Source: Podospora anserina
Taxonomy: Eukaryota
Direction: 5' to 3'
DNA: 64,000 bases
Assembly (NCBI GenBank): GCA_017654855.1
Contig: CM030333.1
Coordinates: 1,488,001 to 1,552,000 of the forward strand
The stretch's first letter is position 1. The number at the start of each line of letters is the position of its first letter. Below, piece after piece: positions 1 through 64,000 of this stretch. The notes under the pieces are model-generated. The model had not been told where the DNA came from. It did no database searches and saw only the letters and a program-made list of their open reading frames with translations. The position numbers and the translations under genes were made by a program.

Positions 1-1743
1 CGACACTCGTCTTCAGCTGATTATGGAGGCCACCAGAAAGTCTGGTGGTGTATACCTTGTATGGCCCCTGGGTGTTGTGTGAATGATCCGTTGGAGCTGA
101 CACGTTCTGCAGTATGCCAACCAACAAGGCTGCGAGTAAGTGTCTCTGAAAAGTCTGGACCGCTGCGGCTAACAAGCACAGTGGCGAGCGCCTGTACTTT
201 GACGGGTGTGCCATGATCATAGTAAACGGCGATATTGGTAGGTCACCTTGCTCATCCTCCCGAGCCCTGCTGACACCGCACAGTTGCCCAAGGATCCCAG
301 TTCGGTCTCAAAGACGTCGAGGTGGTCACCGCCACTGTCGACCTCGAGGAAGTCAGATCATATCGAGCAGCCATCTCCCGCGGTCTCCAAGCCGCGACCT
401 CGGATGCCAGGTATCAAAGAATTCAGACTCCATTCGAGCTGGCTCCCGAAGATGACGACGCCGATATCGAAAAGCGACCCACCCTCCCCATGCAGCCCAG
501 AGTGCACCCCGTAGAAGAAGAGATTGCCCTCTCTGGCGGATGCTACCTCTGGGACTACCTTCGCAGATCCGGAACGGCAGGCTACCTCGTTCCCCTGAGC
601 GGCGGTATTGACTCGTGCGCTACCGCCGTGATTGTGTATTCCATGTGCCGCATCGTCATGGATGCCGTCGAGGAGGAAAATCAACAGGTCATTGAAGATG
701 TCAAACGACTTTGTCAATACAGCCAGGGTGTGTTGCCCAAGACACCGCAAGAATTGTGCAACCAGATTTTCACCACCATCTACATGGGTATGAAGAAGCA
801 GAGCTCTCGTGACACTCGCCAGCGCGCAAAGGATCTTGCCGAGGCCATCGGGAGTCACCACGTCAACCTCGATATTGACGAGGTATACGAGGCTCAGAAG
901 AAGCTCGTCGTCAACACCCTCAATTTTGAGCCTAGGTTCGAGGTGGAAGGGGGCAGCAACCAAGAAAACTTGACGCTGCAGTGCTTGCAAGCCAGAATCA
1001 GAATGGTAACAGCGTACGAGTTTGGGCAGATCCTTCCAACCGCGCGCGGAAGACCAGGAGGCGGCAGCCTGCTCGTCCTCGGCAGTGCAAACGTTGGAGA
1101 GTCTTTGAGGGGATATCTGACCAAGTATGACTGCTCGAGTGCGGATATCAACCCCATCGGCTCCATCGACAAGGCGGACTTGAAACGTTTCATCGCATGG
1201 GCCGAGAAAGAATTCGACCTACCCTGCCTCCACGAATTCCTGACGGCCGTTCCCACGGCCGAGCTGGAGCCCATCACCGAGAACTATGTTCAGAGTGATG
1301 AAGCCGACATGGGCATGACGTACGAGGAGCTCACCACGTTTGGGCGCCTCCGCAAGCTCAACAAGCTCGGCCCGTTCGCCATGTTCCAGCGTCTCGTCCA
1401 CGACTGGAGCATCGACCGGAAGCACGTCGAGGGCGATACCGCGCCACACTACACGCCTGCTCAAGTTGCGGAGAAGGTGAAGAGGTTCTTCCACTTTTAT
1501 GCCATCAACCGGCACAAGATGACAACCTTGACCCCAGCCCTTCACTGTAATGATTATTGTAAGTTGATATGCACTTTTTTTCCCGTCGGACCTTTATGAT
1601 TGACCGTGCCCATAGCACCGGACGACAACCGCTTTGATCTCCGACCGTTCCTGTACCCTAACTTTTGGAAGAGCTGGTCCTTCAAGAGGATTGATATGGA
1701 GCTGAAGAAGATTGAAAAGAAGCGGGCCAGTAAGGGGAAGTAG
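1..1743 (+). CDS. QNS1: Glutamine-dependent NAD(+) synthetase, 5'-truncated by window; introns 59-112, 136-181, 238-283, 1559-1615
   Basis: Spliced translation gives [23 protein letters not shown] (PP-loop), [23 protein letters not shown] and [14 protein letters not shown]; canonical GT-AG introns with branch sites. Confidence 0.95.
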
Positions 1744-2134
1744 AGCATGATGAGGAATAGATTGTAATATTTCACCCCGTTCATCACCTCGACATCAACC
1801 AGAGGAATGCTCTCTTTGACAGACTGATAAGATAAAAACTGCTTGATTCGGCTAGCGGCAAGAGTGGGCTTGGACCCGGAACGGCGCAGAGTGATCCGGC
1901 CAATGAGCAGCCCCACAGGGCGAGTTTCACAGACAAAATGGGTCTCGATTTTTCCCTTTCTGTTCGCACTCTTCCTTTTCTTCTCAGCCTGCAAATTCTG
2001 CAGCCCCGCGCAACAATGGTGTTAAACATCCACCACCACTCCGCCAGCGCCATCCAGTGACCGGTGCCAGTCGTTAGCTGCTGCCTTTTACTCTCTCTTT
2101 TTACCAAGAGTTATCACACGCTCTTTACTCGCCC

Positions 2135-3439
2135 ATGACTGTCGACGAAACAGTCGTCGCCGTCGCCGGCTCCAACGATGGGCAGGCACAGCTCGCCACG
2201 GACCTCTCGACGCTTGAGATAGCGAACGGAACCAAGCAGACAGGCGAGCAGCCTGCCCATCGCTCCCATGATCCCCAGTACAACCAGAAGCGAAGCGACC
2301 CCTTCCAGTTTGGCTCGCGTCTTCTGGGCGAGGAGGACGACCCCTTCGAGTTCAATGCTTGGGATCATGTCGAGGTTGACGATGAATTCAAAGAGTATGC
2401 TGAACAGCAATACGAGATGCAACGTCAAGCCCCCGTCTCCGAATTTGACAAATGTAAGTTGCAACAATGTTTTTTTTTTGGTTCGCTTCCACGGGGCCCA
2501 AACGCCCCTGCGTTGTGTGATGATTTACATTTATAGCATAGTTCATCTGAATTCCTTTGATGACAACTGTAGCACATATAGTCTTTCGCTCCCATCTGAC
2601 ACGCATTCTTTCCACTTTCTCTCTTTTTGGCAGGCACTCGCGAGCAATTTGCTGACTCGAGAAACACAGTTCGATTCAATTCCGACCCTGCAAAGTGGTG
2701 GAACAAGTTCTACAAGAACAACACATCCAACTTCTTCAAGGACCGGAAATGGCTCCAGCAAGAGTTTCCCGTCCTTGATCGACTGACGCAAGAGGACGCT
2801 GGACCCGTCACCATCCTTGAGATAGGCGCTGGCGCCGGCAACACGGCCTTTCCTGTTCTGTCGAGAAACAAGAACCCCAAGCTCAAGCTCCATGCTTGTG
2901 ACTTTTCCAAGACGGCAGTCGATGTCATGCGCAACCACGAGGCGTACAACACGGATCTGATGCAAGCCGACGTGTGGGATGTTGCTGGGGAGGAACTCCC
3001 CCCCGGGCTGGGAGAGGGGTCCGTGGACCTTGTCATGATGGTGTTCGTCTTCTCTGCCCTCTCTCCGCTGCAGTGGAAGAAGGCGGTAGAGAATGTTCAT
3101 CGGGTGCTCAAGCCAGGTGGTGAGGTCTGCTTCCGCGACTATGGAAGAGGTGACCTCGCTCAGGTCCGCTTTAAAAAGGGACGGTACCTGGAAGAGAACT
3201 TTTACATTCGAGGCGATGGCACCCGCGTCTACTTCTTTGAAAAGGACGAGCTCGCTGATGTTTGGTCAGGCAAGCTGAACATCGAGGCCACTGATGGCGA
3301 TGCCGACGCCAGCTCTGAGGGCGTGAAGCCCAAATTTGAGATTGAGGAGCTTGGTGTAGACCGTAGAATGCTTGTTAACCGTGCCAGAAAGCTCAAGATG
3401 TACCGATGCTGGATGCAGGGCCGGTTTAGAAAGGTATGA
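2135..3439 (+). CDS. TRM140: tRNA m3C32 methyltransferase, Trm140/Abp140/METTL2 family; intron 2454-2669
   Basis: FNAWDHVE, WNKFY..N..NFFKDRKWL.QEFP, SAM motif ILEIGAGAGNT, FRDYGRGDLAQVRF, YIRGDGTRVYFF; splicing restores DK-F-RFNSDP. Confidence 0.92.
2509..2604 (+). ncRNA. snR60: Intronic box C/D snoRNA, snR60-like dual guide for large-subunit rRNA 2'-O-methylation
   Basis: Box C GTGATGA 2517-2523, D' CTGA 2547-2550, C' TGATGA 2558-2563, D CTGA 2596-2599; terminal stem TGCGT/ACGCA; guides GCATAGTTCA and TAGTCTTTCGCTCCC are antisense to recalled 25S rRNA segments TGAACTATGC and GGGGCGAAAGACTA. Confidence 0.85.
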
Positions 3440-4055
3440 AAAATATCAAGATGATTTGAGAGCAATCTATTTCCGCAATGTCTCGATTCTGTGACTTGTC
3501 TGTTGTCGTATTGTTTTGATGTGATCTTGAATTTGCTTGCTCCAAAAAGCTTGGACCACCCGACAGGAAACAGCTTGGGTGGGGGCCTGTTTTCACCGCC
3601 CGACCCTCTTTCTGCATGGGGCAGAATTCTGAATGCGACAGCGGCCGTGCTCTCTGTTCCCAATCCAGAACTGTATCACTGTGATCGCGACTTCGTGGAG
3701 CTCTCCACCGAGTTTGACGTCGACTCGGCAACATCTTCCACACCACCAACGCCGAACTTCCCGCTCATGCGACGCCAATTCTTTGTTCCCTCGGCCAACT
3801 AGAGCCGTCTCCTGTCGACACACCTTTCATTGCGATCGAGCATCTCCACGAGCCGACGACAGTCTTCTTCTGCCTCCTCCCACGGTAAAGTCATACTCGC
3901 TCGCCATCCGCACTTCGAAACCTACCCACCCCCACACCTTGTATGATATTCCATCCGTGACGACGATCGTCAATTAATACGCATTCTGTTTTCCACTTCG
4001 ATCGACCGCTCACGCGAACCATCGCGACCGACGCCAATGCTCTGCTTCCTTCACC

Positions 4056-7000
4056 ATGGCATCGCCAGCTAACAATCCCTTCGGGGTGCCCCCAGGCAAT
4101 CCTTTTGGAGCACGAGGCCAGAACCCGTTCGGTGCGCCGTCGAGCAATCCGTTCGGGGGATCTTCGTTTGGAGCAGCAGCAGCAGCACCACCACAGTCTA
4201 CCCCCTCGTTCGGTAGCCAACCAGCTCAGAATCAATTCGGCGGCGGTTTCGGGGCTGCCCCTTCGTCATTTGGCAGCCAGCCAGCCGCAGGATTTGGGGT
4301 TCCGACATCGTTTGGGTCGAGTGACGGGAACAACATGACGCGACGGGGAAAGGGCAAGATGTCGACCTTGAATGCGTCCAACGGTCCGCAGGATAAGGGA
4401 GGCAAGTCCAACCAGTTCGGGGCGCAGAGCAACAAAGATACTCGGCGTACCAATCTGTTTCAGGGACCGAAGGGTTCATCTCTCAAGCGTGAAGTCGCCA
4501 AGGTCGCTGCCCCGGCGGCCTCTGTCCCTAGCAGTCAGCGCAAGCGGAACGAACGACCAAATGGATCGCAACCGCCAACACAGCACAGTCGCGGCAAACA
4601 AGGCGCGACACAGGGGCCCAGCGAAGCGACGAGACAGCTGAGCCCCTTCGCCTACGACTATGCCAATAAGCTCTACGATCATCTCAAAAAGGAGGGCATC
4701 AAGGCTCCAACATGGCCGGCCCAAGTTGGCAACCCTGACAAGCGCGGTGCGGTCGAGACATTGAAAGAGTCTTACAAAAAGTATCGCACCCGCGCCTATG
4801 CGTCACTTCGAAAAGCCGATCTCATTGACGACCCGGACAAGCGAAGGAGGTTGGAGGACGCGCTTCCTTTCAAGGGCATCTGCGAGGACATGTGTCCGGA
4901 GTTCGAGCAGGTCTCTCGTATTGCCGAGTACGATGTCAAGACAGAAGAGAAGGACGAGCGTGGGTGGCCAGATACCGCCAAGATGGTCAAGAAGTTTGGG
5001 CGCTCGGCGGCTGGTCAGGATGCGCCATTGCCCATGGACGTTCGCTCTGTGGCAGCTCTGAGGCGATCCACCGACTACCTTTTCAACGAACTGTTGCAGT
5101 CGGAGAACAACCTCGCCTCGATGCACAACTACCTTCGAGATCGCACCCGAGCAGTACGCAAGGACTTCACCTTCCATTCGAAGAAAACAAACGAAGAAAT
5201 GAAGGAACTGGTGTACTGTTTCGAGACGATCACGAGATTCCACGCCACAGCTCTCCATCTCCTCTGCCGAAAGGGGCACAGTTACGAGTCTTTTGATTCG
5301 AGACAGGAGATTGAGCAGTTGGGCAGGACGCTTCTGTCGCTCATCGAGGCATACGACAAGTGCCGGAAAAAGGGAGTGGTTTGCGAAAACGAGCCCGAGT
5401 TCAGGGCCTATTATCTTCTCCTCAATGCGCACGACCCCTCGATAATGAAGAGGATTCTCACATGGGGGAAGGAGTACTGGTTCCAATCCGAGGAGGTGCA
5501 GACGGCCTTGGCGTTGATTCAGGTCATGGACGACATTCGGGAGACCAAGGGCCCCCTGAAGCCAAAACGGCCAGTGACGCTGTCCGACACTTCGTTTGCC
5601 AACTTCTTTGCGATTGTGGAGGACTCCAGGACGTCTTACACCATGGCTTGCATTGCCGAGGTTCACTTCACCTGGGTCCGCCAGAACATTCTCAAGAATT
5701 TCGTTCGAGGGTATTCCCGCCACAGAGATGCGCCTCGGACTATTACGGCCGCGAACTTGAACAAGCTGCTCAGGTTTGACACGGACGAGGAGGCGGTTGA
5801 GTTCATCGAGCTCCACGGGTTCGAGATGTCGACCTGGGTGCCGCCCAACAGGCCCCCTGTGACGGAACCGTACCTGCTTCTCAACAACAAGAAGAAGGTT
5901 GTTCCCTCGCCGCGAGTACCGCAGGCTTTCTCGGGAAAGCTAGTGGAACGGAAGCGCACCACGCAGTCTCTGCCGTATGTCATTTACAATACAATCTACG
6001 AAGAGTCGACAGGGGGGGATGTCGGTATGGAAGACGAGCTGTTTGTGACGCAGATTAACACTCTGGGTGCGTCTTCGGCTTTTGGTCAACCAGCCTCGCA
6101 GCCTGCGGCAGCGACTTCGTCATTTGGTTTCGGTTCTTTGGCGAACGGAGTGCCAGCTCAACCGCAGGCGCCGGCTTCGGCATTTGGCTCTTCGAACACA
6201 CCATCCGGTGCTACTCCAGGCTTCGGAGCCCCGGCACCGTCAGCAAGTCCTTTTGGTCAACCGCCACCCCAGGCTAACAATCCCTTTGGGCAACCTGCTG
6301 CACCAACACCAACGGCAACGGTACCAGCTCCAACCCCCTTTGCGGGTTTTGGTTCAAACCCTACACCCGCCCCGGCACCTACTCCTGCCCAAGCGCCATC
6401 ACAAAAAGAAGCAGGAAAGAGCCCATTCTCGTTTGGCACGCCACAGACCGCTATATTCGGCTCTGGGGCTCCTCCCCCGAGCCTGGCGGAACCCTCAGCT
6501 CCGTCTTTCGGCTTCACGAAACCGCCAGAGCCAGCGGCGCTGGCTCCGACCCCATTCTCGTTTTTGAACAAGGATGCTTCTTCGGCTCAGCCAGCGAGTG
6601 TGCTCTCGAGCACAGAGAAGGCTCCGATATTTGGCAACGATGCCGCTCCCACCACCGCAAGCACACAGCCGACTCGGGCACCGGCTTCCGGTTTCTCTCT
6701 TGCTCAACCAACGCAGCCAACCTCGTCGCTTACGTTCCCCGGTCTCGGGGCAAAGCCTGAGTCTCCAAAGAATGTCCAACCGGCGCCCGCTGCTCCAGCA
6801 CAGCAGCCAGCTGTCCCTTCTGTCTCAATCACGCAGCCTACGCCCACATCTGGTGTGTTTCCTCCACAACAGCCAGTCCAGCCCGCTCCGGCTCAATCCC
6901 AGTTCCCAGCCCCGACACCCCCGGCAGTACCACCACCGGTCCAGAATGCACCCCTCTTCACCGTCACGCCGTCCGCACCACAAGCACCACCGCCCACTCC

Positions 7001-8459
7001 AAAACGAGACCTGATGGCGGGCTTCACAAAATGGTACGTCACTGGTGACGGAGGGCTGATGGAGCAATTTGCCGAAAACACGGTCCAGAATCTCGTCTGG
7101 GATGTCTTTCAGCGATATCAACTCGAAGAAGCGGAGAGGGTGAGAAGGGAGGAGGATGAAGAGAGTTGGCGGGCGGCGAGGGAATTTATGTGCTATCGGC
7201 TGGGGCACAAGTATTTCAATCGGTGGAGGGAGACGGCGAGGAGGCTTTCGATGAGGAGGAGGTTGCGGGAGGGGAAGAGGCTGATGAGGGAGTGGAGGGT
7301 GATGCAGAAGGAGAGGGAGAGGGAGAAGGAACAAGAGGAGAAAGAGAGGGTGAAGGAGAGGAAGAGGAAGGCGGAGGAGGATGTTAGGTTGCTGGGGAGG
7401 TTGGTGAAGGGTAGTGGGAGGGGGGTGGGGAGTGTAGATGGGGTTTTTAGTCATGATGGGAGCGGGGGACAGGAGGAGGAGTTGACAAGGAGGAGTGGGA
7501 TGTTTGGGGGCGTGGTGGGGAACGAAGGGGAGCTGGTGAAGAGGGCTGTGATGGGTGGGTTTGGGGTGACTACGGGAACGGGGACGGGGTATGAGGGGTA
7601 TGAGGGGTATGAGGAGTCGGAGTTGGAGCTTGTCCCTGCGCCGAAGGAGATGACGGCTGGGTCGCCGGACAGTGATGCTACCGCGCAGAGAGAAGGGTGG
7701 AAGACGAGGTCTCTGAGGGAGAGGTTTGTCAGCGACCATGGGAGGAGAAGCGTCTCGGCTCACAGCTCGATCAACGGACGAGCATCACTCAGAAGCACAA
7801 ACTTTTCGGGGGTGAACAACAACAACAACAAGAAACGGCGATCGGCGGAGCTGGACGGGCTGCTGCGTGAGCCTGATGCTAAAAGGCAGTCGTTTGCCAT
7901 GAGCACGACCAGCTGTGGGAGCAACGCTTCTGCTTCTCGGCCCGGTATCAGGTCGAGGCACTGGGAGATGAGGCTGAGGGGGTTTGTGCAGGGGGCTGAT
8001 GGGGGGTGGGTGGCGGAGAGTTTGGCGAATTCTTCCGGGAATGATGGTCAACCACAACGACCGCCGCCGTTGACGGAGTTGGAGATCCGGCTTGCCAGGA
8101 TCAGGAGGGATCACTCCGTCGGTCGGGGGGGGAGTAGGTCTAGGGCTGCGTCGCAGAGCGGTGGGATGGGGATGTCACCGCCTCCTCCGCCGCCGCCGCT
8201 TTGGGGTGAGGGGGTTGGGAAAAGGAAACGGGATGGGGAGGGGGAGGAGGACAGGGGGAGGAAGGGAGGGGAGTTTTCGCCTAGTGAGAGGGAGAGGGGC
8301 AGGGGTAGGCCGGGAGCGGGGACAACGACGACGAAGGATATGGTGGAGGATACGCAAAGGATGTTGAGGGAGTTGAGGGAGACGATGGAGTTGTTGGAGA
8401 GGGATAGGTTGGTTTTACCTGGTGGGGAGGGGGAAACAACGGAGGGGTGGGTTGCTTGA
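4056..8459 (+). CDS. SAC3: SAC3/GANP family mRNA export factor (TREX-2 scaffold), 1467 aa
   Basis: FG-rich N-terminus; core motifs GICEDMCPEFE, MVKKFGRSAAGQ, YLRDRTRAVRKDFT, NEPEFRAYYLL; single long ORF. Confidence 0.92.
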   Translation: MASPANNPFGVPPGNPFGARGQNPFGAPSSNPFGGSSFGAAAAAPPQSTPSFGSQPAQNQFGGGFGAAPSSFGSQPAAGFGVPTSFGSSDGNNMTRRGKGKMSTLNASNGPQDKGGKSNQFGAQSNKDTRRTNLFQGPKGSSLKREVAKVAAPAASVPSSQRKRNERPNGSQPPTQHSRGKQGATQGPSEATRQLSPFAYDYANKLYDHLKKEGIKAPTWPAQVGNPDKRGAVETLKESYKKYRTRAYASLRKADLIDDPDKRRRLEDALPFKGICEDMCPEFEQVSRIAEYDVKTEEKDERGWPDTAKMVKKFGRSAAGQDAPLPMDVRSVAALRRSTDYLFNELLQSENNLASMHNYLRDRTRAVRKDFTFHSKKTNEEMKELVYCFETITRFHATALHLLCRKGHSYESFDSRQEIEQLGRTLLSLIEAYDKCRKKGVVCENEPEFRAYYLLLNAHDPSIMKRILTWGKEYWFQSEEVQTALALIQVMDDIRETKGPLKPKRPVTLSDTSFANFFAIVEDSRTSYTMACIAEVHFTWVRQNILKNFVRGYSRHRDAPRTITAANLNKLLRFDTDEEAVEFIELHGFEMSTWVPPNRPPVTEPYLLLNNKKKVVPSPRVPQAFSGKLVERKRTTQSLPYVIYNTIYEESTGGDVGMEDELFVTQINTLGASSAFGQPASQPAAATSSFGFGSLANGVPAQPQAPASAFGSSNTPSGATPGFGAPAPSASPFGQPPPQANNPFGQPAAPTPTATVPAPTPFAGFGSNPTPAPAPTPAQAPSQKEAGKSPFSFGTPQTAIFGSGAPPPSLAEPSAPSFGFTKPPEPAALAPTPFSFLNKDASSAQPASVLSSTEKAPIFGNDAAPTTASTQPTRAPASGFSLAQPTQPTSSLTFPGLGAKPESPKNVQPAPAAPAQQPAVPSVSITQPTPTSGVFPPQQPVQPAPAQSQFPAPTPPAVPPPVQNAPLFTVTPSAPQAPPPTPKRDLMAGFTKWYVTGDGGLMEQFAENTVQNLVWDVFQRYQLEEAERVRREEDEESWRAAREFMCYRLGHKYFNRWRETARRLSMRRRLREGKRLMREWRVMQKEREREKEQEEKERVKERKRKAEEDVRLLGRLVKGSGRGVGSVDGVFSHDGSGGQEEELTRRSGMFGGVVGNEGELVKRAVMGGFGVTTGTGTGYEGYEGYEESELELVPAPKEMTAGSPDSDATAQREGWKTRSLRERFVSDHGRRSVSAHSSINGRASLRSTNFSGVNNNNNKKRRSAELDGLLREPDAKRQSFAMSTTSCGSNASASRPGIRSRHWEMRLRGFVQGADGGWVAESLANSSGNDGQPQRPPPLTELEIRLARIRRDHSVGRGGSRSRAASQSGGMGMSPPPPPPPLWGEGVGKRKRDGEGEEDRGRKGGEFSPSERERGRGRPGAGTTTTKDMVEDTQRMLRELRETMELLERDRLVLPGGEGETTEGWVA

Positions 8460-9194
8460 AAGTTTGGGGGCAAGAGGAGGAGAGAGAATGAAATTGTTTT
8501 GTTTTTTGTTTTGTTTTTGGGGGAGGATGGGGGATGGGGATGAGGAGTTGATGTGGAGGATGATGATACTTGAGGTACTTACCTATGGAAATTGCTGGTT
8601 TATTAGGGTTGGTTTTTTTTTTTTACATGGAAGAAATATCAAATATTATATGGGAGAAAAAAATCAAAATTTTGTGAACACAATGAAGATAAAGGAGTGG
8701 GAGTTGAAAAGACACTGCGTGGCGTTGGGGGAGGTATGGTATAAATAGGGGAAGGAAAGGGGTTGAGCATTCTGGGGTGTGTCGGCGTTGGTGCTTTTTT
8801 GGTTCTTTTTGCAAAGGGAGCAAGCAAGCATTTCTGGGGGTTTTGTTGGTGTCCTTTTGTGTATTTTATTGAAGCATTAGGTTTTATTATGATGAGAGGA
8901 TAGGCACCATTCCACGTGCATGCTTTAAATCAGCTTTGAAGGTTTTTTTGTTCACACTCTCTTATGTGCAATATCATGCATGCTTTCCCTGCTCATGAAA
9001 TCACCGGTAACACATGATATGTGAGATCCGGTGGTGTGTTCCAACCCTAATAATGATGATGATGATGATGATGATGATGAGAAGCTAGAGATATTTTGTG
9101 AGTCGGTATGCCACTCAGATAGGTGCTATATACAGCCAGCCCCCTTCCCCGACCCCCGACCTCTCAACTACGACATATCTCTGTGTCAAAACCA

Positions 9195-10981
9195 TCAAAG
9201 ATTCGGAGCTATTTTAGTTATTTGTTTTACCTCAACCCTCCTTGTACCCCCCACCAGCCCAGAAATACACCGGTGCGGCATCTGCAAATCGGCCCAACAG
9301 CTCGGACTCACCATAATCCTTATCATCTCCTCTCTTTTTGATGTTTTAGGCGAAACATCCTCATCGTCATCCTCCTCCTCCTCATCCTCCTCACCGTCGT
9401 CAACATCCCCCGCAAATCTAGCCCTATTGCCGTTGGGCCATTTCCAGCTCTGGAGTCTCTCCTCTTCCCAATACCCCAGCCTTGGCTTTTCCTGTCTCTT
9501 GGGGGAGACGGGGGACACGAGCCAGGCTTCGAAGAATTCGTCCGCGTCGTCTAGGGAGGGGAGGGAGTGTGGGGAGAGGGGCGAGAAGCAAAAGGAGGAG
9601 AACGACACAGGAAAAGAGGTGAGGTCTGATGAGGTGGCGTTTTTGTCGCTGAAGGGGTTGGAGGTGTAAGGGGATATTGACCAGAGGGGTGAGGGGGTGG
9701 TTGGTGAGCGGTAGAGGGTTTGGGGGGTTGTTAACATGCTCCTTTGGGGGGCCGAGCGGAAGGGGGGGATGGTGTGAGGGTCGGTGAGGAGGGTTAGTTT
9801 TGGCTTTTGGTGGAGTTGGGTTTGGTTTTGGTTGTGGGTGGATGAGGGGGGTTGTGATGGGCTGTTGTTGTTGTTGTTGTTGTTTTTGTTGCTGTTGCTC
9901 GAGTTACTCTGCGGTTGAGAGGGGCCGTTTGGTGATTTTTCATTGTTGTTAGGATTTTCTTGCTGTTTTTCCGACGATGCCTCCTCCTCCTCTTCTTCTT
10001 TTTCTTCTTCTTCTTCTTCCTCGTTCTCATCCCTCTTCTTCGTCACCAGCCTCCCCCGCGGCTCCCCATCCGTATCAACCACCAACAACTCCTCCACTCC
10101 TCTCCCTAGCACCCCATACACGCTCACCTCCCCGCCCTTAACCCCCATAACAGCCGAGCTGCCCGCGTAAACCGCCTCGTCTTCCCACCCGCACCGGTTG
10201 GCAAAAACAATGATTATCTCCTCCTCCTCAGCGTGCCCGCCCCGGCCCCTGATCAGCGGCTCCAACCTCCCAACCCAATACGCTATCGTCTCCAGGTCGG
10301 GCTCATCTTCCCTTCCCGTAAGGAACCGCTCCCTCATCTCCAGCGTCAGCCAGGCCATGCTGATTATGACCAAATTCGCCTTTACCGTCGAGCAATGCCT
10401 TGCAAACTCGTAAAGATTCCAGGGGTTGGTGAAATTGTACGGGTTGATGTCCATGCAGATCCCCATCGCGGTCGTTTTCCCGGGAAAGACTGTACTCTCT
10501 GGGGAGTCAGAGTAAAAGCCGGGGCCCTCTCTGGCCCAGGTTGCGTCGGTGTAGTAGAGGAAGGATTTGCGGTAGTTTGCCACTTGGTTGCCGGAAGGGT
10601 TGACCACCAGGAGGGAGTTGTAGTACTCCCCGTTGGTGTGGGATTGGAGTTCTGGGTAGCCGACTGCTACTGTGCAGCGGAAGGATTGGGCTTTTTGCTT
10701 GGCCCAGGAGGAGGTTGGTCCGGTGGATGGGGACTCGAGGTAGGGGGCTATCTGGGATCGGGAGCGGAAGTTGTAGCCTTTTCGTGCGTGTTAGTTGTCC
10801 GTGTGGGTGATGGTAGGGAAGAGGGATAAATACCGGAAAAGGACATCTCGGGGAGGATTAATAAGTCGAGTCCCTGATCGAGTTGTTCTGATGCCGAGGC
10901 AGCGAGGACTGCGTCGGCTTTGGACATGTTCTTTTCAACCTCGCCCACTTGGGGGGAGAACTGAAGACAGGCTATCCTCAT
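9195..10981 (-). CDS. NTA1: Carbon-nitrogen hydrolase, protein N-terminal amidase (Nta1-like) with low-complexity C-terminal tail; intron 10778-10833
   Basis: MRIACLQF..LILPEMSFSG/YNF, YRKSFLYYTD, GICMDINPY (E-K-C triad), ANRCGWED. Confidence 0.85.
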
Positions 10982-11337
10982 TTTGCTGGGTGTTTGTGCT
11001 GTGATGCCGGTGCAGATTACATGGCGATTGATAATTAGGTGTTTGGTGTGTTTTGGTGTGTGGGCAGGTGATATATGTCGTGTGACGCTCGGCAGGTGAG
11101 CGAGCGTAAATGGGTTGCAGGCCCGGCCTGGTTGTTTTGCTGGGAATGCTGCCGAAAGTGATGATTGATGATAGTTGTGGACTTCAGTCGTAGCTGAGAT
11201 ATGGCCCTCCTCTAGGTGATATAAACCTCAACCAAATGCTTCCCTGTGGCGTAGATGCCCTCTCAGTTCGAGCAAGGATAGGGCTAACGTCCCTGTAGGG
11301 AATACGCACAGGTCCTGAGCGTGGCCCCCAACTGCCC

Positions 11338-11420
11338 ATTCGCTGTGTGGTTCGCCGTGCGGTTCGCCGTGCGGTTCGCTGTGTGGCTCGCTGTGTGGTT
11401 CGCTGTGTGGTGTGTGTGTG
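11338..11420. repeat. Imperfect 12-bp tandem repeat (CGCTGTGTGGTT variants) running into (GT)n
   Basis: Directly visible tandem copies. Confidence 0.85.
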
Positions 11421-12568
11421 TGGCTGTGATATTTTTAGGCACTCCTTTAGCCACCTGTCTGGTGTGACACCCAACTTCTTTTTCAGATTCATCAAACACA
11501 CCACCTGGTCTTCCCACGTTTGCTCGGCTGTAGCGTTTCTTTCCCATGCATGCGTACAAGCGGCACGGACTCGGAGACTCCCTCTAGCATCTCACTTGAT
11601 AAAATCAGCCTTCGCTAACGGAACGTCGGAGGTTCCCTTTCTCTCGGACCACTTGTCGGACCTGCCCAGAGGCCCCTTCGGTAGATGGCATTTCACATGC
11701 CACATCAGATCTCTGAAACAAACCTAATCCTTTGTTTCAAGAGCAGTGAAACTCATCATCAGAGAGCTTCATGATCTGATCGGGGAGGGGGGGGGGGGTG
11801 ACTACCACCGGTGTTTTGGAAAGGTAAGAAGCGAGTGTTACTTACGGGTATGTGAAGAAGAGGTAATTTTAGAGTCAACATATGCATATATCGTTGGGAA
11901 AGACAAAATGTCGTCGATGCAAGTGAGACTGTAAAGTTGCCTGGAGGAGGGGAAGGGGGACGGGGAGGACGGCGAAGCTGATTGGCCAGCCCTATCGACG
12001 CCGGATTGGGTCTAGACTTTGTGACGTGGGGCTGGTCTGTGCTTGTCTGTCTGCAAACACCACAAGCCATCATCATCGTGAATCTCGATGTCGGAAACTT
12101 GCCGCGCTTCAAGTGGACGGCAGGAGGTGTGAAGTGTTTGGGTACCCGGGAGCCTTTTTGATAATTCAGGTGGCGAAGAACTCATCGTCGAGACTGTCTT
12201 GTTTGGATTGGGTACTGTTCGTCGTTCGTGTCCAACATTGGATCTGGTACCACATCTCGATGCTACCTACTTAGTCGTCGTTTTATTTTGAGTTGGCTTT
12301 GAGGCTATCACAAATCAAAGGGGTACCTTAAACAATAGCATTGGAAACTCTTGCCCCCGGTGTCACGAGAGGGGGTCGGCGCTAGCATGACTTGCGTGTC
12401 GTGGTAGGCAGCCGTTTGAACCACCATGAAGCGAGTGAGTGAAGCATCAGAATCTGTTGCTCATTTTTCCCCCCTGTTGTGAGTCTGGAATTTGTCGAGC
12501 AGTTTCACCATGAGCTTTGCTTTTGCTTGAACTTGCGGAATCTGAGACGACAAGACGAGGGAGCAAAA

Positions 12569-13300
12569 ATGTCGTCCCAAACAGCGAGTTACATGGGAGT
12601 GGTGGTTGGGTCGGTGACCTGTGAGTCTCCTTTATCATATCTTGTATCCATACGACCGACCCCCTCCCCCTTTTGAGCAGCTGATTACTGCTAACCCTCC
12701 TCCATAGCAACCTTCTCAGCCCTCATCTCCCTCACCTCCCCAACCTGGATAGTCTACCAACTCTCCCACCCCAGAGTCTACGACCACATCGGCCTCTTCA
12801 CCCGCTGCTCCCTTTCTGCCTGCGTCCCCTTCCCCTCTACCCGGTTCTGCTCCTCCCTCACCACCCCCGTATCCCATATCCCTCTCCACCCCCGTGGCAA
12901 GCCTCCCACCCCACCATTCTGCACCAAATGGCGCTCTGCCGGCTTCCTGGTCAACATATCCGTAGGCCTCAGCCTCGTCTCCCTCGTCGTCGCAGCTCTC
13001 CTCCTCCTCGGCAACGCCCACGAGCCCCACTCCTACCGCATGCCCAGAAAGCACGGCACGAGAATCATGGCTGTTTTGATGATGATTGCCGGGACGATGG
13101 ACCTTGGAGCGGTGGCGATGGTTTCTGAGCTGAAGGAGTATGAAGAGATGTTCCAGGTTCCTGGGTATGAACACGGCCAGGCGTGGTGGGTTGGGTTGGG
13201 AGGGGGAGTGTTGAGTCTGATCATGGGGTTGGGGGTTGGGCTTGTGAGATTGATGGACTTGCCTGAGCGGACGGGAGAGGGTATTGATGGTGAGGTGTAA
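12569..13300 (+). CDS. Claudin/SUR7-like four-TM fungal membrane protein; intron 12621-12707
   Basis: Spliced ORF MSSQTASYMGVVVGSVT/STFSALISLTSPTW..IGLFTRC...CVPFP..FCTKWRSAGFL plus three further hydrophobic segments; GTGAGT..CTAAC..TAG intron. Confidence 0.75.
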
Positions 13301-13415
13301 ATTGAGATGGTGATGATGGAAAATGATGGTGGGTTTGATTGGGAAAAAGAAACAAGTAAATAGCATCTGTTGATCAAAAAGCATCGGGCATCTTCAACAT
13401 CAAGAAATGTGTCGT

Positions 13416-13451
<36 letters not shown>

Positions 13452-13521
13452 AAGCAGGAGCAGGAGCAGGAGTGGGAGCAGGAGCAGGAGTGGGAGCAGG
13501 AGCAGGAGTGGGAGTGGGAGC
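13416..13521. repeat. (GAGCAG/GAGTGG)n hexamer tandem repeat between convergent genes
   Basis: Visible tandem array; explains the spurious EQEQ/PAPA/CSCS ORFs. Confidence 0.9.
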
Positions 13522-13636
13522 AACCACCTTCTACCGAGAGGGTGGTTTGGCCAGTGAGCTTTTGCTTTTTCTTATTATTAATTGTTTGCAATTCCAGTAG
13601 TCTCATCACAACAATTATCTACCGACCTCCTCTCAC

Positions 13637-16012
13637 CTACAGATCACTCGCCTCCTTTACCCACCCAACATGTGCCTCCCACCCCTCCCAAACCTCCGTC
13701 CTGAAGTTCTCCTCCATCACCTCCCAATCCACAACCCCCTGCTCCCTCTCTTCCATCTTCGGTTCTTTCCAGTCCTCATCAAACACCCACTCCTCCCCTC
13801 CACATCCCACCACGGTATTCCTGTACCACTCGTCTTCTTCAACACCCACCACCTTCACCTCTCCCAAATCAATCCCTTCCCCCTTGTCCCCCTCCCTGAC
13901 CAAAACCACCACCCTCTCCCCACCCTTGATCTTCATCCCCGCCACCACACCTTTCGTGTCCCCCTCGGCCCTAACCTCGCAAACCACTCCCTTCTCATCC
14001 TCACTCACGACCCTCCAAACCTTCACCTCAACCCTCCCCCCGTTTCCCAGCGTCACACCCCCCCTCACCCACCCCAACCACTTCGTCAGCGTCCCCTTAA
14101 CCTCCCACTCCCCACCCCCAGGGGTCTTGACCTCAATCCCCAAAACCCACTCACTCAACACCCACGTCGGCCCGCTCGCCCACCCATGCGCGAGAGAGTT
14201 CCTCGCCCGGGAAGGGTAAGCAGGATACTGAACATCCCCATCAATCCTGAACCCCTCCGCAAGCGTGCTCCCATTATTAAACCCATCCCCATTGACCAGA
14301 TGGCCCCATTCCAACAACATCAGCTCCACCGCCGTGTCCACCTCCCCAGAGTGGACATGCCCCAGCAGTTCAAACCCACTGGCAAAAGGACTGATGGTGT
14401 TTGGAAACTCTGGACACGGCGCCCCATGTTTTAGCCACCTCCTTCTCAACTTCTGCGAGATCTGCCGTCTGGTAGGGGGGCCGTGTGGCAACGGGGAGGG
14501 TGCTCGAGAGGGTGATTTGGGTGACCGGAAGGGCAACCCCGAGGGAGCGAGGTTCGCGCCCGAGATCAACAACCAGGAGTTCCCATCCTGGGGGAGGACG
14601 GGGCTGTACGGCTGTCCCTTTTCGGGGTAGCAGCTCCTCTGGCCGATGTTGTCTGAAAACAGGCCCGTCTCGGGACAGTACAGCCTGCTGAGGCCGGTCT
14701 CAAGCCTTGTCTGGGTGGCTGCCCAGAGAGGGGGGACGTCACGACCTAGCCAACTGGCCAGGGTGGCTGAGCGGGAGAGGACGGTGTGCAGGAGCGCCGA
14801 AGCCTCAAGGTTGTGCCCCGTCATCCCCGGCCTCAACCAGTCCGCCGTGCTCGTGACGTGGACAAGCCCCATGTCATCCACAATCGAGATGGAGTGGTGC
14901 AGCGCAAAGAGGTACCGTCCCCAGATCTCACCCAGCCACCCCAGATCCCCCGACCACAAAACATACCCAAACACCCCAAGCAAACTGTGCAGATGATACG
15001 TGTCGCTGAACTCCCTATTCTCCGTAACCCCCATCGGCGGCCCCGCATACGGCAGTCGCCCGTCGAAATACTGATTTTTGAAAATCACCCGAAGCGCGTT
15101 CTTGACGCTGACCCAATCGGAAGTCGACACCGCAATGGAAGGTATGGCAATAAACATGTCCCCCGGCCAAACCATCCTATCCCTCTTCGCCCCATCAGTG
15201 GTGACCGACTCCCCCTCCGAGATGGTGAAATTGCTGTACCACGACCCGGCAGGCGAGCGGTTGTGGTCAACAACACGGTTGTAGTCGATCAGCGCGCCCC
15301 CTTCTCTCGGGTCGATGCTGCCGAGCTGGAGCGTGTACGCCCCCGCGTACCAGATCTTGTTCAGCAGGTCACTTGAAGAAGAAAAGTACCCCGTGTACGC
15401 CTCCCTTCCGTTGTCGCCCTGAGACGGAAACGAGGAGCAGCTCACCCGGACCTCCGAGATGGCAATGCGTTTCTTCTTCCTCCCCAAGCCCGAGATCCTC
15501 CCCCCCATCCCCACCCCCCAAAACCATCCTTGGCCCCCATCCCCATCCCCGTCCCCATCCTTGGGGACATGCAGAGTAAAATACCCAAACGCCCCCCTCA
15601 CAAACTCCTTCCCAACACAAACCTCCCCCGGTCCCTCCACCCCCAACCGCAGAGGCAGGTCCCTCATCCGCCTGTCAGTCGTCGCGTCCGGCACCGGTCC
15701 GGCAAAGAGATACGACTCCGAGTACGCCAGACTGACCTCCTCCAACCCCCCCTCGACACTCTCAACGACAAGACAGACCCTCCCAGAGATGTTCTCCCCA
15801 AACTCCCAGCTCACCCACCCCCCCTCCCCGATCCTCACCGTCCCCTCCTCAACGACAATATCAACATCCCCTTCGGTCTTCCATATCCCCCTCGGCACAA
15901 TCCTCCTCTTGTCCTCGGGCGCGCGTATATACCTCTCCCAAGGCCCCTTCCACCCCTTTCTCCCTTCAACCTCACACAGACACAACAACCAAACAAGCAC
16001 AAAAACTCTCAT
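13637..16012 (-). CDS. Secreted glycoside hydrolase family 78 (alpha-L-rhamnosidase-like)
   Basis: Signal-like MRVFVLVWLLCLC from ATG 16012; LLNKIWYAGAYT, DGAKRDRMVWPGD, SDTYHLHSL, SLAHGWASGPT. Confidence 0.85.
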   Translation of the reverse strand: MRVFVLVWLLCLCEVEGRKGWKGPWERYIRAPEDKRRIVPRGIWKTEGDVDIVVEEGTVRIGEGGWVSWEFGENISGRVCLVVESVEGGLEEVSLAYSESYLFAGPVPDATTDRRMRDLPLRLGVEGPGEVCVGKEFVRGAFGYFTLHVPKDGDGDGDGGQGWFWGVGMGGRISGLGRKKKRIAISEVRVSCSSFPSQGDNGREAYTGYFSSSSDLLNKIWYAGAYTLQLGSIDPREGGALIDYNRVVDHNRSPAGSWYSNFTISEGESVTTDGAKRDRMVWPGDMFIAIPSIAVSTSDWVSVKNALRVIFKNQYFDGRLPYAGPPMGVTENREFSDTYHLHSLLGVFGYVLWSGDLGWLGEIWGRYLFALHHSISIVDDMGLVHVTSTADWLRPGMTGHNLEASALLHTVLSRSATLASWLGRDVPPLWAATQTRLETGLSRLYCPETGLFSDNIGQRSCYPEKGQPYSPVLPQDGNSWLLISGANLAPSGLPFRSPKSPSRAPSPLPHGPPTRRQISQKLRRRWLKHGAPCPEFPNTISPFASGFELLGHVHSGEVDTAVELMLLEWGHLVNGDGFNNGSTLAEGFRIDGDVQYPAYPSRARNSLAHGWASGPTWVLSEWVLGIEVKTPGGGEWEVKGTLTKWLGWVRGGVTLGNGGRVEVKVWRVVSEDEKGVVCEVRAEGDTKGVVAGMKIKGGERVVVLVREGDKGEGIDLGEVKVVGVEEDEWYRNTVVGCGGEEWVFDEDWKEPKMEEREQGVVDWEVMEENFRTEVWEGWEAHVGWVKEASDL

Positions 16013-16625
16013 GTTGAGTTGCTGAACAAAACCCGCCGACAACAAATCAACCGTCGTCAGACATGATCTGATCTACGTCTCCCCCCCGCACTCAGCCGCA
16101 GCCAGACATTCAAACGCAAACGGAATGATACCCCGCCATCCATCCATCCATCCATCCTTACATCACATTCCTCACATTTCATTGGCAGATGGTCACCACA
16201 TCATACAACAATACAAATCTAGCATTTCATTTGTCCCGAAACCTACACAACACAGAGAAAAACTAGAACTAATAACTAGCCCACTCGAGTCCCGCAAGCC
16301 TCGCTTCGTCAATGAGAAACAACAAAGAAAAAGAAAGAAAAAAAGAGAAAAAGAGATGCATCACTATTCCTCCTCTCAGGCACAAAATAGCTTTCTACCA
16401 GATCAACCACATCACTTGATGTGTGATAATCCTTGCTACCCTAGCCAAAAGAAGCATGATACACCCTCCCCCTTTTTTCTTCCCCTTCCACCCTGCTCAT
16501 TGACACAAAAAGCCAGACATTTCCCCAATCGCTGCGGTCCATGCACTAGCAATGGCCGTCCAAAAGGGCTGGGTATATCCGTTATAAAGCCTCCCAGACC
16601 ATGTGTGCTCCCACCCCAGGCCCGG

Positions 16626-16717
16626 TCCTCCTCCTCCTCCTCCTCCTCCTCCTCCTCCTCCTCCTCCTCCTCCTCCTCCTCCTCCTCCTCCTCCTCCTCC
16701 TCTTCCTCTTCCTCCTC
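16626..16717. repeat. (CCT)n microsatellite, about 30 units
   Basis: Directly visible. Confidence 0.95.
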
Positions 16718-17121
16718 TGCGCGCCTGGGCTCGCGCTCCTTCGTGTGTCCTCGCTAGGGTAGGAGCTATCAAGCTACCTTTCAGACCCTTTTTTTTCTTT
16801 TCTCCTTCTCTCCTCGGCTGGCAACCGCGCCCCTCCAATCATGCATCACTGCTAGTCGTGCTCTCCGTCGTCTCGCCGGTTGCCGCTGAAAACAAAATTA
16901 AGATAACGCCCGGGTGAGGTGTTGTGTGTGTGTTTGGGTGGGGGATATTGGGTAATGTGTTATTGGTGGTGTTGTGACTGCGGAATGGTCGGCGTCGAGT
17001 GGTAAGTCTGGGAGCTATGGGATCGACCAGTCTTCTAGGCCGTGCCAGGACCTTCCTCTGCAAGGACCCCAACCCAAGAAACCGTCTTCGAGCAAGTGCT
17101 GTCTTGCAGCGCCAAGGCTCT

Positions 17122-19047
17122 TTACATATCCATCGACTCGGTGCCATTGGCGCCGAAGTTAAAGCCGCCCTGGCCGCCCTGCTGGGCACCGTTCGCACCG
17201 AAGCCAAACTGCTGAGGCTGGCCCATAGACTCATCCGCGTTCTCTTCCTCGTCCGAGAAGTACTTCTCGATGATGTTGTACGCCTTCATGTAAATCTCCT
17301 CGTTGGCGTTGGTCTGGCAGTCGTGGATCTTTTCCATACCGCCGCACTCCTCGATAAACAGAGCAAATCTGTTGATCGACTCGGGTCCGTCGCCGGCAGC
17401 CTGCTTGTCAAGATCACCGACCTTGAGGATGTTCTCCAAACCATCGAGGGCGACCTGGATGATTTTGTTATCCGGGCAGGCGAGGAGATCGCAGAGGGGC
17501 TTGATGCAGCCTTGTTGAACCAAGTAGCGGATCTGCTCGGGCTTCTGCAGACCACCCGACGTGGCGTTGCTGATTGCCCAGCAGGCCTCCTTACGCGTCT
17601 TGAGATCGCCGTTGGAGAGCAGATGAATCAAAGGAGGAATGATGTTGGCGTCAATAACCGACTGGATCTGAGCCGAGTTGCCGGCCGTGATGTTGGAGAT
17701 GGTCCAGCAGGCCTCCTTGCGAATGCCGTCCTTGTTGGAGCTCAACAGAGACAAAAGGCAGGGCAAAGCGCCGCAGTTGATGATGACCTGGGTCTGAACG
17801 TCGTCGCCGGTGACTATGTTGCCGACGGAGCGAAGTGCTGGGGTCTGAACAGAGGTCGAGGCGTGCATGAGGAGCTCCACAAGACGGCGGGGGATGCCAG
17901 CCTCAATGACGGCTTGGATCTTGTCATTGGCACCGTCGGAGAGATAAGAGATAGCCCAGCACGCGTCGATCAAGACCTCGTCATCCAGAGAATAGACCAG
18001 CTTGGCGAGAACTGGAAGGGCGGGGGCAATCTAGAGCAAAAAGAACATCAGCATCGTGCGACACGAAGAACAAGGGACAACATACGGTAGCCCAGTCGGG
18101 CTGGGGAGCCTTGCCGCGGCAAAAGTTGCTCAAGGTCCAGGTGGCATTTCTGAGCATGGAAAGCTTGCGGCTGTCACCGAGAAGAGCAAGGAGAGGACGG
18201 AGGGCACCCTGGGCCAGGACGAAATCACGGCAGCTGGGACTATCACCGGCAATGTTGCCCAAAGCCCACACGGCCTGCTCGCGGACATCGGGTTCGGGAC
18301 TGCCCAGGAGCTCGACGAAGATGGGAACGGCACCGGCCTCGATAACAACCTGGGTCTGCGCAGCAGAGCCCGAGGCAATATTGGTAAGAGCCCAGGCGGC
18401 CTCGAACTGGACAAGAGTGTGGGGAGAGCGGAGGAACTCGACGAAGCGGCTCACAACGCCAGTCTTGATGACCTCTTCGATTGGGGGGTTGCGCTCCTTG
18501 CTGAGCAGTTTGCGGAACTTGGTGGTGGCCTGGATCTGAGCGTCAATCTGTTCCGAGAAGACGCCAGCCACCATCTGAGGGAGGTCCTCGTTGAGCTGCG
18601 CACATTTTCCGTCAGCATTTTGTCTGCAGCGAGGTTTGCTGCCGAATGCGGCCCCAGTCGGTCCAGCAGCAACCGCAACACGCAGCGGGGTACAAGTGGG
18701 GTGGAAATGAGAGGATGATGCTGGAGCGCAAAATCGACACCTTGGGGTAGGGCAGAGGACGCGATGCAGCGGGAAGCAACAGCGCCTCGCATGGAATACC
18801 GTCGTAAACATACCTGAGACTCGCTGGGAGGGTTCTCATCGTCACTGTCGGGGGCAGCACCGAGAGACGCCCCAGGACGGTCTGCACCAGTGCCAATGCC
18901 ACGGCGCTTGGCCAAGTTCTCCTCGCGCTTCGCCTTGCGGATCTCAACCTGCTGCTCCTCACGGCGGCGACGAAGCTCCTCGGGCTTGAATGTGTTCTTC
19001 GCCTTGAACTGAGTTCTGCGATGCTCGGGGATGTAACGTTCAGACAT
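17122..19047 (-). CDS. SRP1: Importin subunit alpha; introns 18596-18813 and 18031-18085
   Basis: IBB domain [29 protein letters not shown] repeats [36 protein letters not shown]. Confidence 0.97.
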
Positions 19048-19667
19048 GATGTCAGTTTCGCCGATGGGAGATGGGCCGTGGTGGGTATGGCAGGCAGTTT
19101 GAGGTGAGCCAGTCGATAGATAGATAGATAGAACGATGGACCAGACCAGACGGCGGGGGATGTCGGGTAGACAGTGAACTTTGATAGAGTCAGGCTTTCG
19201 CAGGCCCAAGTGATGATGGTGGAATGCACGATGGGGAAAAGTTTTTCGTTGGGTGATGAAAGAAGTTGGAGTGAAGAGACTTTGAAAATAGGTAGGGTCT
19301 TGCTCTGGGCTTTCTCTGGCCTGGCGCCCGCCCCGCCCCGCAGCGCATGGATCAGTTTTGGCCTAGTTGTGCCCCACCCTCCCACCACACCTTTCGAGTC
19401 AGCCAGCGCTGCCTTGTGGCTATGGCTGTGGCTGTGGCTGCCTGAGGCCACAACCAAACTACCCCTCCATGGCCAAAATGGGCCAAGACAAAAGGAGGGC
19501 ACGGGCCACAGCACATGCTCCCGCGATGGGTTGGTGAGCAGGTGGAAGTGCTTTGATTAGATAGTGTAGACCAGACGCGCCCCGCGGCTTTCAAGACGCG
19601 TTGAGTGTATCTCCCCCACCGTTGTCCATATTTGACCTAGGAGTTCCTTTGCTCAGTACAGTCAACC

Positions 19668-21813
19668 ATGACTTCCCAGCAGGAAGAGGGAGATCTTCCC
19701 CAAGGGTTTGTCCGGTTGAGGGATGTACTGGACCAAAAGTTCGTGCCTGGACAAATGGTCAATGTCATAGGCTCCATCATTGACACCCAGGCCCTGTTCA
19801 AAACCAGCAAAGGTATGTTTGCCCTGCTTCCTGTGCTTCTTCTTCCTTTTGCACCCAGGCTTACCAACAACCCAAGATTGGAAAACCACATGGTCCCTCA
19901 TGGATTGGTCCGTGGAAGATGAATGCTATGGCGTCAAGCTCAACATCTTCCGACCTCGTGAAACCGACATTCCCCAAATTGCCTACCAGGATGTTGTCGT
20001 GCTTCATAGGGTCAAGGTCCAGAGATATGGCGGGAACATGTCCTTCATCACCAATCATCAGACCACCATCAGGGTATACGAGTCCTCAAAGATCCCCAGG
20101 CCTCCAGAATCCGCCTCTGTGGCTTTGAGACCGTGCACCAAAAAGGACGAACGCCCGGAACTGACCGAGGAAATCCACCACTATGTCGCAGCCTTTTACC
20201 ACAAACTGGACAAGACCAACGCCCCCTCAGAGGAGGTGTTTCGGCAGGCAGCCCGGCAATCTGCCAACGTCAAGGACAAGTTCAGTCTGCTCCAAGATGT
20301 GCAGGCAGAGAGGTTCTACGACCTGATCGTCCGAGTTGTGCGAGCACCACATTTTGACTTTGACAATAAGGCAACACTCTATGTGTCAGACTACACCGAG
20401 AACCCGGCCTTCCATGACCACATTCTCGAGAACCTCGATGCATCTCAAGACGGCGATGTATATGGTTATACCTCGGAGGAGCCCGCGCCAGTAGCGGAGA
20501 GATGGATCGCCCCGGAGGGGAAAAAGTCTCTTCAGGTCACCTGCTGGGAGCCTCATTCCCGCGCCCTGCAGGAGGATGTCAAGCTTGGCTCCTGGATCGG
20601 ACTCAAGAATGTGCAGATAAGACTTGGTCATGATTACAAGTATTTGGAGGGTTTTGTGCGGGAAGATCGGACATATCCAAACAGAATCAACGTCTACCCT
20701 CTCAACCTGGACGATCGCGAGAACATGGACGATCGCCTCACAGCAGCCTTGCGCCGTCAGCAGGCTGCGGACAAGGAGAAGAAGAAGGTGATCAAGGACA
20801 TCAAGTCTGCTCAGGTTGCAGGTCAGAAGCGGAAAGCTTCAGAGGTGCAGGCCATCGAGGACCAGCCGGCTCTGAACGCGAAGCAGCGTCGGGCGGAGAA
20901 CAGAGCGAAGAAGGAGGAAAAAGCTCGCCAAAACGTAGTCTCTGCCGCGCCTGTTGCCCTGAGCACGAAGAGTGACCCGCCAAAGCAAAATCCGACCCAA
21001 GATGTCACTCTTGCCGGAAATCGGCAGATAATCTGCGAGAAAAGCAATGCCGGCCTGACAACCATCGAGAGCATGCTCGAGCCGAGCTTTATGAAAATCA
21101 AGATCGATGCAGACACTGTCGAGGTTCAAGTCCCATTCGTGAACAAGAAATACCTGACCTTTGTCCGCGTTGTCGACTTCTCGCCTTCCTGCATAGAAGA
21201 CTTTGCCGTCAGCCGCAAGATCACCCAGTACCAAGATCTCTCAGACAGCGAAAACAGTGACGGATCGTCCCTCGACGAGGACGAATCTTCCGGTGGCGAT
21301 AACGACCCCACCGTGAAGCGTGCTTGGGAGTGGCGGTTCTCACTGTTGCTTGAAGATGCACTGCCGGCGGATGGATCATCGCCTGCGCGGGTGTGGGTGG
21401 CGGTCAACAATGGTGCAGGTCAGTGTCTCACCAATTTGGATGCAGACGACCTCCGGAAGAACAGGAAGTGCCGGTACCAGCTCCAAGATATCATGCACAT
21501 ATTGTGGGGTAACTTGGAGGAGGTCAAGGCTGCTAATGGCGAGAAACAGCAGGCTTCCAAACAGGAGGTCAATTCCAGGCCAGGCTCTAGGGGTAGCAAT
21601 GGGAACCGTACGCAGATGCACGATCTGGATAGTGACGAAGAGAAGGAGGAGGTTAGTGGTCGTGGAAAAGAGAGCAGCTCGAGGTCGAATGAGATAAGGC
21701 TGGTCAGCAAGCCCTTCACGTGCCCTATCAAGCAGTACGGCGTCAGGACTGGGAAGAAGGATGAGTGGATGCGTGTGTTTGCCATGGATGGGGTGCGGAT
21801 CAAGGATGTGTGA
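19668..21813 (+). CDS. POT1: Telomere single-strand end-binding protein Pot1 (OB folds); intron 19813-19876
   Basis: VNVIGSIID..., LNIFR, DVVVLHRVKVQRY, FYDLIVRVV, LYVSDYTEN, VRVVDFSP..IEDFA, WEWRFSLLLED, PFTCPIKQYGV. Confidence 0.85.
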
Positions 21814-22886
21814 CTAGTTTTTCGGGGAGGAGGTCTATGTCTATGCGGTTTTCTTTTCTTGTCTCATGATTAACGACATCCTTTTTCGTTTCAGGGGGGG
21901 GGGGATGAATCATCTGCCTTTCTACTTTGGCTGTTCTGGCAAGGCGTTTTGGGACAAGCAGGCAGGAAGGGAAGCCCAACATGTGAGGGAGCATATGCTG
22001 AGGAGAAGGAGGAACATTAATTAGGGCATATGACATTGCATGTTTTAAGCTTATTTAAATAGCTATCACTTTCAGTCTCTGTACATGTGGATATATATAT
22101 ATATAAGTCGTGTTTCATTTTAAGCGACTGGTGTCGATTATCTTCTTGTTTTGTTGGTGTTGGCATAGGTTTATATAGTTGCGATGGTTGTCAGGGACTC
22201 GATCAGGAAGGAGGATAGAAAGAATGGGGATGCAAAGTCGTTGGTTGAATACATAGTCAAAAAGAGCAAAAGCTTAACATTTTATCTTATCCCGAAAGTC
22301 AGTAAATGATGGTACAAAGGGAAATAAGAGAATGAGGAAATGAAAGGAACGGGCTTCTACTGTAGGTAGCAGCCGTCTCGATACCATATCGACACGAACT
22401 ACAGTCCTCACGTTGCAAAGTTGGAATCTCCATTGATACCTATCACCAGCAAAAATAGACCCAAGGAATTTGATTGAAGGAGAACAAGTCAGTCAGCCCA
22501 TACCTACAGCACCAAGCTGAGCGACTGGATATACGAACAGAAAAAACTTCCACTACTCCTACTCCATGCTTTGATAACATCAATGAGCCTGATTATAAGC
22601 ATGCCATAAAACAACCGCCCCCCTTTTGTTCTGCGTACAGCAAGAGAATGCAGATAAAAAAAATGAATCAATAACAACAACAACAACAACAACAACGAAA
22701 AAGCAAAAAAAAATAAAAAATACATAGGTAATCTAACGACTTGAGAAGAAGACAAAGGCGCAATTCCCAACCGCCCCCCCATTCCCAGTTGATTCCCTTG
22801 CCCAGTTCCGTATCATTATGTCCGCCCACAAGCAAACAAGTAACTATCTACCCTTTGCATCTCAAAACCTGTTACCAGAACCCTAT

Positions 22887-25800
22887 TCAATCCCCTATCA
22901 CACTATCCTCCTCCATCCTCTCCCCTTCCCCTTCCTCCCCCCCCTCATCAATAACCTCCTCCTCCGCCAACCCACGCCTCCTCAAATCCTCCTCCCCCCC
23001 TTCCTCCGCCTCCTCCTCAATCGGATCCTCCTCCAGTTCCAACTCCACCTCGGACAACTCGCTGTCATCCTCCCCATCAACCACAATCTCCTCACTCAAC
23101 TTCTTCCCCCCTTGATGCCCCCCACCACTCCCGCTCCCACCCTTATTAGCAGCAGCAGCAGCAGCAGCCGCCCCCCCCTTCCTGACCCCCTTCGCAACCT
23201 TCCTCCCCTTATTCGTATACCTCTCCACCCTCTCCCTCAACCGGCCCTCATCCAAATACGCCACCACCTCCTTCAAATTCCCCCCAAGCTTACTCTGATT
23301 CCTCAACATCCTCTTCCTCAACCGTCCCCCCTGATCAAGCATCTTGGCCAGGATACAAAGCACATACTTCCCCGCCAGCTCGCAAAGCGCCCTCTCCAAC
23401 CTCAACTCCTTCCCCCTCCTCTCCACAGGCGTCATATCCTCCTCCCCCTCCCCCCCCTCGTCATCCGACAGCTCCTCCTCCACCGGCTCCTCATCCTCCG
23501 CCGGCTCGTTCAACCTCCGCCTCAAACACTTCGCATAGGCCCTCTCCGCCGCATCAAAAATCTCAATCAGCTCCGTGATCAAGTCAGCCCTGATCGGCTC
23601 AAGCAAGACATCAAGGTCACTGTACGATTTCGGAGACGCCGCCCCCTGATTGCCCTGCTGCCCAACCGCCGTTCTCAGCGTCGCAAAGCAGATATGCAGG
23701 TCGCACAACCCCCCAGTGGAAAACAACCTCAGCTCATCGTTAGTCCCCCTCGACGACAACGTCCAGATCAGATTCCGTGAATAGTCCTGCCTGAGCGAGT
23801 TAAGCGTCAGAATGTCATCCCTCGGGATATCAGCCCGTGACTGCACACTCCCAATCAGCGCCCTCACTTTCCACAAAAAGTAGAACTGAACAGACGACAC
23901 GGCAGACGACACAGCCTCGTCCTCCAAATCATCCAGCGCCTCGTCAACAACGTCCAGCTTGCCGCGGTGGACGATCTTGATCAGGAGCTCGATGGCGGGC
24001 TGGTCCCCCCCCTCAAGAAACTCGGTCGGGTTCGCTATCGACGCCAGTTTCGACATCTTGAGCAGGATATTGCCCAACCCCGTGATCGTCGCCGGATCCA
24101 TGTTGCCCCGCACGGAAAGCTCATTGTTCTTATCAAAGTGCCGGAGAGCGTTGATGACAATCTCCCACAGGTCAGCAATCTTGCTGTCGGTGATCTCCTG
24201 CAGCTCGTCATGCTTGCGAGCATGCAGCAGCGCAGCCGTCGCCTCGGCCAAGACGCCGCGGTCGACGTGGCGGTCAAACTGGGTGCAAATCTCGTCCAAC
24301 AAACGACTGAACGTGGTGGAGTCTTGACGCAGCTGCTGGAAAATGTCCAGCGGAAGCGAGTGCTCCAGCCGTAGCACCATCACAGCTGTCTTCTCGTCCG
24401 CACCAAACTTGTTCAGCAGGCGGGGAATGTTGGTCGCCAGGTGTATCGCCGATTCCTCCGCCGTATCGGCCGCATCCGTCCGGGCTTTCCTCCTATGTCC
24501 GTCCTCCGTGTTGGGCGACAGACCAAGCTTGACGGCCGAAGCAAGAATCTCGAGAATGATGGCCTCCTCGTTGCCCTCGGGCGCCACGGCTGCCTTGAAG
24601 GCGGCCTCATTAGAGTTGCTCCTGGACGCCTTGGACCTGGACTTTGATTTTGTGCTGGTGGTGTGGTCGTGAAGGAGATAGCCGGACAGGATCTCCCAGT
24701 TCTTCACCTGGTCAATCTTCTCGTACAAGACCTGCGAGGCGAGAGATATCCTCGTCTCCGGCGCGACAGCCTGGACCATCCCGACGGCAATGTCAAGACC
24801 GCGGGGCGGAGCGGTGCTGGCCTCCTCCTCCAGCTGGGCGTCATATGCGGCAAGAAGCTCAGCGAGACACTTGACGCTGATCCAGTCCCGACGAGGAGAG
24901 GAGTAGTCGTCATCGTCTTCCTCGCCCAGAACCTCATCAATAACATCGCTGCCGCCCATCTCTTCCACTTTGCCTTCAATCGAATCGTCAACGCAACCGG
25001 CAAAGAAGTCGATGACCGCTCTCCGGACACGCAGCTCCGAGTCGAAAATCAACCGGCCAATCGAGTCAATCTCGTCTGGCTCCAACATGCCAGTGTCCTT
25101 GAGAATGTGGATGGCGTGAATAGCAGCCACCCGGACGCCTACATCGGCGTCCTTGATGGCCATCTCGACCAGCCGTGGTCTGAACCGGTCAATGAAGTGA
25201 CCGAGCTTCTCAGCATCCCGTTTAAACAGCCGGGTGACCTGCTTGAGAGACTCCAGTCGTGTTTGCGGCATCGCGTCGGTCAACATCCAACCCAGGTACC
25301 GCAAATACTCTGGCGTCTCAAACTGTGTGGGCAGGTTCCAGATCCAGCCACCAAGAGCCTCGACACACTCGCAGCGAATCCTGGCGTCAACATCGCGATA
25401 CCGCTGGAGAAACACAGTGTCGAAGAAATCCAGGATCTGCGCCTGGCAGATGGACTGGTTCTCTTCAGCCTCCTTCAGGTTCTTCTCAATCACAGCAAGA
25501 CGCTCCCTGTTCTTGCCCTTGCGCTTCTTCTCGGCATCAAGCTGCTGCGTCATCTTGCTGACGCGGTCATCCAGCTTCTTGGCAATCTCGACCAAGCCAG
25601 CCTCCATAGCAAGGGCAACGGTGGTGGCCGTGTGTCTGAAGGGCCGAAGCGTGGACGAAGACATGGAAGCCACCCATCTAGCAATATTTTCCATCAAGGC
25701 AGTGTCTTTGTAGAGCATGTCGGTCTCGTGCAGGACCGTCAGCAGTGATTTGAAGAAGCCGACCAAGAGATCGCGGAAAGACCGGGTCGTTTTGGACTTT

Positions 25801-26573
25801 GCAACCAAGGGGTAGTCCGTGATGCCCTCCTCGGTGTAGACGTTCTGCAGATCCGCCAGTCTGTTGGAGCAGTTTTCGGGATCTCGGATGTCGTCGGGCG
25901 TGACCTGCTGGTCACACCCGGCCGACAGCAAAATGCAGTTTACCAGCTCCGTCACGGCAGCCGCATCGTCGGCTTGGTATTTGTGGTACCACTCTGTCGC
26001 AACCTTGTCCGAGGAGTCGCCCGAAGCAAAAATGTCGGCTGTAATTCCGGTCAGTTTACATGTTTCAGCAGCGCGACAAACAGCCGCCCCCACCACAATT
26101 CTGCCGCACGCACCATATAACCCAACATCAGTCGGACGCGTGATGGCGAGCCGAACCGCCTTCTTTGGCCTGCTAGGCAGATGGCCTACTATTTGGTCAT
26201 GACCGGGCGCGTCACCATTGGTCTTTGGCTTCTTGGTCGCTGGCTTTCTCGGTTTCGCCGACGACGAAGAAGGCGTCTTCTTTTTCTTCTTTGCGCGGCG
26301 TGGTTCTTCGGCGGCTGTCTCGGAGCCATCATCATCGTCGTCGCTCGCATTGTTGTTGTCCTCTTCATCGTCGGGGGCCTCGTTCTCGGCGTCATCATTG
26401 TCCCGGTCGTCGTCGTCATCTTCATCATCGTTATCCGAGTTGCGCTTGCGCTTGCTGGCGACGGGCGCATCGGGGGTGAACTTGTTAGGCGCTTTGGAGA
26501 CGCGTCCCGAGCGGCGCGCCGAAGAGGTGGGAGCTGGAGAGCCCGTCGTCGCGTTGTTGTCTGATGTTTCCAT
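22887..26573 (-). CDS. SCC3: Cohesin subunit Scc3/Psc3/STAG; probable start ATG 26573; 75-nt in-frame intron 26039-26113
   Basis: STAG domain SSSTLRPFRHTAT, stromalin domain VFLQRYRDVDARIRCEC, YLRYLGWML, RFRPRLVEMA. Confidence 0.93.
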   Translation of the reverse strand: METSDNNATTGSPAPTSSARRSGRVSKAPNKFTPDAPVASKRKRNSDNDDEDDDDDRDNDDAENEAPDDEEDNNNASDDDDDGSETAAEEPRRAKKKKKTPSSSSAKPRKPATKKPKTNGDAPGHDQIVGHLPSRPKKAVRLAITRPTDVGLYGACGRIVVGAAVCRAAETCKLTGITADIFASGDSSDKVATEWYHKYQADDAAAVTELVNCILLSAGCDQQVTPDDIRDPENCSNRLADLQNVYTEEGITDYPLVAKSKTTRSFRDLLVGFFKSLLTVLHETDMLYKDTALMENIARWVASMSSSTLRPFRHTATTVALAMEAGLVEIAKKLDDRVSKMTQQLDAEKKRKGKNRERLAVIEKNLKEAEENQSICQAQILDFFDTVFLQRYRDVDARIRCECVEALGGWIWNLPTQFETPEYLRYLGWMLTDAMPQTRLESLKQVTRLFKRDAEKLGHFIDRFRPRLVEMAIKDADVGVRVAAIHAIHILKDTGMLEPDEIDSIGRLIFDSELRVRRAVIDFFAGCVDDSIEGKVEEMGGSDVIDEVLGEEDDDDYSSPRRDWISVKCLAELLAAYDAQLEEEASTAPPRGLDIAVGMVQAVAPETRISLASQVLYEKIDQVKNWEILSGYLLHDHTTSTKSKSRSKASRSNSNEAAFKAAVAPEGNEEAIILEILASAVKLGLSPNTEDGHRRKARTDAADTAEESAIHLATNIPRLLNKFGADEKTAVMVLRLEHSLPLDIFQQLRQDSTTFSRLLDEICTQFDRHVDRGVLAEATAALLHARKHDELQEITDSKIADLWEIVINALRHFDKNNELSVRGNMDPATITGLGNILLKMSKLASIANPTEFLEGGDQPAIELLIKIVHRGKLDVVDEALDDLEDEAVSSAVSSVQFYFLWKVRALIGSVQSRADIPRDDILTLNSLRQDYSRNLIWTLSSRGTNDELRLFSTGGLCDLHICFATLRTAVGQQGNQGAASPKSYSDLDVLLEPIRADLITELIEIFDAAERAYAKCLRRRLNEPAEDEEPVEEELSDDEGGEGEEDMTPVERRGKELRLERALCELAGKYVLCILAKMLDQGGRLRKRMLRNQSKLGGNLKEVVAYLDEGRLRERVERYTNKGRKVAKGVRKGGAAAAAAAANKGGSGSGGGHQGGKKLSEEIVVDGEDDSELSEVELELEEDPIEEEAEEGGEEDLRRRGLAEEEVIDEGGEEGEGERMEEDSVIGD

Positions 26574-26960
26574 GAGGGGCTGTCGTCCGGATAACATCAC
26601 ATTTGTCGGGTTGGTAAAGAGTATAACAGGGCTGTCCCAAACACAGAAACTGGCTGCGATTTGGGGGCAATTGACGCGTCTTCAGAAGCTGGGAAAGGTC
26701 GGTGCCGGTGCGATCACCCAGATTATTTTGGGCGGATTGAACCGCTTCCCCCCACCAACACGGCTCTGTGCACTGACCACCTCCAGCTGCAATCAGCAGC
26801 CATATGCACCTACCGGGGGCCTATTGTTGAGACATCAACCATGCATGCAGCTGGCTGCTTGTGACGCAAAGCATTCATTTCACATTCAGTTGCTGAATAT
26901 GTATTCTCTCTCGGCATTCATCATGAAAGTCTGCAAGGGTAATGAAGGTCTACAAGGGTA

Positions 26961-27968
26961 TCATCGTACACACATAAGGGCATGGTCTCCAAAGTGGTGC
27001 GAGATGCTTCCCTCTTCCTGCAGCATGGATCCAATCCACAGCCGTCCGTCTTCCACCTCAGGGGCTCCGAACTTGACCACCACACAACCCCGTACGTTGG
27101 CGGCCGACCACAACAGCTTGCTGTTATTTTCCATCACGAGTCTCTCGGCCCTCCATTTTTCTCGCGGAGTTGCCTGAGCTAACGCTGCTGCCTGCTTAGC
27201 AGCATCGCTTCGGAAATCACGAGCCCCAAGTCTCGGGAGAGCAGCGAACTCGGCCAGGAAGAAGTCTCCCAGCGACTTCATCAGCGGCCCCCTGAGCAGC
27301 AGTGTCCCCACGATACCCACGCCGTGCATCGAGTCTCGGAGCTTGGCCAGTTCCGGGTGAGACCTGTTGCTGTCCAGGATCACGGCATCTCTGACAAGCA
27401 ACCTTTCTCTCGAATCCGTCTTTCCGTCTTCCTGAGCAGCAGGGATAACCCATATCTCATTGCGCCCAACCCATCGCACAAAACTCCAGTTCTCTCCTCG
27501 CGCAGTGCGACCCCGCGTGACCCAGTCGAGAAGACATATCGAGGCGTCCTCCTCAAGCCGAAATATCTGTGTTTGCTCATACACACTCCCTGCGAATGGC
27601 TGCACCGGATCGGGCAAGAGGCAGAGTGCGCCTTCGGACGCAATGTGGACATGCATGTCCTGTCGCGTGACGATGTCGGGGGAGGTGGACGTGAACACCT
27701 TGGTGTGGCCTTGTGTGACGATGGTCAGCTTGGCCTTGGCTCGCACGTCGACCTTAAGATTGACCTTGTCGCCAGCCACCAGTCCGCCGCCGTAGGAGAG
27801 TAGGAAGACCAGCACGCTCTCATCTTCGGACGGTCGTGAAGGTGAGATGAGTTTGAGAGGGTACTGGTAGGTGAAGGTCTCGAGGCCGGAGATGCCCTCG
27901 GGTAGGAGCTTTGCGACGAGGTGGCCCTGCCCCGGAACGGACGTAGATTTGGGAAATGGTGAGTTCAT
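26961..27968 (-). CDS. ureD: Urease accessory protein UreD
   Basis: YQYPLKLISP, LSYGGGLVAGD, TQGHTKVF, LPDPVQPF, LLDWVTRGRTARGE.W. Confidence 0.93.
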   Translation of the reverse strand: MNSPFPKSTSVPGQGHLVAKLLPEGISGLETFTYQYPLKLISPSRPSEDESVLVFLLSYGGGLVAGDKVNLKVDVRAKAKLTIVTQGHTKVFTSTSPDIVTRQDMHVHIASEGALCLLPDPVQPFAGSVYEQTQIFRLEEDASICLLDWVTRGRTARGENWSFVRWVGRNEIWVIPAAQEDGKTDSRERLLVRDAVILDSNRSHPELAKLRDSMHGVGIVGTLLLRGPLMKSLGDFFLAEFAALPRLGARDFRSDAAKQAAALAQATPREKWRAERLVMENNSKLLWSAANVRGCVVVKFGAPEVEDGRLWIGSMLQEEGSISHHFGDHALMCVR

Positions 27969-28428
27969 TTTGTTGTCACCCCATTGTCATGATGATGAAT
28001 GGTCAAGATCTCTCTTTCTTCCTTGATCGGAGCTGACCGTATCGTATCTGTCTCATGTAGTGTAGGGTGGATGGGGTGCCAAGAGGAGGGTTGGCCATGA
28101 GCCACTCTCAGATGACCCTTATCTGTTTATCGCCGCCCAGGAACGGCCCCTGCCCCGCGCTCAGACAGGGGAGCCTGTATCGTCCCCCACCTTGGCGTGC
28201 TTGCGATGCAGCCGTCCCCGGTCAAAAAAGTTTGGTGGGGAAAGTCAGAATTCAGAACCTATGCCATCCATGCTTCCCTTCCCCATCTTCACACTTGCAA
28301 CCTGCGAAAAACCAACGCACCCGATTCAACTGACAGCTGCTCATTGTCTTGTCAACTCGCACCTACCACACCGAGTACCAGCAACCACTCCAGACCGTTC
28401 TTCTCAGTACGCGTGACTTCCGGCAGCC

Positions 28429-29916
28429 ATGCCCCCCAAAACCGCCCTCAGAGGGCGTGGTCGAGGCAGAGGAGGTACCGCCCGCGGCGGCTCTGCCTCT
28501 GCCCCGGTCGCCGGCGATGGTTCCGCCGAGCCGGCTACTGCTGTGGTCAAATCCGAGACAGACACACCAGCGTCAGCTTCGACGTCCACATCAGCCCCCC
28601 CCCGGGGCCGGTCAGCAACTGCGACACCCGCTGGTACCAGAGTACCTCCAAAGTTCAAACCAAAGAATGTCCGTCGTAGCTCAGCAGATCGTGAGAGACT
28701 TGCCCGCGAACTCGGCCAAATCAGCAAGGCTAAGGACGAGGCCGAGGAGAAGCGAAAGGCTCGCTTAGCCAAGGCCAACGTACGAGGCCGTGGCCGTGGT
28801 GGCGGTTTCCGTGGTGGCGCTCGAGGCACAGTTGCACTCGGTCCTCTTGCTGGTGGAGGAGCATGTGAGTTTTGCTTTTTGTTCTGGCATCTCAACTAGT
28901 CGTGCACATTTGCTGATACCTTGGTAGTCGGCGGCGGCGGCTCCTCAGGTGGTGGTCGCTTTGGTAGGGCTGATTACATCAAGACCGAGGCCGGCGGTCT
29001 CTTCGGCAGTGACGGCAGAGTCAACGCGGATCTATTGCACGACTACGTCCAAGATTACGATGACGACAACAAAGACCGGCCCCTTATGCCTATGGGTATC
29101 CGACGTGTGCAGCCAAAGTCTCAGGAGGACAGCACCGAGGACAATGCAGGCGAAGAGGAGGATTCCGATGAGGAGGGCCTCTTTGTGAATGACAAGGAGC
29201 GGGCTGCGAAGGATAGGCTTGCTGCCAAACAAGCCGCCAAGGTAAAGACTGAGGGCGGTGGCCAGGATGTTGATATGGACAGCATTCCCCCTCGCTATGG
29301 GGAAGCCGACACAGCCGGCTACGAAGATATGTTGTTGGTGGATACGAGCCAGAAGCTCCAAATCAGCAGCGGAAAAGCTGAGGAACTGCGGAGACAGCGC
29401 CGCCTCTTTTCGGAACCGTTGGACGACCGCGCGTTTATCTTTCAGTTCCCCGTCAGACCACCGCTTTACGTCGTCAAAGATGACGGCTCGCTCGCCAAGA
29501 CTGAGGGCGACGACGAGGTGGTCACGCTGGACGGTCAGCAACAGGGCAATGCTTCCGTCGATCTGACTACCGGGGTTAAGGAGGAGGAGGTAGCAGAGGA
29601 GGAGAGCAAGGAGGAAGAGGAAAAGCCAGTGGTGCCGCAGGCGGGATATCTGGGCAAGCTCATCGTGCGAAAGTCGGGAAAGGTTGAGATTGACTGGGGT
29701 GGCTATCCCATGGACTCGGGCACTGGTGTTGCGCCCAGACATTTGTCGACCGCTGTTTTGCTTGAGATGGAGGATGCCAAACCGGGCGAGCCGCCCAGAG
29801 GGTTTGCCTATTCGATGGGCCGTGTCGAAGCGGTCTTTTCTTCTGTTCTTAGGACCAGTGATATGGAGCCGTGGGTGGTGGATGGGCAGGTTCCCGGTGC
29901 TGCTGGGAGCGCTTGA
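28429..29916 (+). CDS. RPC53: RNA polymerase III subunit RPC4 (C53); intron 28865-28927
   Basis: KFKPKNVRRS, FIFQFP, GYLGKLIVRKSGKVEIDWGG. Confidence 0.85.
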
Positions 29917-30075
29917 TTAGATGGAAAGGCAGATGGGAATAAAAGTATTGATACCCTGTAGAGATTTAGTCGTCCACTGTGTTGAAATAGAGAGGACTTT
30001 TCCGTGCAAGTCGCGATTTTCTTTTGACTTTGGTATCTATGTTTTTACTTCGCTTGACAGCTCTGTTCTAGTTAC

Positions 30076-31525
30076 TCAATAAGGGCTCTCCTGGTAGGCC
30101 CTTTCCGCCTCTTCGTAAGCATCATACCCATACAAGAAGGCCTGAATCTCGGGGTCTGTCCATCTGGATGGGAAACCTGGGCGGACATCGTCGTCGTTTA
30201 GCTGGCTGGTCATGAGCTCGTCTCTGGCTTGCTGGGCCGGGCCGTCGGGGAGGTGCGAGTCGTTTCTTTGGTTGAAGGTTTCGAGCTGGATGCGCCGGCC
30301 GCGTTCCATGCGGAGGTGTTCGTAGAGCCTGCCCATCTTGGGGAGCTGGGAGGAAGATGTTGATTTTCGGACCTTGGAGAGGAGGTGCCCGAAGACGGCG
30401 CCGTCCTCGAGGGAGGAGTTGGCGCCTTGGGCTAGGTAGGGGAGCATGGGGTGGCAGCAGTCGCCCGCCAGGAAGAAGGTCCCTTGGGGGTTGGTCCAGT
30501 TGGGGAGGGGGTCGAGCCACATCAGCTTCCACTTTTGGACGGACTGGATCTGGGAGATGAGTTTCTGGAGGAGGGGGTCCCAGCCGGAGAACTTGGATCT
30601 GAATTCCCGGAGGGAGGCGTCGGATCTGGCGACGTGGGAGGGCATGTCGTCTGGGCAGAGGAAGACGAGGTTGTAGGTCTGGGAGGAGGAGACCGAGTAC
30701 CCCACGCAGTGGCTGTGGGGGCCGATCCAGAAGTGCACTGTGGGGTTTGTGATGAGTTTTCGGAGGAGGTCGGCGTCGGGACCGGTCAGGTGGGAGGCGT
30801 GGAGGGTGATGCGGTAGGCTAGATCGCCTGTCAGGATTGCTGGGGAGGGTTGGCCTAGAAAGAATGGTCGAATTGACGACCAGAGGCCGTCGGTCAGGAG
30901 GATCACATCCCCTGAGAGCGTGTTCCTGGCCGGGTTCTGGACTAGCCCGAGATGGACTGTGTTCGTCTCGAAATCAACCGACGTGACCCTGGAGTTAAGC
31001 CTGATGGTGATACCGAGCTCTGAGCACTTCTTCACCATCTCCCTCTGCAGATCAACCCGATGTAAATCCCAAAAAGGGAACCCATACCGTTCCAGCATCC
31101 GCTCTTGGAGGTTTGGTTCGTGGGCGAGGAGCTTCGTCCCGTCGTAGCGGTGGACGGAGAGGGAGGTGGGCACTGCGGCGAGGGGGGCGAGGATGGGGGT
31201 GAGGCCCCAGTGGGAGAGGAGGCGGGTGCCGTTTGGGGTTACTTGGAGGCCGGCCTAAAGGGGGGGGGGAGAGGTTAGCAGACGAGATGGAATAGGGGTG
31301 AATAGAGGGGGAGGGACGTACGCCGACTTCTTGGAGCTCTTTGACGGCTTCGAGGATGGTTACTTGGTGGTTCGGGTTGGCGAGCTTGGTGGAGAGGGCT
31401 GCTGCTAGACCTGCTAGGCCGGCGCCGATGATGACGACGTGGATGCCTTCATCTTGAGTTTTTGTTTCAGTAGTTGTGTCTGGTATAGGCACCTCCTTTG
31501 GCCCGTCACTTGATGGGAGGACCAT
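30076..31525 (-). CDS. FAD-dependent monooxygenase (salicylate hydroxylase-like); intron 31255-31321
   Basis: VVIIGAGLAGL, EVG/AGLQVTPNG, DGLWS, LAGDCCHPMLPYLAQGANSSLEDG. Confidence 0.92.
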
Positions 31526-32033
31526 TGTGAGTGTGGTGTGTGAAAGATGGGACAGGTGAGGGTGAGATAGCAGGATGATGATATGTGGCTTCACCCCCTC
31601 TCAACAGTTATCACTGAAACAAAACATCACATCTCACATTAAACGCCAACAGCGTGGCGTTTTAGTATATCACATTTGAGACACATGTCCTGGCCGTCGC
31701 CGGTCGAGTGTAACCGGAACTAAGTGGGGGCGGCAGTACACCAGCACCCGTAAGGCGGGGAATAACCTGGGGTAAATCAACGGGTAAGAAGACGCGGGGC
31801 GACGGATCCGGACCCAAGGGAACAAACAGGTCGACGTCGTCGGTTCGGCAGCTGGTCGGAAAATAGCCTCCCTCACACCAGTACGGCAGACGATATCGGC
31901 CCACGACATCTGCATGCCGAGGGTGTGGTCAATGGGGCATTCCAACTAAACATTATGCTGCTGACAGCTTCTCTCCTCCCAATATGCCGTCTCAGGGAAG
32001 AAGTTGCTTCCTGACATGTCTCTCCATATGCCC

Positions 32034-33482
32034 TCAAATCTTAACAGCCAGCTTAAACCCCGTCACAGCTATCCTCGCGGACATGATCGTGAACGAAGCC
32101 AACACCACCACCGTCCCAGCCCAAACACAAGCCCATGTATATGTCCCATTTGACCTGTCGATGATAGCACCAGCAGTTGGTGGTCCAGCCAGCGAAGAAA
32201 ACGCGCAAAGAGTGCAGACCATGCCGAACCGCGTTCCCATCTTTCTTGGATCCTTCAAGAGACTGGCAAGCGCACCACCAAACACACCCTGGGCCGCTCC
32301 CATCGCGAAACCAAGAAAGATGGCAAACACATAAAGCCCCGTAGCAGAGTCCACCGCCAGCCAAAAGAAAAACATACACCCCAGCAGAAACATCTGGAAG
32401 GCATGCATGTTGATCGGACCAATATAGTTATCAGCCAAATACCCCGTGATAGGCCTCGCGACAACACTCATCCCGTTCGTGATGAGCAACAACTGCACCG
32501 AGTCCGTCGTCGAGAACCCAACAATGTTCCTCGCAAACGCATTAATCTGTTCCCACATTAGCCATCTATCATTTCGTTCCATCCTCAGACTACTCACAAA
32601 GAAGCTCCCGAAAAACAACGCCCAAAAAAACAAAAACGCCCCCAGCGTAAACAACAAATACGGCCCCTCCCTGAAAGCATCCCACTCAAACACCGGCCCG
32701 CTCCTCCTCGGCTTCAACACCGGCCTCAGCAACACCACACTCACAACCGAAATCCCCAACGCCACAAACCCCGCGCACCTCACCGCCCAGGCAAACCCAA
32801 CCTTTGGAATCAAATACTGAATCACCGCCGGAAAAACCACACTCCCCAACCCCGTCCCGGTAGCCGAAATCGCCAGCGCCAACGCCTTTTTCCTCTTGAA
32901 GTAACTGTTCACCACCGACAGCGGCGGCATGAAAATAATCCCCAACCCCAACCCCGTGCACAACCCCTGAGCCAGGAAAATCTGCCAGTACTCTTTACAT
33001 AAACTCGTCATAAAGGTCCCAAAGACGACGAGGAACGTCCCGGCGATGATGGTCGACTTGATGTACCCCGCGTCGGCGAGGCGGCCGGAGAAGATGCAGA
33101 GGGCAAAGGCGAGGAAGACTTGGAGGGAGCCGATCCAGGAGACTTGGGCTTCGGGGAGGCGGAGGGTGTCGCGGTAGTGGAGCTGGTAGACGCCAAAGGC
33201 GGTTGGGTAGCCCCAGGCGAGCATGTTGATTAGGCAGGCGGCGAGGACTTGGGACCAGGCGGTTAGACCGCCGTCGGGGGGGATGAATTCTTCTTCTTCT
33301 TCTTCTTCTTCTTCTTCTTCGTCTGGTGTTGTTGTTGGGGAGTCGAGGTCGGAGCTGTCTGATAGGTCTGCATCTTGGGCTGTTGTGAGTTTCGTTTCTT
33401 TGGTGTTGGGATGTGATGATGATGGTGCTGCTGGTGGTGGCGGTGATGGGGCCGAGGCGACCTTTTCGATGTCGACGTTCAT
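32034..33482 (-). CDS. MFS monocarboxylate-transporter family (Mch4-like); 51-nt in-frame intron 32547-32597
   Basis: PPDGGLTAW, SWIGSLQ, GRLADAG, WQIFLAQG; about 12 hydrophobic segments. Confidence 0.92.
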   Translation of the reverse strand: MNVDIEKVASAPSPPPPAAPSSSHPNTKETKLTTAQDADLSDSSDLDSPTTTPDEEEEEEEEEEEFIPPDGGLTAWSQVLAACLINMLAWGYPTAFGVYQLHYRDTLRLPEAQVSWIGSLQVFLAFALCIFSGRLADAGYIKSTIIAGTFLVVFGTFMTSLCKEYWQIFLAQGLCTGLGLGIIFMPPLSVVNSYFKRKKALALAISATGTGLGSVVFPAVIQYLIPKVGFAWAVRCAGFVALGISVVSVVLLRPVLKPRRSGPVFEWDAFREGPYLLFTLGAFLFFWALFFGSFFVSSLRMERNDRWLMWEQINAFARNIVGFSTTDSVQLLLITNGMSVVARPITGYLADNYIGPINMHAFQMFLLGCMFFFWLAVDSATGLYVFAIFLGFAMGAAQGVFGGALASLLKDPRKMGTRFGMVCTLCAFSSLAGPPTAGAIIDRSNGTYTWACVWAGTVVVLASFTIMSARIAVTGFKLAVKI

Positions 33483-33561
33483 GATGAGTGTTATTTGCTT
33501 GGCTCACCCTGTGTAGGTTGTAAAAGTTGAATCAGCAAAAAACAATGACGACAAGAAAGGG

Positions 33562-33602
<41 letters not shown>
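33562..33602. repeat. (GTA)n microsatellite just upstream of the MFS gene
   Basis: Directly visible. Confidence 0.9.
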
Positions 33603-35617
33603 TTAGCCGTTGATATATTCCATCGGCGATAGGAAACCACCAATGACTTTTTAACTCCGCCGTCCAAAGTTTTCTAGAAAAAAAAAAGCCAGTCGTGGGT
33701 GGGAAAAGTGTGGGTTTATCGTACACATCCTTGCCGGGTAGACTACCCTGGTTTTGGTAGGTCGAACGTCGTTTATTCCCGGCCATATCGAGAACTGTCA
33801 CTATCATCAAACAAGCGGGCGAGTGTCAAGATGTCATCTTGCAGATTCTTTACGCCCTTGATTTTGACATCTTCTCCGACAGTTGTCCCCGCAAATGGCG
33901 GGAAACACCCGGTCGGGAATAACAAGCAATATCGACATGCCGCTGCTGGCTGGGTAGGTGGCTGAAATATGACATATCAAGCACACTGTGCAGGCGACAA
34001 TCAAAAGACGGCCTATCCCGGGCCGTCAAGGACGGGATGGGTGTCTGTCGGGTAGGGAGCGCCGGCTGCCGAGGCTCTCATCCGATATGCACAACTCCCG
34101 CTCCCGATAACGGCTGTGGAACTCTTGCTGTCGCCGACTGGCCGGGAGAGACGGGAGGGTGCCGAAGTGAGGCGGCCTTTTTCGGTCCTGATTTGGGAGA
34201 CGGTGATATTGTTCATGTTTGGACAAGACAAAGCAGCCATCACGACTTCTTCAGCAATGGGAACACAAGCTTGAAGTGGGATCTCCAAATCGTAATTGCC
34301 GTTAAGCATCTCAACTCCCAATCTCGTCAATTGCCCCACCAAGATAAGGTCGCCTTCCATCGGCTTTGTCGCCCCCATCGTCAATATGAACACAGAACAG
34401 ACAATCGCGATCTTCGCTGCTGTCAACCTCGTCATAACTTTCCCAGTCCTCAAGTCGCACATAAAACTGTCTCAGTGCCACGAGGCTTTCCAGTCGTGCG
34501 ACCAAAACATCATCAAGAAACCAAAACAATTCTTTCAGAACCCAACCAATCGCTTAAATTTCAGCAGCGCAGAAACGTCAAAGTGTCAGATGACTCAACC
34601 ACCGCGTCGCGCGCGCTATTAGGAGGAGAACGGGAAGGTTTTAGTCACAGGGGGGTGCATCGAGTGGCAGACCGCCATTCATGGCCCGGTGACAGCCCAA
34701 GCAAACGTGAATATCCGCATCGCATTTAGCTTCGATTCTCAGTCAACATAAGCTATTGAACTCATTTCCACATCCAAAGTCCGTTGAACACTGAATATGT
34801 ACATGTTGGCACCTTCAAGATGGTTCATCCAAAAGATAAATTCCCCAAGTGTAAAGATCTTCAACCCTTCCCCAAGCCAAGACCAAGTGGCAACAAACCC
34901 CAACAACAAACCGCCCAAAGCCGGTCCAAAAAACCCATGTCAACACCCTCTCAACCAATCAGCGCCCCCATCTCAGCCAAACTCTCGACAGAAAGGGAAG
35001 GAACCCCCAAATGTGGGGCAACTTTAGAACCACGCCATTGGATCTGATTGATCTTCCCCGCTTCCAGCACAAAGCCACTCAACCCAAACTTGCTTGCGCA
35101 CATTAACAATGTATGAGATACAAGGAATCCTTCCAGACATATTGCGCCCTACAATAACTAAAGTCATCAATCAAGAGATAAGCTGCGACGCTGATTGACA
35201 AAGACATGCGCCAGCTTACAAACCGCCTAGCGCCCGTTTGAAAAAGCCTCGCTAATCCAACCCCGATCAGGCTTAAACTCTAAATCCTATGCGCCGGACC
35301 AATCAAATCTCACCACTTACACGGGAAGTTTCCTTTTTTTTTTTTTTTTTTTTTTGCGCAACAGAGAAATCGCGAGGGTTGCCAGATGGTGATGACAACA
35401 CACTCTTTCATGATAGCTGTATGAAACAGAACAAAAAACATAGCTCGCATTTGTTGGGCGACAGTGATCCCATTACAAAAAGGTTTTAGAATTTGTAATA
35501 GGTAGAAACCACGCTCACTGCTTAACCCACACCAAATCCAATATCTTGGTAACTTTTTACTCCATACGTTCATGACCATAGCACCAAACAGACAGGTGGT
35601 ATTCGCGGCGCATAATA

Positions 35618-35682
35618 ACACACCATTAACACCATTAACACCATCAACACCATCAACACCATCAACACCATCAACACCATCA
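35618..35682. repeat. (ACACCATYA)n 9-bp tandem repeat
   Basis: Directly visible. Confidence 0.85.
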
Positions 35683-36274
35683 GAACCCCATACAACAAAA
35701 ACATCAACACAGAACGAAGCCTCAAACAGTAAGAAATTCGGAAGAAAGAAGAAAAGAGAAAAGAAAATTCTGGCTCACGCTTCCCCGGAGCTTCAGTCCA
35801 GGCCGCAATGTACAACATTCAGAAAAAGGACACCGAGAAAACATCATAAACCACACACCAACGCAACAAAAACAGAATATTTCCAGTAGGTACCTCGCTA
35901 TAAACCACCCCCCCCCCCAACAACAAAAAATCAAACGCTAAAAAGACATGAGTGATGATGTGATGTGATGTGATATGATGTGCAATAACCCTCCCTCCCT
36001 CCCCTCCATTCCTTCCAAATATACCAGAGTTGAAAAGAAAGAAAGAAAAAAAAAAGGAAAATAGAAAAAAGAAAAAAGAAAAAGCCATAATATACACTCC
36101 TCCCCCACACCCCTTCAAATCAATTAAACCTTGTAAAAGACAGAATCAATCCCCCGCCCCCCCCCCAATCCCCCTTTTAACCCCTGAGCCATCCATTCGC
36201 CCTTCCTCTTTTCCAGCTTTCGAACCATCCACCACCCATTCCTACCTATTTTATCCATTCCCACCCACTCACTC

Positions 36275-36329
36275 AACCCAAACCCAAACCCAAAACCCAA
36301 ACCCAAACCCAAACCCAAACCCAAACCCA
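36275..36329. repeat. (AAACCC)n microsatellite
   Basis: Directly visible. Confidence 0.85.
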
Positions 36330-36717
36330 CCTCCCCACCTCCCACCAACATAAAAAAGAAACGCAGCCGCTTTTAGAAAAAAAACAAATGAATCTCTTTG
36401 ATTGATAGAGCGGAAAATGTTCAAGGCCCGACAAGACAATAACAACACCCAAAGACGGTAATGAGATGAAGGTTAAGGGGTGGCCCTAGATAGTCATCCT
36501 CCCCAATAGCGGACATGCTTAATAAAAAGAAAAAAAGAGGTTGTAGCCATCAACATAGGAAAAGACACCAACCCCGTGAGTCTCCAACGAGAACTCCACA
36601 AGACCATTGACAAGGTATAGCAGACCACACCATCCCGACCCCATCTCACAACACCCCACTGACCATCATCCCATCATACAAGCCTTTCAATCCGGGGTTG
36701 ACCCATCAACAGAAAAC

Positions 36718-38750
36718 TCATCTCTTCCTCTTCTTCCCCTTATCCCCCCCTCCAACCTCCGAGGCGTACTCCGCCCCGCCAGTCACCCCCCCGCCGAACC
36801 CACCCCCCATCATCGGCGGCAACGTCGTCATCGCAACCGGCGCAGCAGCAACCTCCTCCTTGACGAGCGGCACCCCCATGTGCCTCCCATACCTCCCCTT
36901 CCTCCCATTCCCCTCATCCTCGCTGATGCACTGATCCGCCCCCAGCCCCGCATCCTTGCACCGACCGCAAGGCCTCTGCCTGTCGCACCCCTTCTTGCTC
37001 TTGCGACACCTCTGGCAGCGAGGCTTGGTCGACAAGTCGGGGTGCTCGTCATCCCCGGCAGCAAGAGAAAGCCCGGTGTTGGACGCGACAGACTGCTTGC
37101 GTGAAGCCGGGAGCGAGGCCGGGGACATGGGACCCAAAGCGGCGGCGGTACCGCCGTTGACGGCTGCCGTCTTCACGGCCGCGGGCTCCTTCTTGACCTT
37201 GGGCTTCTGAGGCCGAGGCTTGGACTGCGCAGCAGCAGCCGCGGCAGCCGCGGCAGCCTTGGCTTGGTGAAGCGTGTTCGCCTTGAGCTTGGTTCTCGGC
37301 TTGGGAGCCGCCATGGCGGGCTTGGGGGCGCTGTCCGAGCAGTAACCATCTTCACCGCTCGTGTCGGCGCCGTCGGCGGGGCCGACAAAGTGGCTCTCTG
37401 TGGTATGGAGGACCTTCTTGTGGTGACCGGCAGCGTCGAGCTTCTGTCTCCGCGCCGCCGGCACGTCGTGATCGCTGTCCGCCTCGCTGGTGGCACCCGT
37501 CGACGAGGTGGCGTCCGCTCTGCCGCTAAAGGTGTCGTCCATGGTGGACGCCGACGTCCGGCCATGCGTGGAGATCTCACCCAGGCGCATAAGCTGGATG
37601 GCGACGTCCTTGTCTTCCTCAGACATGCAGCTGTTGGCGGTGCCGTCTGGTGTCGCCACCATGGGCATCCCCGGCGTGGCCGCGAAGCCGAAGCTGCCGC
37701 GCGAGCGCCGCATGTCACTGCTGGGCGTGGGGTACGTGGAAGGGTGCGCAAACCCGTTGTTGTAACTGTGTGGGGAGTGCAAAGAAGGCCGAGGATTGCT
37801 GAAGGGATTTGGCCCAGACTGAATATATGGCAGCGAGGGACGATGCTGATGATCAGCACGCCGCGCCGGTGAGACGGAAGGGTTGGACGTGGCCGCGGGC
37901 ATCTGCAGAGGGGCATAGAGAGGCAACTCCTGGAGACAAATAAAACTCATGTCAGAAACCAGCATTCACAACCCGTTAGACGACGTCTTCAACATACCGA
38001 GCTGTCAAACTTGGGACGCTTGCGACGGCCACCCTCGACGATATTGTCCACACTGATTTCCGTGTTGCCGAGATGGTCCTTGCTTTTGCTCGACGACGAG
38101 CCTGGCGCGCCGTCGCCGCTGCTGTAGCCGTTGAAGCTTTCACCGTGACTGTCGCCATTCAACTGCGATCTGTTCTTGACAGAACGTGACCGTACCTTCT
38201 TGGAGCCGGGGTTGTTGTTTGCCGAGCCGCTGCGACGTCCACGTCCGCCATTAGGCGAAGGGCTACGCAGGCGTGACGCAGGCGGCGAGTGAGGTCTGGC
38301 AAAGAGATGGTCATCTGGGCGCGGAGGTGGTGGCAGAGGCGACTGGGACATGAAGGTTTCGGCGGTATAAAAGTTGTGTTGGGGCGCTGGCGGGTGGTCA
38401 TAGGAATACGGCCGGGGAAGCTCGTCGTGAACCCGCACGGAAACGGTCATATCATGAACAAAGTTCTCGTAGTGGGGAATGAGGATGTTGCCCTCCGCAT
38501 CCTCAAAGCTTACGCCTTTGGAGATAGTCTGGGTGGTATACAGACCGTAAAAGTTCTTGACCGTCGACACGATCGACTCTGTGGCGTCGTGAGGGTAGAT
38601 CTTGACACGAAGGGGCAGGCGCCCCCGCGATGCCTGGAAGATCAAGACGAACGTAACCTGCTTGGGCTCCGCGACGGTACGGGGCGAGATGCTGCCGTTA
38701 GGCTGACCTGGGCGCCCCTGTCCTATCCCGGTTGGCGACATGGCTGCCAT
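36718..38750 (-). CDS. Putative transcription factor with C-terminal Zn(II)2Cys6 cluster; intron 37930-37997
   Basis: CQRCRKSKKGCDRQRPCGRCKDAGLGADQC; exons join as KFDSS/ELPL; terminal NLS-like KGKKRKR. Confidence 0.85.
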
Positions 38751-39415
38751 TGTATGATATGTATATGTGTATCTAGTGTATCGCACCGTCGACGGTGGCT
38801 TCGTAAAGGAGGTCGTGTGATGGAATGTGTGTCGCCGGTGGGGCTCAGCACCGTTGGTTTTGTTCGGTCGATAAAGGACTCAACAATCGCATTGGCAGTG
38901 GACAAGCGCTCGAAAAAGGCGACGAGGGTACAATGCCAACGGACGGGTCCGGCTTGAGGGGCGGATGGACAGTGGTCTATCCTTGATTGAGGTCACCGCC
39001 AGTGCCGCAAGGACCAAGCCGACTCTTGTGGGTGCTGCTGGGGTGGTGCCGGACGGTGTTGGGAAGTTGTTGGATCTGGACAGAGCAATGCGACGGTTAG
39101 AGCTGGGTGCAGATGGACAGCAGCAGGTAGAAGAGGCAATGCCATGAAGGGCTGATCGAACACAGGAAATGCGGTGGGGAACCAGGGGTGTAGGAATGCT
39201 CGATGGGTAGGAGGTAATGATGGTCGGGGTGCGAGCGCAACACAGCAAAAGCGGGTGCTCGTCGGGGGCAAGGCAAGCAAGCTTGCTTGAAAGCAGATAG
39301 AAGGTATACAGAGCAAGGTGTTGGGGTCGCAAGGGACGGAAGGGAGCGAGGAGGCTTACGGCAAGGTTGGGGAAGCGGTGGTGTCGTGGAGGAACTGAGC
39401 TGCGATTTCTTGTCG

Positions 39416-39459
<44 letters not shown>

Positions 39460-40712
39460 GTTGTTGAAGATGCGGGCCCGACCTAGTCAAGTCGGCAGAG
39501 TGTGAGCAAGGTGGGAGCAGAAGAAGAATCGGGCTAGCCGGAAGCCGGCGATGGGTGACGGGCGATGGGATGGGGTGCCGGGAGGGGGACAATGGCTTAC
39601 CAGAGGAACTTGGTTGGTTTGATGGCACCGGGTTGAGCAATTCGGAGGTTGTGGGCGAGGAAGAGAACGGAGGAGTCGCAAAGAATCTGCATTAAAAGAG
39701 CAGATGCCGGTAATCGCACACCCGCACACCAAACTGCCTGACCTTTGCGCGGATCCGTTCAGGGCAGTCCTCGACACTGTGCCACCGCGACACAATGGAG
39801 AGAGCAGCAGAACAGCAGAACAGCAGCAGAACAGCAGAACAGCAGAACAAACTGGACTGGAACAGATGGAACAGGCTGGACTGGCTTAAGGTATTGTGAA
39901 TGGATTCTTGATATCTGTGATTTGGGCAATTTCCGGCCTTGCGCTCCCCCCCGATCGCATCCTCATCTAGCTCTTGCGCCAGGGTGCGAGGAGCTGCCAA
40001 CTGGGCGCTTTTCGCACGGCCAGCCATCCACCCAGCCAGCGGAGCGCTTGCAGACGTGGTAATCCACACTGACCGCACCTAACCTTACCTCACCTCTGGC
40101 AAGCTTCCCGGTCACTGATCACCAGATGGCTTTTGCCAACCTGGCCTGGGTCACTCACACTCCCCCTGCCAGTGCATCTATTTTCAGGAAGCTTCTCTTC
40201 TGATGATGGGAGAAACCAAAGACTGCAAGAGACAGAAGGCAGAGCAGAGAACAGCAGTGGCTGCTGCTGCTTTGCTTTGTTGTTTCGGGTCTCTTGTATC
40301 ATGCACAGCGCATTCGGGGCGCATTCCGCTTTGCGCCGAGATCTGAGAAATGTGCGATATTCTTTCAGGGCAGGCACATTCCGATTCAAGACTTGGCTGT
40401 CATCTCTCTCTGTGCCAGGTCCTGTTTTCTTAGGTATTATTCCTTCTTATCACTCTTCCCAGGAGTAGAGTCCCAAAACATGCGATGGCGCAGTCTCCCG
40501 AAGTAGCAAGCAGCAGCAGGAGCAGTCAAGGCAAAGGCCCGCTGCATTGGAGGTGAGGTTGTGCGTGTCGAGAAGTGTCTGCACGAATACCAGTTTCTGA
40601 GAGATCATTTAATTCGCCTTCCGGTCGATCGAGACGATACATAGACCGCTCTCTTTTCTTCTTCTGCGCGCGGCTAAAATCCGTCAAGTGTTTTCCAGAC
40701 ACCCAAGACAGA

Positions 40713-40751
40713 CGCTGTTTACAGTCGCTGTTTACAGTCGCTGTTTACAGT
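40713..40751. promoter_or_regulatory. Three tandem 13-mers CGCTGTTTACAGT, each containing the forkhead consensus TGTTTAC
   Basis: The repeat is directly visible; the binding-site role is inferred. Confidence 0.4.
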
Positions 40752-43700
40752 CGCGAAGAAGAAGAAGAAGCTTGATGCTTGCCTTGCAAGGCGCATATAC
40801 CGACATGCAGTCTACGAAACACGGGCTGCTCACCGGGGAAGCCCTCCTTCTCCTGGGCCTCACCAATCATGACCATGGGGGAAGCCGTTGTTGGTCTGAC
40901 CATTTAGGACCGCCTGGTATTCTTGGGCACACAACACAAGAGCTCAAATGTAGGGTCAACGCCCTGGGTCCCCTCTGGCCAGTGGCCAAGTCGAGCCCAC
41001 AGGATGAGAATGCGCCAGAGAGGTTCATGAACCCCCCAAGGTGCCCGTTGCAGCCATCTCGAACCCCTCCATCGGCCAATGGCAGTCGCCAGCAAGGTAG
41101 CGCAGCAACAGGGGTCTGCTGTAGATGTGCCTGGCACTGATAGGCAGGACTGCCCAAGCCCAGCTGTCGTGGACAAGAAAATAAACACTGCCACTCGATA
41201 GATAAGTATTATCTTGTCCACAAGGTGGCCAGCAAGGTGGCGCCGTGGCCCTACCTGCAGCAGAGCAGTTGCATTTTCAGATAAAATCTCCGCTGATGGG
41301 CAGAGATTCCAGAGATGTATGGTCAGATTCCACGGGAGACACAACGGCGCAAGCCGTCCAGATATCAGACTGGGCTCACCGCAAATGCGCGGGGTATTGA
41401 TGGAAAGATTGTGAGATTGTGAGAGATCGCAAAAGATAAGGAACGCCGGGCAAACGGGGAGCTTCCGGCATTGACCGAAGCAGCATGCAGAGGCGCACAA
41501 CTGATATGGATAGCAAAAAGTCTGAAATGAACTGTTTGCCTGCCCCGCGGCTGGCTCCCCCTCAGTGGCATTAAGGTTGTCTTGGGCCGAGTGTATTCGA
41601 GGCAAGCCGGCCGTTTGTTCCCTCTTTTTGGCAATTGTTGTGAGGTAACTTTGTGTGCGCTGCGCGAGCGCGGGTGTGCCGTCCTTGGTTTGTAGAGGGG
41701 AGGATCGGGCGCGGCTCGATGCGCTGGCAAAGTTTCAAATGCAGAGCCTGCATCGAATCATCGCGCCAGATTCTCCGAGTTCTCCCAAGTGTCAGACCGT
41801 CAACAAAAGGACCCGCAGACCCGCCTATTACCTGTCACTGCTCTATTATTCGTGATTCTTGGTCCTTGGGGACGGCCGTGGTCACCTCGAAGCTCGCTGT
41901 TGCAGAAAACGCTAACAAGGTGGTGGTGATATCTCCAAGTCAAGATGCTAGTGTACCCCTCTACGCTCGCCATCCATCACAACTACCGCATGCAGCTCAG
42001 GCCCGGACGAGCGCACTTGCGTCCATGGCACTTCCCACCCCGCTCCACCTTTGACGGAGGAGACGGACAGCTGGAGGCGAGCGAGGAAGCGAGGAGAGGA
42101 AGCAATTCTCTCTGGGCAGTAGGGGGGAGGGGTCTTGGTTGGTGGCGGGTCGTACATGCACGTACATAACATAGAGCTTTGGCTGGACTCCTGGACATTT
42201 GCTGGAGGTGAGTGACTGTCAGCGCCAGTGGCTTCCATTCCGTGGATCTTGGCTGCTTCCATGACCGCAACGGCACCCTTGCCCGTTTCCAGCGCCCGAT
42301 CTGCAACCGCCAGACGCCCTCGATTCCCCTCCTCTTTGCTTGATGTCCCGGCTTTGTCGCAAGAGTCTCTGGCGGGCTTTCCGGACAGGATCCAGCCATT
42401 GGTGTCACCAGGTACCACGGCGCATTGTTTTTGGAAGGTTGCGACCACTCCATCCGTCATGTTTGTCGCAACCAAACTCACAAAGAGACAAAAGAGTCCG
42501 TCCACGATCCTGTGGGGCACACACAACTAAGAAGCTCCGGCCCCACACCATTGGCTCGTGGCTTCGTTGTTCCCCAGATCTGACCAAACACTTGACACTC
42601 CGGAGGAGAATACACAGTAGCTCAGAGCAGGTAGGCATGGTGGCATGCCCTCGCAACGAGGAGGGGGACGGTCCCTGTTTTCGCCACGCCCACAAAAACC
42701 TTGACGTGTGTGCCAATGTCGCAGAAAGGGCACACGTTGCTGATTGCGCTACATAAATCGAAGCTGCGCAAGAGATCGCATCATATTAAGCAGCCTACTC
42801 CGCAGCGGAGCGAGTCGCGGAAGAAGCCACCAGCAAAACCCACCCCTGCTATCGACCGACCGTCGCTTCGCGGCAGGGCACATCCGTTCCGTTGGCAAAG
42901 TCAAAGTTTCAATTGCTCAGGTGGGCGCCGTCTCTTTGTGAGGAGGTAGCGTAGGATTCCACCACATGGCACATGCGATCGAAGCTCAAGTTGGAGGGAG
43001 TGGAGGGGTTCTTCTCCTCTTGTCACATTCTGCAAGAGGGGTCGAGGACCGTCGAGGCAATTTATGGTCCCGGAGCAGGGTTTCTCGGTGTCGCCTATGG
43101 ACTGTCCAAACCTCGCGTTGACCGGAGTCTCTGGAAAACGAAGAGAAAAGTAGAGTTAATACCCGGTTCTCCAGAAGCTCTGGTAACTTCTCGTGTTGAT
43201 ACACAAGGCGTGCTTCAGCCATTGCTGCGCCGGGTTAGATGGCTGGTAGTGCTTAGGTAGGTATCGGCGGCCGTTGGTCAAGTGGCCCGACTTCTCCACC
43301 CACCGCCGCCGCGCTGAAAGTTTTCCTTTGGATGGGGATCCTGGCCCATGGCTGGTTCCGGAATGGCCTCGTCAGGCTGCGATTTATCCTCTTGAGAATC
43401 TGGGAGAAGAGAAAGATCGAAATTGGCGACTGACAATAGGAAAGTCGTGATTGAATAGAACCTCAAAGTCCAGCAAGGTTCTCACGTGACAACGCGAACG
43501 GGGGCGGGCCCCGGTCTGCCCCGCTACGCGTAAAAGCTGGTGGCAGGGAAAATGAAAAAGACGCAGCTGTGGACCAATAGGAGTGCGATAAAGAGGAAAC
43601 AATGGTAGGTGCCAGCTCTGGGTAGAGATTAGGGTTGATATAAGTCGAGAATGGTTTGTGAGAAATAATGTGGTGGGATTTGCTGTAGCTTGCTTAATTA

Positions 43701-44776
43701 AGGTCCTGGAGAAGTTGACGCGCCGGTCGCGAAAAAGGCCAGTGCCCAGACGGCGGGGGCTACGTCACCCCATGGAAGAGTTATGTAAGCTTTGAGCATG
43801 CTTGTTGATTACTGGTGCGAGACAACACATGCATCGTTAGTCTGCTGGATTTGGGCTTGCAGACTCCACGATGGAGATCAGAACTCCATAGTTGACCTAC
43901 CCGGCCGGGCTGAGATGGAGAATGGCAAGGCTGTAAGTGATGATGATGATGGCCATGTTCTTCAAATGTGAAATTTCAAAGGGCATTTGATGCTGTTTTG
44001 TTCCTATCCCAGGAATTGGAACATGTGCATATGATTGGGGTCGCCGTAACAACCCAGACGGGCATGCACGGACCACACCGCCCAAATGGAACTCTGTCTG
44101 TGTTTACTTGCATCTTGTCAATAAACACATGGTGAAAAACATTCTCGCTGTCTCTTTAACCTTTGCTCCACCCGCGACCTCTGCTGTTGGAAGGTTCTTG
44201 TCGGCATCGCACAGCAATCGTTGCTTCAGGTTCCTCTTACTCATGTCCTTGACCTCGATACAGTGAGTGAAGGCGCGCCCCGCTTGACGCTTGACCGTGT
44301 CGAATTTATTGAGGTGCCTTCCCGACACCCACGCGCCCTCCTTCCCGCTGCGCTGGTATTTTTGCGACGCCGTGGCAACCAGCGCCCACGATAGCCTCAC
44401 CAGCCCCCCGCCTTGCTCTCCTCGTTGCTCCGCTTTATATCTCGATGCCCTCAAGCCTATTCGCCGGCTTCCCAGTATTGTCAACAGGAAGAATCCATCC
44501 CGAGGGACGACGATAAAGTATTCAGTTTCGATTCAGGAGCGGGGACCACCTTTTCTCTGCCCTCTGCTCTCTGCTCTCCTCGCAACAACAACCACATCGC
44601 CTTCTTCCACCACTACCTCACTTTTCCAGAGACCAAAGACTTCTTCTCTGACTCGACAACTGCCATCTCAACCGCTCGTCTCATCGTTCCCGCAACCAAG
44701 ACGATATCCAGAAGGAAAAAGGTCTTTGCGACAACAGCCTCAACCAACATCAAATAGAAGGTAAAAATCCGACATC

Positions 44777-47084
44777 ATGGATGCCAAGGTATGTCTTTTT
44801 GCCCAGAACTCCTCCCCACTTCCTCCCTCTACCCAATTCTGCCATCCCATCATCGTTGGTCGCAAGTCCACGAGCGCCCACCTTGCCCCTCCACTTTTGA
44901 CTTGCTCAGGTGGAAAGCCTCGTGGTCTATTCACCGTCTGAAGTCGCTCGAGACGAGCTTCTACATAACCCAGACCGTTCTGCCGAATCTTCCATGACAG
45001 ACAGGCTAACCAACTTCTCTTCCCGAAATAGCCTCAGCGCCCTCTGCGCATCTACCAAGCCGCCCCTCCTATCACCGAGCACATCCATTCTAACAAGCCC
45101 TCCTTGCACCAGCGAAACAAGTCCGTTGGCACCGTCAAGATTATGGCCAACACGGGTGCCCTCAACGCTCCTCCCAAGAGAGTCATCCTCCACGATTTGA
45201 GCAACACCAATCGCCCCTTGGCCGACGAGCCCATCGGTAAGGCTGTTCGCGCTCGCGCCAAGTCGGTTGTTAATGCTGCCGCTCCTACTGTCGCCGGAGC
45301 CGGTCGCAACGACGAGAAGGAGAACCACCAGGTTGCGCCTGCTCCGGTTGCAAAGTCCTACAACGTGGCTCCGGTCGATGTCACAAAGCCCACCGCTCGT
45401 AACGCCAACAGCCTCAACCAGCAACGTCCCGTCGGCGCCCTTGCCCAACCTCCTCTGAAGAATGGTGTTCCCAGGAACATCAAGCCCACCATGATCTACA
45501 GAGACAGCAATGAGCAGGAAGTTGCCGGTCGTGTCGAGCTTCTTACCAACGTTGACGATCTGGTTGCCATGGTTGACAAGCAGATTAAGCGCCCGCGTCA
45601 ATACAAGAGCCAGCCATCCTTGAAGGCAGAGCAGGCCTCCCAGAAGCCGACCCAGTCCAAGGCTGCGGTCCAGACCGAGAAGCTCGCCGAGCTCGATGAC
45701 GAGAGCGATTTCGACGACAATGTTACCGAGGCGGCTTACGAGGACGCCGTGGAGCAGATTTCGTACGACACCGCCGGCATTGGCAACCGCAATCTGGTTG
45801 AGCTCGAGTCCGATGTGTCCGTTTCCATCACGCAGGTGGCCAAGTCCCTTCCCACAGCTGAGGAGGACGAGTATTCGGACGAGGATCACTCGGGTGTTTA
45901 CGAGGATCATGGATACACGACAGCCCACTCCTATCGGTCTCATGGGGACAACACCACGGGCGGACTGACCACCATGGTAGCTCCTGCTTCCAGCCTCAAT
46001 GCGCAGAGAGAGCTTGCCATTGCCAAGGACTGGGTTCTTTCTACTCAGACGGAGGAAGAGATTGAGGAAGAGGCCTGGGACGTGAGCATGGTGGCCGAGT
46101 ATGGCGAAGAGATCTTTGCTTACATGAGACAGCTCGAGGTATGTACTTTTTGCAGTGGAGCGCGTCAGGAGCCACGGAACTAACAGTTTTGTTTTGTGCA
46201 GAATTCCATGGTCCCCAATCCCCACTACATGGATAACCAGACCGAAATCCAGTGGTCGATGCGCGCAGTTCTTATGGACTGGTTGATTCAGGTACATCAC
46301 CGGTTTTGCCTGCTCCCCGAGACGCTGTTTCTCACCGTCAACTACATTGACCGCTTCCTATCGGTCAAGATTGTCTCGCTCGGCAAGCTCCAACTTGTCG
46401 GCGCCACGGCCCTCTTCGTTGCCGCCAAGTACGAGGAGATCAACTGCCCATCAGTCCAGGAAATTGTGTACATGGTCGACTCGGGCTACAACGTGGACGA
46501 GATCCTCAAGGCGGAGCGCTTCATGCTTAGTATGCTTCAGTTTGAGCTCGGCTGGCCCGGTCCCATGAGCTTTCTGCGTCGCATTAGCAAGGCTGATGAT
46601 TACGAGTTGGAGACTCGCACTCTGGCCAAGTATTTCTTGGAGGTCACCATCATGGACGAGCGCTTTGTTGGCAGCCCTGCCAGCTACATTGCCGCCGGTG
46701 CCCACTGCATCTCTCGCATGTTCCTTGAGAAGGGCGATTGGGTATGTAGTTCTTGTCTTGCGTCTTGTGGCATCTCGGATACTAACCGTTCTCCAGACTC
46801 TTTCTCACGTTCACTACTCTGGCTACACCTTGAGCCAGCTCAAGCCACTCATCAACATGATGTTTGAATGCTGCCGCGAGCCTCGCAAGCACCACAGCGC
46901 CGTCTATGATAAATACTCGTCCCCCAAGTACAAGAACGCCTCGACCTATGTTGAGGCCAAGATGCTTCGTGGGGTTACGCTGTCCTACCTCTACAGCGCC
47001 ATGGCCGAGGCCGCGAGCTCGTCGGGCTCCGAGTGTGAGGCCTTCCGCGCCAACCACCACTTGCCTGTTGCCCTTGAGGCCTAA
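44777..47084 (+). CDS. B-type cyclin (Clb3-like); 12-nt first coding exon; introns 44789-45031, 46139-46201, 46742-46796
   Basis: Destruction-box-like KRVILHDLSN; cyclin box MRAVLMDWLIQVHHRF.LLPETLFLTVNYIDRFLS..KLQLVG..AAKYEE. Confidence 0.93.
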
Positions 47085-49791
47085 GTCTCGGACCTCGCTT
47101 CCGCCCAGAAACCATGTTGACAGGCTCTTCACTTCGATGTACTTGTTCATTGCGACAACCTCAAGCATGCATTTGCTGGAAACCGTCGCAGCACCACAGC
47201 ATGGATCTCATTTCTTGATCTTGCCACGTTGGTGCTTCACCTTTTTGTTTTCTGGGCCAGCAAGCGTCTTTTGGCATTTGCCCTCGACACAAACAGACAC
47301 CAAAAGGTTGTGGCAGAGATTTTTTGGTCTTGCTATCGGCCACCACCAAATAATTTCTTTGTTTTCTTCGTTTTCTTTTCTTCCGCTTTTATTCTCGCAT
47401 CGGAGGTTTTTTCTTCTTCTTTCCAGGCACTCGTCGCAACGTCTCGCTATTTCAATGCAACCCATCATGCATTAGATTTTTGCGGAACACTGCGTCTTGG
47501 CTAATGGGACAGACTTCCAGGATTCGATGCACACAATGTTTTTTTCCACGACAACCACCAAAAAGTCGACAGAAACATATTCGCCCTTCTGACGATGTGA
47601 CGAATGCCCTCTCACGATACCTTGTCTTTTTTGCCCATTTCTTTGCGCAAAAATTTCCCTTGTTCTCATGTCAATACGGTTTTCTTTTTTTTTGTCACGA
47701 TTGCGAAGCAATGAAGGTTTGAGGGTTGGTTGGTGATCCTGAGCAAAGCATTCATGGCTGTTATTTACATGGCGTTGTTTGGGTGGTACAAAGGCATTCG
47801 GGAATTGGGAGGTTAGGGGGAACATTCTGGTGGTGGGAGGGTGGTGGTGGTTTATATGGAAATGATATCCCCGTGGCTTATTGATGACACCCTGAAGAGA
47901 GGTGGTCAACAAAGCTGCAAGCAAGCAAGGCGTCTTTTTTTTCTTCTCGGTTCTCTTTCTGGGAAATGGAATGGGGGGTTATCTGGGATTGTGGGGGAGG
48001 GGGGGGCTGGTGTTTTATGGGTGGTTGGGAAATTGTGTGTTTTTATGTCTGCTGCCTTTTTTTTTCTTTCTTTTTTCTTTTCCAACCAGGATCATTGGAG
48101 GGACAATGCTGTTTGTTTCTCTTTTAGAAAGGAGGGGTTGGGGGGGAAAGGAAGGTGTTTGGGGCTGGCGGGCTACTATTATGTGTATAAATTATAATAT
48201 TTTCTGGGGGCATGATGGCTATTTTCTTTTGATATTTTTTCTTCTCTCTGTTATGGAGGGAGGGATAGATATTAGGGGTGGGCATCACATTATGGGACTA
48301 AGTTCGATTGAGGGGTTTAGATGCCAATAGATGTGACACGGTGTTGTCTTATTGATTTGGGGATGGGAGTGATGTGAGTGAGGTGAGTGAGGTGAGTGAT
48401 GTGAATGATGTGAATGATGCTCACTCTTGTGACTGTTTGATGACCATCTCAACTGTCATTTTCTCTGCAGTATCATATGGTACCTGATATACACTCCCTT
48501 ACACTTGAATTGTTATTATGAAGAGCAAGTTCAATGTGAGAGACCCCTCGCTGTGTTCAAAACAAGATAGTACAGCCAGATCACCTTCTACACAAGAAGG
48601 AAATTATATAGGCCAAGTCTTCAAAGGGATGCCATGTGGCTTTATGTGATGCTGAGACATTCATCTTGCAGAAAAACGCAAGGGATCAGGTGATGATCTC
48701 ATGATACTAACTAGTGGAAACACAAATTCAAGACTATGGGTGGTGTCAAAACATCAGATGTCTTCTAGAAACAAACAGCTTTTCTATATCAGTGAGGTGT
48801 GAGAAGAGATGGCATTGACGTCTGACAGGATGGAAAGGGGGGTTGCCTGTCAGTGACTGTCAGTTGAAACGCTGGTGCAGATCTTGAAGAATTTAAGCTT
48901 TTTTGTGGCCCCCCTGGTTGTTGGCGATCTTGGGGGGATCCCCGTGGCCTTCCTTTTTTGGTGTCCGAGATCTTCTGGGAAATTGACGGGAGTAGTTGGT
49001 CACCTGAGGCTATTACGAGTTCAGAGAGTGAAATGAGGGTATAGGGCCTGGAGCATCACCCCCTCATGGAGGCAAGTGAACCTCGGAGTGTCCGGGTGTT
49101 TTTCGGCTTGGGGTTACAAGTCCAGACCGGCGTGGGTCGGAGGGCGGCTCCCGCGCTGCCGAGCCAAATCACTCTCGGCTATTGTGTAACTGGATCCCGC
49201 TGCCAAGAACCTGTTTTCCCACACCCCCCACTGTTTGACCTGGTGAATTGCTGGTTGGGATTGGTCAGGTGGTGGGGAAGCCTGGGGAAGTTATGAGTGG
49301 AAAAAAAAGAGGAACTGCGACTTCACTTTTTTTTCCTGGGTACTAGGCAAGGCTCAGAATTTTGTGGTGTTTTTTTTTCTTTTTTTTTTTTTTCCATACC
49401 TCGTTCTCGTTCTTGTTCTGCCCCAGATTTGGACGTGATCCACTTCTTTTTTTTTTTTTTTTTCGCAAAGACCCTTGACCCCGTCGTCTCCGGTTCGGCA
49501 GACTCCATCCCACATCCCTCCTCTTTCCGTTGTTGTCCTGTCCCAGTTGTCCAGCCCCCCCCTCCCCTCCCCTTCTTTGGCAGGAACAGTCATCAGACAC
49601 CTTTCGTTGTTGACAGACAACTTTTTTGTTGCGCATTGCGAGGCTTGAGTCAGAAACCCTTTACCTACCCGCGAGTCCCAAGCCACCACAACTCTTCCTC
49701 GTGTGACACAAACCTTCGTCTGTCATTTTTTTTGTTTTTTAAACGACGACCTCGGTTTCTGTTTTTCTCCCTCGCTCGCAATCTCTTTGCG

Positions 49792-49921
49792 GTACGCAAC
49801 CCACGTCTTTTGCCAGCGCGCAAATTGACTCAACTTCGGCCACTTCGCGACCCCACACTTTATAGGCTGATTGCGACAACGGCGTTAACGGCTTGAGTGC
49901 TGTTGGTGCTGACTGAACCAG
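49792..49921 (+). other. Probable 5'-UTR intron of the AGC1 gene
   Basis: GTACGC donor, GCTGAC branch site and CAG acceptor 55 nt upstream of the ATG. Confidence 0.45.
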
Positions 49922-49976
49922 TTCAACGTCGTTCGTTTCGCAAATATCAAGCATCTAGACTAGACACACAACAAAC

Positions 49977-52157
49977 ATGTCCAAGGTCACCGTCGTGAAG
50001 GAGGCCGTCAAAGAGACGCTGGTTGGGTCAACAGAACCACAAGAGCTCTCGGCCCAGACCAAGGCGCGCTTCATTAAGCATGCCATCAAGGAAGATGGCG
50101 CCGAGCCCTACCTCGGCCCCGACGAGTTCATCAACGCTGTTGCCCCTCCGTCGGAGGATTACGTGAGTCCTTTCTGCACTGGCTGGCGCATTGTCCAGTC
50201 CAGCACCTTTTCTGACGTGTGATCTTTATATATAAAATAGCACAAGATCAAGCGGGAACAGTACTCGATCCTGTTCCATGTTGCCGACCGATCGAACAAG
50301 GGCAAGGTGACGCTCGCCGACTGGGGTTACTTTGAGAACCTTCTCACCAAGCCCGATGCCGAATATGAGATCGCCTTCCGCCTCTTCGACATTGAGCGCC
50401 TCGGGAAGGTCAAGTACGAGGACTTCCGCAGGCTGTACGAGCTGAACAAGGGGCCGGATAGCATCCCATTCGACTGGGAGTGTGACTGGGCAAAGCTTTA
50501 CATCGGTAGCAAGGCGAAACACAGCATGGACTACCAGCAGTTCTCGCAAATGCTGCGCGGTCTGCAGGGTGAGCGTGTCCGCCAGGCTTTCCAGCATCTG
50601 GACAAGGACGGCGATGGCTACATCGAGCCCGAGGAGTTTGAGCGCATCATCAAGGAAACCGCGAGTCATAAGCTCTCGGACTACCTCCTCGAGAACCTGA
50701 GCACTCTGTGCAACATTTCTCAGGGTTCCAAGATTTCCTACGCCAACGTACGAGCTTTCCAGAACATGATCCACGAGATGGACCTCGTCGAACTCATCAT
50801 CCGCCGTGCTTGCGCCAAGAGCACCGACGGCAAGATCACCAGGACCGAGTTCCTCAACCAGGCCGCCAAGATCACCCGCTTCTCGCTCTTCACCCCGATG
50901 GAGGCCGATATCCTCTTCCACTTCGCCAGCCTTGATGAGCCATCTGGCCGTCTTGGCCTGAAGGACTTCAAGAAGGTGCTCGACCCATCATGGAGGAGTA
51001 GACAAGGAGATGAGGATGCCGTCCGTGCCGTCACCGAGACCACCAGGTCGGCCGGCCAAAAGTTCCTCGCCCAGGGTCTCGAGTCCGCCTACGGCTTCGC
51101 TCTCGGCAGTATCGCCGGTGCTTTTGGTGCCTTCATGGTGTACCCCATCGATCTCGTCAAGACTCGCATGCAGAACCAGAGAGGTGCCAACCCCGGCCAG
51201 AGGCTGTACAACAACTCGATCGACTGCTTCAAAAAGGTCATCCGCAACGAGGGTTTCCGCGGTCTGTACTCTGGTGTCCTCCCACAGCTTGTTGGTGTTG
51301 CCCCAGAAAAGGCCATCAAGCTGACCGTCAACGATCTCGTTCGTGGATGGTTCACCACTAAGGATAAGCAGATCTGGTGGGGCCACGAGGTCATCGCCGG
51401 TGGTGCTGCCGGTGGTTGCCAGGTCGTTTTCACCAACCCTCTCGAGATTGTCAAGATTCGTCTTCAGGTTCAGGGTGAGGTCGCCAAGTCGCTCGAGGGT
51501 GCTCCTAGACGGTCGGCCATGTGGATCATCCGCAACCTTGGTCTCGTCGGTCTGTACAAGGGCGCTTCCGCCTGCCTGCTCCGCGATGTGCCATTCTCGG
51601 CCATCTACTTCCCAACCTACTCCCACCTGAAGAAGGACCTCTTTGGCGAGTCCCAGACCAAGAAGCTCGGTATTCTTCAGCTCCTCACTGCCGGTGCCAT
51701 CGCCGGTATGCCCGCCGCCTATCTCACCACCCCATGCGACGTCATCAAGACCCGTCTCCAGGTCGAGGCCCGCAAGGGCGACACCCAGTACACCGGCCTC
51801 CGCCACGCCGCCAAGACCATCTGGAAGGAGGAGGGCTTCCGTGCCTTCTTCAAGGGCGGTCCTGCCAGAATCATGCGTTCGTCGCCACAGTTCGGTTTCA
51901 CTCTTGCCGCGTACGAGTTGCTCCAGACGGCCTTCCCCTTCCCTGGCAAGGGCAAGGCCGAGGTGGCGACTGGTGTTGCGGACGTTGTGCAGACGCTCAA
52001 AGAGAAGCACCCTGACAGCCCATTCTACCGGTCGAGAAACGCGCTCAAGATTCTGTTGGATCTGGATGAGAACTTTGGACGTGCGCCGTTGGGGGTGAAT
52101 GCGAAGGGGTGGCAGACGCTGCCTGGGTGGATGCAGAACCCGGTGAAGAGCTCGTAA
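49977..52157 (+). CDS. AGC1: Mitochondrial aspartate/glutamate carrier with EF-hands (aralar/citrin-like); intron 50163-50240
   Basis: EF-hand DKDGDGYIEPEE; carrier motifs PIDLVKTRMQ, PLEIVKIRLQ, PCDVIKTRLQ; GVAPEKAIKLTVND. Confidence 0.96.
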
Positions 52158-54199
52158 AGAGGGAAAGGAAAAACAGGGGGGGGAAGGGAGAGAGAGGTTA
52201 AATGGCTGGGTTTGGGGGGTCAGGGTGGTATTAAGTTTCGGCCGGTTCGTTGTTTATAAGCGCGAAGGACGCGGACGGGTGGACGGACGGCCCTTTCGGC
52301 AATGGGGAAAGGTGTTGTGGGGGGTGGAGAGTCCGGCAATGGGGTTCGGAGGTCCTGTCCACCTCACCTAACCCATTCCGCCGCCAACGGGGGGACCCAC
52401 TGCTGACTTGTGTCGGAGCGCATCATGATGTCAAGTCATGGTGTTGGGATGGATTTCTTTGATGTCCTTCTTCGTTTCTCTATCATTGAGAGTTTTGAAG
52501 AGGGATTATCTACCGCCGACGACCCATGCGGGGTCAACAAAGACCCTGCCACCACCACCCCCTCCGTTCTTTGACAATTGAGCCTGATGAAGGAGGAGGG
52601 CCGGGTATTTTTTTTTCACGAAAAAGCCCGATTTGCATTTTGCATTTCCATGTGCATTTTATTTCTTCTTCTTCTTCTTCTTCTTCGTCAGCGGCAGACT
52701 AGGCGGCAGGCAGGCGTTTGGGTGGTTATTTAATCTTGTCTGGGTGGCAGCAAAAATTGTTCCTTTTTCTTTTGTATTTTTTTTTCATTTTCTCTTGTTG
52801 ATATTTTGTCGCGCGATGTGTTTTTGTATGAGATGAATGAAAAATATCCTGGCTTTTTTTGCTTGTTGCTGTGTGCTACGTTTGAGAGAAAAAAAAAGGG
52901 GGGAAAGACACTGAAAGTTAGATGGATGGATGGATGGATGGATGAAGGGCTGGCTAGACTTTTTGGTTCTGGGAGTTGGGATTTATACAGTAGGTGTATT
53001 GTAGATATCGATACAACAACGAGACAGACAGACTAGACTAGAGAGACTAGATGGGGGTTGGGGGGTAGATGTGGTAGATTAGAGAGAGGGAAGATAGAAT
53101 TGATGATGGTTTTTTGAGATGTTGTACAGGTAGCTAGTTGGTTGATGGGTAGTAGAGTAGGTGGCTAGTGGTGTTATGCAGGATGAAATGCAAAAACAGA
53201 TCGGTCATGTACCCCAGGGGAATATCACATGCTGCTGCTGTCGTGGCGGTCTGATTGAGGTTGAGAGAGGGTTGAGACATTCTGGGCCGGGACGCTGCCG
53301 GGGTCGCTTCCGGGGTGTCGGGGACTGACCGGGGGGGGTCAGACAAGACAAAACATGTGCCGTGTGGGTGGGGGGGCTCGGAGGGTTGAAGAGACGGCAT
53401 TCCGATATCAGCAATGTTGATTATTGTGGTATTTTGTTGTTATGGATCGAGAATACGACAGTTGTGATTATTGGGGTGTTTTGGAGGCCGATCCAGATGT
53501 TTGTTTAACACACCTCATCCTTCTGGAAGTAGATGGGGGTGGGGGTCAGAGCCCAGAGCTGCGTCCCCGGTCACCGCCATCCGTAACCCCCGGAAGCTTG
53601 GGCGGCCCCGGCATTGGTGAGTTGTCGTCGGTTGGGAGGTTGGTGGGTTGACTATCATCTGCGGGAGCGGCACACCGGGGGTCACTCTGTTGGTGAGTGA
53701 ATGAATTTGGATGATGAGATCAGATCAATGGTTTGTTCTGGATTGGGCGTTGGTCTGATGATGCACACTTGGAGGGTTCACGAAGCCGCCACACACCACT
53801 TTGGTCGTGGTTTCTACAAATGAAATGTTGCCATTCCCGCCATGGGGGCGAAAGGAGGTGTGGCGCTGGGGGTGAGCAAGCCCCGGTCGGCCAGTGAGGT
53901 TGTCCAGGGTGAGCCTCATCCTCACCGCTGCTGGTATGAATCCCTAAATGGTGTTAGTATAGCTGTGTCTTTGTTGGTATAAGGGGAGGGGGAGAAGGGG
54001 GTGATGTACATCTGGGCCGGGCCGCAATCTTTTTGTTGCTCTTCTTTGATCGATTTTTGAGAGTGGTGTTGTTCTCGTTGGTTGATTTTTCCGAACAAGT
54101 GCGAGAGAGGTGTATCACTGATCGTATATCAACGTCACCATACATTTTACATCCATCCCAACTTAACCTTGTTATCAACAGCATTTATCTCAAATCAAA

Positions 54200-55180
54200 A
54201 TGGCAACCACCACCACCACCACCACTACCACCATCACCGCCGCCACCGTTACAACAGCAACAATGCCACTCCTCCTAAGCATCACCACCACCCCACCACC
54301 ACCACCACCACCAAAACCAAAAATTTCCCTCCTGTCACTACCACTGGAGCTCAGACTAGAAATCTACACCCACCTCCTCCACCTACCACTCCCCCCACAC
54401 TCAGGCGAGGAATCACCCCCTTATCGATCAACAACCCCCCCTCTGTCAACCTTTGCCGAAAAACCAAAAATCTGGACAGCGATTTTATACGTCTCCCGAC
54501 AAATCTACATCGAGAGTCACCCCCTCTTGTACAAGTCAAACACCTTCTCCGCCCACCCCACCCTCCTCACCAGCTCCCCTACTTTGTATCCTTCCTCCAA
54601 GGCATATAAAACCCCCCTTGCGACCCCCCTCCCACCACCACCACCACCACCACCATCAACAACAACAACAACAACAGCAACAGCAACAACAGCAACAACA
54701 GCAACAACAGCAACAACAACAACAGCAACACCCCAACAAGACCGACCATTCACCCCCCCATCCCAATCCCAGAACATCATCACAATCCCTTTATCCCCCT
54801 TCATCTCCGCCCCGACAAACCCCCCCTCTATATCACCTGCCTACATCCCCCTGATAAGGAAATGGAGGCTTCGGATAAAACTGGACAGTCCAGCTCCGTG
54901 GTCTGAGGATCTGGTGAGGGAGGTGTTCACGGGAGTGGGGGAGTTGACGTTGGATGTGTGGCAGAGTTCTTTTTGGGGTGGGGTGGGTGTTAGAACACTA
55001 AAAGGGTTTGAAGGGGTGAGGGGGGTGGGGAGGGTGAGGGTTAGGGGGATGTTGGGTGGGTTTGAGGGCTACCGGGGGTGGCTGGAGGGGATCATGGGGG
55101 AGGGGGTTGGGGTTCGGGAGGGGGAGGTATATGAAGGGAGGGATGAGGAGGAGGGGAGGAGGTTGAGGGGGTGGAGTTGA
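54200..55180 (+). CDS. Hypothetical fungal protein with F-box-like motif and T/P tracts
   Basis: LLSLPLELRLEIYTHLL and ILYVSRQIYIESHPLLYKSNTF motifs; ATG in AAAATGG context. Confidence 0.75.
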   Translation: MATTTTTTTTTITAATVTTATMPLLLSITTTPPPPPPPKPKISLLSLPLELRLEIYTHLLHLPLPPHSGEESPPYRSTTPPLSTFAEKPKIWTAILYVSRQIYIESHPLLYKSNTFSAHPTLLTSSPTLYPSSKAYKTPLATPLPPPPPPPPSTTTTTTATATTATTATTATTTTATPQQDRPFTPPSQSQNIITIPLSPFISAPTNPPSISPAYIPLIRKWRLRIKLDSPAPWSEDLVREVFTGVGELTLDVWQSSFWGGVGVRTLKGFEGVRGVGRVRVRGMLGGFEGYRGWLEGIMGEGVGVREGEVYEGRDEEEGRRLRGWS

Positions 55181-55376
55181 CTTGTCAAAGGGGGATGGCT
55201 TTGAGGGGAGGGGACAGCGTTGAGGGCCTCATCGGACATGGCAACGGTTGACTTTGATGGCGCCTTCACCGAGCCACGGCAAAGTGCGGGCGTCACTAGG
55301 TCATTGTGGAAAGGCGGGATTAACTTTAACTTCAAGTACACGTATTCAGCTTTTTTGGAATCTACCATCTTTTTAA

Positions 55377-56439
55377 TTCTTCCAACCTCTCTCCAACATC
55401 GGCGAAAGGTTTGATCGGCTCCAAGAGCTGCGGGCCCGGGACGAGCTGCCTGATGAGGTGTATCTCGAGGGCCGGGACAACGTCCACGAGGAGAACCGGC
55501 GGTTGAACGAAATCAAAAGAGGGATCAAACAATCCTGGAAGGAGATGCTCTGGATCAGGGAGGATATGGAAAGGGAGATTGGGCACCTGGAAGGACTACG
55601 ACTGCCGCAATGGACACCCGAGGTGCCGGCGGACTCGAGTGATGGGACGACGAATGCTGCCCCTCCCACATTTTGCACACCGGAGTGTCTCCTGGGGCTG
55701 GAGCCAGGCAGCAAGCCGGATTTGGATGTGAACTGCCCCAATGTCGGCAGCCATCAAAGAGGACTGAGCGGGAAGCATCGGGTTCTCAGGGTACAGTTGG
55801 GTCAGCTTGTCAGGGACCAGCTGCGGCGAGAGCAGAACAATGACAAGAACTTGTGGTTTTGCGGGGACGGCCTGCCGGGACAGCCAGGAAAAAGCAGGCT
55901 GGGCTGGCTTACGCTTCAACCGCATGGCTACACTTTTATGGTGAAGGGGTACAGCTACTGGTGGAAACGGCAGGCGAACCGCGAGATGGGTATGCACCAG
56001 GATTGATGGTTTCCACAACTGGAATGATAAACTGGAGAGGATGGTGCCGTTGTGCTTTGGTATGTTTGACTTGCCGGCTCCGTATCAGCTCGACACCAAA
56101 ACAGACGACGCAAACTGGCTGCTGGGGGATAATATCGGGTACATCTTATTGTTCTCTTCTGGAGCGGTTGCTGGACCAAAGACATGCTCTCCAAGCTTGG
56201 AGCTCAACGAGGACATGGCAAACAAACGATTAGAAACGTCCATCATGGGGCAGTATTGGATCCGATTCCCCAAGGGCCAGGAGGGATTGCCTGCTGTGTG
56301 GAAGAAGGGGCGGCTGATGTCGATTGGCCTCGACGAGGGAGAGGTGGCTGAATGGAGGAAGCATCTGGGGGAAAAGTTGGAAGGATCAAAACGATCGTCA
56401 AGAAAAAGGTCAGTGGAGGTACACGGCGAGGTTGGCTGA
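55377..56439 (+). pseudogene. Spok (spore killer)-family relic: Cys cluster plus degenerate kinase-like domain, frameshift near 56000
   Basis: FCTPECLLGL..DLDVNCPNVGSH, LVRDQL and LTLQPHGYTFMVKG in one frame; VPLCFGMFDLPAPY..YILLFS in the +1 frame; no ATG at the start of the open frame. Confidence 0.7.
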
Positions 56440-56643
56440 ATGTCAACACAGGAAACACAACTACCCTAACCCTTAAAGTTGTGCACGTGCATGTACACGT
56501 GCAGGTGCACAGGTGCAGCACAACACACGGCACGCTGTCTGACGCAATGACCCACTCTTTGTGCCTGTCCATCGAGGTTCTCTTTCATTTCCATTGAACA
56601 TCGCGGTTGCATCGGCATCGGGTGCCAGTGTCCTCCCGTCACC

Positions 56644-57486
56644 ATGTCTCTCCTCGAGTTCCTCTCGTCCGTCTTTGGCTGGATCTACTTCATCTGCTGG
56701 TCCCTCTCGTTCTACCCGCAGTCCATGCTCAACTTCAGCCGAAAATCCACCTCTGGTACCACGGTCGACTTCCCCCTGATCAACTGCCTGGGCTTCCTGT
56801 CTTATGCAATCTCCAACTACGCCTTCTACTACAGCCCCCTCATCCGCGCCCAGTACGCCTCCCGCTACCACGGTCTGACCCCCACCGTCCAGTTCAACGA
56901 CATCACCTTCGCCCTCCACGGCCTGCTGCTCAGCATCATCACCACTTCCCAGTACCTCTCCCCCCGCCTCTGGTCCTTCACCCCCTCCAAAGGCAACAAA
57001 CCCTCCCGCTTCATCCTCGGTATCATCCTCGGCTGCATCGTCGGCGTCATCTTTGTCATCTTTATCGTGCTGTCCTCCCCGGAGAGGAGCGACCCATCTG
57101 GAGGCGGCCATGGCTGGGTGTGGCTTGACGCGATCTACGCCATCAGCTATGTGAAGCTCATTGTGACACTCATAAAATACACGCCGCAGGTGCTGGTGAA
57201 TTATCGGAATAAGAGCACAAAGGGATGGAGTATTGTGCAGATCTTGTTGGATTTTACGGGGGGTGTGTTGAGTATTGGACAGCAGGGGATTGATAGCTGG
57301 TTGCAGGGGGATTGGAGCGGGATTACGGGGAACCCGGTCAAGTTTGCGCTGGGGAATGTGAGTATGATGTATGATGCCGTTTTTATCACGCAGCATTATG
57401 TGTTATACAAGGGGGCGGACGGGAAGGATGGGGAGGGGGAGGGGCTGTTAGGGGAGGGGAGGGACGAGGAGAGGAGGATCGAGTAG
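56644..57486 (+). CDS. Cystinosin/ERS1 PQ-loop vacuolar cystine transporter
   Basis: GWIYFICWSLSFYPQ, VQFNDITFALHG, KYTPQV..NYRNKSTKGWSI, NPVKFALG. Confidence 0.93.
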   Translation: MSLLEFLSSVFGWIYFICWSLSFYPQSMLNFSRKSTSGTTVDFPLINCLGFLSYAISNYAFYYSPLIRAQYASRYHGLTPTVQFNDITFALHGLLLSIITTSQYLSPRLWSFTPSKGNKPSRFILGIILGCIVGVIFVIFIVLSSPERSDPSGGGHGWVWLDAIYAISYVKLIVTLIKYTPQVLVNYRNKSTKGWSIVQILLDFTGGVLSIGQQGIDSWLQGDWSGITGNPVKFALGNVSMMYDAVFITQHYVLYKGADGKDGEGEGLLGEGRDEERRIE

Positions 57487-58302
57487 GGCTGTGGTAGAAA
57501 GATGCTGCCTCGAGGCGGCTGGGATATACCTTATGGCGGCTGAGATGCCCTGGGCTGGTCCTTTGGGGCAGATGGAGGTTCGGGTGGTGCCGTTCAGAGA
57601 CATGGTAGACCTAGACGGTCTGGAGTTTGGGTAAACAGTGGGAACGGGTCTTTCAGGATGCTAGATGGGGGAGAGAGGGAGGAAGAGGCAATGGGGGAGA
57701 GAAGACACGATAAGATACCCATGATCTGTCAAAGCGAATACATAATTGCTCCGTTTGGCTTATTCACCACATAGGACATCTATCCAGCAGACTGGAGTGA
57801 CGCCCCACACAACAACCCTGTTTGGGGATGTGGTGGGTTATGAGAATTTAAGCATGAAAGAAGGTGAGGGCCAATATGGACAGGGTACTGGAGTTGTTGG
57901 AAGGTGGGTGGGTGTGGAGGGTGGTATGTATGTATACCGTGGTTGCTCCCTCTAGGCTGGCTAGCCTAGGGAGTGTTGACGCGTGCTGGTCGTTCACAGC
58001 TCGTCAGTCCAGCCCATGATCGAGGCCGCAGAGACTCTTAGTCTTCTTTGCTGTCACATTCTCGCCATGCTAAGGGTTCTCATGAACAGACCTGTCTCTC
58101 TACAGCGGCCAACAGCTCTCATCAGGGATATTTCAACTACAGTATGATGACAGAAAAGCGAAACTCTTTATGATCATCCCCCTTTAAATCAAGAGCTCGC
58201 ACTCAGGTGATTAAATACTGTCATACTGTAAACACTCCAAGACAATGTATCCGTTCCGAATTATTGCATCCTATCCCCCCCCACTCAACTCCCCTCTATC
58301 CC

Positions 58303-59780
58303 TCACTGCAACTCCCTAACCTCCCCATCCCCCCTCTCAGTAGGCAGTTCTGCCCCCCGACCAGGCACGTACCCCCCCTGCTGCGCCCCCTGCTGTCCAT
58401 AAGGGTTATAAACCGGCGGCCCCCCAAACTGCTGTTGCTGCTGCCCGAACTGCTGCTGCGGAGGCGTCACCGGGTTCAAGTTATTATACCCCTGCCCACC
58501 AAACTGCCCCTGATCCTGTTGTCCCCCAAACTGTTGCTGTCCCTGCCCAAACTGTCCCTGCCCAAACTGCCCCTGCCCAAACTGCCCCGGCTGTTGATTC
58601 TGAAAAGCATACCCCCCCGGCGGCGGCGGACTAGGCGTCCCATGCCCCTCGAAACCCGGACTGCTCTCCCCCCCCGCGGTGGTCGTGCTCATAAAGCTCG
58701 GCTTGACGACACTCCCCCTCGGATCCATCGGGCTGAATCCCTGCCCCCCACTGCCGGGATAATACTCGGAGATCTGGTTACTCGGGTGCTGGGAGTTGCT
58801 GAAGGAGAGGTGGGACGATGGTGGAGGTTGGGAATAGGACAGGTGACTTGATGGAGGGGGCGGACTAGTATGATTAACCTGTGCCACCGGGGGTTGGGGG
58901 TCAGGCGCGGGTCGGTTTCGGCGGTTTCTTCTGATCAAAAACCAGATTGCTAGACCGACGATGGCCAGGGCTGCGATTCCGCCTACTACCCCGCCGACTA
59001 TTGGGCCGATGGGGGTCGAAGGGGGGTTTTCTGGAGGGGGTGTGTTGGTGGGGGTGTTGGTTGAGGTGGTGGTGGTGGTAGTGGTTGTTGTTTCAGTGGT
59101 GGTGGAAGAGGAAGGGCCGGCTCGAGGGAGGACCGTGGCGTAGACCACATCTGATCCGGCTGCCACACCGCATCCCATGAGGGTATACGAATTCGGACCG
59201 TTCGCCAGATCAGCATAGATGTGCGTGAGGCAGTGGGGGTATTCCGTCTGGCCGCACCAGAGCGTGAAGCCGTTTCGGGTTGTGAAGAGGGAGCGGTCTG
59301 TCGAGTCGAGGCAGCGGGTGGGCACCGGGCAGTTGCTGGTTGTGGTGTCGCAGCAGCCGATGTGGGTGAGAAGGGCGTTGTAGTGGCAGGATTGGGTGAT
59401 GTCGCAGTAGAGGGGGATTGCTGGTGTTGTTAGCTGGACTGTTTCATTGATGACAGGAGAAAAGGGGCGTGTTTACAAGCCAAACCGCTGACGTATCCGC
59501 AAGTCGGTCCCTTGAGCTCCTCTTCGCTCGAGCTTCTGGTGCCGGTGACACTGATCTGTCTCTTCCCCTGTAACCTCAAGATAACCTCATCCGTCTTTGT
59601 CCCTTCTGGCGGCGAGGTCACAGTAGGCGAGATCCCCATCATGTAATCCTTATGATCACACCCAGTCTCCTTCGCCGGTTCCCACCGCGGCTCATTATCA
59701 CTTCCCCATTTGAGAGCTTTAGCATCTGCCAGCCCGGCCCAACCCAGCGCGAGGGCACCTTCAACAATTCTTCTTTTCAT
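58303..59780 (-). CDS. Single-pass membrane protein: signal peptide, Cys-rich ectodomain, S/T stalk, TM helix, Q/G-rich tail; intron 59421-59476
   Basis: Spliced ORF joins TCGYVSGLA/SIPLYC; TM IVGGVVGGIAALAIVGLAIWFLI followed by RRNRR. Confidence 0.85.
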
Positions 59781-61199
59781 CTTTGTTCCGCGTGAGCACC
59801 CAGCTAGGTTGTAAGCTCATAGAACAGCCAATACCACCTGCCGTCCACAGCGATATACCTCTCGCGTTCTGTAAACAAAACTGGCAAAAATCAACAACCA
59901 GTCAAACTACCCCCAATCCAGTTGAAACAAAAAACAAATCTCCCATCAACGGTCAAACCCGGCCACCCGGAACCTTTTTAACCACACTCCGAACAGCAAG
60001 GCTCAGCCCAATCCCCCCCCCCATATCCCAGTCCCATAACCCATGTCCATCCTACCACCGCATCCTTCAGCTGAAAGCAATATTGCATCTAACCCCCCTT
60101 CTCCCATTGGCCACCTCCCCCCCGCTCACCCACAAACCCACCCAACCACATCATCAAGTGGCTTCCTCTCTCTCTTTCTTGCAGCATTCTCTCCCGACTT
60201 TCCTCCCCACGAGTGAGACGGGAAATGCGGCACCGTTTTCCCACCATCTAACCAAACCTGTTCCCTTCGGTGGCGTTTCCTACTTGCACATCATCTCCCA
60301 CCCAAACGAGGCTGAGCCCTCCTAGCGTGCATCTCTGCGGTGTTGTCCCAGTCGCACCCCAAGCGGGGGGTCTTACCCTAACCGGGGTTTCTCTCTTTGC
60401 TCTCCAGCAAAAGTCCCCCCCAAACAAGCTTGTCCCGACGATCATTCCCCCCCCCCCAAGAAAGTAAGAAACAAGGCTTCGGTGGAGGAACATCTCGCCG
60501 ACCGGCACTCCCATATCACTCCCCACATCAGCAAAAGCTCAGCAAAACCTGATGAATCGGGCTTCCAGTGCGGAGTGCTAGAATGAGGTGACATTAGTTT
60601 ATTCAGGCCGTCTGTCGTGCAACCTACCCACCCACCACCCGGCTCAAAATGCAGGGGTAGGTGTGGGTGTGTGGCCGGCTGGCATGGTGATTTAGTCCAA
60701 TGCTCTCTCTCATGAGCAGGTGCGGGAGCGGGCAGTGGTTTTTGTTTCTCGTACGAATAGCATTGTTGATCTCGAACTGATGGCTTTTGAGACATGCATT
60801 GCATTTGTATCATCAGGCAAGGCAGACAACTCTCGTCTTCATCCCGTTAGATGGGTGTCTTCAGTGGGTTGGGGATATGTGTAAAATATTGGCACCACCA
60901 TGATGAGGCTCATCAAATCCAACCGTCACACACACACACACACACACACACACATGCAACAACCCCAAGACATCCCTCAACCCATTTCCCATACCACCAT
61001 CCATAATCAAAAAAAAAATTAAAAAAAAAAAAAGAAAAAAAAACGACACAAAAGTACACATTCGCTGACCTCGCCTCAAATCCAGACTCCGTGCCAGCCA
61101 GCAAAGCAACATTTGTGAGAGCAACACATCGGCCCCAAATAGTTCCCTTGTCTGAGGTAATTCCTTATTAAACTCCCCTTCCATCCTCTGACATAACCC

Positions 61200-64000
61200 T
61201 CAAGTCAGATCCATATCCCCCCACCCCCCAAATCCCCCCATCAAAATCCGCCCCCACCAACGTTGGCAACCCCCAAAGATATTATCCCCATCCAAATCCC
61301 CCTCCCTCCTCCCCAATCGCACTCCCCGCGCTCCCCAAATCAACCCCCCGTCATAATTATTATCCACCCCCTAACCCACTCGTATCGATACTCATCCCCT
61401 CAACAACACTAACCCCATCCCCAACTCCTTGAACCGCAGCAGCAGCAGCAGCAGCAGCCATAGCATCCCCCATCACATCCCCCCACAACCCCCAACCCCG
61501 AAACCATATCCTGCTGCCCCAACAGCCCCGCCACCGCAGTCTGCGGCATCTCCATCTGCCCCTCAACCTGCCTATACAACCTCACCACCGTCTCCGCCAT
61601 GACCGGGTCCTGCTTCTGAATCCTTTTCCAGTCATCCGCCTCATGCTTGAGCACCTCCCTCAGCGTCAACCTCCTCTGAACCGGCGGCGGTGGAGCAGCC
61701 GCAAAGGCACCCGCCCCGCCCGCTGTCCCATCGTTAGGCGTGTCAGACGAAGCCAACGAGGTATCGTTCGTCACATCCGGCGCGCAGACAAGCGAACAAA
61801 CCACATCATACGCTACGCTCCCCTGCCCCGACTCCGTTAACGTCTTCAGCTCATCCAGCAGCACAGTCAAAAGCTGCCTTGCCCCGAGCAGCTTGAGCGC
61901 AGCAAGCGTCTGGCGGTGGGTGTAGGCCGTCGGCGTGGTATTCCCCCCCAGCGGCGCTTGCTGGACCCAATTCGCCAGGCTCTGAACAGTGTGCCTCACC
62001 GCAGCCGAGATCCCCCCATCCGGGTGCTGCGCCTGCGGTGGTCGATTTGTTGCTGCTAGACCGCCCGGTAATGGAGTCGCATTCGGGTGACTCCCAGGCG
62101 TGTGGCTACCATGCGTCGTCGTCCACGACTCAAGCTCGGCATGGTCAGCCCCGCCCGTTCGCCTCGAGACCGTGAGGTTCTCCTTGATGGCTCTCAGCAG
62201 CGGCTCAACCTCTTGAGATTTGGGGTCCGAGCGTTGATATGATCGTAGGGCGTGCTCCAATGGTTTGGCGACAATGTTGAGGACTGATTGAAACATCGCC
62301 GACGCCTCGTTGGAGATGGAATTCGGCCGGATGAGCAGCTGGAGAATCTTGATGATGGACCTCTGCCCTTCTGGGCCCTCCGCCCAGAGCTGGTTGGACA
62401 GATATAAAATGGCTGGAACCAGCGAGGGCAACAAAAAGACCTCGACCAAATCTGCCGCAGTCAGTATCATCCATATTCCGGACCAAAAATGAAACTCACA
62501 TTCAAGCCCACTCTTGAGCGTCTCCTCATTCAAGAACCCCGCGCTCAAGGCCGCCGAAATCTGCCCGAAAAGCACCGGCATGAGCAAGTAGAAATCCTGC
62601 GGAGGACACGAAGCCATCAACTCATCCCCCAACCCCCCCTCCGCAAACAGCCCCTGTATCCACCCATTAAGGTGCAAATGCTCCTGCGGACTGAGATCCG
62701 AAAGCAGCCTCACAGCATGCCCTCCCCCAATCAGCTTCCCAACAAACGAATCCGGCGACCTCACCCCCAAGTCCGCCGGCGAGATGTTGTACCGATACAC
62801 AAACGCCATCAGCAGCAGCAACACCGACCCAAACTCCTCGTACACCGGCTGGTACTCCCCCTGCTCCTCATCATACCCCCCCCAATGATCAATCAGCTCC
62901 CGCAGCGGGTGCAAAATCTTTTGCGCCGGACTGAAGAGCAGCAGAATATCCAACGACAGCGGCTTGCTCGCCAACTGGCCGCACAACTGCTTCAAAGCCA
63001 TCGTCTCCGTGTTTCTACAGAGACTGCCAATCACCTCCACCACCGCCTGCGCAGCCGCCCCCACGTTCCCATTCATGTTATCCAACTCCCCAATCAGCTT
63101 TTGCGTCCTGTCCGAGTCCTGCAGGCACGACTGGACCAGAATATCCTTGACATAACGCCCTTCGTCCGGCAGCGTCTGGTAGGTAATGTCTCCCAAAAGG
63201 TTCTCTATAGCCGCCTGGGACAACAACCCGTGAAGCTGGCAGGCAAAGCAAAAGTCTTGTCGTACCGAGTCCTGAAACGACGACCCGGTGTTGGAGGACA
63301 TGTCAAACATGCCCGAAAAGGTCGGGAAGATGTTTGTATCCACCTGACCTAACGCCTCGGTGATGCAAATTTCGGGATTGAACGTGTATAATGGCGAGGA
63401 TTGCGCAAGAGAAACCAAAACTAGTGGCACCTTGTTGACCACAAAAGACTTGAGCAAATGCCCGGCTTTGGCCCCCTCGTTGCGAAAGACGGCGTTCGCC
63501 AAGACGTCAAATGATGCCAAGATCAACTGGACGGCTGCTTGCTGAACATCACCCCTATATCTGTTGTGTAGATATGTGAAGAGCGCCGCATCATCAATCA
63601 TGGGGCGCCCAACGAGCTGTCACTTGTTAGCGCACAAACCATCAGATACCGGACCAACACGTACTGCAGCGCTCAGATAGATATATAACCCAGCTCGGGT
63701 GTTGGCGATGGGAACTTCGGGGACCTGAAAGCTTTCCAAGCCCATCACGTTGTCCATGTAGCTGTTCATGTCTGAAACGGCCGGGTCCTTCTTTTCGGTC
63801 GAATCGTGCGTCGCGAGACTCTGTGCTCGGAACATGTCGAGTTGGCTGGCAATCGAGGGATTGACCTGCATGATCGAGGGCAGAAAAGCCTCCAAACTTT
63901 GCGAAAGCTGTTTCCTGATGCCTATTGCATCAGTAGTTAGCATGGGGACATTCGGCGCCACCAAAAGGGGGGAACTGGCGTACCTTTGGCTGCTGGAATC
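61200..64000 (-). CDS. MED5: Mediator subunit 5 (Med5/Nut1), 5'-truncated by window; introns 63922-63983, 63617-63664, 62452-62499; apparent frameshifts in the G-rich 3' end
   Basis: NTRAGLYIYLSAA/LVGRPMIDD, LILASFDVLANA, VRQDFCFACQLHGL, QPVYEEFGSVLLL, YTHRQ. Confidence 0.88.

What the first reader, a model, noticed from the sequence alone, without database searches (positions are those of the whole stretch)
55377..56439. Hidden Spok (meiotic-drive spore killer) family relic between an F-box-like gene and cystinosin
Seen: two adjacent ORFs in different frames join into CTPECLLGL-x5-PDLDVNCPNVGSH (C-x3-C-x15-C-x5-H), KHRV..LVRDQL, WLTLQPHGYTFMVKG, RE, VPLCFGMFDLPAPY, YILLFS and a basic tail KRSSRKR. 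Knowledge (from memory): Podospora SPOK proteins carry the same ordered motifs (CTQACLLGL..DLDENCPNV..H, L.PYGYTFVGKG, HE..VY, VPV.LG). The frame breaks near 55995-56005, outside any homopolymer run; the nearby GTATGC has no adjacent acceptor that restores the frame; the 5' open frame has no ATG at its start. Inference: a diverged, decaying paralogue of a toxin-antidote drive gene in a housekeeping neighbourhood, with no flanking transposon recognised.
Basis: partly seen in the sequence, partly recalled or inferred. Interest (0 to 1): 0.8.

Follow-up and report, generated by a model that had tools for sequence, protein, structure and literature searches.

The report
Decayed nuclease-less Spok pseudokinase gene
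This is the broken remnant of a fungal gene that descends from the antidote half of a spore-killing selfish gene, had already lost its poison part and its enzyme activity, is still whole in two related fungi, and decayed only recently in Podospora.

Summary
Two frames (55377-56006, 55945-56439) match the Cys-cluster and kinase-like half of Spok proteins (profile E 2e-26). The frameshift near 55997 is real: independent runs carry it. The 'decayed toxin-antidote driver' reading is only partly right. Intact 463- and 455-aa orthologues exist in Cercophora samala (57% identical) and Triangularia verruculosa, the latter next to cystinosin as here. All three lack the killing nuclease and the catalytic-loop His and Asn, but keep the 3-Cys/2-His cluster, the ATP-site Lys and the aC Glu. 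The ancestor at this locus was therefore a single-copy, vertically inherited Spok-derived pseudokinase, not a driver. In this Podospora genome it lost its first ~72 codons and its frame. Zero stops in 335 codons, a faster relative rate and different frameshifts in two sister copies date the decay to about the species-complex radiation. One contig from a run guessed to be RNA shows a spliced antisense transcript over it. The ancestral role is untested; a decoy or suppressor of Spok is the bold reading (~15%). Six literature searches found no report of this locus.

The parts
54200..55180 (+). Upstream neighbour, DUF7730-containing gene (F-box-like motif by eye only)
   Evidence: ORF; Pfam PF24864 E 2.4e-6
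55181..55403 (.). Spacer where the first ~72 residues of the intact orthologues would lie; no recognisable homology, no matching start codon
   Evidence: tblastn of P0002 starts at residue 73 = 55404; a profile of orthologue residues 1-80 has no window hit better than E 2
55404..55673 (+). Frame 1, helical/coiled-coil segment and linker, homologous to orthologue residues 73-163; first in-frame ATG at 55545
   Evidence: helices 32-82 and 90-147 in the orthologue model
55674..55778 (+). Spok-type Cys/His cluster C-x3-C-x15-C-x5-H-x7-H (x13 in both orthologues and in the published consensus)
   Evidence: consensus in PMC6660238 section 17
55779..55994 (+). Kinase-like N-lobe: GYTFMVKG with the conserved Lys (55944-55946) and the aC-type Glu (55983-55985)
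   Evidence: K in 98 of 98, E in 97 of 98 family rows
55995..55999 (+). Frameshift: the frame is two bases shorter than in the C. samala orthologue and in one sister copy; frame 1 stops at 56004-56006
   Evidence: same sequence in runs X13 and X15 and on 15 Logan contigs as P0004
55999..56439 (+). Frame 2, kinase-like C-lobe (VPLCFG, YILLFS) with degenerate catalytic loop and DFx motif (56272-56334), basic tail (56389-56409), stop 56437-56439; about 50 residues shorter than the C. samala orthologue
   Evidence: tail profile has no hit here
56070..56142 (-). 73-nt spliceosomal intron of an antisense transcript (GTACCC ... GCTGAT ... AAG on the minus strand)
   Evidence: joint in one contig of run X19, depth 3.7; splice signals
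56482..56517 (.). Four clustered E-boxes (two CACGTG) in the ~200-bp gap between antisense and cystinosin contig ends; putative shared promoter
   Evidence: function not tested
56644..57486 (+). Downstream neighbour, cystinosin (orthologue of PODANS_2_3300); synteny anchor

Best explanation
The stretch is a recent pseudogene of a single-copy, vertically inherited gene of the Podosporaceae that was itself derived from a Spok-family gene. Step 1 (shown by homology): an ancestral Spok-like gene gave rise to a ~460-aa protein with a long helical N-terminus, the Cys/His cluster and a kinase fold, without the PD-(D/E)XK nuclease. Step 2 (shown by alignment): it lost catalytic-loop residues but kept the metal-binding cluster and the ATP-site Lys/Glu pair, so it is a pseudokinase. 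Step 3 (inferred): it could neither kill nor phosphorylate, so it most likely worked by binding other proteins through the coiled coil and the Zn-pseudokinase module, probably in the nucleus given the basic tail. Its frame stayed open in C. samala and T. verruculosa although they differ at 42% of residues, which implies selection. Step 4 (shown or inferred as marked): in the Podospora anserina complex it lost its 5' end (shown here), constraint lapsed (inferred), and lineages picked up separate frameshifts (inferred from predicted proteins). Today the locus most likely makes no functional protein in this genome. It is crossed by a weak spliced antisense RNA, probably from the cystinosin promoter.
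For: Intact orthologues: P0002 = KAK0670798.1 C. samala, 463 aa, 57% identical over 240 columns; P0006 = KAK4203305.1 T. verruculosa, 455 aa. Motifs (98 family rows; 101 of 134 sequences kept after requiring the Cys cluster plus 200 residues): three Cys 98/98, His 97 and 95/98, Lys 98/98 and Glu 97/98 are kept in all three. Catalytic His (78/98) and Asn (98/98) are lost in all three. Catalytic Asp (94/98) and DFx Asp (95/98) are lost in the window and C. samala but align to Asp in T. verruculosa. Nuclease profile: no hit in any of the three. Fold: AlphaFold model of P0002, mean pLDDT 73.7; 13 Foldseek matches at E<=0.001, and all 43 listed rows are kinases or pseudokinases. Break is genomic: X13 contig 55205-57600 at depth 72 with 0 gaps; X15 contig 55961-57600 with 0 gaps. 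Recent relaxation: 33 relic-only against 13 C. samala-only changes in 233 columns (chi2 8.7). 0 stops in 335 codons has probability 0.25 at 3% neutral divergence, 0.024 at 8% and 0.001 at 15%; C. samala is ~86% and complex members >98% identical in genes (PMC10936905 passage). Sister copies: P0003 differs at 9 of 148 residues, against 1-9 of ~280 for cystinosin of four named complex entries, and its tail fits a 10-nt deletion. P0005 is shifted earlier, and its tail fits only a frame two bases longer at the window's break.
Against: The gene evolves fast even between intact copies (57.5% identity over 233 columns, against 89% for T. verruculosa vs window cystinosin), which also fits weak constraint. 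Synteny is shown by accession adjacency for T. verruculosa only; no Cercophora samala cystinosin was among the 54 hits listed. P0003 and P0005 each rest on one unnamed contig, so their frameshifts could be sequencing errors; if so, P0005's genome could hold a nearly open frame. The catalytic-loop alignment is gappy, and T. verruculosa keeps two aspartates. Nuclease-less Spok-like proteins may be common: only 47 of 127 distant hits were >=650 aa with the cluster after residue 350, and I did not examine the other 80. RNA labels of the runs are guesses.
Confidence: 0.8

Rival explanations
1. One reading: the remnant of a once complete toxin-antidote Spok driver that landed here and is rotting, like SpokPsi1.
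For: Clear Spok homology. Spok-like pseudogenes are common (PMC4022471 passages). A joint clade with the Podospora drivers is not rejected (p-AU 0.64).
Against: No nuclease trace in the window or in two intact orthologues. Catalytic losses are shared with intact genes. The upstream gene ends only ~220 bp before homology starts. Single copy, no repeat match. Only 36% identity over ~96 residues to the genome's own Spoks.
Confidence: 0.05
2. The gene is still functional in this species, as a 153-aa product from ATG 55545 (Cys cluster plus N-lobe), by ribosomal frameshifting, or by an unrecognised splice.
For: No in-frame stops in 335 codons. Cys/His cluster, Lys and Glu intact. Low-depth contigs of the RNA-guessed run X15 cover 55261-55420 and 55475-55954. 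In-frame GT-AG pairs could link ATG 55238 to frame 1.
Against: Those candidate introns lack branch sites, and the X15 contig runs unspliced through 55261-55420. Sister copies are broken at different places, one before the Cys cluster. The relative rate is raised. The only splice seen is on the minus strand.
Confidence: 0.07
3. What matters at this locus now is the antisense RNA (a regulatory lncRNA or a new 58-72-codon ORF); the Spok similarity is a fossil underneath it. This is not exclusive of the best explanation.
For: Canonical minus-strand intron spliced in X19. Contigs of two studies stop at 56362 and 56365, with cystinosin contigs starting at 56582 and 56572 (a weak hint). ATG-initiated ORFs of 44-72 codons start near its 5' end.
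Against: One contig at depth 3.7; X15 is unspliced across the same place. No Rfam match at E<=0.1 in 54000-58000. Short ORFs of this size arise by chance. Divergent promoter transcripts are common (general knowledge).
Confidence: 0.08

Closest known systems
Spok1-4 spore killers of Podospora (PMC4022471; PMC6660238)
   Same: Cys/His cluster, GYTFxxKG, aC Glu and VPxxxG motifs in the same order; kinase fold; basic C-terminal tail; helical N-terminus.
   Different: No domain 1 or PD-(D/E)XK nuclease; catalytic loop and DFx motif degenerate; ~460 aa rather than 730-800 aa; single copy at a conserved position, with no repeat match in the flanks.
Published Podospora Spok relics and Spok-like genes: SpokPsi1 (chr 5), 156-bp piece (chr 4), Pa_7_3950, Pa_4_4000, Pa_1_5015
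   Same: Diverged or broken Spok relatives in the same species complex.
   Different: This locus lies beside the orthologue of PODANS_2_3300 (chromosome 2 by the record's name), so it is none of them. Those three genes are reported with transposons nearby; this one has intact nuclease-less orthologues in outgroups.
Resistance-only Spok alleles (Spok2 of strain A; engineered Spok3 K240A)
   Same: Killing function absent, resistance half present.
   Different: Those are full-length point mutants with an intact catalytic Asp. Here the nuclease is absent and the catalytic Asp is lost in two of three copies; in Spok2 and Spok3 that Asp is needed for resistance.
Antidote-only wtf suppressors of Schizosaccharomyces pombe (PMC6283613; only title and start of abstract seen)
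   Same: Conceptual model: a driver-derived gene without poison, kept by the host genome.
   Different: No sequence relation. Suppressor activity is shown for wtf and is untested here.

Membership tests
Spok meiotic drivers | Cys/His cluster C-x3-C-x13-C-x5-H-x7-H | tested here: met
   All five ligands present, spacer x15 in the window and x13 in orthologues
Spok meiotic drivers | C-terminal kinase-like domain homologous to the family | tested here: met
   Profile E 2e-26 for the read-through, 6e-30 and 2e-35 for orthologues; Foldseek kinase matches for the orthologue model
Spok meiotic drivers | Catalytic Asp (Spok3 D667) in an HxD..N loop plus DFx motif, needed for resistance | tested here: not met
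   Window has K, Q, P at the H, D, N columns and G at the DFx Asp; same pattern in C. samala; T. verruculosa keeps both Asp but not His or Asn
Spok meiotic drivers | PD-(D/E)XK nuclease (killing) domain | tested here: not met
   47-sequence N-terminal profile: best window hit E 0.52 and far away; none in orthologues; held-out controls 1e-115 or better
Spok meiotic drivers | N-terminal coiled coil and domain 1 | tested here: inconclusive
   Long helices predicted in the orthologue but no sequence match to the Spok N-terminal profile
Spok meiotic drivers | One open frame of about 730-800 codons | tested here: not met
   Two frames of 209 and 164 aa; orthologues 455-463 aa
Spok meiotic drivers | Mobile, copy-variable, transposon-associated placement | tested here: not met
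   Single match in the genome; same neighbour in T. verruculosa
Spok meiotic drivers | Spore killing and self-resistance in crosses | not testable with these tools
   Needs genetics
Pseudogene | Genomic frame disruption, not an assembly error | tested here: met
   Runs X13 and X15 bridge the break with 0 gaps; P0004 on 15 contigs
Pseudogene | Relaxed constraint | tested here: met
   33 vs 13 lineage-specific changes; different lesions in two sister copies; protein-level only
Pseudogene | No functional sense product | not testable with these tools
   Only unstranded contigs were available
Antidote-only drive suppressor | Protects against a driver in trans | not testable with these tools

The most novel reading that the evidence does not exclude
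The intact gene in C. samala and T. verruculosa is a host-domesticated suppressor of Spok drive. It would be a toxin-free, catalytically dead mimic of the resistance half that binds and damps Spok-type nucleases. Its loss near the base of the P. anserina complex removed a brake, which helps explain why Spok drivers are active there with little resistance. In favour: fast evolution with a kept Zn/ATP core; recent loss; and the report that Spok3 D667A is less toxic than the truncation, so some protection survives without the catalytic Asp (PMC12693581 passage). Against: in-frame deletions of Spok1 gave neither killing nor resistance (PMC4022471 section 11); the catalytic Asp is needed for normal resistance; Spok2-4 do not even protect against each other; and loss of a useful suppressor in the lineage with active drivers is counter-intuitive.
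Probability: 0.15. Interest if true: 0.8.

Novelty: new variant of a known kind. Interest (0 to 1): 0.42.

Why it matters
As a pseudogene alone this would be ordinary: broken Spok relatives are common and published. What is not ordinary is the lineage behind it. Spok-like genes are described as patchy, mobile and transposon-linked, with no cellular role. Here a Spok derivative without toxin and without catalysis sits at a fixed address and stayed open in two genomes across about 42% protein divergence. That is a candidate case of domestication of a fungal drive gene. It also offers a natural test of an open question: how Spok resistance works, and whether the Cys-kinase module can protect by binding rather than by phosphorylation. 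The intact outgroup genes can be assayed in the established Podospora and yeast systems.

Tried and rejected
Pfam: no family for either frame at E<=1. Word-indexed search of frame 1 among longer proteins: 0 of 1347 candidates passed (weak evidence, superseded). Metagenome contigs: 74 pattern matches, 0 confirmed relatives, so no orthologue DNA. ESM Atlas for P0002: best feature score 0.77 and TM<=0.31, uninformative. Rfam: 0 matches. No RNA holder is on record among the 24 runs listed; runs X15, X17 and X19 are only guessed to be RNA, contig depths cannot rank expression, and uncovered parts prove nothing. RIP: the relic's TpA/ApT of 0.38 shows no RIP signature. Frame rescue by a plus-strand intron: no candidate with a branch site. 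Missing N-terminus elsewhere in the genome: the P0002 search gave 7 matches, none before residue 73. First motif count and tree included four mis-cut rows and were redone. The quick tree grouped the trio with 14 other rows (98); the careful tree gave no starred set beyond the trio, and the AU test against the quick tree did not reject union with the Podospora drivers, so origin within the family is left open. Complex prediction (orthologue Cys-kinase with Spok nuclease region) was not available; nothing was folded. Earlier scan notes: none by words or sequence; three Enterprise-related notes elsewhere in the genome. Literature: six full-text searches, one on neighbouring locus tags with 0 papers, found no report of this locus or of a nuclease-less Spok orthologue lineage. 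The library lacks most subscription papers, and I read no supplements or figures; the Spok-like gene lists and trees there (PMC4022471 Fig. 6, PMC6660238 Fig. 7) could include these proteins.

Full report
Observation. The window is G000:C3:1488001-1552000 of a 36-Mb, 9-contig genome. Its cystinosin differs at only 1-9 of about 280 residues from four named entries of the Podospora anserina species complex, which places the organism in that complex. Frame 1 finds four other places in the genome: two full Spok-type ORFs of 800 and 775 aa, a 792-aa Spok-like ORF and a broken Spok-like gene. It finds 131 proteins at E<=0.001 among 1.84 billion cluster representatives. A profile of 94 other Cys-kinase regions gives E 2e-26 for the read-through with X at the break; frame 2 alone scores E 0.4. 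The five-ligand Cys/His pattern occurs once in the window and in 0 of 1000 shuffles. Spok homology is established.

The break is real. Run X13, not flagged as a possible source of this DNA, has one contig over 55205-57600 at depth 72 with no gap. A contig of run X15, from another study, spans 55961-57600 with no gap (4 of the 24 listed runs were laid). The truncated frame-1 product is on 15 Logan contigs (P0004). No plus-strand intron with a canonical branch site restores the frame, and all 16 GTA/GTG-donor candidates listed would remove at least 13 codons that the orthologue keeps.

Searching with the read-through found an intact 463-aa protein of Cercophora samala, 57% identical over 240 columns and collinear across the break. 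[quoted passage not shown] The HMMER scan added an intact 455-aa protein of Triangularia verruculosa, KAK4203305.1. This rests on accession adjacency; I saw no DNA, and synteny in C. samala is not shown. The two intact proteins share a homologous N-terminus. The window lacks their first ~72 residues and about 50 residues of the C. samala tail. The three proteins form one clade (100/100), with the window copy sister to C. samala (99/87), as the species relations predict.

Anatomy of the ancestral gene. Vogan et al. (PMC6660238, sections 17 and 18 read) define Spok as coiled coil, domain 1, PD-(D/E)XK nuclease (killing), Cys cluster and kinase (resistance, needing D667 and the cysteines). A profile of 47 full-length N-terminal halves scores three held-out own-genome ORFs at 1e-115 or better, and finds nothing at E<=1 in the two orthologues or near this locus. 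Of 98 family rows, the three Cys, two His, the Lys of VxKG and the aC-type Glu are nearly invariant, and all are kept in the trio. The catalytic-loop His (78/98) and Asn (98/98) are lost in all three. The catalytic Asp (94/98) and the DFx Asp (95/98) are lost in the window and C. samala, and align to Asp in T. verruculosa (33 of 134 sequences were dropped for lacking the cluster pattern or 200 downstream residues). The AlphaFold model of the C. samala protein (pLDDT 73.7, pTM 0.56) has two long N-terminal helices, a kinase-like core and a C-terminal helix. Its Foldseek matches are kinases and pseudokinases (13 at E<=0.001, best 8e-5). The gene at this address was therefore a toxin-free pseudokinase before it decayed. 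Where it branches within the Spok family is unresolved: long stem, no starred neighbour in the careful tree, and union with the Podospora drivers is not rejected (p-AU 0.64 against the quick tree).

Timing of decay. With T. verruculosa as outgroup, the window copy has 33 private changes against 13 in C. samala over 233 columns (chi2 8.7). It has no stop in 335 codons, which is unlikely beyond about 8% neutral divergence (P 0.024) and expected at about 3% (P 0.25). Two unnamed Logan proteins are copies from other genomes. Contigs of matching length also carry the ORF that overlaps the cystinosin 3' end, which suggests the same locus. P0003 differs at 9 of 148 residues and ends as a 10-nt deletion would make it end. 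P0005 leaves the frame before the Cys cluster, and its tail fits only a sequence two bases longer at the window's break, with one substitution. The window lacks both of their lesions, and P0005 lacks the window's. Each rests on one contig and could be an error. Taken at face value, constraint lapsed around the radiation of the complex, whose members are >98% identical in genes, well after the split from C. samala (~86%).

Transcription. One contig of run X19 (guessed RNA, depth 3.7) skips 56070-56142, with CT..AC ends. On the minus strand this is a canonical intron with donor GTACCC, branch GCTGAT and acceptor AAG. X17 and X19 contigs stop at 56362 and 56365, and their cystinosin contigs begin at 56582 and 56572, a weak hint of divergent transcription from one promoter. 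X15 is unspliced there. Sense transcription is neither shown nor excluded.

How it works. In this genome the best reading (0.8) is no functional protein. For the intact gene, the shown facts are absence of the nuclease, loss of catalytic residues and retention of the metal and ATP-site residues. The inference is a non-catalytic binder. Binding to Spok-family proteins as a decoy or suppressor is the most specific hypothesis (0.15). For it: Spok3 D667A is less toxic in yeast than the truncation, so some protection is non-catalytic (PMC12693581, passages and section 18), and antidote-only suppressors exist for wtf (PMC6283613, title and abstract start only). Against it: Spok1 deletions gave no resistance (PMC4022471, section 11 and passages), and even Spok2-4 do not cross-protect. 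An unrelated host role is at least as likely.

Comparison and novelty. It is a Spok-family derivative but not a Spok driver: four defining features were tested and not met. It is none of the published Podospora Spok-like genes or relics, since it lies beside the PODANS_2_3300 orthologue. Six searches found no report of it. I also saw the outline and abstract of PMC9972908 and passages of bioRxiv 10.64898/2026.10.04.756499; no supplements or figures were read. Verdict: new variant of a known kind. The relic itself is ordinary; the conserved nuclease-less pseudokinase lineage that it reveals is the part worth following. Interest 0.42.

Noticed in passing
window 56070-56142 (-): Spliced antisense intron with canonical signals in one contig of run X19; the transcript probably starts near 56365 and runs away from cystinosin.
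   Followed up: partly
window 56482-56517: Four E-boxes in 35 bp, including 2 of the window's 5 CACGTG sites, upstream of the lysosomal transporter cystinosin. This recalls bHLH control of lysosomal genes (from memory, untested).
   Followed up: no
L008:4277-6716 (-) (G000:C5): A full-length Spok-like gene broken into three frames (352, 142 and 314 aa), with nuclease and kinase motifs recognisable.
   Followed up: partly
L006:4058-6460 (-), L007:4141-6468 (-), L009:3850-6228 (-): Two intact Spok-type ORFs (800 and 775 aa, 90% identical) and one distant intact Spok-like ORF (792 aa, with a serine-rich insert after the Cys cluster) in the same genome.
   Followed up: partly
window 54200-55180: Upstream gene scores as DUF7730 in Pfam; it has long poly-Thr/Ala and poly-Pro runs, and ends only ~220 bp before Spok homology begins.
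   Followed up: no
G000:C2:288199-288360: Weak match (E 0.03) to the C-terminal part of the C. samala orthologue; not examined.
   Followed up: no
P0189 (PODANS_2_3300): The public P. anserina cystinosin model is 215 aa, against a 280-aa single ORF here and in sister species; possibly a mis-annotation.
   Followed up: no
P0197 (Triangularia setosa cystinosin): This species has the cystinosin orthologue (25 of 280 differences), but no T. setosa protein appeared among the four closest relatives of the relic; loss or missing annotation is untested.
   Followed up: no
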